Source: Octopus vulgaris
Lineage: Eukaryota
Direction: 5' to 3'
Assembly: GCA_951406725.2 (NCBI GenBank)
Contig: OX597834.1
Location: forward strand, 29,636,001 to 29,700,000
Length of the DNA: 64,000 bases
The notes beneath the pieces are model-generated. The model did no database searches. It was not told where the DNA came from and saw nothing but the letters and a program-made list of their open reading frames with translations. A program made the position numbers and the translations under genes. Positions 1 to 64,000 of the stretch are shown piece after piece; position 1 is the stretch's first letter; every line of letters starts with the position of its first letter.

Positions 1-703
1 CAAAAATGTCTGGCAGCATTTCTGGCAGTTCTTTCGGTTCTGAGTTCAAATGCCATTGAAGTAAACTTTGCCTTTCGAACTTTCAAGGTCAATAAAATGA
101 AGTACCAGTGAAGTACAGGAGTTGTTGTCATCCACTGTCTCTTCCCCAGTTGCTATTCTTGTACTAGAATTTGAAGCAATTACTTGTGTTGTTTGTGTCC
201 ATATTTCATTTCAGTTGTCTCAACTTTATAATTCCTGCTTCTTTTCCAGTTCACCACTGTCTTGTTATGCATGTGAATGGCCTTTGCTAGATCCAGGCAT
301 TCAGAGGTCATGAGGCCAATGGTTTCTTCCTCATCATAATTTAACGTCCATTGTCCATGCTGGCATGGGTTAGATGGTTTGACCAGGGCCGATGTTAAAA
401 GTCGTTATTGCTATTATTATCATCATTTGGATGAGTTGATTTGGCATAAATAGTGATAAGTTGTGCTGAATGTACAGCTGTGGAATTTGTAAGTTTGGAT
501 AAGTTTGTATTCTATGGGTATCTAACATCTCTAGTGTTAAACTTCTGTCTAAAAGAGAAAAAATATTTTCCAACTATTGAAAAAATATTCTTTCCTTTCC
601 CTTTCTTTCTCTTTCTCTCTCTCTTTCAAATGAAGAGTCATCCCTGGAATACCTGATTCCTCTTTTACATATGACATAAGAACATGTCCAAGCTCACAGA
701 CTT

Positions 704-1035
704 CATCATCATCATTTAGTGTCTGATTTCCATACTGACATGGGTTAAACAGTTTGACCAAAAATGGCAAACTGGAGAACTGCTTCAGGTTCCAGCCTGA
801 CTCGGCACAGTTTCTATGGCTGGATGCCCTTCCTAACATGCCAACCATTCTGAGAGTGTAAGGAATGCCTTTTACATTCCACCAGCATGGCTGCCATTTA
901 CATCACATCGGTACCGGCCATGGCTACTATTTCCTGGGTGTCATTCACATAACACTGGCAATGGTTATGACTACGGTTTTGCTTGACTTGACGAGTTTCC
1001 TCAAGCACAGCATATTGTCACGGTCTCAGTCACAT
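704..1035 (-). mobile_element. SINE family C (ccatgcYagcatgg stem-loop tail ending in (GAT)n), decayed copy
   Basis: Reverse complement matches the + copies at 1481-1729 and 23927-24353 (tggttggcgttaggaagggcatccag block, tail ...ttaaacgatgatgatg). Confidence 0.75.
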
Positions 1036-1129
1036 ATAATATTTTCTAATGCAGACCACCGCCACTAGTTCCCTTGAATTCCATGTTCATCCCTTTATAT
1101 TGTGAGGCGAAATACTGTCATAGCTAATT

Positions 1130-1432
1130 ATACCTTTTATTCTTCCAGGATCAATAAAATAAGTCCCACTCAAACACCCAAGATCAATTAAATTGATTAC
1201 ACCACCACTATCCCCCAAACTCGTGTCTTTCATCCTACAAAAATCAATAAAATATGTATCAGTCAAACTGGGATCGTATAGATTGATATTATCATCTCTA
1301 CACCCAAACTTGTGTCTTTTATTCTTCCAAGATCAATAAAATATGTCCTAAGATCAATTAAACTGACTATTCCACCCTTTTACCCTCAAACTTATGTCTT
1401 TTATCTTGATCAATAAAATTTGTACCAGTCAA
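1130..1432 (+). repeat. Degenerate tandem array (about 4 units of 75-120 bp) derived from the SINE-B 3' part
   Basis: Repeated blocks gatcaataaaat(a/t)...cag, gatcaattaaa...gattac and cccaaact(c/t)gtgtctttt near 1150, 1243, 1331 and 1408. Confidence 0.6.
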
Positions 1433-1480
1433 GCACAAAGAATAGTTTCTGCCCAGATTTGTATCATGTGCCAAAGTTGC

Positions 1481-1729
1481 CACGTAAAAAGCACCAACCG
1501 ATCGTGGCCGTTGCCAGCCTCCCCTGGCACCTGTGCCGGTGGCATGTGAAAAGCACCAACTACACTCACGGAGTGGTTGGCGTTAGGAAGAGCATCCAGC
1601 TGTAGAAACACTGCCAGATCAGACTGGAGCCTGGTGCAGCCTCCTGACTTCCCAGACTCCTGGTCGAACCATCCAACCCATGCTAGCATGGAAAACGGAC
1701 GTTAAACGACGATGATGATGATGATGATG
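1481..1729 (+). mobile_element. SINE family C, 5'-truncated
   Basis: cacgtaaaaagcacc...ggagtggttggcgttaggaag...ccaacccatgctagcatggaaaacggacgttaaacgacgatgatg; multiple homologous copies in the window. Confidence 0.85.
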
Positions 1730-1739
1730 TTGTTGCGTG

Positions 1740-2070
1740 TAGATTTGGATATCAGGAAGAGCTGATTCTCATGTCTGAGAAGAGCAGACAGTTTTTCTCA
1801 ATCCATTGGCTATGGAGAAAGAAGTTATGTGATGGACAAGATCGAAACGAGAGATGACAAACAATTCTCCCTTTGGCCAAACCTTTATCAACTTCTTAAA
1901 TCTCAAGACTCTTTCTTAGGAGTCTTGCAGAATACTGGATGGCATTTTTCTGCAGGTCAACAATACCAGTTTCGGTTCCACTATTCTCAGCTTCTTAGGT
2001 AGCAGTCGGTGAGTTGCAACAGATGCATCAATTACCACAAGAATAGCTGTTGTCTTAGTCTTTTACAATC
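1740..2070 (-). mobile_element. 3' end of an R4/Dong-like RLE non-LTR retrotransposon (pseudogenised)
   Basis: Minus-strand translation with one frameshift gives KTKTTAILVVIDASVATHRLLPKKLR/GTETGIVDLQKNAIQYSARLLRKSLEI* (stop 1896-1898). This resembles the family C-terminus VPVVIGALG...LQKxALLxxARILRKVL; a putative 3' UTR follows. Confidence 0.7.
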
Positions 2071-2619
2071 TCATCATTTCTTTGGCATAATCATTAGTAT
2101 ATTCAATAGAAATCGTAAGCACATTGGCAGAATTGTTAGCATGCAAGACAAAAATGCTAAGTGGCATTTCAATTGTGTTTACATTCTGAGTTCAAATTCT
2201 GCTGAGGTCAACTCAGCCTTCTTTTGGAGTTGATAATAAGTACTAGTTGCGCACTGAGGTTGATGTAATCAACAAACTCTTCTCCCAAAATTTCATACCT
2301 TGTATCTATAACAGAGAGGATAATTATTGTTGTTATTAGGTGGAAGAGAGGCAGTAATAGTTGGATACTGAGTGAAATGCCATGACCCTTCGTTCTGAGT
2401 TCAAATTCCATGAGAATCAGCTTTGCCTTTAAATCTTCATTTCATAATTTAGTAACCCCACCATTTTGAAGTCAACTTTATTGAGTTAGAGTTTCAATGT
2501 TCAGTTCTGCTTGAGTTAAATCTTCCCCTTCATCATCTCAGCTTTCAGAAAATAATATTCAATTGGAATCAATTTACTCACCAACACACCCGTCCCCAGG
2601 GAAGCTTGAAACAATATGT

Positions 2620-2734
2620 TTCAAGTTCAGTCCCACTGCATGGCACCTTGGGCAAGTGTCTTCTACTACAGGCCTGAAGGGACCAGTTCCTTGTGAGTGA
2701 ATTTGGTAGACAGAAACTTTGTGGAAGCCAATCC

Positions 2735-2787
<53 letters not shown>

Positions 2788-3015
2788 TTATGTGAGTACT
2801 TTTTGTTACATTTGTGCCCAACCATCACCACCACCACTTCACAACAAGTGTTTGTTGGTTTACATCCCATGACTTAGTGGCTTGGCAAAAGAGACCAATG
2901 GGATAAGTACCAAACTTTAAAAAGTTCATACTGGAGTCAACTAAAATCTTTCAAGGCAGTGCCCCAGCATGGCCACTGCCCCAACGATTAAAACAAGTAA
3001 AATATAGAAAGTAAA
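2620..3015 (+). mobile_element. SINE family A, older diverged copy
   Basis: gttcagtcccactgcatggcaccttgggcaagtgtcttctacta head/core and ggcagtgccccagcatggccactgc...aaacaagtaaaa tail. Confidence 0.8.
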
Positions 3016-4719
3016 AGATTATTGATTCTGTGTAACCAGCACCACCACCACCACCACCACCTTTTCGAATTTCTCTCTGTAAGGACGACGCCCCCTCCAT
3101 GTTTTGGGATACCTTAATAAACAGAAACATTATTTCTTGATTTTTCGGCAAATGAGTGGGTAGGTGGAGCTAGGGTAGGGGGTGGAGCTAGAGTAGGTAT
3201 CGCTTGTGTCTTTGTATGAATATGTTGTTATTATTTAGCTGAGGCAAGCCTTGAATTGGCAGCTCTCATTCCTATACCCACCTACACACATACTTGCATT
3301 TGTATGTAGAAGCATATTATTAAGTATATGCATGCATATGTTCAATGCCTCAAGTGACCAATCCTCCGGTCAGTTTGCACTGGTTAGCCCATCCTTTTCT
3401 CACGCATTTATACATTATAGAACTAAAATTACATTATCAAATTAGTTTCAGAGATTTTTTCAACACCGCAGTGTAATTTGAGAGAGATGTGGCTGCTATC
3501 TCCAGCAGTACATGTGACCACTAAAAGGCTCCACATTACCTCATTCAGTATGTATATGTGTGTGTGTGTGTGTGTGTGCATGCATGTGTGTGTGTGTATT
3601 TTCATACCTGTGTATGCGTATAAGAGATAGAAATGTATACATGTGAAAGTGTATATTCATATATGTATTTGTCTGTTTGCATGAAGCTAGCTCAGATTAC
3701 CTTGTCTTCCCCAAGTATATATGTGAGTAGAAAATAGACGTGTATGTATGTGTGTAGATATATGTGTTTGTACGGGAGTGTCTATACAACTTTATGCTTG
3801 AGGAGTGTGTGACATATTAGATGAAGATGTCTCATATGTGTTCTCAATGCCCACCCACCCCACTTTACCCCGCACACAGCCACTTGTTAAGTGTACTGAG
3901 AAAACCCTGGATTACGTTAGACAACAGGAGAAACCTTATATTTCCAATGGTGTCAGAAGGGAGTTGAACTTAACACGAGAACGGTATCCAAGAAATAAAG
4001 TCGTGTTCGACTACAGGAAACAAATACCTATACTTTACAAATTGACAACCATACACACAGTTTCACACACACAAATTTTCAAACACACACACACACAGAG
4101 TTTTACACACATACACACAGTTTCACACACACACACACACATTGGGCCATGTGTATACATACATAAGAATATTCGCACACACCACACATATAATCAGTGT
4201 GTCACAAACAATTCGGTTTCATTTACCTAATCTAAAAATATTTACGTTTCATGACATACCATATATGTGTGTACACATGTGTGTCTATGTGTGTGTCTGT
4301 GTGTATGTCTGTGTATGTATACACACATCAATAGATAAATCTTAATGAAAAGGAACTTATGTAGATACATGTATATGTTTACATCATTCTCTCTCTATTT
4401 CTATCAATTTATCTGTCTATCTGTCTATCTATATATAGAGAGAGGGAGAGAGAGAGAGTAAGAGAAGGATTGGGAGAGAGAGACAGAGATAACTAGATTG
4501 ATATATAGAATTGTATATATATATATATAATGTATCTCTCTCTATATATGTGTATGTGTGTGTGTGTGTGTTTGTGCATGTGTGTAGCTATATACAATAG
4601 TTATATAAAGTATAGAGTAACCTATCAGATTAATGTAAAATTGTTTATATAACTAAATATAAATACAAACATTAATATAAAAAATCATTATTAAATATAT
4701 ATAGGTATGTGTATATATG

Positions 4720-4790
<71 letters not shown>

Positions 4791-4810
4791 ATGTATATAT
4801 ATATATATAT

Positions 4811-4988
4811 TACCATCGAAACATAGAGTAGACGAAACAGGGACAACTGAAGAAGGGGAATATTCCTTGTGTTGTATGTCTTGTACTCTGTTTTTTCCTT
4901 GTTTGAAAAAAGTTTGTTTCCATGTTTTTGTTTTATGTTTTCGCTTCTCATAGTGTTCAACGTTTTTTTTTTTTGGTGTCCTTTACCC
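4811..4988 (+). mobile_element. Putative Penelope-like terminal-repeat fragment in (TA)n
   Basis: Complex island flanked by TA repeats, with GAAA (4818-4821), CTGAAGA (4847-4853) and a T-rich tail similar in style to 63373-63508. Confidence 0.5.
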
Positions 4989-5143
4989 ATATATGCATGT
5001 ATATATACATAGAGATGTAGGTATGTACATATATGTATGTATATATGCATATGTTTATATATTACTTATGTTATTATACATATATATACACATATAGATA
5101 TGTATACATACATACATATATATGTATACATATATATGTATAC

Positions 5144-5196
<53 letters not shown>

Positions 5197-5267
5197 CATA
5201 TATATATGTATACATATTTATATACATATACATATATATGTATACATATACATATATATATATACAT

Positions 5268-5376
5268 TTGCCAAATCAAGATTGGAGCCTGGTGCAGCCA
5301 TCTGGTTCGCCAGCCCTCAGTCAAAATCGTCCAACCCATGCTAGCATGGAAAGCGGATGTTAAACGATGATGATGA
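5268..5376 (+). mobile_element. SINE family C, 3' tail only
   Basis: gattggagcctggtgcagcc...ccaacccatgctagcatggaaagcggatgttaaacgatgatgatg. Confidence 0.8.
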
Positions 5377-5391
5377 TACATATATATACAT

Positions 5392-5448
<57 letters not shown>

Positions 5449-5950
5449 CATATACATACAAATATATATATATACACACACACACACATATATACATATA
5501 TGTATGTACATGTACATATTTATATGTGTATATATATATATATGTTCATATGTGTGTGTGTGAGAGAGAAACCACCTATGTCCAGATATATCTCAGCAAA
5601 CAATAACTCTTTACTTAAATGGGTTATAAGTGCCCAACCTATGACTGCAATATGAAGCAGGACTGAAATTTCGTTTCCATTTGGTGTCATTAAATCATGA
5701 CTTGGGCCAACTCTGGCTGAAACCTAAGTTTATAAAAAGCTAAAGATGGACAAACGGTTGTTGCCTGGACCCTTCTTTCGCTTGTTTGGATTTCCTCTCT
5801 CATTGTTTGACTCTGGATTTAGATATTTGATCATGTCTGAGCACTAATTTTTTGCTATTTATTATTTGCATTTTCATAGGTTTTTAACCATTACATACAC
5901 ACATACACAATGTTGCATGCATTTGTGGTTCTGACCGACCAATCATCTGT

Positions 5951-5988
<38 letters not shown>

Positions 5989-5991
<3 letters not shown>

Positions 5992-6177
5992 GGAAATTTT
6001 ACGAAAATAAACAAAAGACGAAGGCAGGTGGTATACAAACAAACAAATGTATTAGTATAACGCTCAGGAATAGAAAAACTCTTTTACTTTTCGAGCCTAC
6101 GCTCTTCTACAGAAAGATACACAGAAAAAAACAAGGAGAGAAAAAAAATGTGTGTAGTACCTAACGATCTATCATGA
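5989..6177 (-). mobile_element. Penelope-like terminal-repeat fragment (same family as 29195-29390)
   Basis: Reverse complement is closely similar to 29195-29390; 3' end abuts (TA)n; carries a minimal hammerhead fold. Confidence 0.7.
6081..6116 (-). ncRNA. Minimal type I hammerhead ribozyme motif, CUGUAGA (A6U) core
   Basis: Minus strand: cttt CTGTAGA a gagc gtag gctc GAAA ag TA aaag (stem I cttt/aaag, stem II gagc/gctc). Confidence 0.6.
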
Positions 6178-6545
6178 TATATATATGTATATATGTGTGT
6201 GTGTGTATGCATTTATACACTCTGACATAATTATGTACATACATTCAAGTATAGATACATGAATGCATATATGTGCATGTATGCATGTAGGTGTGCATTA
6301 GTAAACCCATGCACACAAATATACATACATAGATGTATATATATATATACATTTTAAAACTGATGTAATATTTTCATTGTTCAATTAAATAGAGTCGCAT
6401 GAAACGATCGTACTGCATTACCTCTGGATATCCATGAAGCATATTTTGATTGTAATCACCCCATTTTGAATTATATGGATAATACCATACTAAAATTTGG
6501 TGCCTTTAACTTAAGTACCATATTCAACTGAATCATATATATATA

Positions 6546-6652
<107 letters not shown>

Positions 6653-7471
6653 GGTGTGTGTCTGGAATGTTAGGTTTCATAACATTTAAAGAACTGTGCA
6701 GATTTCAAGAAATTAAAATAATATTTTTTCACCAAGTCATTTTGAGATTTTTCTAATGAACGCCATTTCATTTGCTGCTTTCTAATTGATGTATGGAAAT
6801 CAAAATAAATGTTTGTATAATTAATCAGTATATTTGCTCATTGGCTTGAATATGTTTTCTGGAAATTTTTGAAACATTAACTAAAAGTTCACATCTCATG
6901 AGATTTGAAACATAAATTGTGAGGTCGCATTCTGTTGAAATTTTACTTCTTGATTAAAACTGACAGTATTGGTAGGGTGTGTGTGTGTGTGTGTGAGAAT
7001 GTGTGTATGAGTATTTGTGTGTGTGTGAGTAAGAATGTGTTTGCATGTGTACATGTTTGTGTATTGAGTAAAATGGTCAAAGGTGTCTATATATATATTC
7101 ACACATACAGCTATTCTCATACCTACACTAACGCACTCAAAACACTCCTACACATGCACACACGCACACACACACACACACACACAAACATAACTTATAT
7201 GTTGATTATGTAGATATGTAAATATATGTATATACGTATACAATGTATAAATACATATGCATGTATTATGTGTGCGTGTGCCTGTATACACACACACATA
7301 TATATATGCAGTGTATACATATCTAATTATATTATATAAACAAATTATTTTGTACTTATACACATTTACAAAGAAGCATTTAGGAACAATGCATGTCTGA
7401 ATATAAACGTTCGCAAGTTTGTACATGCGTATATGAAAGAAACGTATACTCTATGTTTATGTACATCTGCA

Positions 7472-7509
<38 letters not shown>

Positions 7510-7555
7510 CTCTCTCTTTCGGAGAGGCACTGAGCAGCTATACGCACACATACAC

Positions 7556-7589
<34 letters not shown>

Positions 7590-7894
7590 CATGTGTGTGT
7601 GTATATAGATCTACAGTAACATACAAAACAAAGATTGCAAAATACTGATGATAATCTATGCTGAGTTTTGATGTTCTACAGTTACATATTGAAGACACAC
7701 AGACGAAAAGGTGCTACAAGGTTTCACCTGTCAATGCATTTAATATCACTTTCCACATACCTGAAATGATGTTTATCACATACCTAGCTTCAGATAACAG
7801 TAAAGTGTGAGCTATCATAGCAATCAAATTTATATAGCATAAGTATTAATATTTGTTAATGATGTTAAGTACAACAATATTATATATACATATA

Positions 7895-8316
7895 TACTCT
7901 TTACTCTTTTTTACTTGTTTCAGTCATTTTGACTGCAGCCATGCTGGAGCACCACCTTTAATCGAGCAAATCGACCCCGGGACTTATTCTTTTTGTAAGC
8001 CCAGTACTTATTCTATCAGTCTCTTTAGCCGATCCACTAAGTAATGGGGACATAAACACACCAGCATTGGTTGTCAAGCAATGCTAGGGGGACAAACACA
8101 GACACACAACACACACACGCATATATATATATATACGACAGGCTTCTTTCAGTTTCCGTCTACCAAATCCACTCACAAGGCTTTGGTTGGCCCGAGGCTA
8201 TAGTAGAAGACACTTGGCCAAGGTGCCATGCAGTGGGACTGAACCCGGAACCATGTGGTTGGTAAACAAGCTACTTACCACACAGCCACTCCTGCACATA
8301 CAGCCACTCCTGCGCA
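7895..8316 (-). mobile_element. SINE family A, full length (tRNA-like head, CORE-like block, LINE-derived tail)
   Basis: Reverse complement of the 14443-14845 type; the head cagccactcctgc is locally duplicated at 8283-8315. Confidence 0.9.
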
Positions 8317-8643
8317 TATATATATATATATATGTTTTAGAGATGGTTGTAAAAACAAAAACCTATGTAAATATATTTAAGTTTTTTATACACACACACT
8401 TGTGTGTGCATATGCATGTATGCATGCATGTGTGTGTACATATATCCCCTTCCTCTTCACTGTTTCAATATTTCCTTTTCCATGCTAGCATGAAACAGTC
8501 AGGAATTAGTTGGAGCTGAATTTTTGCAGCTGGATGCATTTCCTGCTGCCAACCATCACTTGTTTCCAAGCAAGGCAATAAATCTCCCCAACCTGTCGAA
8601 CAACAATCAGTAAAGACATAGTTATGTGGAGACAAACAACATT

Positions 8644-9070
8644 GACCCTTAAATATATGTAATATTGAATAAGGGTAGAAATTGATATTAATCAATTAAA
8701 ACCAGTGGCCTAGCATATTAAAAAAATCCGAAGATTAAAATATTTTTTACATACAAAATTTAAAGGACTGACCACTAAAAGTGGACAGTCAATATGCTAG
8801 AAATAGACATCAAAATCTATGCTGATGATCTTGCAGATTCTCGCGTGTACATATATGTGAATATTAACAAGTGAAACTGATTAGTACATAGGTAATCTTT
8901 TATTTCGTATATTTTCATTTGTCTTGCTTATTTTTTAGACTTTGGTTTTTTGCTGAGTTTTTTCTTGAGAACACATTCTTCATGGAAAATAGCGATTTTG
9001 ACGTCTGTATCTAGCATATTGACTGTCCACTTTTAGTGGTCAGTCCTTTAAATTTTGTATGTAAAAAATA
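8644..9070. mobile_element. Penelope-like insertion with inverted terminal duplication
   Basis: Inverted arms 8740-8817 and 8994-9070 (about 77 bp, few mismatches); sense copy starts with a hammerhead fold at 8817; right end abuts (TA)n. Confidence 0.75.
8817..8891 (+). ncRNA. Type I hammerhead ribozyme motif with long stem II
   Basis: ctatg CTGATGA t cttg...caag t GAAA ctgattag TA catag. Stem I ctatg/catag is perfect, the triplet is GUA (predicted cut after 8886), and the 10.1-11.1 pair is a U-U mismatch. Confidence 0.7.
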
Positions 9071-10090
9071 TATATATATGTAATATATACATTACCTTAC
9101 TTGGAAACAAGTGAAGGTTGACAAGAGGATGGGCATCCAGCTGCAGAACACCCACCTGAGCAAAATTTTGTGCAAACCATTCGAGCATCAAAAAGTGGAT
9201 TTTAAAGCAATAACAATGATATACACACTTATAATACATTTTTACAGTACATATGTATTTATAATATCTATAAATACATATGTCTGCATGTGTATATATT
9301 TATATGTGTGTGTGTGTGTATGTGTCTGTATACATATATATATATATAGTACATAAATATTTATAATATCTATAAATACATATATCTGCATGTGTATATA
9401 TATATATGTGTGTGTGTGTGTATGTGTCTGTATATATATATATATATGATAGATACGATATATACACACACACATATATAATGTATGCATATATGTATTG
9501 ACACCCATACATACGCTTATATATCATACATATTACTTAAATATGTGTAAGATAGATAAAGAAAAGTGAGATAAAATATATTAGGGCGAACTTTTAAGAC
9601 AAAATGATGAAAATCAAATTTACACTTATCTGTGTTGTTAGTGTGTTTCAGTAAATAGTAACGTGTCTCCATATGAGATATAAATAATCAAAAAGTGGTA
9701 AGTGAAACAATCTCTCTCTCTCTCTTTCCCATCTCTCTCTCTCTCCCGTCTCTCTCTCCTCATCTCTCTCTCTCTCTCTATTCCTTGCAAAATTTCTGTC
9801 TATCCACAAACGCATGTGAATGTGCATGCACACAGACATGCAATGCTTGGAGTGTTTTACAACGGAATCGCATGTGGTGGACCATAACCGAAATTAAAAT
9901 TAGAGGAACAAAAGAAATAAGGAAGACAAAGAAACAAACCAAAATAATTAAAAGAAAGAATCAGCTGTATAAATAAACACAGAAATAAGGGAATAACAGA
10001 AGAATACTAAAATAAGATTATGGACACAAAGCACCGAATTTTAAGAAATATTATATGTATCTATATATAGATGTAATATGTGTGAAGGTC

Positions 10091-10201
10091 TGTGTGTATA
10101 TATTAATTCCTACTCTTTTACTCTTTTACTTGTTTCAGTCATTTGACTGCGGCCATGCTGGAGCACCGCCTTTAGTCGAGCAAATCGACCCCGGGACTTA
10201 T
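10091..10201 (-). mobile_element. SINE family A, 3' fragment
   Basis: tactcttttactcttttacttgtttcagtcatttgactgcggccatgctggagcaccgcc...gaccccgggactta. Confidence 0.85.
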
Positions 10202-10507
10202 GTATATATAATGTATATATAAATTTGACAAGTCAGTCAGTCACTGGCTGACACTCGCTGATGATACATTGAAGAGGCCAGGGAACAGAAGAAAGAAGAC
10301 ATGCACCCAACACCAGAGCTGAAGACACCTCCGAAAGGGGGGGCCCCGCCACGTCAAAATGGTAGAGGAGTAGGGACCGAAACCGGACATGGTTCCTCCT
10401 GATGATGTCTTGAGCTAACTGGATCCTATAAAGGAGCTGTTGTGGTAGCAGACCATGAAACACGGTTGTAATTCCCCATTATGTCTACATCTATGTATAT
10501 ATATTTG

Positions 10508-10740
10508 ATGCGGCGAGCTGGCAGAATCGTTAGCACGCCGAGCGAAATGCGTAGCTGTATTTCGTCTGCCGTTACGTGTTCTGGGTTCAAATTCCGCCGA
10601 GGTCGACTTTGCCTTTCATCCTTTCGGGGTCGATAAAATAAGTACCAGTTACGTTCTGGGGTCGATGTAATCGACTTGATCCCTTTGTCTGTCCTTGTTT
10701 GTCCCCTCTATGTTTTAGCCCCTTGTGGGTAGTAAAGAAA
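10508..10740 (+). mobile_element. SINE family B (tRNA-derived), near full length
   Basis: A-box-like tggcagaatcgtt and B-box-like ggttcaaattcc, then gaggtcgactttgcctttcatcctttcggggtcgataaaataagtaccag; many homologues in the window. Confidence 0.85.
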
Positions 10741-11164
10741 TATATATATTTGATGCACACACACACACGTCTATCTTTATTAATCACAGGTGTTTGCTCT
10801 AAAGATACCATGTTAAATGAATCAGTCATAAATGAATAATAGGACATAAAGGGAAAAATAGGTTTTCTAATGAGACACAAAGTTGTTCTGAATGTCGTGG
10901 ATGGTCAGTGGGGTATGCTTTTGTGGTCCAGGCAAACTCTTTGACTGATTGCCAACGTACGCTATCACAGATCAATTTGTGATAAGTGTAACACGATCCA
11001 CAATGAACATACCATGTTATCCTGGATCAGTGGAGATGATTGAATCCACTCATGTATGTATTTTATCCAACCCTCTTTGTCGAACTGTAACGTTAGACAA
11101 CATAAAGGGCCCAGCATAAATTACACTAGTCTTCAGGCCATTGCAGTCATAAACTCATACAAAA

Positions 11165-11535
11165 ATTACACACACTGCATAGTGCCAAAGACTCCAGATT
11201 TGCCATCAAGATGTAGGACAAGATACTGTGATAGCTTGGGCTTTAGAGGCCCACAGCTCTTCAATATCCTCCTGAAAAACCTAAGAGACCTGCATGGGGT
11301 GGATGCAGATGTCTTTAAAATAAAACTGGATCTCTTCCTGTCAGGTGTCCCGGATGAACCAACTTCATGACAGGAGGTGCAGATGAGGGCAGCTGCATCG
11401 AACTCTCTCATGCATCAAATGGCAATTGCTAAAAAGCATTTGTGAAGTAAAATCATGTAGCAACACCAAATGGCGGTGCCCCAGCATGGCCACAGCTCAT
11501 GAGCTGAAACTAGATAAAATAAAATAAAATTAAAA
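11165..11535 (+). mobile_element. 3' end of a CR1/L2-group LINE: ORF2 C-terminus, 3' UTR and (TAAAA)n tail
   Basis: HCIVPK...SLGFRGPQLFNILLKNLRDLHGVDADVFKIKLDLFLSGVPDEPTS*QEVQMRAAASNSLMHQMAIAKKHL* (premature TGA 11368-11370, final stop 11443-11445), matching the RGPxLFNxLP...FKxKLDxFL...PDEP...SNSL post-RT motif. Confidence 0.8.
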
Positions 11536-11785
11536 ATATAATAAAAACACATGCACACACACACACACTTAAACTCATGCTAAATTACACCACAGATGCA
11601 CACATACATTTGACCACTGTGTTGTGGGATTGAACTTAGAACCATATAATTGCAAAGTGAACTTCTTAACCTTACAGGCCATGTCTCTACATACATATGT
11701 TCATGCATCTGCATGTGTATGTGCATGTTTGTTTGCAGAGTTGGGTTGTGTGTGTGTATGTGTATACATATATATATTCAAAATG

Positions 11786-11993
11786 TGACCGCGTGTGTAC
11801 CGTTGGCGATTTTTTTTCCTCCATCTTCCCTTCTCTGGATCTTTCCTTTTCTTATGTTTCTGACGAAGAGCTCCGCTCGAAACGTTAAACCCTCCTTCTT
11901 CCCTTCCTTCCTGAGCGTCCAATAATACTATATTTGTTCTATGTCCTCGCGTTGTTGTGTTTTCTCTTTGTGTTTTCATGTTTGGATTAACTT
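11786..11993 (+). mobile_element. Penelope-like terminal-repeat fragment ending at (TA)n
   Basis: Pyrimidine-rich island with a canonical minimal hammerhead; shares ttcctgagcgt...taata with 29195-29390. Confidence 0.75.
11856..11890 (+). ncRNA. Minimal type I hammerhead ribozyme, canonical core
   Basis: gttt CTGACGA a gagc tcc gctc GAAA cg TT aaac: all core nucleotides present, palindromic ACGU stem III remnant typical of dimeric PLE hammerheads, GUU triplet (predicted cut after 11886). Confidence 0.8.
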
Positions 11994-14039
11994 TATATAT
12001 ATATATATGTATGTATGTATGTATCTATGTATGTATGTATGTATGTATGTATGCTCATGGGTTGACTACAAAATTGGTAGATCAGCAAGTGTTGCAGTAT
12101 TTGGGAATACTTCTTGTTCTATGTTCAATTCCTCACTATGACCATTCTTCGGTCTCATAAAGTCAATAAAAAAATAAAAGTAGCCCTTAATAAAAGAATT
12201 ACTGGGTTTGATGTCATTGGCTATTCTCAAGAAGTCATAGCTCCAGCATGGTCACAGCCCAATGTCTAAAACCAGAAATATATGTGTGTGTGTGTGTGTG
12301 TGTGTATGCAGATGTATATGTATATATACAAGTATATATGTGTGTGTTCGTGTGTGAGTATATATCTATACACACACACATACATCTGTCAAGGAACACA
12401 CACACACAAAGTACATCAACATATATTATATATAAATCTATCCCCCACATCAAAGGAGATTAAAAGATTAAGCAATGATAAATTGTCACTGCAATAAAAA
12501 GCTAATCCACAACCCACAACTGTTGTGCTGCATATAGTAAATCCACCGGCAATGCTGTTTAGCCAGAATGCTTGAAATATGTCGATAGCACAGCTATTGA
12601 TAGTTTAGCGCCAGTACAGTCCTCTGGATACCATTCCATTGCAATTGAATAATCTTGCTAGACTTTGCTAGGTTTTTTTTTTTTCCTGTTTTGTTGACTT
12701 TTTGTTTTACTTTTTTGTTTTCTCTTTTTATTTATTGGCGTGCAAGATAATTATAGGCAGAGTTCTTCTCTTCTCAGAATGGTTTGTCTTGTTAAAGATA
12801 ACCTCAGTCAGACATTGCAGTTTCTGTTTGTTCCTATACAGGCATGTACACACATATGTATGTGCGTGTGTGTGTGTGTATATGTACATACACACAAATG
12901 TGTGTGTATGTATACATACATGTGTGTGTGTGTGTATATATTTATTTATTTTTGGCAAACTACCACAGCTGAATATCTGATGAACATCATTGTTCAGAGT
13001 AGAATTACACTTGCCTTGGTCAGCTTTGTTTCAGTATTGCATTCAAAGACTCCAAGACTTGTGGTGTGGAAGGAGGGGAAGGAAAGCAAATGTTATTTTA
13101 TTGAAGTTTGATTAAGAGAAAATAGAGATTTTCTGAAATGCCAGAGCAACGCTTCCTGAGCCATGTACCACAGCACACATTGAAATGCTGCGAGAGTTAG
13201 GTGGTGTGGGGGTGTGGGTGGGGTGGCTACAAGAATAATAAATTTTATTTTTGAAAAATGTGGAAATTACAAACTGAAATACTATTCCTTTCTTTTGCTT
13301 CTTGTTTCGGTCACTGGACTTTGGTCATAAAGGAGAACTGCTTAGTTAGTCAAGTCAATACCTGATAAGTTTAAAAAAAATTTTTTTTTTATGTCAGGTG
13401 CTTATTTTATTGGTCTCTTTTGGCCAGACTGCTAAGTCATAGAGACATAAGCAAATTAAATGCTGGTTGCCAAGTGCTCAGAGATGAACACATATATACA
13501 AAGAAACCCATGCATGAACATACATACATACATGTATGCACACACACACACACACATACATATATACATACAAACATATGTGTGCAGGTGTCTATATGTG
13601 TGTATATGTATATCTACATGTATTTGTATATCTAGATGATTCTCTCTCTCTTATACATACACACACACACACACACACACATAATACATACACATTACTT
13701 AGGAGCCTCTCTTATAACAAGACTTTATTCAACTATATTTTTCAGGGAGTTTTTATGTTGTTTTTTTTTCATGAATTTTCCATGAATTATAATAATTTTA
13801 ATTCATTATGCATACAACCTTTCGTATAGGTGTTTTTCATCAACACCAACATCATCATCATCATCATCATAATTCTATGCAAATTCTTGCTGCACTTCCA
13901 TGTTCCTAACTAGCATAGAATTGTCTTCTAAGAATGCAGACCTTTGTCTGAATACTAAATCAAATTTGCTTCCTTATTGGGGTTAGTTTGTTGTTTCTGG
14001 TGTTATTTTAGTGTTTCATTCTGTTGTATAGAGTACATG

Positions 14040-14067
14040 ACGAAGGTGGTGATGGTGGTGGTGGTGG

Positions 14068-14164
<97 letters not shown>

Positions 14165-14182
14165 GATGATGATGGTGATGAT
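14040..14182. repeat. (GAT)n/(GGT)n trinucleotide microsatellite
   Basis: Seen directly; source of the poly-D, poly-M and poly-S pseudo-ORFs. Confidence 0.97.
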
Positions 14183-14400
14183 GAACTGGCAAAAGCTGTT
14201 AACATATTAAGCAAGAACCTTAAAGTTATTTCTTCTGGCTCTTTATGTTCTGAATTCAAATATCACTGGAGGTTAACTTTGCCTCTTCCACCCTTTCATG
14301 GTCGACTAAATAAAGTACCAGTCATGTACTGAGGTTAATGTAATTAAACAACCTCCTCCCACGAAATTGCTGGCCATGTGCCAAAATTTGAAACAATTAT
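14182..14400 (+). mobile_element. SINE family B, diverged copy
   Basis: gaactggcaaaagctgttaaca...tctgaattcaaat...gaggttaactttgcct...taaataaagtaccagtca...gtgccaaaatttgaaacaattatt. Confidence 0.65.
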
Positions 14401-14442
14401 TGTCATTTTTTCCCTACATTTTAATTTTTTTTTTCTTTAACA

Positions 14443-14845
14443 GGCGTAGGAGTGGCTGTGTGGTAAGTAGCTTGTCTACCAACCACATGGTTCCAGGTTC
14501 AGTCCCACTGCGTGGCACCTTGGGCAAGTGTCTTCTACTATAGTCTCGAGCCGACCAAAGCCTTGTGAGTGGATTTGGTAGACGGAAACTGAAAGAAGTC
14601 CGTCGTATATATATATATATGCATGTGTGTTTGTGTGTCTGTGTTTGTACCCCTAGCATTGCTTGACAACCAATGCTGGTGTGTTTATGTCCCCGTTACT
14701 TAGCGATTCGGCAAAAGAGACAGATAGAATAAGTACTGGGCTTACAAAAGAATAAGTCCCGGGGTCGATTTGCTCGATTAAAGGTGGTGCTCCAGCATGG
14801 TAACAGTCAAATGACTGAAACAAGTAAAAGAGTAAAAGAGTAAAA
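14443..14845 (+). mobile_element. SINE family A, full length
   Basis: Head ggcgtaggagtggctgtgtggtaag (A-box-like) and ggttcagtccc (B-box-like), CORE-like caccttgggcaagtgtctt, internal (TA)/(TG) tract, tail gactgaaacaagtaaaagagtaaaagag. Confidence 0.92.
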
Positions 14846-17604
14846 ATTTTTTGAATTGCAGTTTCATTTTGGATATTTTAAAATACCCCCTGCCCCATAA
14901 TTTAGCAAAACCAACTCACCCATTCCATCTACCTGCCACTATTCTGTGCTTGAGTAGTTTCCATCTTCATAGTCACAGCTTCACTTGATACACAGTTGTA
15001 AAACAAATTCTCTGATGTATGCTTCAGAAACTATTCCCACTGAATTTACATCTATTGGACTGCTGTCTTCCATTTGGTTGTGGAGCAGCAACTGCCTTAA
15101 TTGACGAATCACCTACTTTACCAGTTCCTTGCAGGAAAACAAAAATATCGAAAGCAAATAAAACTGCATTTCTGTCGACAGATTATTAATACCAGTATCT
15201 ATGTAATCCAGTCACTTCTATTTTTCAAACTGATTTTTTTTATAGTTTCTATTGAGATTTTTTTTCAAACTTTTTTTTTTATTTTTATTTTTTTCACTTT
15301 ATTTCTATGTCACCATTTTATGATGATTCTTTGCTGATGCCATAAATATAAATAATAATAATGTACATGAAAAAAAATATATGTTACATGTTAAAAACAA
15401 AAACAAAATAAGTAAAAATCAATTGGAAAAAAAAAATGCATTGAAGCCTTTTGAGAAGTTGTGAATATTGATTTCTTTTGACTAGGCACAAGAGCAATTG
15501 TTTTGTTGAGAACGATTTTTATCTGGTTGCATTAACCCCCAGTATAATGTTGGTACTTATTGACCCAAATGGAGTTTTAACTTAAAATAGTGAGCTATTA
15601 GAGTACATGCTGTAGACTGACTCAGTACATTATCCTATAATCTCTAGGATTTTTTCCAAAAATGTTTGTTCTTCTGAACACAGGCCTTTCCTTAAAAACA
15701 CCCCTGTTGTAACCATTATGTCTTTTCCCCTAGACAGTGTACACAGACCTATATTATAGAATGTGTTCTTGTTTTCTGAGGAATATTTGGTTGCCATTTC
15801 CAGAAGATAAAGTGACTGCATGGATACTCCTTTACTGGATCGACACAATGTTGTACACTTAAGTAAAGTATTCCAGATTGTACTGAATCTGGTATGTTAC
15901 ACATACTGGTAAAAACAACTTTGCTGAAAAGAACGTTCACTTCTTTTACAATTAGAACTCATATCAACAAATCTATTTCTGTGTGACCCCAATTTTTAGA
16001 AAGTCCTATAGTTACCGCGAAAAATGCAAATAACTTAATTTCAAAAGAACATAAACAACCATCATGTGTAATATATTCTTTTCCCCTGCAAAATCTAACT
16101 ACAGTTAAAAATTCTCAGAAGGAATTAGATGCCATTTTCCAGGAATGGTGTGTTGCAAATACCATTATTATGGAGGGAGTTGTACTGAGAAGATACTTCA
16201 ATCATTTGCTGCCTTGCAGGTAGAGAGTTCAAACCACACTTAGCTTGAATTTGTCTTTCACTTTTTATCCAATGTGTGAATAGGAAAAGATTTGTAAAAT
16301 AAGTAGCAGTGATACACTGAGGTTGATTTAACTGATTATTTTCTTCCCTTTAACAAACAAATCTTTTGTTTTATATACATTTTTCTTTATGATATACACA
16401 CGTTCTTTTTCTCTCTCTCACTATAATTTCATTCCTGGAGAGGAAAATAAAAATTCTAAAACATAAAATATTGATCAGAATTTGTTTTTTAAATTAACAC
16501 CCACATACACATGCAGACGTATTTTGTTTTATATATTTCACACACAAAACAGGAAAAATTGTTATACACACATACAGAAATAGTTAAAAATAAAAGAAAC
16601 TGATAAAAAAAGGTAACAAAATCAATTCAAAGAGTTAATATTGTTTTTGTATATATTAACTTCTTATTTTAAATATTCTTCTTTTGTCATATTTGGTTTA
16701 TTTATTTATATATTTATTATTAATTTATAAAGATATTTTCTGAAATTACTCTTCCAGATGGTACGTACAAGTCTGTAATGTAGCTTAGCTTTTAAAGAAA
16801 TTTTCTTTGGAATCAATTTTCGTTGAATAAAAGTTACAGAGTAAATGGATGCTTTTTGGAATTGATAGCGGGAAGTATTTGAGCAAAAAAAAAAAGAAAT
16901 AAATAAGTAAACACACACACACACAAAGAGACAGAGAGTGAGAATGAGAGAGATGTATGTATATATGAACAATAATAATAAATAATTAAATAAATAAGAA
17001 GATCTATCTTAAGTGCAGCTGAAATTTATAAAGTTAACTGTCTTTAGCTAGCTTTTAAGGAAAAAAAAACAACAAAATTAAAGAGATATATTTTTAATAT
17101 TTTTAGATTAAAATAATAATGCAAATAAGTGTGAAGAAGAAGAAGAAAATGTAGAAAGAATCATTGCCATACCTTTTTATATACAATGAATAAGATAACA
17201 GTGCAAATATTCATAATGATGCTGATATAAATCAAATTTGATAATGAAAATTGTTTGAGTTTTTTTTGTGTTTTGCTTTTTTAAATAAAATACTATAAAA
17301 ATTGGGAAATGCGAGTTAAAGTTATTCGTGTTTTTTTTATTTTTTTTATATAACAATTGTAGATGTTATTTTCTATCATAACATAAAGAATGAGCTTGAT
17401 GTTTTCTCAACGTTCACATTTGTGTGCGTATGTGTGTGAGCGCAAATACATATTTGTGAATGCATATATGTGTGTGTGTGTGTGTATGCACTGTGTGCGT
17501 TTTTGTATGTGAAAAATTTAACAGTATTTTCCTCTTAATTTGTTTGTATATAAAAACACATATATACACACACACACATATATATGTATATATGTATGTA
17601 TACA

Positions 17605-17640
<36 letters not shown>

Positions 17641-17814
17641 AGATAAGAAAATGGAGAAATACATCTAAATCAAATATCAATTACCAGATAATACTCAATC
17701 ACATACTTTATTAAACCACCACATAAGAGACTGTAGGGTTAGCATTTACAACCCCTATCTCAATTTGTATATATATATATATATATATACATGCACACGC
17801 ATATATATATTCAT

Positions 17815-18135
17815 TTATTTGTTTCAGCCATTTGACTGTGACCATGCTGGAGCACCACCTTTTGTCAAACAAATCAACCCCAGGATTTATTCTCTGTAAA
17901 CCTAGGACTTATTCTATCGGTCTCTTTTGCCGAACCCCTAAGTTATGGGGATGTAAAAACACCAACATCGGATGTTAAGTGATGGTGGGTGGACAAAGAC
18001 AGACCCACAAACATATGCATATGTTTCTGTCTACCAAATCTACTCACAAGGCTTTGGTCGGCCTGAGGCTATAGTAGAAGACACTTGGCCAAGGTGATAT
18101 GCAGTGGGACTGAACCCAGAACTATGTGACTGGTA
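17815..18135 (-). mobile_element. SINE family A, head-truncated, abutting a SINE-C in opposite orientation
   Basis: Homology to the 14443-14845 reverse complement with an internal deletion. Confidence 0.8.
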
Positions 18136-18139
18136 TACA

Positions 18140-18423
18140 GGCTTTGCCAGTGCCGCTGGACTGGCTCCCGTGCAGGTGGCACATAAAAAGCATCATTTGA
18201 GTGTGGCTGTTGCCAGTACCGCCTGACTGGATCTCATGCCAGTGGCACGCAAAAGCACCCACTACACTCTCAGAGTGGTTGGCATTAGGAAGGGCATTCA
18301 GCTGTAGAAAACTCTGCCAGATCAGATTGGAGCCTGGTGCAGCCATCTGGTTAGCCAGTCCTCAGTCAAATCGTCCAACCCATGCTAACATGGAAAGTGG
18401 ACATTAACCAATGATGATGATGA
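18140..18423 (+). mobile_element. SINE family C
   Basis: gtggcacgcaaaagcacccactacactctcagagtggttggcattaggaagggc...ccatgctaacatggaaagtggacattaaccaatgatgatg. Confidence 0.85.
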
Positions 18424-18784
18424 TACATACATACATACATACATACATACATACATACATACATACATACATACATACATACATGCATATATATGGCATG
18501 GGCGACTGCTGGCCTTCTACAAACAACCTTACCTGGACTTGTGCCTCCAGGCACTTTCTAGGTGTAATCCCATGGTCATTCATGACCGAAGGTGGGGTGG
18601 GGGGGTCTCCTCATATATATATGAGAGGTTTTGGTATCCAATGGACCCAAAATAGCAGGTAAGGCTGTGTAAATGCTACAGAAGGCCCGTAGTTAAACTC
18701 CCAATTCAATAATAGTATGACTGAGGAGTCTAATGTGGGTCATGTGTGAGCATGTATATATTAAATATACATTAACATATGCAT

Positions 18785-18908
18785 AATCATTTAATTTAAC
18801 AAATAGGTGCAGGAGTGGCTGTGTAGTAAGTAGCTTGCTTACCAACCACATGGTTCCAGGTTCAGTTCCACTGCGTGGCACCTAGGGCAAGTGTCTTCTA
18901 CTATAGTC
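18785..18908 (+). mobile_element. SINE family A, head only
   Basis: ggtgcaggagtggctgtgtagtaag...gtgtcttctactatagtc, then a compound GA/GACA/GGAC/GATA repeat. Confidence 0.85.
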
Positions 18909-18986
18909 TATATATATAGAGAGAGAGAGACAGACAGACAGAGAGGGATAGACGGACGGACGGACGGACGGACGGATGGACAGACT

Positions 18987-19032
<46 letters not shown>

Positions 19033-19236
19033 TAGACAGATAGATAGATAGATAGACTAACTAGAAGTTACCTTTGAGGTTAACATGAAACTTAAGTTTC
19101 AGAGCTATAAAGTTTTATGTTTTAACATATTGATTACACTAACACAGGTATTGAGTAGATACTTCCTTATTTACCATCTTAATACAATCTCAAATGTGTA
19201 GCTTTTTAGGTATGTGAAGTTAAAAAGTAAAAAATA

Positions 19237-19272
<36 letters not shown>

Positions 19273-19594
19273 ATATACATACTCACACACATACACATCC
19301 AGACAATAGAAGATCTGAGTAAAAATCTTCCATTGGTTTTCAATGATGAGTAATCTCAGGTGTTCAATTTACCTGAATGTAAACTCATTGAATTGTACTA
19401 TATGTGGTGCAGTATTCTACAGATGGATATACTCTTAATGTAATCCTGGGGCAGAATTAACATTAAACTCTGAGTAACAAGGGTGGGCCTTTGAATTATG
19501 GACATAATCCATGCAACAGGCTTCCACAAAGTTTCCATCTAGCCACATCAAGTCATAGATGTGGCTCAACTGGTTGCTATGGTGAAAAAATAGG

Positions 19595-19674
19595 TTCTTA
19601 AGAGCCTACACATTTTGAGCGATTGAACCTACAGTCTTACAATTACATCCACTCTTTTTAGATACATATATGTT

Positions 19675-19713
<39 letters not shown>

Positions 19714-19969
19714 GTTTATACTCATATACAATCATTTATACAGGCCTGTAGGCTATTCTTTATATATAGATATATATCTCCATTTTCTATTCATTTATAT
19801 ATATGTGAATCTGTATGTATATGTATGTATATATATATATATATATATATATAGTACGTTTATATATTTGTTGTGCAAGATTTTTTATATGAAGTTGTGT
19901 GTTGAAACAGATTCTTAAGAGCCTACACATTCGAGTGATTGAACCTACATCCACTCTTTTTAGATACAA

Positions 19970-20013
<44 letters not shown>

Positions 20014-20080
20014 TTATACACATATGCAATCAGGTATACAGACCTGTAGGCTATTCTTTATATATAGATATATATCTCTA
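19595..20080 (+). repeat. Local direct duplication (about 19595-19780 vs 19910-20080)
   Basis: ttcttaagagcctacacatt...gattgaacctaca...catccactctttttagataca...cctgtaggctattctttatatatagatatatatctc occurs twice. Confidence 0.85.
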
Positions 20081-20090
20081 ATCTGAAATA

Positions 20091-20131
<41 letters not shown>

Positions 20132-20645
20132 CTAACATATATATCTGATACACACACATACGTGTATATGTATATATATATTTACATGAGTATGAAAAGA
20201 AAACATAAATCATTTAGTCAAATTAATATGTGAGAATTACCAATGCTGGCCTAAGCTAACCTGTGAATTACAAATTTGACCATGTCTATTTAGAGTTATT
20301 GAAATATTACTCATATCATGCAGTTGCCAATATGGTATCTATACAATATCAGCAGTGGAGAAAAAAATATTTATGTTCTCACTGGTAAATGAGACGAGAT
20401 GATGATATGCATAAATTTACAAAACACTTTGTGCTGCCCTACACTTCATAATTTAATTAAAAATTGAAATAAGTACGTGTTTACATTCATAGATACATGT
20501 ATGCATAGACACACACACACACACCATGTAGAAATGTGTATAAAAACACACACACATATATACATACATAGACACACACACATACATATACATATGACTG
20601 TGATGATGGCAAATGAATGTAGAATATTGTGTAAGCTTGCAATCG

Positions 20646-20706
<61 letters not shown>

Positions 20707-20711
20707 TCATA

Positions 20712-20976
20712 AATGAGGGTGACAAATTAGATATTAATTTAATAATACCATCAGTTTAACACCAAGTGGCCTAGCACATAAAAAACCAGAGAGACAATAC
20801 AAATTTATACGTAAATATAAGAGAGTTACCATTAAGTAGTTAACTCTAGTGCTAGAAATTGCTCCTTATTCTGGTATATATGGGCACAGATTATATTAAT
20901 TACATGTGTTGAGAGGTGGTTCAGAAAATACCTTATTCAGGCAATAAGGGATGCCTCTCGACCTCATAGAATTACA

Positions 20977-21013
<37 letters not shown>

Positions 21014-21014
21014 G

Positions 21015-21051
<37 letters not shown>

Positions 21052-21131
21052 CATACATATACATATATATATATATATACAGATGTAATTCTATGAGGTC
21101 GAGAGGCATCCCTTATTGGCTGAATAAGGTA

Positions 21132-21132
<1 letters not shown>
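20712..21132. mobile_element. Penelope-like fragments with a 53 bp inverted pair around (TA)n
   Basis: 20712-20862 resembles 8668-8805 (agggt..aaatt.gatattaat...agtggcctagca...gctagaaat). Arms 20928-20980 and 21080-21132 are inverted with one mismatch. Confidence 0.6.
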
Positions 21133-21169
<37 letters not shown>

Positions 21170-23560
21170 ATGCCAAATCAAATCAGAGAAATGAAAAAAA
21201 AGGCAGCAAATGTCTGGTTAGATCTTATAATTGTAGAAGAGGAGGAAGAAATCTATTTGCTAGTTCCTAATGCTTTGAATCATTACCTTTTCCCAAAGCA
21301 ATTGTTAAAATACATTTATAGATACAATGATGAGCTGATGGTCAGCATATTGATTAAAGACTGGAAGATAAAATGGTTCTAGATAATTGGCTTATTCCAG
21401 GGAAAACTGTTATCAGTAGCTTTGTTTCTAATAATATTTAACATAAATTTAGACTCAATGAAAGTATGCAGTGAACTAGATAACGAAACCCTCTTCAGGC
21501 CGGAGAATCTATCATTTATAGCATTTCCAGATTGACACAGATTGAGTGAAAAGGCGGGAGAAAGCTATGATGGCAACGCTAAAAAGAAAAAGCTGAATAA
21601 AAGCACAAAACCATTTTGCTAAATGTGCATCACCAGAGAAATAACGGTCAGCACCTGCAGATTTTTAGATTCAAAATTCAGTCAGTGAGGATAAGTCAAA
21701 GAAGTTTCTTAGTGAATTCGTGTGTGTGTGTGTGTGTCTGTCTGTGAGTGTCACTGATGTATATTAGTGAAGGATGCAAACATTGATGGGAAGCTAAGAA
21801 ACTGGTACTTCTGAATAAAAATAACCTTGTGCAGTATTTGTCCGGCACCAAGTTTTACAATTAAACTATTGTCATTGTCATCATAAGAAAAATAGTGAAC
21901 CAGTGATTAACCCACCTGAAATCTGTGACCAACGGCGCTATTGTTTACTAAATGTAACGTAATAAAATATATAAGATAAAAGTCACTAAAATAAGAGAGA
22001 GCTCTCTAAAAATATGTTTATCTACACTTTTACAATCAGTTTTAATGGTGATATTGAAAATTTGGTTTTGAAAATGTAGAAGAATTGGTTAGATTTGTAT
22101 AGATTGTGAACAATAACAGCACATTGCCACTCAAAACACACCTTTGGGCTATGTGTGAAACTGCTAACAACCTGAATTGAAGTGTCTGCAGGTCGTTAAA
22201 GGTCATAAGTTGATTACTTTAAATGATATGAATGTCAAAGTAGCAGATCAACATGATGCTAGGATAAACAATTTCAAGAACTAGAACCCAAAGAATACTT
22301 GGATGAAGCTAGTAAAGATTTGTACTTAACACAAACCGAGAGTTGGGAGATGTGAAGTTGAAAATATGGTGCTATATATACCCTGAAGTAGTTCAATAGT
22401 TCTTGTAGAGGAAACCTCATATTAATAATAAGATATCGTTTTTGAAAAGACAAGGGGAAAATGTGTATAAGAAGACAAGTGTTAACTGGGAACAATACAA
22501 TGATATCTGATGAAATATGATTAAGCTACCATCACCCCAGGTCTAATATGCAAAGTTGGGCCTCCCATAAGCTTTATTGTACTAAAAACGTTTTCCTGAA
22601 TATGCACTGAAGAAACTGAGGTACATCTAATACACATGTGCGTCTTTTAAGCCGTCAAATGCAGTACTTGTAGAAAAACTGGTAATATTCCTCTTATATA
22701 AGAAAAACTCTATAACTGTAGATAGAAATATTAGAAACTGAAGCTATAGACTATCAAAAGTAGTTAAACAAAATGGGTTAAACAAAATCTGATTGGTACA
22801 ATGACCAACTCACAAGAACCACCTTAACCATCTTTGTGAATATATTGTTGATAAACTGATTTTGATGTAATAAAGATTTCAGGGGTGTTTTGTAAAATGT
22901 CTGTAATGTAATACGTTATATTGATGTTGACTAGTGAAAATTTACCATCATGGAATTGAATTATAATTAAAATCAAATGAAGATTTATTCTAATTAAACA
23001 ATGACCAACTCTCAGATTTTGATTTTGGTGGTGCATAGTAAAATATCTGTAACCTAATATTTATGTTGATTAACTGAAATTATAAATTATATATCATTTA
23101 CACTTTAATGAAATTTTGACTGAGATTTGAATTTAAATATGAACATTATTATAGAGACGGTCTGGGGCTGGTTGGTTGGTTTTAAAAGTAAATCCAAAAC
23201 AACGGTAAAGACATCAATGGAGAAAAACATGACAGAGTAAATGAAAGTTGGATAAAACTTTGAAGAACAATACCAGCAATCTATGACTGTTAGACCCCAC
23301 CTCATGATATGGAATTGGAAAAGTTGGAACAATAAATTATTTATAGGTATACACACACACACACACACATGTGCACAAAAAAAAAAACTCAATATCTGGC
23401 ATCTGTTTCCTCAGATTATAATACTGTCAAACCAAAGACCTAATTTAGTCATGTACCAAAACAGATTTTTTTTTTTGTTATTGTACTGATGTATTGGCAG
23501 GAATCTAGTTTTGAAAACGAAGTGGACAGAATGGAAAAAAAAACATAAAAGTGTCCACTA
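21170..23560 (+). mobile_element. Decayed RLE-type non-LTR retrotransposon (HERO/NeSL/R2 group): RT, zinc-knuckle region and restriction-like endonuclease
   Basis: Ordered degenerate motifs across frameshifts: VWLDL (~21211), GLFQGKLLSVALFLIIFN (21389), LSFIAFPD (YADD region, ~21510), KNWLDL...FGL (~22080-22150), CLQVVKGH (~22184), LPSP/NMQSW (~22526), ALKKLRYI* (~22605), FPQIII..QRPNLVMY (~23407-23457) and E..FE...R (~23500). Confidence 0.78.
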
Positions 23561-23926
23561 AATGCAATCTGTAAAGCAAGTTGTTGTTGTTGTTATTGAG
23601 CCCCATCTTGACATTAAGTCCATCTATGATCAAAGGAGTTCAAGCTGTGACCATCCTTGGTTTTTTTTTTCTTTTTTTTAAGGTATAGCACATCAAGGAC
23701 ATGAATCGATGTATAAATCCATTTCTTTTTTAAGATGGAACATTCTGATCTGAAAAATATTTGGCTTATATTTCTAACAGTATAAGCAACTTTATTAAGA
23801 CTCTCTTAATAATTCTATCTTATAACAACTACATTATATTTAGTACACTATATTATACTTCTCCCTAAGTATATTATTTTCCATGAACTTACTGGTATGT
23901 TAAGAAGAGGAGTAAGGATAAAAAGA

Positions 23927-24353
23927 GGAGTGGCTGAGTTCCTTTCGTCTGTTGGGCCTCACGGAAGCAAGGTGGCTGAGTTCCTTTCAAGCATTGGGCC
24001 TCACAGAGGCAAAGCGGTTGAGTTCCTTTAGAGTGTTGTGCCTCATGGAGTCAATGACCAAGACCTTTGGCCTTATGTCGTGCTTGAGAAGAAGACCCAA
24101 CAAGCTGAGCAAAATCGCAGTCGTGGCAGATACTGGTGTCACGCATCCTGGTGTCATGCAAATGGCACCCATGCCGGTGGTACGTAAAAGCATTGATTTC
24201 ACTCTCAGAGTGGTTGGCATTAGGAAGGGCATCCAGTCGTAGAAAACTATGCCAAATCAGACTGGAGTCTGGTGCACCCATCCAGTGTGCCAGCCTAGTC
24301 AAACTGCCCAACCCATGCCAGCATGGACAATGGAAATTAAATGATGATGATGA
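23927..24353 (+). mobile_element. SINE family C, long copy with a triplicated ~43 bp unit at its 5' end
   Basis: gctgagttcctt...gttgggcctcacgga x3 (23930-24060), family body and (GAT)n tail. Confidence 0.85.
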
Positions 24354-24366
24354 TATATATGTGTAC

Positions 24367-24398
<32 letters not shown>

Positions 24399-25269
24399 AT
24401 ATCAATAAATAAATAAACATAGGATAATTCATTCACCCATCGATATATGTGTGTATATATATATATATAATGACTAGATTAAAGAGACCATGGTTTATCT
24501 GGTTATCCAGGATAAATAACTTACAGTGTGATGAAGGGAAACTTGGAAAAGTCATTTAATAGAAAACCTTGAGAGGAAGTTGGAAATGTGAGAGAGAGAG
24601 AGAGAAAGTGTGTGTGTGAGAGAGGGGGAAGAGAGAGTTGCTTCTGTTGATACTTATGCTTATTGATGGTTATATGCTGTAGCAATTGATATTCTGTGAG
24701 AGAATTGCTCTCCAGTGAACTTGGCAATGAGTTTTGGTTAGTTTAAAGGAGTCAGCCAAATAGAAGTGTAGTGTTTATAATGAAAATACCCTTAAAATGT
24801 CTATAAAGGTAACATAAATGACTACTAAAGAAGAATGTGCCATAAAACAAGCTTGAAAGACATCCTAAACAATTTCTCCAGGAAGGAATATATTTCCAAA
24901 TTACAATCCTTGGAAAGACGGAGCAGTAGATTCTAATAAGACATTAAAAACTTCAGTGTATTCTACACAATTCCACATTTGGAACAATCAGCCATAAGAT
25001 TTAGAGATCTGTCATATGAACACACACACACACACACACTGATACACACACACAGGTATATATATCTATGCCAGAAATAGTAGAAAAATCCCTCACAAAT
25101 TACACTTTAGAATCTTAAAAAAAGAAATGAAGAGCACATTAGATAATGTAGTCCTAGATACACTGTCTGAAACAGAATGAGGAGGTATGATATGAAGCTG
25201 ATGAGGATTTCTGTTGGTAACTAAAAGGCAAGAGGGAGAAGAATTCTTTTGTTTGTTTTTTTCCTTACG

Positions 25270-25612
25270 CTAGAACAATCCTGTGGACGATACTGTAAAA
25301 CCAATGGTTTTTGACCAAAACCTGGACTGTGAGGGAGCTACAAGGCCACCTTGAAGTTACATAGACCAAGTCTCTAATGAGGATTCAAATCATCTCAGGG
25401 CATCAGTGCAAGACCAAAGAGGAGATTTATTGGCCCATTCCATGCATCCCTATTATTATTGCTTGTCAGAGTAAACTTTGTTGGCCCCTGCAGTTGTGCT
25501 GGACAACAGGTTGTATATCAGATGTTGTATTCTGGATATACTTATACACCCTAAAAGAGGACAACGACCAATAAACTCAACTACTTTGATGTTCTTGATA
25601 GAAACACACAAC
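25270..25612 (+). mobile_element. RTE-like LINE ORF2 C-terminal fragment (pseudogenised)
   Basis: KTWTVRELQGHLEVT*TKSLMRIQIISGHQCKTKEEIY...NFVGPC...ISDVVFW...PKRGQRP..LNYFDVLDRNT across frameshifts, matching ETWT...LDGTYTRLLMR.Q.ISW....EIY...FAGHC...RGxRP. A possible upstream continuation lies at 24700-25015. Confidence 0.7.
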
Positions 25613-27288
25613 GGGGGAAGTAGAGAGGATCAGCGAAAATGAATGGGGGGGAGACAAAGACACCTCCTGTAAGTTTGTGAGACATTTTAGTTGTGGTGAC
25701 TTGAAGGAGGAGGAGGAGGAGGGGTACTTTTAGTGGTGGTGGTGGTGGTGGTAGGGATCAGGTCTGGTGTACACTTATATTGTTGGTTCTAGATGATGCG
25801 TATGAAAGGAGAGGTGAAAGGAAGGAGAGTGGGAGAGCGGAGTGGGCTGTGTGACGTTAGTTTGGTTTGTGGTCGTCTAACAAAGAGAGGACACAATGAC
25901 TAACAACTAAAACAAAGCAGTAATAACAACACCAGTAGTAGTAGTAGTAGTAGTAGTAACAACAACAATAAACATCAGTGATGTTGGCATTGAAGAGAAA
26001 ACTAGTAATCATAGCCCTTAAAACTTTCTCCTTCCTGTATTGTTGAGGATAACAGGAGCCATCAATAGGGAATCATCTAGAGAGTAAGGGGCCGGTGGCA
26101 GAGAGAGAGGATGATGGTGAAAGTGGGGTGCAGATGTGAGGACATAGGGGATGAATGGGGAAATACATGGAAAGTTAAAGAGCAGGTGTGTGAGAGATAG
26201 ATAGAGAGAACATAAGCAATAGGTAGGGAATTATATAGAAAAGGTGGTAGCAGGTGAGAGAGAGGGAGAGTAGCAAGAGTGAGAAGGGAGATAGGAGAGA
26301 GATAGTTAGTTGATGAATTTGATGAAGAGAGAGAGAGAGAGAGAGAGATGGTACACCCTGAAGAAGTAATATACTTTTCTTTCTTTCATTCTTTCTGTCT
26401 TTCTTTTTTGGTTGGATGTAGAAATATAACGTTTCCATGCTTATCATTAGTTGTGTCGTATTACCAAAAACTTGATTCTTTAGAGTTGTTCTATCCACAT
26501 TCCAACCCTATTCACACACACCCCAGCTCTTCATTTTATAACAGATATTTGGCCTTATAAAGAAAAAGAAATTTTAAAAACTTTTATAGCAGAAATTTGA
26601 AAACTGCCATTGCAAGTGAGGCGTACCGACTCTCCTAACTAACCAACAAGTAAAAGGGATCCAAGATGATACAGAACGTACTCTGGCCATAGTTGCTGTG
26701 TTTCTTTTTTTGCACACCTGGTACTTATTCAATCTAATTCATATGCTGAACTGTTAAGTTACAGGGATGTAAACCAACCAACAGTAGTTGTCAGGTGGTG
26801 GTAGGAAACAAACACCAAACACAAAGGTATACACACACACAGGCTTTCACACAGTAGAAGACACTTGCCCAAGTTGCTTTGCATTTATATATATATATAT
26901 ATACACCTTCACATGCTTTGAAATGTATTTATACATATCCGTGTATGCATGTGTCTGTGTCTGAGTGGTTGTGAGTGTGCACTTGCTACATGAAAGGAAA
27001 CCACCAAGCTTTTGTCATGTGCATCATGTAGCAACCGTCTTACACCTCCAACATGGGAAGAAGCAATTGGCCAACGTCTGTGCAGTGGTCAATGCAATCC
27101 TTTTATAAGAATATTAGCACAATAAATAGGAAATGCAATGCCATACATTAGGATGTTGTAGGATGATTCCATTTCGAACAGCTAACCAATATTGTATTCT
27201 TGAACTAAAATTAAACATTTTTACTGATTTATTTATCTTTATATATTTATGTATTAGTTTTATTCTTTTACGTTTTCTCCTAACTTTG

Positions 27289-27319
<31 letters not shown>

Positions 27320-27564
27320 CCTTATTATTTCTTTCTTATCAATACATAGGTTTTATTTTCACTTAAATGCTTTGGTGGATGAGGTGGAATATAGGTAAAG
27401 GAATGCAGGTAAGGAAGCAAATTGTCTTGGGAGAGTTCATAATTCACATGTGATAATGGCTATATTGGCACTAAACATTGGCAGAGATTCACTTTTGAAG
27501 ACTTGGTGCAAATGGTAATGCTTTATAAATGCAGCAAACAGAAGTATAGAACAGCAGCAGCAGC

Positions 27565-27596
<32 letters not shown>

Positions 27597-27749
27597 CAGC
27601 AACAGTATCGATAGGAATAAGTGCATGTATATGCACTTTGTGTCAAGGTGTGTGCGTGTATGTATGAATGAAAGCACAGGATGAGGAGGGGGATAAAGTT
27701 TCTACATATTTCCAGATACACATTCAAGTATTTGTGCATGTGTGTGTTA

Positions 27750-27781
27750 TAATACACACACACACACACATATATATATAC

Positions 27782-27814
<33 letters not shown>

Positions 27815-27831
27815 CATATATATATACATAC

Positions 27832-27862
<31 letters not shown>

Positions 27863-27863
27863 C

Positions 27864-27902
<39 letters not shown>

Positions 27903-27903
27903 C

Positions 27904-27954
<51 letters not shown>

Positions 27955-27979
27955 TATACACACATATATATATATACAC

Positions 27980-28010
<31 letters not shown>

Positions 28011-28029
28011 CATACATATATATATATAC

Positions 28030-28100
<71 letters not shown>

Positions 28101-28110
28101 GAGAGAAAGA
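27750..28110. repeat. Long compound (CA)n/(TA)n/(GA)n microsatellite
   Basis: Seen directly. Confidence 0.97.
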
Positions 28111-28675
28111 AATAGATAGACAGAAAGATACGTTTAATGTTTATCTATATAAACTGTTCTTGTAATAAATAATATATATCTGTGTGTCTGCACAGAAAGA
28201 AGGTACAATGATGATGATGATGAGGATGATGATGATGATTTTGATGATGACTACAGTAACAGTGACAACATAACATAAAAATAACAAAGAAATAATTCCT
28301 AAAAATTTTCTTTGCCTTCATTTCTATTAATTATGTACACACTTGTGTGTGTGTGTGTATGTGTGTGCACGTGAAGATGACAGAAAAATTATGCCTATAC
28401 ATAGAATGCAACAAAACTAACGAATACATATATGAATATATGCAATGTATGGGGGTTTAGTTCACAGGTGATCCTAACGATTAGGTACACTAAGTGCTGT
28501 TCGCTGTCCTGCTTAACAATTATATATGAGTATATATGCACATATATGTATATATGTAGATATATATATATATAGCTATAGATAAATCTATACATATACA
28601 TATACATACATACATATATATATATATATGAATATACACACACACATATATATATATGAGTGTATTTTTGTGTGA

Positions 28676-28707
<32 letters not shown>

Positions 28708-29144
28708 TTTCTCTCACTCTCTCAAAAAACACACACACTTGCATTTCACTCGTAAGTGCAGCTATAAATATGCATATATGAGCCAGAGAGAGAGAGAGAG
28801 AGAGAGAGAAACAACAGCCAAATAGAGAAGATAGTTTCTCATCCAGATTTTTGAGTAGATGTACAATGGACAGTCACAAGAATGGATGACATACAGTGAC
28901 ATGCATAGTTTTAAGGAAACATCCAATTCCACAGCTCTTTGGGGCATGGGTCTTCTACGATAGACACATATATACCAAAGCATTTTTCAGTGGAATTTGG
29001 TAGATGGATCATTGCAATTTCAAATATTAGTATTCAGTGCATGATACAAGTGTAAAGTGTAAATGATTATCTTTGTCAAAATAATCTTTGTACCATATTT
29101 TAAATAAAAGAATATATATATATTCTTTATATATATTCCCCCAC

Positions 29145-29194
<50 letters not shown>

Positions 29195-29197
<3 letters not shown>

Positions 29198-29390
29198 ATT
29201 GTTAGCCACTACACACATTTTTTTTCTCTCCTTGTTTGTCTCCTTGTTTTTTTCTGTGTCCCTTTCTGTAGAAGAGCGTAGGCTCGAAACGTAAAAGACT
29301 TTTTCTATTCCTGAGCGTTATACTAATACATCTGTTTGTTTTGTACACCACCTGTCTTCGGCTTTTGTTTTTTTCGTAAACTCTCCCTAT
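29195..29390 (+). mobile_element. Penelope-like terminal-repeat fragment between (CT)n and (TA)n
   Basis: Homologous to 5989-6177 (-) and more distantly to 11786-11993; contains a hammerhead fold. Confidence 0.72.
29262..29297 (+). ncRNA. Minimal type I hammerhead motif, CUGUAGA (A6U) core
   Basis: cttt CTGTAGA a gagc gtag gctc GAAA cg TA aaag; GUA triplet. Confidence 0.68.
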
Positions 29391-29744
29391 GTATATATAT
29401 ATATAAATATACACACACAATTAAGTAATGATTTTAAATTGATGATTTAAATACACCTTGTAAAAGCCTGTTCACTGTATTTGGCTACCTGATATTATCA
29501 ACAATATGGATGTAAATAGCATTGGATTTATTTCAGGGAATTCCTTTGTGTCTGTAGAGTTTATAAAATGTGAAAGTAAGAAGAATGTTTGACAGCATCT
29601 CAACCACGAGGCATCAATGCACAATTAGTTGAGATGATTAGAGTGAATAATAAAGAGTCTTGCGAATTCTTTTTTCTTTCTCTCGTAGGTTACACACACA
29701 CATTTACATATATAAGTACACACACACATGCACACACACACACA

Positions 29745-29915
29745 CACGAGGCAAGTGATTTGATCTGAGACTTGTGGGTTGAAACTGAAACAATTGCAGC
29801 ATAGAAGACACATCCCAACCATTCAAAAACACACAAAAACTGTTAACCATTTATTATTAGGGGTCACAATTTTTATCAGGTGAACTGCAACCTGATCACT
29901 GACATGATTCCACTG
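29745..29915 (-). mobile_element. Older copy of the 54312-54609 Penelope-like family with a decayed GUGAUCA hammerhead
   Basis: gcaagtgatttgatctgaga...aaacaattgcagc...aaacacacaaaa is shared with 54332-54420. Minus strand 29863-29903 reads gtca GTGATCA g gttgc agttcac ctgat aaaaattg tgac. Confidence 0.65.
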
Positions 29916-30850
29916 GGTGTATAAATATCATATATATATATATATATATATATATAAGTTCAGCAACAATTTAGATTCAAATGAATATGGCACTTAATTT
30001 AGATGCACCAGAATTTTTTTGGATGTCAGTTGGCATCCAAACTACACTACCTCATGTTCATAAGATTCATATCTACATCTTTATCTGTATATTTACCTTC
30101 TCTAAGATGTTATTAATTGATCTGAGAACTTTATATTATTGGAAAACCTATATAAAATTAGCTGAAGATTACTCGGCATCTTAAATCTGCTGTAATATTT
30201 ACAGCTTTTAATAAAATGTTGTAGTATGAAACAATTGTACTAAATTACCAGATTCATTCTTGTTGCTTATTTTTGAGTATATATATATATATATATATGT
30301 ATATGTATTTTTATGTGTATGTATACCTGTATGAATGTATGTCTACACCTGTGTTTATGTTACTTTAAATCCATCCAGTGTCAAAAATATCACAGAAATA
30401 TCTTAGATATTTGCTAAAAAGAGATTGGTTGAAGTTAGTAACGAACTGAAATCATTAATGTCATCAATGTAATCAACTCAGAACTCTTTATTTCAGTACT
30501 CCAGCATGGCCACTGCCCAAATGACTGAAATCAGTGAAAGATTACAAGAACAGATCATAAACATAGAAACATAGATTGATACCTCCATACATAGCAGCCA
30601 TACAATGTTGTGGAATCAGCCTGATACTATTGTATTAATGGGTTGGCTTTTCATGATTTTTCCTCTCTCTTTTTTTTTTTTTTTGCTTTTTTTTTTTGCG
30701 ATCTGTTTCTTAAAGGAGATACAATAATTGGAAACTTTACTTTTTATCTAAGAAGGAAGTGTGAATTTGGTAGAAAAGTGGTTCTTTTTAATAATTTCCA
30801 TTCATACCTTTTATTTATCTAATTTGTTTTTTATTGCCAGTGTGTCTCCA

Positions 30851-30883
<33 letters not shown>

Positions 30884-31390
30884 TCTTTTTTCTCAAACTT
30901 TTCGGTTTCCAATGAGCGTCCATTTTTAAGCAGCATGTAGATCTTACATTTACTTTGATGATAAATGGTTTTTCTAAGACAGGTAGGTTTTCTTGTAGAA
31001 AAAAATCTCATTATTGCTGCAATAATCATTATTTAAAGACCATTCGTAGCCAGTGAATGGTTTTGTGGATTTGAAGCAAATTCACGCTGGTCGACAGATC
31101 AACATATAAATTATGTCAGATGGTGTGTGTGCGTGTGTGTGTGTGTCTATGAAAGAATTTGTGCATATGCACACTCACACATATACAGGCACATACATAC
31201 AAATATATGTATATATGTACACAATAGACACACATATTGTGTGTGTGTATATATATATTATATGTATACATAAGTATATCATTATGTACATATATATACT
31301 TATATATATATATATATGTACACAAATGCAAACACATTTATATACGTGTGTGTGTACACATATATATATATGTATATATGTATGTATATG

Positions 31391-31437
<47 letters not shown>

Positions 31438-31516
31438 ATATATATGTATATATATGTATATATATATATGTGTACATATATATATATATATACACACTTA
31501 TATATATATAAGTATA

Positions 31517-31561
<45 letters not shown>

Positions 31562-31801
31562 GTGTGCTTAGATACATAAGAAATTTTATATTTAAAAAAC
31601 ACATGAGATTTAATCTTTTTTTTATATCACATTAGCAATAATAACACGAATAAGAAGATGATAGATTTATTATTGTTATATAAAAATAAATACTTATCAT
31701 TACTTGTTTCTTTTTTATTATTATTATTATTATTACTGCACTTATCACTAAAAGCTATAACTACTACTACTACTAATAATGATAATAATTTTTTTTTAAA
31801 A

Positions 31802-31838
<37 letters not shown>

Positions 31839-31839
31839 G

Positions 31840-32057
31840 TAATCCTTTCTACTGGAGGCACATTCCTCAGATTTGTGGGGAGGGGACTAGTCGATTACAT
31901 TGACCCCCCAGTGTTTCACTGGTACTTAATTTATCGACCCTGAAAGGATGAAAGGCAAAATCAACCTCAGCAGAATTTGAACTCAGAACGTAGCAATGGG
32001 CAAATTACTGCTAAGTATTTCATCTGGTGTGCTAATGATTCTGCCAGCTTGCCACTT
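31840..32057 (-). mobile_element. SINE family B with (ATT)n tail
   Basis: Reverse complement of the family head and body, adjacent to (AAT)n at 31802-31842. Confidence 0.85.
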
Positions 32058-32223
32058 TGATAATGATGATGATGATGATGATGATAATTTTTTCTGCTAC
32101 TACTACTACTACTACTACTGATTATAGTGGTGTTTGTGGTGACGGTTTCTTAATCTTATTTTTTCGTGGTAGTGTAGTGGTTGTTGTTGTAGTTATTGTT
32201 ATAGTGATAACAGCATCTACAAT

Positions 32224-32634
32224 GGTGCAGGAGTGGCCGTGTGGTAAGTAGCTTGTCTACAAACCACATGGTTCCGGGTTCAGTCCCACTGCGTGGCACC
32301 TTGGGCAAGTGTCTTCTACTATAGCCTCGGGCCAACCAAAGCCTTGTGAGTGGATTTGGTAGATGGAAACTGAAAGAAGCCTGTCGTATATATGTATATA
32401 TATATATGTATGTGTGTGTGTTTGTGTGTCTGTGTTTGTTCCCCTAGCATTGATTGACAACCGATGCTGGTGTGTTTACGTCCCCGTCACTTAGCAGTTC
32501 AGCAAAAAGAGACCGATAGAATAAGTACTGGGCTTTACAAAAAGAATAAGTCCCGGGGTCGATTTGCTCGACTAAAAGGCGGTGCTCCAGCATGGCCGCA
32601 GTCAAATGACTGAAACAAGTAAAGGAGAAAGGAG
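32224..32634 (+). mobile_element. SINE family A, full length, young
   Basis: Near-identical to 14443-14845 over its whole length. Confidence 0.92.
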
Positions 32635-33191
32635 ATATTTTCTGTCCTTCCTCTTTCTCATTGATGTTGTCAAATCACCTGCACCAGCCCCACCCCTGAT
32701 AAGCTAAAAAATATATAGTGACCCTTTTTTTTTTTTTTTTGAGGGAGGATTACAGGAGATAAGGAAAAATTACAAATGTACGATAAACATTATTAAATAG
32801 AATGATTGTAGATTTATTTGATGTCTGTTCAAGATATATATCACTTGTATATACACAGAATGTGATGTGTTATATATGTACAAGAGTTATCTGTATGTAA
32901 GTTTGAGCATGTGAGTAGAAGTATATGTATATATATATATATATACCATATACACACACTTATACACACACACACTTACACACTCTTACATGTTATATCA
33001 TACGCAGACACACTTATCACACACATCATACACACACACATTTATACATTCTTACATGTTAATAAATTAATAAGATATTCCTTTAATTTCCTAATAATAT
33101 TGCTCTAACAATCTACAAGCAAATGTGCTTTAACAAACATTAACCGAATATATATACACACTCACAAATATATATATATGTATATATAATA

Positions 33192-33513
33192 TAGGATAAC
33201 ATTTTCAAAAACATTTTATCAGTGGCCAGCATATCGAAAAATACCTTTTAAGGTGAAATTTATAAACAGCTTATAAACAAGGGCAAAAGAAAAAAATTCC
33301 AATGCCAAAAATGCCGAGAATAGACTTTAAATCATCAATAACCACATATAATTCATCACTTTAAAAACACTACAACAGAATTTTTTAGAAATTTCTGTCA
33401 GCTTGCTTTGGGACACATGCTTAAAGTGATGAATTATATGTGGTTATTGACAATTTAAAGTCTATTCTCAGCATTTTTGGCATTGGAATTTTTTTCTTTT
33501 GCCCTTGTTTATA

Positions 33514-33515
<2 letters not shown>
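33192..33515. mobile_element. Penelope-like insertion with 93 bp inverted duplication, flanked by TA repeats
   Basis: Inverted arms 33272-33364 and 33421-33513; cagtggccagcatatcgaaaaatacc resembles 8703-8729. Confidence 0.7.
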
Positions 33516-33566
<51 letters not shown>

Positions 33567-33886
33567 TATACATATATGTACATGTAAGTATCAAAAAAGT
33601 GTTCAAATGTCCTACTGGAGTCATAAGTTCAAAAGGCCAGTTTCCCAAATTTTTTCTCTGTATATTTTCCCTCACTCCCACCTTGGACAGGATGCCAGGC
33701 CATGATAGGCATCCTCACTTCTGCCAGTTGGGTGGGTTGGAGCAATTTAAAACAAAGTGCTTTCCTGAAAAGCACACTTATCACCTGCTGGCAGGAATCA
33801 AAATGACAATCTTATGATACTGAGTGCAACATCCAAACCACTAAGCCATGCACCTACCTATATATATACACATGCGTTTATCATTT

Positions 33887-34225
33887 AATCATCATCGTTT
33901 AACGTCCGTTTTCCATGCTAGCATGGGTTGGACAGTTCAACTGGGGTCTGGGAAGCCGGAAGGCTGCGCCAGGCCCAGTCTGATCTGGCAGTGTTTCTAC
34001 AGCTGAATGCCCTTCCTAACGCCAACCACTCCATGAGTGTAGTGGGTGCTTTTTACGTGCCACCTGCACAGGTGCCAGACAAGGCTGGCAACGGCCATAA
34101 TCGGATGGTGCTTTTTACGTGCCACAGGCACGGAGGCCAGACGAGGCTGGCAACGGCCACAATCAGATGGTTCTTTTTACGTGCCACTGGCATGGAGGCC
34201 AGTCGGGGCAGTGCTGGCAACGGCA
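33887..34225 (-). mobile_element. SINE family C with three internal ~60 bp tandem units
   Basis: Tail at 33887-33935; ggtgctttttacgtgccac...ggctggcaacggcc repeated three times at 34045-34225. Confidence 0.87.
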
Positions 34226-34879
34226 TTTACATATTTAGGATATATATGTGTGTGTGTGTGTGTGTACGTGTGTGTAAAATTACATACTTATACTCCTTAG
34301 ATATATAAATACTTGAACATATAAACTACAGGATTAAGAAATTGATGAACACAAGTTAAGTGAGAAAGATACACTTGTAATTAAGCTGTTGAGGTTTGTT
34401 GGTAAATAGATATATATAAATAGAGATAACATTTGAAAAAGACAATGTAGTTTTGCATTGAGGGAATGATATTTTAGGCTAAAATCAATTACATGAAACC
34501 CATTCTATATTTTATTGCATAGTTCACAAAGGCAGGATTTGAACTCAGAATGGAAAAAATACCACACGGTAATTTGGCTAAGGCCTTAGTGATTTTACAA
34601 CCCACTCACCCACCTGATGATATGTAAGTTTCAGTACAGTTTCTATGAAGCAAATTTCATTTACAAAGGTTTGATCGATCTGAAACTGTAACAGAAAACA
34701 TTTGCACAAAATGCCACACTCTAGAAACCTGCCCATGCACTGACACCACATAACTATTAAGCAAACTCCTTCAACATACATCCATGTTTATGCTAATTAT
34801 ATATATATACACGCATACATACATATAGATATATATGCAAACATAATAATGGAAAGTACCAAACACACAAAGTATAGTA

Positions 34880-34939
<60 letters not shown>

Positions 34940-34942
<3 letters not shown>

Positions 34943-35155
34943 CCTTTCTACTATTGGCACAAGGTCTGAAATTTTGGGGGAGGGCACAAGTTAATTAGAT
35001 CAACCCCAGTGTTTCACAGGTACTTAATTTATCGACTTTGAAAGGATGAAAGGTAAGGTCAACCTCGGCGGAATTTGAACTCAGAATATAAAGGCAGATA
35101 AAATGCCACAAAGAATTTTGGCCGGCATATCAATGATTCTGCCAGCTCACCACAT
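34940..35155 (-). mobile_element. SINE family B, first of a tandem pair in (AAT)n
   Basis: Family homology; (AAT)n/(GAT)n on both sides. Confidence 0.85.
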
Positions 35156-35221
35156 TAATAATAATTATGATGATGATGATGATAATAATAATAATGATGA
35201 TGATGATGATGATAATAATAA

Positions 35222-35436
35222 TGTTTTCTATTATAGGCACAAGGCCCGAAGCTTTGGGGGAGGAGACTAGTCGATTGCATTGACCCCAGAATTTCACTGG
35301 TACTTAATTTATCGACTCTGAAAGGATGAAAGGCAAAATCAACCTCAGCAGAATTTGAACTCAGAATGTAGCAGCAGACGAAATACTGCTAAGCATTTTG
35401 CCCGGCATGCTAATGATTCTGCCAGAATACCACCTT
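35222..35436 (-). mobile_element. SINE family B, second of the tandem pair
   Basis: Family homology; (AAT)n on both sides. Confidence 0.85.
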
Positions 35437-35470
35437 AAAAATAATAACAATAATAATAATAATAATGATG

Positions 35471-35523
<53 letters not shown>

Positions 35524-36366
35524 CATCATACCAGTAAATGAAACTGATTTTACATAACCACTGAGATTCACATTACCAGTTTTGATGTAAGATAAACTCT
35601 TGGGGTGTGTGTGTGTTGTGTCTGTGCATGTGTATGACTACACATATGCATATATATATGTGATTCACTAACATATAAATATAAATAAGTATTTATATAT
35701 ATGTACACACACACACATGTATAAGATACATACAACACACACACACACACATACACACAAATTCATTAAAATAAGCCTATCTCACTTATAACCTTACACG
35801 TTTCTTTACACGTCACAAAATTTCAAAACATTTACCATAATAAACCTGGAAAAGACAAATCTACAATAAACAGATTGAGTTTCTAAATATAATCCAAGAA
35901 ATTAGTTTTATTCAAAGAAACCCCAGAAGAATTTAACTAAAAGATATGCTATTTCTATCTATTTATTCATTTATTTATTTATTCTGTATCTCACCGTTGT
36001 TTTGCGATAACAAAAGAGGTATTTTTAAAGAAATCATTTCCTAAAGATGCAATAAATATTTTGATTTTCACTGACAAATTAAGGATGGGTTTTGATATTC
36101 TGTATGGCAAGGGTTCAAATTATGTGTGGTGTACATATTATTCACTAATGCGTGTGCACAAAGTTGTTCTCACACATGCTGCATACATACATGTACACAT
36201 ATATACACAGACACAGACATATATTAACAATAGTTTGTGGAGTAAGGTGTACTAATATATACAGCTGTGCCATATATACTTATTAGCTATGTATATATGT
36301 GTGTGTGTGCATGTGTGTATAGTTAGCTAGACAGATGAACAGACAGACAACTAGATACATATGCTT

Positions 36367-36408
<42 letters not shown>

Positions 36409-36491
36409 TTAGATTGTGAAATTATAAATGTATTTATGCTCACATACACATACACATGCATATATGTATATATAAACTCGAAGTCATCGTC

Positions 36492-36544
<53 letters not shown>

Positions 36545-36552
<8 letters not shown>

Positions 36553-36567
36553 TCCAAATCATCTATA

Positions 36568-36604
<37 letters not shown>

Positions 36605-36619
36605 TCCAAATCATCTATA

Positions 36620-36658
<39 letters not shown>

Positions 36659-36673
36659 TCCAAATCATCTATA

Positions 36674-36725
<52 letters not shown>
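36545..36725 (+). repeat. Minisatellite of catattccaaatcatctatatattta plus (TA)n, three units
   Basis: Units start near 36548, 36600 and 36654. Confidence 0.9.
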
Positions 36726-36729
<4 letters not shown>

Positions 36730-37314
36730 GGCAAAGCGGTTGATCTTTGCAGCCACATGACTGCAGGTTCAATGATGTTGTGTTACATCTCAAGCAACTG
36801 TGTGACGCTACAGCCTCAGGAAGGCAAAAACTTTGCAAGTAGACGCCTCTCGCATATTTGTGTGGATGTGTGTGTCTATGTGCCTGTATGCACATTCCTG
36901 TGTGTGTGTGTATACATGAATTGAAGCTGGAAATACAAATTCCATAGCCCTAAGTTCCACGTTTCTTCTATTTCTTCTTTACATTTGTGTATTTACAATC
37001 ATTCATGTACACACACACACACACACACACACACATGTGTGTGTGTGTGTGTGTGTGCCCATTTTTCTTTCTATTATTATCCCCGTCTAAAAACTTATGC
37101 TTCGTTTATTTGATGTGTCCCATTATGCTGATAACTCATTGGGATAATTAGTGTCAGTAAAGGGCCGGAATATATACTGGAGCAGTGCAACTGACTGACT
37201 GGATCCATTGTAGGTGGGTCACCAAACTTGGCCACAACCCAATGACTGAAACCAGTTAAGGAAAAACAAAGAAAAATTAACATCCACACACACAAACACA
37301 CACATTTTATATAT

Positions 37315-37528
37315 ACTCTTTACTCTTTTACTGGTTTCAGTCATTTGACTGCAGCCATGCTGGAGCACTGCTTTTAATCGAGCAACTCGACCCCGGGACT
37401 TATTCTTTTATAAGCCCAGTACTTATTCTATTGGTCTCTTTTGCTGAACCGCTAAGTAACGGAGACAAAAACACACCAGCATCGGTTGTCAAGCGATGTT
37501 GGGGGGAACAAACACAGACACACAAACG

Positions 37529-37572
<44 letters not shown>

Positions 37573-37733
37573 ACGGGCTTCTTTCAGTTTCCGTCTACCA
37601 AATCCACTCACAAGGCTTTGGTCGGCCCGAGGTTATAGTAGAAGACACTTGCCCAAAGTGCCACGCAGTGGGACTGAACCCGGAACCATGTCGTTGGTAA
37701 ACAAGCTACTTACCACACAGCCACTCCTGCGCC
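37315..37733 (-). mobile_element. SINE family A, full length
   Basis: Reverse complement of the 14443-14845 type. Confidence 0.9.
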
Positions 37734-37842
37734 CATATACGTACACAACCTATATGATAGACATATAAACAGGGCTAATCTAGCTCTTTCTCCATAGATA
37801 ATCAGCATCAGTATCAGCAGCATCAGTCAACATTTTTATCTT

Positions 37843-38003
37843 TTACTGGTTTCAGGCATTAGACTGTGGCCATGCTGTGGCACTACTGACTAAATACTCG
37901 TATTTTTTAAGGCCTGGTACTTCTTCTATCAGTCCCTTTTGCCAAACAGCTAAGTTACAAGAATATAAACACACCAACACTGGTTGCCAAGCAGTGGTCA
38001 GGG

Positions 38004-38035
<32 letters not shown>

Positions 38036-38195
38036 GACAAGCTTCTTTCAGTTTCCGTCTACCAAATCCTGTCACAAAGCTTTGGTTGGCCTAAGGCTAT
38101 AGCAGAAGGCACTTGCCCAAAGTCCCACTGTGTGGGACTGAACCCAGTACCATGTGATTGAGAAGCAAGCTTCTTACCACACAGCCATGCCTGCG
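37843..38195 (-). mobile_element. SINE family A, older diverged copy
   Basis: Tail, body and head (ccacacagccatgcctgc) all recognisable. Confidence 0.8.
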
Positions 38196-38270
38196 ATAAA
38201 TATACACACACATACGCACATGCATATATAGTGTGTCTATGTGCTGTACACAATAAGCTCATTATTATTA

Positions 38271-38311
<41 letters not shown>

Positions 38312-38542
38312 ATTGTTATTATATTTAAATATTTATTTGTTGAAATTTATTTCATAATGAGTGCATATTTGTGCATTTTCAGAAATACATATATAAAAAT
38401 TAATTTGCTTGTATGTATGTGTATATGTATGTGTGTATATATACATAGATATATATGTATGTATATATATACGCACATATATATACAGATACATGCATAT
38501 ACATACATACATATATATATATATATTTACACACACACACTG

Positions 38543-38573
<31 letters not shown>

Positions 38574-38659
38574 ATATACTATGCATATGCATATATAAAT
38601 ATATTTATTTATAGATAGAGTAGATAGAGGTATATGTGTATATAAATAAATATATTTTC

Positions 38660-38694
<35 letters not shown>

Positions 38695-38913
38695 AAAAGT
38701 ATATTCATGTTTGTTAATATTGGACCTTTTAATAAAGTACACATTTGTGTGTTTGTTTGTTTGTGTGTATGTATATATAAGTTTCTGAAAGCAACTTGTC
38801 TTTCATGTTAAAAAATATAAAGATACACATACAAATTAGCATTTCCTCTAAAAGCAAGAATCCCGTCACTTTCTTGCTATTTTACACACACACATTGGCT
38901 CATTAAGAAATTA

Positions 38914-39120
38914 CCATATTCGTCAACATATAAGACACACTCCTGCATAAGACACACTTATACTTTAGAAGCATATTTTGTGTAAAAAGAGATTTAATGT
39001 TTCATCATCGACTCATACACTCGGCATAGCATCAACAATATTGGTCATATTAGAAGCATGACATTTTTTGTTATATCTAAGACTAAAAAAGGTGTGTCTC
39101 TTATATGCCGGCATATATGA
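38914..39120. mobile_element. Tc2/pogo-like MITE (207 bp) with TA target duplication
   Basis: TA|ccatattcgtcaacatataagacacac ... gtgtgtctcttatatgccggcatatatga|TA; CpG-decayed version of CCGTATT..CGGCGTATAAGACGCAC-type TIRs. Confidence 0.65.
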
Positions 39121-39166
39121 TATATGTATAACTATACTTAAATGCATAGTATATGTTTAAATAGTG

Positions 39167-39200
<34 letters not shown>

Positions 39201-39840
39201 TGTGTCTGTATATATTGCACAGATAAACATTCATTCGTGCTTATTTATATAGATGTCTATAGATAAGAGTGTGTGTGTGTTCAATAATCTATCTATATTT
39301 ACATGTGTGTACAGGTATCTTCATACATGTACACACACATGCATGTCAATTTATTGAATTTATAATATATATATTTTATGGTTGATATGTATAAATATAC
39401 ATCTGTTTGCAAATACGCAAATGTATTTTATATGAGTGGGACTAAATCCATGATTCTAGGGCCCTACTGCTTGATTATCTTGGAAAACTATCTTCTATTA
39501 TAGCCCTGAATGGGTTTGATAGGCAAAATTGCTAAGCTATAAGCAGTGATGATGTTAGCTATCATTTCCCTTATCAACAAATCCTCTGCTGGCTTTACAC
39601 CTTGGAAAACATATAGAATAAGGCTCCCTTTATTGAAAAAGAAAGTAGGGTTAGCACCAGCAAGGGCGTCTGTCTGAGAAACAATACCTTGGTAATATAT
39701 ATTTATGTGACCCATGCTACCATAGAAAAGCAGAGGAATAAAGAGACGAATGACATATTTATTTCAACAGACATGCACGCAGTTGTGTGTGTTTTGTGGT
39801 CTTAGCTATTTTGCTAAAACGAACTATATATATATATATA

Positions 39841-39891
<51 letters not shown>

Positions 39892-42800
39892 TATATATAT
39901 ATCTGAAAGCAGACTGTGGAGCTTGGTATAGTCATCTGGCCCGTCAGCTGCCTTCAAACCATCCCACCCATGCCAGCATGGAAAACAGACATTAGACAAA
40001 GTTGATGATGATGATACACGCACACACACGCGCACACTCAAATACGTACACACACTTATGCATACTTCATACTGACACACATGGATTCACCCACTCTTTC
40101 ACTTTCGTATTTATAAAAGTAAATATGTCTGAAATAAATTATATTAATTCTCTACCACACAACTTATTGACTGTTTGAATACCGGGTAATAATAAAGCTG
40201 TCACAGATTCTGTGATACTAATCTAATAATATGTGATGCTAATAAACAACAAGTATTAGTACTGGACCATCTTCTACCTGACAAACAAACAAAATTGTTT
40301 GAGAGAGCTAAGAGCAACCTGAGACAGATCAAAGGAAAGTTGATAGGCTAGCTTAAATATACAGTGAGTAGCAAATTTCGGTGCATTTCTGTAAGTAATA
40401 CCTGGGGCAGGGAGGTACTTGTCATTGAAACTGCTATTAAGGACCAGGTAGCTGGACCTCCTTCCCTTTAATTATCCAGTGTTTTTGTTTGCTTTTTTTA
40501 GCCTTCTTTTTTTTTTTTACTAGAATTATGTAGAGTCAATGAGACATAAGAGATTTTTATTGCTTAATTTTAGACTAGCTTGAAATACAGGGAAGATATT
40601 TCTGTGCTTGTGTGTGCGTGTGCGTGTGTGCATGTACATATACATATATATATGTTTGTATGTATATGGGCTGTGTAAAGAGTATTGAGGAAAGTAATAT
40701 GACATTTCACTCAATGCTCTTCACTAGAAAAGAAATACAATACTTTACATATGTGTGTGTGTATACATGTATGTGTTTATGCATGTATACGCATACACCC
40801 ACTTCTGTTATGATAGTTACTGATACACCACTTGTTTATGCGTATGTCCAGGCTTTATCCCCAACTATAAGCACAAATCTTATAGACATAATTCTTTAAA
40901 TGTGATTTAAAACACAAAATAATATTCATTATATATCATAATTATTTGTAATGCCAAATATGTATCCACAAAAGAAAACTATGATGATTTTCAAACAATT
41001 TTTCTTTAAACTTTTTTTAAACACATTTATAAATTTACGGAGAGAAAACACATCATGTTCATTGTAGAGTTCTGTAGATTTTCTTGTTTTGTTTACAGTT
41101 TCTAAATTATCTCAAGAAATTAGGTTGTAATAAATGACTGAAGAATTATATAAACTTTAGTTTTAAGAGGTTAACATGATTTTACTTGATAAAGATATTT
41201 TGTACGTATAATTCCTTAGATCAGAATATTTTGCTTTAAATTTTGATTTATTTCGACTACACCATTCATCATTTCTTTACTTTTCTCTATTTTTTTTTTA
41301 TTTTTCAGGGAGCTAAAACCTAACTGAACCCTGATATTTGTTGTGCTTTTATATTATATTTTATCGACATCCATGGAGTTGTAAAGGCACAGACATTCCT
41401 GAGTAGGATTTGAACTTGGAACATTCTAAGAAGAATAAAACTAAATACTTTAAATTATTTAGTGAGATATCCTACAGAACATTCATCGCACAAAGTCAAA
41501 TTGCTAGCTATCAATTATTTAGCTACAGAAATCAAGGAAATAGCCATTACAGAGGGTTTAGACAGGCCAAGGACAATATTCAAAACAGCCAAACATCCCT
41601 CAAATTGCAGCGTACCAGTATAAGAAAAACATAGAAGTACAGGATGTTTATGGCTGGAATTCCTTTGACTACATTTCTGTTCAATCACGGTTTTAATTGG
41701 CGAAACAACACTAAAAACAGCAACCTGTTTAGTTGTATCATCTAATGTAGAAGTATGTGCATGCATTTTAGAAGGCGTGTGTGCAATTTCTAATTTAGTA
41801 TTTCGAAGATAATCTTATTTATAATTGTTTATAGTTATATTTTGTTTCTTTCTGTCATTAACAGATTATTAATTATGAATTAATAGAGTAAAATGATAAC
41901 CCGTAATAAAATTCAACAATAAAATACGAAAAATACAATTTCAAAGAAAAATAAAATTTTAAAAGAGAGGAAATGAAAAATATATTGAAACATTTTCAGT
42001 TTTAAAATCCTTTACTCACACACACATACATATATATACATATATACACACATTCACATACATATATACATTCATGTATATAAGCACACATTCACACATC
42101 AGCTTTAAAGAATTATTTGTTGATTATAATGCAAAAATTTTAAATAAAGTTGGTAATGTAAACAGATGTACAAGGTTATGATAATCCAAATTCATATGAA
42201 AAGACAGGCCGCACATAATATTCAGGACATAAAAATTTTTTTAGTTTTAATAAATTTACTACAAATAGCTTTTCGTATCAAGAGAAATTTATAGAAAGGG
42301 ACATACAATTTGACACTGCCAGTGTGTATGTGTGTGTGTGTTTATGAGGATTTTGCATAAGCATAGTGATACTAATTACCTGGTATTATAATAACTACTT
42401 ATACATGTGTGCGTGTGTATACATATATATATATAAGCCCGTGTGTGTGTGTATGTGTGTAAAATATATGCAGATATAAGAGTAATTTATATAGAAATAT
42501 GTTCAGATCTCAGAACGTTGATATATAATTGTATTTATTTATGATTGAACTTGAATACAACATGTAAAACTGGATTATGCATAGAGATAAATATATAAAT
42601 ATACTGGTTGATAGATAGATACTCACATATATGTTTACAAACAAATATTATGCATATATATCTTTATACACACACACAAAGCCATATACATTATTATTAT
42701 TAAATATTTTCAATGTGAATTTGTTTTTGTTTTTTTTTACCTGCTAAAGATCAATGTAACATATCAGATAAGAATATCAGTGTATATTAAATACATAGAA

Positions 42801-43166
42801 AACTTGTGAAATGAAAGTAAATTAAAAACACTATGTCATACATGCCTATACATACATGTATACACATAGGCATTGTTATAGTTAAAGTTTGTTATGTATA
42901 TATCCGGTTAAATATCATGTATGGATTAAAAATATATTATCATATGGATAACCTACACATATGTATATATGTTTATATAAATTGTTATACATATGCATAC
43001 ATGTGTGTTTGTGTATATAGATAAGATCTTTGCAAGCATGTAATTTAACGAGAAGTCTTCACACCAATTAATTGTTACAAATGTAAACGTGGAGTATATA
43101 TTTCTCAGTGAAATAAACATAGGTTTATATATATATATATATATATACACATATATATATATGCAC

Positions 43167-43219
<53 letters not shown>

Positions 43220-44180
43220 TACATATATATATATATGCACATATATATATACATATATATATATATATATGCACATATATGTATATATGCACATATATAT
43301 ATATATACCCATGTTTATTAAATTATAAACTAAAAGTTTAACATTTTGAAATGAATATATTTTTTCAAATTGAAATAAATGAATTTGATGGCATAAAAAA
43401 TTATATTCATAGCACACATAATAAATTTATACACACTTTTATTAAATGTACAAACATGTTTGTGTGCTTATGTATGTGAATGTAGATTTGTGCATGTGTG
43501 TGTGTATGGATTATAATTGAATTCACGCAAACATATACACATTCTCTCAGATATATATCTGAACAATGAATAAAAACGCTGTACAAATTTGTTTGGCACT
43601 TGTAATATCAAGATGAAATAACATATTCAGTGTGCATTTAATACACAGAAAAATTGTTCAATGGAAGTCTGTCCATGAAACGAAGATGAAATAACTTCAG
43701 GAATGTGTACAATTTGAAGAAGTGCCAAATTTGTTCAGTAAATTCCTCAGGTAATACAGTGTATGAATACAAGATTAGAATTAATTACATGGGATTTAAG
43801 TGAACTGATACACCGGGAAGTAATTATACTCAATTAGATTATCGTGTCATAGACTATTTAGTAGGGATAATATTTTATAGATACATACATGATTATGTAT
43901 ATCCTTATCTATATCTATATATATATATATACATGCACACGAATATAAGTATACTTTCTAAACTGGTGAATATATATGTGTGTGTATGCCTTAATAAAAA
44001 TCATGTACAGGTTCACTTTAGATGTAGCAAATGATCCATATATAAGTATTAATAATATCAAAATCCATTCATGCACACAGGCACCTCCTCCACACATTAT
44101 TTTAACAATAATTTTACACTATATTTGAAAGCATTTTCTGAGCCTGAGTTCATATATATATACATATATGTGTGTGTGTG

Positions 44181-44235
<55 letters not shown>

Positions 44236-44446
44236 CACACACACATACATAAAAATATATATGTGTATAATCATGCAAATATTTGTATATCTATGTGTAA
44301 TATATGTATACATGCACATATATGCATGTATATGATAAATTTGTATATGTTCATATGTACAAATACATACAAACACATATATACACAATACATCATAAAT
44401 ATTATATATACAGTATGTATATTTATTATATATATCTGAATGTATA

Positions 44447-44478
<32 letters not shown>

Positions 44479-44616
44479 CATATTTGTGAATGTATATATA
44501 TACGTATATGTATATATCTGTGTGTGTATATATATATATATATAAATATGTGTGTGTGCTTATGTAAAAAGTGACTTGGAAAGAATAAAATTTAAAGGGA
44601 ACAATTTCTATATTTT

Positions 44617-44805
44617 TTCTTTTATTTGTTTCAGTCATTTGACAGCAGCCATGCTGGAGCACCGCCTTTGGTTGAAGAAATTTATCCCAGGCCTTGTTCT
44701 TTGTAACCCCACTTTTTATTTTATCAGTCTCTTCCCAAACCAATAAGTTATAAGGATGTAAACACACCAACATTGGTTGTCAAGCAATGGTGGGAGGACA
44801 AACAT

Positions 44806-44838
<33 letters not shown>

Positions 44839-45077
44839 TATATACATGTTCCAACCCATGCTAGCATGGAAAACAGACGCTAAACGATGATGATGATGAT
44901 GATGATACACGTACACACGACAGGCTTCTTTCAGTTTCCATCTACCAAAACCACTCACAAGGCTTTGGTCGGCTCAAAGTTATAATAGAAGACACTTGCC
45001 CAAGGTGCCAAGCAGTGGGACTGAACCCAGACCCATGTGGTTGGGAAGAAAACTACTTACCACACAGCCATGCCTAC
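44617..45077 (-). mobile_element. SINE family A with a SINE-C tail (+, 44848-44904) inserted in its internal microsatellite
   Basis: SINE-A halves are interrupted by ccaacccatgctagcatggaaaacagacgctaaacgatgatg. Confidence 0.8.
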
Positions 45078-45085
45078 ATAAATGC

Positions 45086-45116
<31 letters not shown>

Positions 45117-45695
45117 TAATGCATACATATATATTTATATATGCATGAACATTTATCAATATGTACATATAAATGTATATATATATATGTACATATATAT
45201 ATATACATATGTATATATATGTACATACATATATATGTATGTATGTATAATGTGCTGTCCTTTAAAATATTGGAACTAAATGAGTAAGTGACCAAGACAT
45301 AATTATATCGCTATATTGGCAACACTAAGATATTAACTCAAGTGTGTGTGTGTGTGTGTGTATATATTATATATACATATATATATACATACATGCATAT
45401 ATGCATACACTCACACTAACACACATAGGACTCCATGAACACATTATTACCTTTATATATATATGTGTGTGTGTATATATGTATGTGTATATATATATAT
45501 ATACACATACATATATACACACACACACACATATATGTCCCATCATCTATATGAGCAGAATTAAATTAAGTTGATATAAAGAAGGCAGTGCTCCAGCATA
45601 GCCTTGGGCAAAATTCTGAAAGCAGTTGGTGAAAAAAAAAAAATATATATATACAGAACTTACTCATAGTAAAACTAGCTTAAGTTTACAATAAC

Positions 45696-45761
<66 letters not shown>

Positions 45762-45838
45762 TACACATCCGTATATGTGTGTATATAATATTTACACTCA
45801 CACACATATATAGATACGCCAAGAGTGTCAGGCATTGG

Positions 45839-45887
<49 letters not shown>

Positions 45888-46287
45888 GTATATATGTGTA
45901 TACATCCTCATTCATGTTCAGGTTTAAATACATGTGGTAGTGTCAGCATTAGTCTTTGCATATTTAGTGAAGTTTTTTCATCGTCTCTCTCTTTCTAGTG
46001 TTAAAAAAATCTGATTCATTCGCTTGGCACAAAAAACACATATCTGACATCAAATAATTGTTTCTCACTTTGCCGTCATTCTCTGTTTAATACATGCACG
46101 CACACACACACATACACACACATTCACACACAGATACACACACGCATACACACACGTAAACTGCACAATTGTCTTTCGGTATACATGCTTCCATATATAC
46201 GCATATGTTTGTGTGTGTTTTGTATATACGATATATATATATATATAATATGTGCCTTTGCATTTTTGCATATATTTATAAACATAC

Positions 46288-46348
46288 AAGGCGGTGCTCC
46301 AGCATGGCCGCAGTCAAATGACTGAAACAAGTAAAAGAGTAAAAGAGT
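46288..46348 (+). mobile_element. SINE family A, isolated 3' tail (about 60 bp)
   Basis: aaggcggtgctccagcatggccgcagtcaaatgactgaaacaagtaaaagagtaaaagag. Confidence 0.85.
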
Positions 46349-46511
46349 ATACCTATATATAATTATATCTAAATACATATAAATTTATATATACATATAT
46401 GTTTATATATATATATATATTCAAATGTATGCATGGGTTCATATATATATAATATATTGTAAATACATGTATATGTAGACCTGTATTTGTATTATAAAAT
46501 TATAGCATATG

Positions 46512-46554
<43 letters not shown>

Positions 46555-46556
<2 letters not shown>

Positions 46557-46843
46557 TTTCAATCTTTTACTTGTTCCAGTCATTTGATGGAGGCCATGCT
46601 AGAGCATTGCTTTCAGTTATAAAAATCAATCCCAGGACTTATTCTTTGCAAGCCTAGTACTTATTCTATCGGTATCTTTTGCTGAACTGCTAATTTACGA
46701 TGGTGGGGGACAAATACAGACACACAAATATATACATATATACAACAAGCTTCTTTCAGTTTCCGTCTACCAAATCTCACTTGCCGACTTCTATCAAAAC
46801 ATCCAACTCATGCCAGCATGAAGAGAGGACGTGAAACAATGAT
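46555..46843 (-). mobile_element. SINE family A fragment (-) fused to a SINE-C tail (+)
   Basis: Family homology with internal deletions. Confidence 0.7.
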
Positions 46844-47129
46844 AATATATATATATATATTTATAGTTATATCTATATTTGACATATTTTTTTATACATT
46901 ATATACATCTTGCATTTTCACAAATGCATATAGATATATTGGGGTATTTTGATATGTTATATATGTAAGTCTCAAGTGTATAAATTTAGTTTTATGAGCA
47001 TATATATGAACATTATAAATTTTATATTACCTTATTTAAAATCCTTTTAGAAATTTATAAGCTTTCCAAAATTTGAAATCAATTCAAAATTTATTCATAT
47101 ATGTTATAATTTCATAATTTATATAGATT

Positions 47130-47340
47130 AATCCTTTCTAATGTTAGCACAAAGCCTGGAGCTTTAGGGAGGAGGGGTTAGTCAAATACATCGAGCCCAG
47201 TATTTGAGTGGTGCTTTTTTTTTCAATCCTGAAAAGATGAAAATTAAAGTCGATCTCGGCAGAATATAAACTCAGAATGTGTAGACAGACGAAATGTTGC
47301 TAAGCACTTTTGTCCAGCAAGTTAAGGATTCTACCACCTC
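47130..47340 (-). mobile_element. SINE family B, diverged
   Basis: aatcctttcta...aaagtcgatctcggcagaatataaactcagaatg...gattctaccacctc. Confidence 0.7.
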
Positions 47341-48103
47341 AGTACTTTTAATTATATATTTATTTTATATTTATTTTATGTAAAGAATTTTAGATAGATC
47401 TCATGATAGTTATTTATACTACACTTGAGGTTATTCAGTGTTTAAAAATTATTTTAACTATTTTGCCATAAATTTCAAATGTATTTCAAAATATCAAACT
47501 TTCAAACATTTACTTTCTAACCTGAAATTAAATCGTAATTTCTTATGTACTATGCATCAAATATTTTTAAATAATTTTAAAATACTAACACACTCATAAA
47601 AATAATCTTGAAATCTTTGTGTTATCAAACAGAATTTTTGCAAAATTACCTTTAATTTCCTATAAAATCAACAAATGATAAATGATTTATGAAATTATTT
47701 AAAGATTTCTATCAGGTTAATTTAGACAAAAAGTGATTTTATCATTGTATAAATGTGATATAATGTTGGTTATTTCAATATATATATTTGCTTAAAAATT
47801 CAAAAAACTCATGGTGGGGTAGAATAGGCAAAATTTCTTTTGCTGGGCTTAAAAAATATTCTTTTTTCAAGTAACAAAAATGATTTTTTTCTAGTATTCA
47901 AAAAATCCTCAAGAGTAATTTTTTATTATTGCTATAAATTCCATCAGCTTCCAATGAACATTCAACGATCAAATATACTCCCTCCCTTCTTAGCTACTAT
48001 TACTAATTTTTTTTTACTTAGGGAAATTTAGAAGATACAATTTTGCTTAAAATGAAAGAAAAAGAACAAGATGTGTGTGAGTCTGTGGGCATGTGTGCGT
48101 GTA

Positions 48104-48152
<49 letters not shown>

Positions 48153-48180
48153 AATATATAGCTATATTTATCTGTCTAAA

Positions 48181-48220
<40 letters not shown>

Positions 48221-50035
48221 AATACATATATGTATGTATACATATATATATATATATATATATAATACATATGTATATGTGTATATATATATAATACATA
48301 CATACATATATATATATTCAATACATACATACATACATACATATATATATACATATATATATATATATGTAATATATATACACATGTAGACACTTACATA
48401 TATACATATGCATGTATGTATGTAAAACTAACATTAGGTATGAATTTCAGGTTTTGGTGTTATTCAGTATGTATAGATTTTGTTGTTTTTTTTCTCTTAT
48501 TTACTGTTTTTTTGTTGACTAAGTATAATAGGTGGATATAAATTATCCACTTAACATTTCTGTCGTGTCTCCTTACAGACCTATGTGCTCCAGATTTGTC
48601 AGAATTAGTTAAAAGTTCAAATGTCTCTTCTTTCACAAGTGAATCAATATTGAATCTTAAATTTATTTCCAACTACTACTACATAGCTAAATTCCTATTT
48701 TAATGTTTGAAAAATCTTAATTAAATTTAAAAATGCGAAACTCTAGATTATCTTGATGCAAAAAAAACATGAAAGGTAAAAACCAAAAGATAAAAAAAGA
48801 AATGAATGTAAAAAATTATTTTAAAAGTTTACTTAAAATGATTTATTTCTTTTTTCTGTTTTTACCTTTATTTTTACTTTTATCCACTTTAACATTCTAA
48901 CATTTTCTTTTTATGCGATAAAAACATTTTTTTTATTTTGCAGTTACATTTGGGAAAACAAATAGTTTGGATTTACTTGTCTACACACCTGACAATAATG
49001 TTACTTTATTGTCACCAGTGCCACCTTTGACTAAACCTGTGTTATACCTTAAAAAATAAAACATTTGCTACACATTCCATCAAGTTGTGAAAAAAACATT
49101 TCAGAAGAAAGAATTATTTGTATAAAGGAGAATGAAAAATATGATTTCGTTTATCAGGAAAATAAAACCTTTCAAGTTTTGGCTTTAGCTAGAAACTAAA
49201 ACTTTTCAGGAAAAAAATAAAAAAAGAATTAATAAAAATTTTAATTAACCTCTGAAGTCATCAATTAGAGTGAAATATTAACCAAATATATTCTTTTTGT
49301 CAATTCAAGAAAGGTGGTAATTCATTCTATTGAGAAAATGAGTTGAGAGGTACATCAGAGAATAAGAATGATATTCTATAGTGCTAATTAGCAGAATTAT
49401 AAGAAAAGTCAATCAAGCCTCATAATGATGAAATTAATTCACATCCACTAAGTATTATGAAATATTGAAAGAAATGAAAGGGTATCTTATATCAAAATAA
49501 AAAAAAACACATTCAAGGTTCCAGGATTTGGCTTTTAATTCTAATACATTATGATCCCCTGCATCTCATCATCATAATCCGAATGATGAGTGTGAACACT
49601 ATCATCACAGTCATTATCATTATTATCAGCATCACACAAATGTTATCACTGCTCTGGCAAATAATTTATGAATTCTTACACAAAACGTTTTTTTCCTCCA
49701 AATGTCAAACCATCCAGGGACATTATTTCTATTGACTTCTTGTGAATCATTTAACATAAATTTTGTGCAATAAACGTATACGTACAAACCACACAGCACA
49801 CAGATAGGTGTGAATGCACACCTATATGAATATTTGTGTGTCCAGAAATATGTCTGTGTATTTACACACACATACATGTATTTACATATGCACACATGCA
49901 TATATATATACATACATACATATAGATATGCACACATGCATATATATATATACATACATACATATACATATGCACACATGCATATATATATGCATACATA
50001 CATATATATACATATGCACACATGCATATATATAC

Positions 50036-50068
<33 letters not shown>

Positions 50069-52095
50069 CACACATACACATATACACACACACCTGCACG
50101 CACACACAAACATACACATGCACACTCACACAAGTGCGCGCACACGCATACATATATCAGCTATGTATGTATATGCAGGCTAATATAAAGTCTTTGTGCG
50201 ATTTTAAATTTGCATAAATTTAATCCCAAATATAGTAGAATTAATCTTCTTAATGGATACGTGGAAATATTCATCACATATACGATCAAATTAGTTCTTG
50301 AAGTGATAAATTTGATAAGGTTCACTTCTATGTATTAAAAAAAAAACTGATGAAATTCTGAAAATGCATAATTTTGTGACTGTTTTCTAGTTATAGTCTG
50401 AATTAAATTTGCTATCCAAGCCTCCAAGTTATCTACAGAATGAAGTTTAGTTGAATTAAACAGTATTCCCTAACATGTACTCATAAAGTATATAACTATT
50501 AAAAAATTACTACACATTGATAATAAATTTTCTGATTCAGCATTACCAACTAAAATCATCAAATATCTAAATGCTTTTCAGGTTTTTCTGTCATTTATAG
50601 AAATAAAAGTAATAAAAATTTCAAATTTCACATCACAATACTGATCTTAAGCATGTATGTCTTTGAACATATCTATCTATTCATCTATCGATCTGTATAT
50701 GTGTGTGTGTGTGTGTGTGTGCACTTGTATGTGTGTGTATATATATATGGTGCACATATACGTATATATATATATGCACATGTACATACATCTCACGTAC
50801 TTTTGTGAGCACACACACACACTCACACACCTAACTTCAACAGTGAAAAACAGCAAAATGTGGTGTTTCACATGCCACCAGTTCTAGGAAATTGTCCAGT
50901 GTGAGGGGCCATTAAAGAACTCCCTTTAACTTTTATTAGTTCTTATGTCTAGTTATTACATTCCTAGACACTTAGCCTGCAAATTTGCTTCCAAAGTCCC
51001 ACTTTTGCATTCTGAGTGGGTTTTTTTGCACAATTTCTCTGGAAAGATGTCCTTCTTTTCAACCATTCAAATTTACAAAATTAAAAATCCTATGACGTGA
51101 CTTTCCTCAGGAGTATTAAGAATGGAAATGAAACTGAATCATAGAGAAAGGAAAATTTGGTAATTTTTGGTTTTCTACTTTTCTTAATTGAAGCACAACA
51201 GTGCTTGCCACTGTGTCTGTCACATATCTTAAAACTAACAGCCAAATATATTATCTTTAGAAATATGCTTGTATACTTCTTAGTTCAGTAGCCAAAATCA
51301 CAAAATGTTTGGCCGATGAAATTTGCATCACACATCATAACCACACCTGATGTACAATAGGTGCATGTATATTTGTGTATCTGCATGTATGAGAGTGTGT
51401 ATATATGCACACATACTGCCATGACACTGCATCCTTTAAGGCCCTCATGCTTTCCGAAATCCGCCGAAACTACACCTGATTATATATACACTTTAGATGA
51501 GTTGCACCTGAGCACTGTACACAATTATTATTATTATTATTATTATTATTATACATGCAGTTATATATACATGGCATATTTCATAAATATTCAAGTATCA
51601 TAATAGCATGAAACTATTAGTAGGTCTTCTGCTTGTGTATCTAATTTGATATATATATATATATATATATATGAGACCAAAAGTGTAAGTATGTGGCTAT
51701 ATATATATCATATGGCTCCTATGAATAGTACAGCAATGTTCTGGCTACAACAATTCATATACATTTTTCATTTTTGTCAGGGATCTCCAAAGTTTTGGGG
51801 TAAGATCAAATTCCTACTTTCATCATTAAAGTTCCTAGACTTTCATAAGAAAAAGCTGATTCCATTACATAAGATTATATTTAAATAAGAATGTGTTTGC
51901 ATGTGTTTCCATTAGTGTGCATATACAGCACATATGAGCATACATGTAAGTATGTATTTTATCTATGCATGTGTATATATGTGCATATATATATTTATAT
52001 ATAACTATGTATGTCTAAATGTAGATAATTAATATACATGCATGTATATACATCTATGTTATACATACATTAACATATATACACATATGTATATA

Positions 52096-52266
52096 CAAGG
52101 GGTGCTAAAATGTTCCTGAAAGGCCTAGTTGGAGGCTGAAATTTCCGAGATCTTTTACAGGACTTAGAAGAACTGAAGTATCATTGCAGTGAGTGAGTGA
52201 ATCTGAGCAGGGAAATCACAATTAACAAATCCTGTTGTATTTTCTTTTACCCAAAGCACCCCCTCA
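52096..52266 (+). mobile_element. Mariner-derived MITE / internally deleted mariner
   Basis: TA|caaggggtgct ... agcaccccctca termini. Internal LEELKYHCSE*VNLSRE resembles the mariner C-terminus (I.KL..RW.KCV...G.Y.E). Confidence 0.55.
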
Positions 52267-52281
52267 CATAGAAATATATGC

Positions 52282-52338
<57 letters not shown>

Positions 52339-52462
52339 TCCCGGGTTGAGTCGGGGTTAACCACAGTAAATAAGGTACTCAATACATAGCAGAGTAAATT
52401 AATTTATTGTTGATTTCTTTTAAATGAAACAGTTCTAGTCCTGTAGAAGCTCCTTCTATAAA

Positions 52463-52507
<45 letters not shown>

Positions 52508-52566
52508 TACATATACATATACATATATATACATATATATATACATATACATATACATATATATAC

Positions 52567-52640
<74 letters not shown>

Positions 52641-52957
52641 ATAAATATGTGTTTGTGCGTGTGTGTTCTATGTAGTTATTGGTGATGGCCAATCAGAAAG
52701 TTACCATTGGCTTCATGTCTATTACTCTTTTAAGCAATATAGGCAACTTATCAGAACTGATGGCTAGATGTGCATAAACTCCATATTAATGGAGTAATTT
52801 GCCTAAAGATCCTGTGCACCCACAAGTGTAACTGAGTGGCAAAACACCAACTAGACCCAAATAAAATATGTACACATATAATTAGATTAAATATACATAT
52901 ACATATATATATATAGAGACACACACACACACACATATATATATAACATATATATTT

Positions 52958-52991
<34 letters not shown>

Positions 52992-53191
52992 TTTATTTGG
53001 ATCAGGTCAGTCTGTTGCTTCTATGAGTTATGCCTGGGAGCGCACAGAATCTTCATAGAAACTATGCCAAAACTTGCCTGAAGACCCAGTGCACCCACGG
53101 GTGGAACCTAAAGTAGCGAGAGACTACCTTAGCCAAAAAAATAAATGTTCGTAATCTCTACTCTTTTGTCCAGGAGCAAGCACCAAATATC

Positions 53192-53229
<38 letters not shown>

Positions 53230-53757
53230 ATAATCATAATCATCATCATCATATATTTAATGTTTGCATCTCCATCCTTACATGGGTGAGACAAGATTCA
53301 TTGAGGCAGATGGCTCTTTCTGTTGCTGACAATCATATTCTCAAGAAAGGTAATGTTTTCCTTTAGGTTAGATGCGTTTCCACGGAAGTTTACCAGCAAA
53401 CAGCTTTGGATGCAATTGCTGGATGATGCTACACGATAGTAAGGAAGTCACACATCCATATGCATACACACACAACCTGTGTGTGTGTGTGTGTGTGTGT
53501 GAGTGTGTGACAGGCTTCTATTATCCCATTCTACCAACTAAACTGTTTCACAAAGCTACAGTAGGGTCGAGACTACGTCAGAAGTAATTTGGGGTGAGTC
53601 TGTAACAAAAACTCAATGCTGCAAAGCAAACCTCCACACAACTCAGTTATGCTTGTGACAATATAAATGTGTATGTGCGTGTATATATATATATACACAC
53701 ACACGCACACACACACACACATACATATATATATATGTATATATATGTGTATATATG

Positions 53758-53789
<32 letters not shown>

Positions 53790-53854
53790 TACATCAGTAT
53801 ATGTATATATATATATATTTATGTATATACATACACATATATATATACATATAC

Positions 53855-53922
<68 letters not shown>

Positions 53923-53967
53923 TTATGTATTATGTATATACATACACACACACACATATACATATAA

Positions 53968-54025
53968 ACACAAAGTGGGACAAGAACACAAAATGGAAGT
54001 TTTGCGTTCTTGCCCCATTTTGTAT
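53968..54025. mobile_element. Palindrome of two 26 bp PLE-like 3' tails (family of 62321-62447 and 63373-63508)
   Basis: acacaaagtgggacaagaacacaaaa tggaag ttttgcgttcttgccccattttgtat, embedded in TA/CA repeats. Confidence 0.6.
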
Positions 54026-54172
54026 ATTTTATATATATATATGTAAATATATAGAGGCGTACGTACATTTTGGTTTCTATATATATATATACATACATAC
54101 ATACATAAATACTTACATACATGCATACATATATATATATATACTTTATTGAAAGGCAGCAAAAATATCAGA

Positions 54173-54218
54173 AAAACTGTTACTCAGATTTTCATGTTCC
54201 CATTCGTTGGACAGTTTT
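54173..54218 (-). ncRNA. Decayed minimal hammerhead motif in a PLE-like fragment (54144-54262)
   Basis: Minus strand: aaaactgt CCAACGA atg ggaa cat GAAA atctgag TA acagtttt. Stem I is a perfect 8 bp, but the core is altered at positions 4 and 5, so it is probably inactive. Confidence 0.55.
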
Positions 54219-54311
54219 GTTTAGAAATCTAACCACATATAGTGAACGTGTAGCATTATTTATTTTTGTGTGTGTGTGTGTGTGTACATACATACATATA
54301 TATATATATAT

Positions 54312-54609
54312 TACGGAGATGTACTTGCATAGCAAGTGATTTGATCTGAGATCGTGTGCTGGAACGAAAACAATTGCAGCGTGGAAGGTGTTTGCAAGCC
54401 ATTTAAGAAACACACAAAAGCCGTTCGATTCATTTCAACATTTAAGTTTAATTTGTCAAAATATTTTCGTCGCTATAAGACCGCGACCTGTTCACTGACA
54501 AAAATCCGTGCTGCATCTTTGACAAATTAAACTTAAATGTTGAAGTGAATCGAACGGCTTTTGTGTGTTTCTTAAATGGCTTACAAATACCTACCACACT
54601 GCAATTGTT
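54312..54609. mobile_element. Penelope-like insertion with 92 bp inverted duplication, both ends at (TA)n
   Basis: Arms 54369-54460 and 54518-54609; the spacer carries a hammerhead on the minus strand. Confidence 0.78.
54452..54502 (-). ncRNA. Minimal type I hammerhead with G3-C8 swapped core (GUGAACA)
   Basis: tttgtca GTGAACA g gtcgc ggtcttata gcgac GAAA atat TT tgacaaa: perfect 7 bp stem I, perfect 5 bp stem II, palindromic stem III remnant. Confidence 0.72.
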
Positions 54610-54642
54610 GTATATATATATAAATATATATATATATACACA

Positions 54643-55479
54643 CAGAGTGCAATGGGTAAATTGTTGCCATTATATATTTTTAATTTACATATGAACATTG
54701 TTTGTTTTTTATTCTGTCAACTACACAGTTTAGTAGGGCCAGCTGGGCACCGTAACTGAGAAAGACAGAACCATGATGCAATTCACTCTGCCAGAAATTT
54801 GGAAACAACATGCTGTACTGCTAAGCATTCATGCAGGAAGCTCAGAGTGTTTGGGTGTCAATCTGAGGACATGTACCGAGAGTGATAAAAGCCATACATC
54901 CAGTCAACTGCATGGTGTTTGGAGTGATCACTAGTGATGGCGACGTTATGCCTCCATTCATCTTTCCACACAGGCCTACATGAAGTGGTGGAGGAGGCAG
55001 TGCTGCTCTGGGTCAAGAAGGTAGCTGCTGGAAGAATTAGTGGCTGGCAACTGGACCCTGCACCATGCCACACAAGCAGGAGAACCCAGTCATAGGTCTC
55101 AGACAATTTCTGCAACCATACCACCCATAAAATCTGGCCATCTAACTCCACAGACTGCAAACCCTTTGACTATCATGTGTGGGGTGCAGTCGAGTGAGAG
55201 ACCAACAAAACTTCTTGCAACACCAAAGATGAGCTCAGGGCAAGGATTATGGCAGTATTCACTAACTTAAATAAGGAGACCATCCAGAAGAGTTGCCGGA
55301 GATCCCAGAGTCATCTGGAGGTGAAGCCATGGTTGAAGCCAATAGCAATTTTATTGAATAAATTTCCTCTTTAGTATTTCAAGATGTTTCTATGTAACTT
55401 TGGTAAATGTATGTTAAAACGAGACAGTGTTATTTTCAATTTTGTGTAATTTGGGCAACAGTTTATTCACTGCACCCTA
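54643..55479 (+). mobile_element. Internally deleted DD37D (maT) Tc1/mariner transposon with pseudogenised transposase
   Basis: Imperfect ~26 bp TIRs (cagagtgcaatgggtaaattgttgcc / ggcaacagtttattcactgcacccta, then TA). Translation HPVNCMVFGVITSDGDVMPPFIFPH...WQLD-37 aa-DYHVWGAVE*ETNK...RARI with stops and frameshifts. Confidence 0.88.
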
Positions 55480-55517
55480 TATTTATATATATGTGTGTGT
55501 GTGTGTGTGCATGTATG

Positions 55518-55584
<67 letters not shown>

Positions 55585-56098
55585 TATATGTAAATATATA
55601 TATGTATAAATATATATATGTATATATCCATGTATGTATGTATAAATATGTATATGTGTATGATGTAAGTGTATATAAACATATACATACACATATAAAT
55701 ATGTGTGTGTGAACGTATATGTATACATGTGTATATATATATATATAAGTGTATATTTATATGCATATATAAGCATATATATTATATATATGTATATATA
55801 CACACACACATATGCATAAACATGTACACACATATATATATATTTATATATATACACATATGTATATACATACACATAAACACATACAAACACATACATA
55901 CACACACACACATACACACGTATATGCAAATACATTCATATGAAAAAACTTATTCCCCAAAAAATTTAGTAACAGTATGATAAAAGATTTGACAACAGTT
56001 TTTAAAAAAACAACTTATTTAAAAAATGCCTTTACACTTCAAAACTGTATTATGTAATTCTCATAGACTTTCAAATGTATATATATATGAATACTCAC

Positions 56099-56136
<38 letters not shown>

Positions 56137-56279
56137 GCCTTTAATATAAAAATATGAAGTGGATGTATCTTAAATATAAGTTTCCGTTTAAGTATCATGT
56201 AAACAGCTATGCTTGAAAAATGCAAAGTACCTAGGATAGTAAATGCTATCTGTAGTCTGGCCATTATTTGCATGCATGT

Positions 56280-56323
<44 letters not shown>

Positions 56324-57040
56324 TCCAATCTATATATGCATATGTAACAAATTTTCATAACATGTGCATATGTACATACATATATGCTTGAAAGTATGTA
56401 TAATATACTCAAACACATAAGTATATGAAATAATATAATCTTATTAGTTAATTACATAGCATATGAAGCTGACACCATCCCAACACACACTAATTAGCAC
56501 ACACACACACACACATATATAAGCATGTGTGTGTGTATATATATATGTATATATATGTATATACTTACATGTTTATACGTGTGTATGCATATATATTCAT
56601 ATTTATACATGCATATATAAGGAGAGAGTCACACGTAGATATGTACACACATCATATATATATATATATATATTTATACTTACATATATTTAAATACATA
56701 TATTTGTATTTCTATCAATGTACCAATCTATTTACATATGCATACATACAAATATATATATATATGTTCTATAGATCTATCGCACATACATATACATACA
56801 TATTTCTATGTGTGTGTGCATGTGTGTGTGCGCATGTGTGTGTGCGCATGTGTGTGTGCGCATGTGTGTGTGTATGTGTATATACATGTACATATATATA
56901 TATATATACATGTATGAATATATGCATGTATATATAGGTAATATAAATTTAGAGTGAATACTTGATAAGTGTAAGCACCTGTATATGCCAGATAGTGGCA
57001 GAGGTGCTATAAATTTAGAGTGAATATTTGTTCTGCTTTT

Positions 57041-57094
<54 letters not shown>

Positions 57095-57225
57095 GTATGT
57101 ATACATATATGTATGTATGTATATATATTTATTTATTTATTTATTTATGTATTTATTTATTTATATATGAATATATATATTTACAAGCATAGAAAATGGA
57201 TGTTAAATGATGATGATGATATATA

Positions 57226-57267
<42 letters not shown>

Positions 57268-57600
57268 GTGATAATGATATATGTGCGTTTGTCTGTGTGT
57301 GTCTGTGTTATGTATAGTTATCTACATATATGTCATTACATATATGTAATTATATATATATAAATATGTGTGTGTACGTATATTATATATATATGTATAA
57401 TTATAATGATTAATGTTATTATTAACATTCTTATTATATATTATTATCATCATCATCACCATTATTATTATTGTATGTTACTAGAATTGGCCATTAGAGG
57501 GGCAAGTACACTGGCAGTGCTCCAGTATGACCACAGCCTTAGATTTGATACAAGTAAAGGAATGAAAGAACATATATAAATGATCATATATGTATATTTT

Positions 57601-57646
<46 letters not shown>

Positions 57647-57734
57647 ACACATACACACACACACACACATTTGCCTGTCTATACAATGTTTGCATAAATG
57701 TCTATCTTGCAATATATGATTAAATGTCAGCTCG

Positions 57735-57767
<33 letters not shown>

Positions 57768-58430
57768 GTATATATATATTTATATTAATGAGCAATTTAC
57801 TCTGTTAACTCTATCCAGATCGTGTATGATCTTTGTAACGTTTTTACCGTAATCTAGACTTCTCTACATTATAGCTGTTTCAATCAAAAGTTAAGATATG
57901 CATTCACTGCCAATTAGTATAAAACTCCAACAAAAAACATTCTTCATCTATGCTATTTCTGTATGTGTATGAAGAATTCAACAATTAAAGATGTGATTTT
58001 CTCTATACGTATTTTTGTTATATATATGTATATGCATACATACATAATTATATATATATGTCTGTGTATATATGTTTACATATATATGTATGATATGTGT
58101 TTGTGTATATATGTTATATATATATATATATATATATCTACATACATACATATAAATGCATACACACACGCACACACAAATATACTTATATGTATGCATA
58201 TACATAGATTTATAATGTACATAATAAGCATGACAGATATATAAACAGCCATACATACATGCCTCTGTGTGTGTGCATACACATATAACCAATGGATGTA
58301 TATCATGTACATACATGTTACATACATAAATATACACACAGACACACACACACAACATATATAAAATATTTTCTCCATATATATATATGTATGTATGTAT
58401 GTATATATACCATTTGTATATAGCTGTACA

Positions 58431-58467
<37 letters not shown>

Positions 58468-58852
58468 AAGTATATCTTTATACACATATATGTTTATATA
58501 CCCATAAACATATATACAGATAGATATGTATTCACTCATACATATACATTGATGTCAGATTGTGTGTGTGTGTGTGTTTTTCCTGTATGTGTATATTTTC
58601 TTAAAACTTTGCATCTAAAACATTCAAGTTATGTAGAATTATTTCTCACTTCTTTGAAATTAGAAGTTGAATAAAATATATTCATGCCACACATTATTAT
58701 TAAATTGATATAGTTTTGTAGATGTGCATTTAAATATATATATGTATATGTGTGTGTATATATGTATATATATATATATATAATTAACAATTGAGGGTAA
58801 AATTAATTAATTATTAATCAATTTCACAAGTGTCAGTATATAAGGCGAATTC

Positions 58853-58975
<123 letters not shown>

Positions 58976-59040
58976 ACATATATATTAAGCATCCTTGTGT
59001 GTAGGCATATGCAGGTTTCAAACTCATTACACACACATAC

Positions 59041-59156
<116 letters not shown>

Positions 59157-59481
59157 TATACCAAAAAACTATCTAAAGTCCTATTGAGCCATTAACTAAT
59201 GAGGCCAGTTTTCCAAGTTGTGTATATATATATATATATACAAGAATTACAGAATGAAGTAGATAAGATCTGGGCTACTTATGTTTCATAGCAAGCGGGA
59301 CCTCAGAAGTGGTAAATATCCAGACAAGGCCTATATCGCAGGCTAAAGGGATATCTTGATTATATATATATACGTATATATTATATACACATACATACAT
59401 TTATGTATATATATATATATACATACATACATTTATATGTATGTTTATATACATATTTATGCATGTGTGTGTGTGTGTGTC

Positions 59482-59518
<37 letters not shown>

Positions 59519-59667
59519 TTACATATATGCATATACATACATATTTATATATACTTATATATATATATATATACACACACACATACTCTTAAGGCTTATA
59601 TGCCCATATCTATCTGTCTATCAATCTAGCTATCTTCCTACCTCTCCTCATCTTCATAAATAATATG

Positions 59668-59716
<49 letters not shown>

Positions 59717-61082
59717 CTGCACAATTTGTAAATCATTTAGATTGAGACTCACTGCTTGTGTATATCGTGTGTGTTGTATTTGTGTGTTTGTGTCTGCACA
59801 CTTGTTTAATGACTCAAGAGATCACGGATGATACTGGTTGCCCATCTCAACCAAAGCAATTTAATGAAGGTTCAGATACACGGTCTGAAATAGGAAGTGA
59901 TTATACGGACCAAATGAATTAAACACTTCTCAACATCTCAAAATAACACAGTGGTGTATGCTATGTTTGTGTGATACACACAAACACAACAACACACACA
60001 CAGATATCTCTCTCTATATATATATATGATTGTCTTTGTACATCCTGCAGCTTAAGAGATCCGCTTAACTTGTATATCCCATGCAAACATGTAAGAAGTA
60101 TTCTTAATGAAGACGATGATGATGATGTAATGACGATGAACGCAATAGGAACATTGGGAATTCAAAGAGATGCTAGTTGAAATGCATGTCCGAGTTTGCA
60201 GTGTAATAAGAAAGACTTAATTAACCTACAGTCTATGGTTGTATAAAATCATAGAACTATAAATACATATGTGACAGGCTCAAACGCACACACACATATG
60301 GATGTGTGCATGTATGTTCTTTACATGTGTGTGTGTATTGATCAAGACATCTACTTTCTTTGAAATAAAGTTTTCATTTATAGAGTAAATATTTATACGG
60401 GAACAAACAGCAACACGTATATCCTTTTATACACATTCACACACACACACACACACACGCACTGCGCGCATGTACGTATATATAGGAAAGACATACCATT
60501 GTGTTATAATTTATATATATATATATATATACACACATACATATACATATATATATAAATGCATGTATATATGTATGTATATATATATGTATAATGAAAT
60601 ATGTGTGTATATACTTATATATATGTGTATATATATATATGTATATCTATATAATTACATACATAATATATATAAATATATATATATACCTATATATATA
60701 TATCAACAAACATACAGATATTTGTATAAAAATATATATATATACATATGTATACATATATGTATATATATATTTTTATACATATATATGTACATTTGTT
60801 TGTATGTTTATATATATATATATATTTATGCATATATATGTAAATATATGTATTTATATATATATAAATATATATATACATACTATGAAGTAAAAGGTAT
60901 TTATAAAACACGGGGTGTACAACAAATTTGGTTAACTATATCGAACTATCAGTTACCAATAAATGCAATTAGAATAAATGTCCAAGTTAATTCTTCATGT
61001 ATGATAAGTAAATTCAAATATTGTTTAGAAGAATTTATATGCGTACATATGCACACACACACATGCATATTTATATATACAC

Positions 61083-61118
<36 letters not shown>

Positions 61119-61274
61119 TATATTGTGATAGAAAGACATATTCTTAGATTCCAGATATATACAAAATATAATTCATAAAGTTTGTTTCAAGTTTTACTCT
61201 TAATTTTTTTAAATGTCCGTATAGTAATATATTACACTTCCCATAGAGTTATGTCTAATGCCTGTGTGTATTTG

Positions 61275-61312
<38 letters not shown>

Positions 61313-61739
61313 CACACACATATATATATATACATGCACACACACATACAAATACATATATACATACATACTTATATTTGCTATGTTATATATTATATTC
61401 ATAGTATTTTATGTAATATTGTTATATTAAAAAAATTATTGGATTGTCAATAAAATATCTCTATATTTAATTTATCATGATACATACACACACGTATATA
61501 TGCACATATATATATATGTGTGTGTGTGTGTCTATGTGTAAAATTATATATATAGCATATAAATATTCATATATATATATGTGTGCATGTATATGTAAAA
61601 TTATATATATATATATATTGATATATAGATAAATATACATACATAGATATATATGTAAATATTCATATATGTAATATAAAAAAATATATATATATTCATA
61701 TATAGATACATAGACACATATTCTTTTACCTTTACATAC

Positions 61740-61783
<44 letters not shown>

Positions 61784-62073
61784 TATATAATAGTAGGGAA
61801 TATAATGTCTTTAATGTCCAAGGTAATTCTTCAATTATAACAAGTAAATTCAAATATTGTTTAGTAGTCTTTTTACTACTATTTACTATTTATTGTACGT
61901 TACTGATTTTTAGAACATGTTTTTTTTTAATAGTATATGTTTTCTATATGGTGTAAATAACATTTCTTTATTGAAATGTTAAATAGAGGTTTTTCTATAA
62001 ATTATATATATATATATTATATATATATATATATAAATATTCATATAAATATATATATTTGTATATATATATA

Positions 62074-62130
<57 letters not shown>

Positions 62131-62192
62131 TGTGTGTGTATGAACATATATATATATATCAATATATATGCCAATACATATTTATCGATATA

Positions 62193-62274
<82 letters not shown>

Positions 62275-62275
62275 G

Positions 62276-62313
<38 letters not shown>

Positions 62314-62320
62314 TATATAT

Positions 62321-62444
62321 AAAAATACAAAATGGGACAAGAATGCAAAATACACAAAGAGACGACACACAGAACGGACGGGTCATTCGAAGCCTCTAAT
62401 CTTCAGTCAGGAACCGGATCATCCTAGCAAATTTCAGCTGAATA

Positions 62445-62447
<3 letters not shown>
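62321..62447 (-). mobile_element. Short TA-flanked PLE-like unit
   Basis: Reverse complement is homologous to 63373-63508 with similar 5' and 3' boundaries. Confidence 0.6.
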
Positions 62448-62490
<43 letters not shown>

Positions 62491-62772
62491 TATACACAGA
62501 GGAAGAATAAGCAAGTAGATAAATATCACTATATACATGCGTAAGTATGTGTAATGAATGGTGTGTGCCATGCAACTGCCTAAAGCATGAATAGTTGTAA
62601 TTATAAAGTTGACTCAATAATTGTATGTAAACTCAGGTGAAATTTTGTTGAAGGTGAAACTACTCAGCTATGAAATTTTGTCAAACTTCTTGCCGATTTA
62701 TCATCTCTTTAAATGAGATTGCTTTATGTTCTTATATGGTATACATTGCAAACCTATAGAAAAGCAAAGAAA

Positions 62773-62824
<52 letters not shown>

Positions 62825-63004
62825 TATAACTATACACACACACGGACACATACCTATATATAAGTATTTAAGGAAAGAGTTCAAAAGATGCAAAGATATG
62901 TGCATATATAAATATGCACAACACACACGCACACACATATATATATATATGTATGTATGTATATTTGTATATATATACATGTATGTATACTATATATAGT
63001 ATAA

Positions 63005-63250
63005 AAGCACATGGCTTGGTGGTTAGGGTGTTGCTGTCGTGGTCGTAAGATTTTCGCTTCATTGCTTGGACCAAACAATACATTTTGTCCCTAAGCAAAA
63101 CACTTCATTTCATATCACTCCAGTCCACTCAGGTAGGAAAAATGAGTAATTCTGTGATAGACCGGTGTCCTGTCAAGTGGGGAATATATTCACCACGGAA
63201 ACCTGGAAACTGGCTTCATGAGGCTACGGCACAGGATGAAACTAGAAACT
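63005..63250 (+). mobile_element. Old tRNA-derived SINE with CORE-like and Meta-domain-like blocks
   Basis: A-box-like tggcttggtggttag; tgtccctaagcaaaacactt; ctgtgatagaccggtgtcctgtcaag...cacggaaacc resembles the recalled MetaSINE central domain. Confidence 0.5.
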
Positions 63251-63372
63251 TTGCTTTATTCTATATATTACATATTATATGTGTGTGTGTTTGTGTTAAT
63301 GTGTATATGTATATACACATATACATCTATATATACACATACATAAATATTAATATATATATATATATATAT

Positions 63373-63507
63373 TTAATCAGCCGAAATTGCGAAGATGATC
63401 CGGTTCTTGACTGAAGATTGAAGGCTTCGAATCTCCCGTCCGTGTTTTTTGTGTTGTCTTCTAAATGTTTCACGTTCTTGTCCCAGTTTGTATTTTTTTA
63501 CTTTTAC

Positions 63508-63508
<1 letters not shown>
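63373..63508 (+). mobile_element. Short TA-flanked PLE-like unit
   Basis: GAAA at 63383-63386, CTGAAGA at 63411-63417, tail gttcttgtcccagtttgtat. Confidence 0.6.
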
Positions 63509-63554
<46 letters not shown>

Positions 63555-63814
63555 GTTCACAAATGAAATTTAGAGATTCCCTGTATAGTGGATATTTATT
63601 AGTAGTGCTCAAAAGATTCAAACTTAGATTTCGATGTGTTTACAGGGGATCATTCCACAAGGTAAAGAAAGGCTACAAAAGGGATCAAGCTGAGCCGGTT
63701 TAAAGGCAATTATGTAGATAAAACAAATTAGACACATCAAATCTATTACATATATTAAATACATCAAATACTTGCAATATATTTGAAGTGTCGAATTTAT
63801 TTATCTACCTAATT

Positions 63815-63850
63815 GCCTCTCTCACTCTCTCTCTCTCTCTCTCTCTCTCT

Positions 63851-63893
<43 letters not shown>

Positions 63894-63922
63894 ATACATA
63901 TATATATATATATATGTATATA

Positions 63923-64000
<78 letters not shown>
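63815..64000. repeat. (CT)n then (TA)n running to the window end
   Basis: Seen directly. Confidence 0.97.

Follow-up and report, generated by a model that had tools for sequence, protein, structure and literature searches.

The window analysed here, 64,000 nucleotides of Octopus vulgaris DNA, carries on its minus strand (54452..54502) a motif built like a minimal type I hammerhead ribozyme, with a core that reads GUGAACA instead of CUGANGA. The pair between positions 3 and 8 forms in the active fold, and while single changes abolish cleavage, the double change partly rescues it (PMC8495972 and PMC11167929, each in part); partial rescue by C3G/G8C was obtained in vitro for the hammerhead of Poseidon, a Penelope-like element (PLE) of Anolis (PMC11167929, in part). 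This raises the question of whether the swapped G3-C8 pair is a defect of one copy or the standard of a ribozyme family, and whether such a hammerhead still cuts.

When hammerhead positions are numbered by analogy with PMC4209133 (in part), the 5' strand of stem I (7 nt) lies at 54502-54496 and its 3' strand at 54458-54452. The core strand GUGAACA occupies 54489..54495, with G3 at 54495 followed by U4, G5, A6 and A7, C8 at 54490 and A9 at 54489, and a single extra G follows A9 at 54488. Stem II (54469..54487) consists of 5 bp, 54487-54483 paired with 54473-54469 and including G10.1-C11.1, and its 9-nt loop differs among subfamilies. G12-A13-A14-A15.1 are found at 54468-54465, the palindromic stem III remnant AAUAUU at 54465-54460 and U17 at 54459, so that GAAA through U17 covers 54459..54468; the predicted cut would fall between 54459 and 54458. 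The consensus residues U4, G5, A6, A9, G12, A13, A14, A15.1-U16.1 and H17 are all present, and in place of C3 and G8 the motif has G3 and C8, which keep Watson–Crick complementarity. The features described for PLE hammerheads (PMC4209133, in part) are likewise all present: G10.1-C11.1, an extra base after A9 and a palindromic stem III remnant.

The isolated motif folds as a hammerhead at -14.5 kcal/mol (z -2.1), but 6 of 200 shuffled sequences folded equally well and folding alone is therefore modest evidence. A structural descriptor allowing any Watson–Crick 3-8 pair, with at least 5 bp in stem II and at least 7 bp in stem I, matched this site only within the window and gave no match in 60 shuffled windows, in which the bases were permuted in blocks of two. 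The sequence and the folding together bear out the fold and the coordinates proposed in the first-pass annotation, including the 7-bp stem I, the 5-bp stem II, the GAAA and the stem III remnant. That annotation had also expected consensus-based searches to overlook the motif. Indeed, Rfam (E<=10) returned no hammerhead family among the matches listed for the motif region, and a literal CUGANGA descriptor would miss the whole family to which the motif belongs, referred to below as family A. The Rfam matches listed in the window were microRNA-like only and lay on simple repeats and on the palindrome around the motif, and none reached its gathering score. TA and CA simple repeats are dense across the window and account for every ORF of at least 150 aa and for the microRNA-family Rfam matches. 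The window holds one more minimal hammerhead-like motif at 11860 (+), of the canonical C3-G8 type and with stems of 4 bp, which resembles motifs in loci L109, L125 and L152.

The window motif represents the pseudo-LTR hammerhead of a young PLE with a reverse transcriptase (RT) and a GIY-YIG domain. A GIY-YIG frame was found at a locus bearing two head-to-head motifs, and a search with this frame gave 150 scored matches among 7,786 candidates. The parent ORF contains RT motifs (read by eye), a CX3CX2C linker and, at the C terminus, a GIY-YIG domain (E 1.8e-5, above the cut-off), and RVT_1 is weak in relatives. Five young copies are 98-99% identical to the parent over the last 1,500 nt. In one parent copy, L146, hammerhead, leader and ATG directly precede the ORF and the predicted cut lies 56 nt from the ATG, which identifies the window sequence after the motif as leader plus the first 30 codons of the ORF in a pseudo-LTR layout. 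L146 and L118 show the pseudo-LTR in partial tandem, which, with the inverted 5' copy and the optional tail of the loci described below, is the layout of EN+ PLEs. The pseudo-LTR layout and the RT-GIY-YIG ORF support the earlier suggestion of a minimal PLE hammerhead. The CX3CX2C sequence before the GIY-YIG domain agrees with the CX2-5CxxC linker of the Neptune or Nematis clade, for which the tree described below holds no named reference. With the Neptune/Nematis EN+ PLEs (PMC8557442, in part) the parent element shares the RT, the linker, the C-terminal GIY-YIG domain, partial tandems, the inverted 5' copy, the tail and TA-repeat targets, but the tail measures about 60 nt in family A and 30-40 in those PLEs. 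The Anolis element is Poseidon-type, whereas family A has a Neptune/Nematis-like, Zn-finger-like linker (PMC11167929, in part). The best named relative is P0001 (Octopus vulgaris; 58%), which is encoded at 100% in the genome that we searched (G000, 2.8 Gb). A search for related PLEs in metagenome contigs gave 1 weak locus among 600 candidates.

The copy in the window is a 5'-truncated pseudo-LTR segment (54311..54517, minus strand) comprising hammerhead, 5' UTR and the first ORF codons, and it is 93% identical to L146. On the same strand the 56-nt leader from predicted cut to start codon spans 54403..54458, codons 1-30, which in parent copies lead on to the complete ORF, span 54313..54402, and a tail of about 60 nt (54311..54368) is present on one arm only; copies finish at either of two fixed 3' ends (mechanism from PMC11167929, in part). 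An inverted, further truncated second copy of 92 nt (54518..54609, plus strand) is 95% complementary to 54369-54460, so that the hammerhead sits between 92-nt inverted arms separated by a 57-nt spacer, a setting absent from the first-pass annotation. TA-rich simple repeats adjoin both sides, at 54285..54310 (3' flank, the insertion target) and at 54610..54644. In a transcript across the palindrome, stem I is predicted to form with probability 0.0 and its 3' strand to pair with the inverted arm with probability 0.94-1.0, which suggests that the window copy is probably inert. It is likely a dead insertion, formed by a short cDNA with an inverted arm that would sequester stem I. In the parent context, stems I and II are predicted to form with probability 0.6-1.0.

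Among 27 pattern-sampled loci an inverted second arm was found in 18 and none in 9; the arms were unequal and the junction variable. Their 3' ends fall into two clusters about 60 nt apart, in agreement with the two-start-site account of the tail (PMC11167929, in part). TA repeats adjoin 36 of 57 loci, and a non-simple flanking direct repeat of at least 7 bases occurs at 20 of the 57. The sampled copies are single or head-to-head. The head-to-tail arrays of short hammerhead units that mark a non-LTR retrozyme were not seen among them. Of 37 segment starts at the 27 loci, 26 lie within 10 bases of an AG preceded by a pyrimidine-rich stretch that is also branch-point-like, much as at a 3' splice site; such an AG lies upstream of stem I in L146, at a distance of about 14 nt, and at 54515-54517 in the window. 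Short copies may derive from a fixed start or from RNA that had been spliced.

The G3-C8 core is the standard of family A and not a private mutation of the window copy. The 261-base motif region gave 1,526 first-look candidates in G000, and a family pattern with wildcards at positions 3, 7 and 8 gave 6,147 matches (reversed pattern: 0), of which 95 of the first 100, counted by eye, had both G3 and C8. Among 147 copies from fetched loci, a non-random sample chosen by similarity, pattern or protein with a few possible duplicates, G3 was present in 143 and C8 in 139, and U4, G5, A6, A9, G12, A13, A14, A15.1-U16.1 and H17 were each present in at least 143. Variation is concentrated in loop II, where the positions equivalent to 54475, 54476, 54479 and 54480 differ in 28-62% of the 147 copies. 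Older family A subfamilies, with 80-87% protein identity, kept G3-C8 while loop II changed. Contigs of four sequencing runs with four organism labels cover the motif and list, for 54486-54502 and 54457-54468, no variant that reaches 5%.

Inserted copies do change at position 8. C8 was changed in 228 and intact in 4,095 otherwise matching copies (5.3% of 4,323), compared with 71 copies (1.7%) for a stem I C that shares the CAG context and served as control. The changed base was G in 45 of the first 100 listed for position 8 and in 9 of the 71 for the control. C8 (equivalent to window 54490) thus has about three times the change rate of the control C and a roughly tenfold excess of G; it is the sole unpaired C of the core, and deamination in single-stranded DNA is our guess. 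By eye, G8 copies occur in every loop type, and on this ground a G3.G8 intermediate subfamily was rejected. They are poorer in the youngest loop type (9 of 45, versus about 18 of 71 for the control and 43 of 100 intact copies), which fits mutation after insertion. Fifteen family A copies were changed at both sites; none was a C3-G8 revertant, no other paired subfamily was found inside family A, and A3-U8, which takes two transitions, occurred in 6 of the 15, with unrelated flanks in the 5 that were fetched.

Two sister families have other bases at this pair. P0001 belongs to family B, in which direct pseudo-LTRs enclose complete ORFs of 1,312 aa and the motif is C3-G8, with position 9 being C among the young copies and A in one that is older; its pattern gave 4,350 matches, and the first 100 rows contained 98 with C3 and G8, 89 with C9 and 8 with A9. 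A very young full-length family B PLE with a C9 hammerhead is found at L113-L142, L176 and L180. Family C has U3-A8 (3,035 pattern matches; U3-A8 in 94 of the first 100). At L105:4684 (-) and 4870 (+) an unrelated-looking U3-A8 hammerhead-like motif occurs in a head-to-head palindrome. A tree built with FastTree from the C-terminal 460 aa of 99 sequences (10 from G000, with broken copies read with X, and 89 that were those of 107 relatives covering 400 residues) places families A, B and C together in a single clade at 50-60% identity (support 0.987, and 1.0 for B with C), and the motif lies 56 (A), 101 (B) and 72 (C) nt before the ATG of homologous ORFs.

We aligned 13 chosen motif rows (6 from A, 3 from B, 4 from C). 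The 11 inner pairs were intact in 141 of 143 cells. Both sides changed in 7 of 15 pairs, versus 0-1 in slid controls; 30 of 500 shuffles reached that count, but since the rows are related and stem from three lineages, the shuffle control does not give a probability. Compensatory changes between families A, B and C occur in stems I, II and III. At the outer four positions of stem I, full pairing is confined to family A. Positions 3 and 8 are Watson–Crick complementary in all 13 rows, with three pair types in three lineages and at least two changes at this pair, and U4, G5, A6, G12, A13, A14 and U16.1 are invariant. Judged from these alignments, the natural covariation is good, though it comes from three lineages only.

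With inverted arms, a spacer, TA-rich flanks and many short copies, the palindrome also resembles a MITE of a DNA transposon with a chance likeness to a hammerhead. This is hardly credible, because equal terminal inverted repeats and a fixed interior are absent, 9 of the 27 sampled loci lack an inverted arm, 20 of the 57 loci have a non-simple flanking direct repeat and the long copies continue into the RT-GIY-YIG ORF, which refutes it. Another explanation is that the hammerhead is dead and that a master element acquired and fixed two changes by chance. By our estimate two chance pairings at 3-8 alone would occur about 1 time in 16, and in inserted copies the mutation frequency of position 8 is about three times that of the control C. 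Nevertheless, this also seems very unlikely, as the stems change compensatorily between families with inner pairs unbroken and the older A subfamilies retain G3-C8 while loop II changes.

A more serious possibility, though still an unlikely one, is that the fold is conserved while cutting is very slow or dispensable, and that the motif serves as a protein-binding, translation or transcription element at the RNA 5' end or is a passenger. A9C did not stop family B, as young C9 copies spread, which counts against catalysis. All counted family A copies, thousands of them, were reverse-transcribed across an intact, uncut site. Moreover, cleavage was dispensable for insertion of another PLE in vitro and no RNA-seq ends were seen at its site (PMC11167929, in part), and the function of hammerheads in PLEs is unclear, Naiads having spread without one (PMC8557442, in part). 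Against this explanation stands the 3-8 pair, which is no part of the secondary structure and stays Watson–Crick in three forms, together with the invariant core residues listed above. As this pair would form in the active fold, its retention in three paired forms points to selection on catalysis.

That the fold is under selection is well supported by the sequence comparisons. The first-pass annotation had argued for selection from the kept pair of this one copy; the C3-G8 and U3-A8 sister families strengthen that argument, but because inserted copies mutate freely at C8 it can be made for master lineages only. We consider it probable (about 0.68) that in the full-length parent elements the motif retains the active fold and cleaves the RNA 56 nt ahead of the start codon, most likely in dimeric form or assisted by the element's own protein. 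In tandem elements such a motif would cut read-through RNA shortly before the ORF, which would trim or circularise these transcripts. PLE minimal hammerheads are believed to cut as dimers that pair via the stem III palindrome, and in vitro they are slow (PMC4209133 and PMC6765202, each in part), and the Anolis PLE hammerhead required PLE protein (PMC11167929, in part). The calculated energies (double-hammerhead -25.4, best cofold -30.6, two monomers about -27.6 kcal/mol) do not support the dimer, as the double-hammerhead is less stable than both alternatives. The UUU triplet had been regarded as a weaker NUH, but it is not unusual, because U17 is common in PLE hammerheads. A passage in PMC3884650 (in part) carries the implication that C17 can trap G3; U17 would avoid this G3-C17 trap, but young B and C families also have U17, which is thus at most permissive.

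Metazoan PLE minimal type I hammerheads (Cervera and de la Pena 2014, PMC4209133, in part) share with family A the pseudo-LTR site, a base between positions 9 and 10.1, G10.1-C11.1, the palindromic stem III remnant and the common U17, and the contact between stem I and loop II is often unrecognisable in PLE motifs (same source, in part). Unlike them, family A has a G3-C8 core and G as the extra base where their consensus is H, and three types of 3-8 pair occur here within one clade. The portion covered of the supplementary alignment of PMC4209133 contains no G3-C8 row. Natural covariation at 3-8 was likewise described among core variants by Perreault et al. 2011 (PMC3088659, in part), whose text section reports U3-A8 only, and a Schistosoma family with natural U3-A8 appears in PMC4209133 (in part). 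The C3G/G8C double mutants (PMC11167929 and PMC8495972, each in part) have the same core pair but were engineered, whereas here it is natural and family-wide. Our literature search for natural G3-C8 gave engineered cases only, and surveys of PLE hammerhead variants may report one; the parts of PMC7229834 and of a 2026 retrozyme preprint that were covered added nothing further. Natural U3-A8 and laboratory rescue by G3-C8 were therefore already known, and a natural, family-wide G3-C8, as read from sequence, appears to be new.

At stake is the role of PLE hammerheads, which cut poorly in vitro (PMC4209133, in part) and of which one was not required for insertion. The G-C, C-G and U-A pairs that three sister families have at 3-8 amount to a natural compensation experiment on whether catalysis matters, and near-intact young ORFs in two of the three are ready test substrates. 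Descriptors fixed on CUGANGA would miss the three patterns in their prevailing forms (G3-C8, U3-A8 and, in young family B, C9), which together have about 13,500 matches in this genome; some PLEs reported to lack hammerheads may therefore carry such variants. Tentatively, and at somewhat less than even odds, family A may be the first natural and active G3-C8 hammerhead family; one PLE radiation would then have sampled three Watson–Crick forms of a pair confined to the active fold, which would imply in vivo selection for catalysis in PLEs and thousands of ribozymes per genome that escape consensus-based searches.
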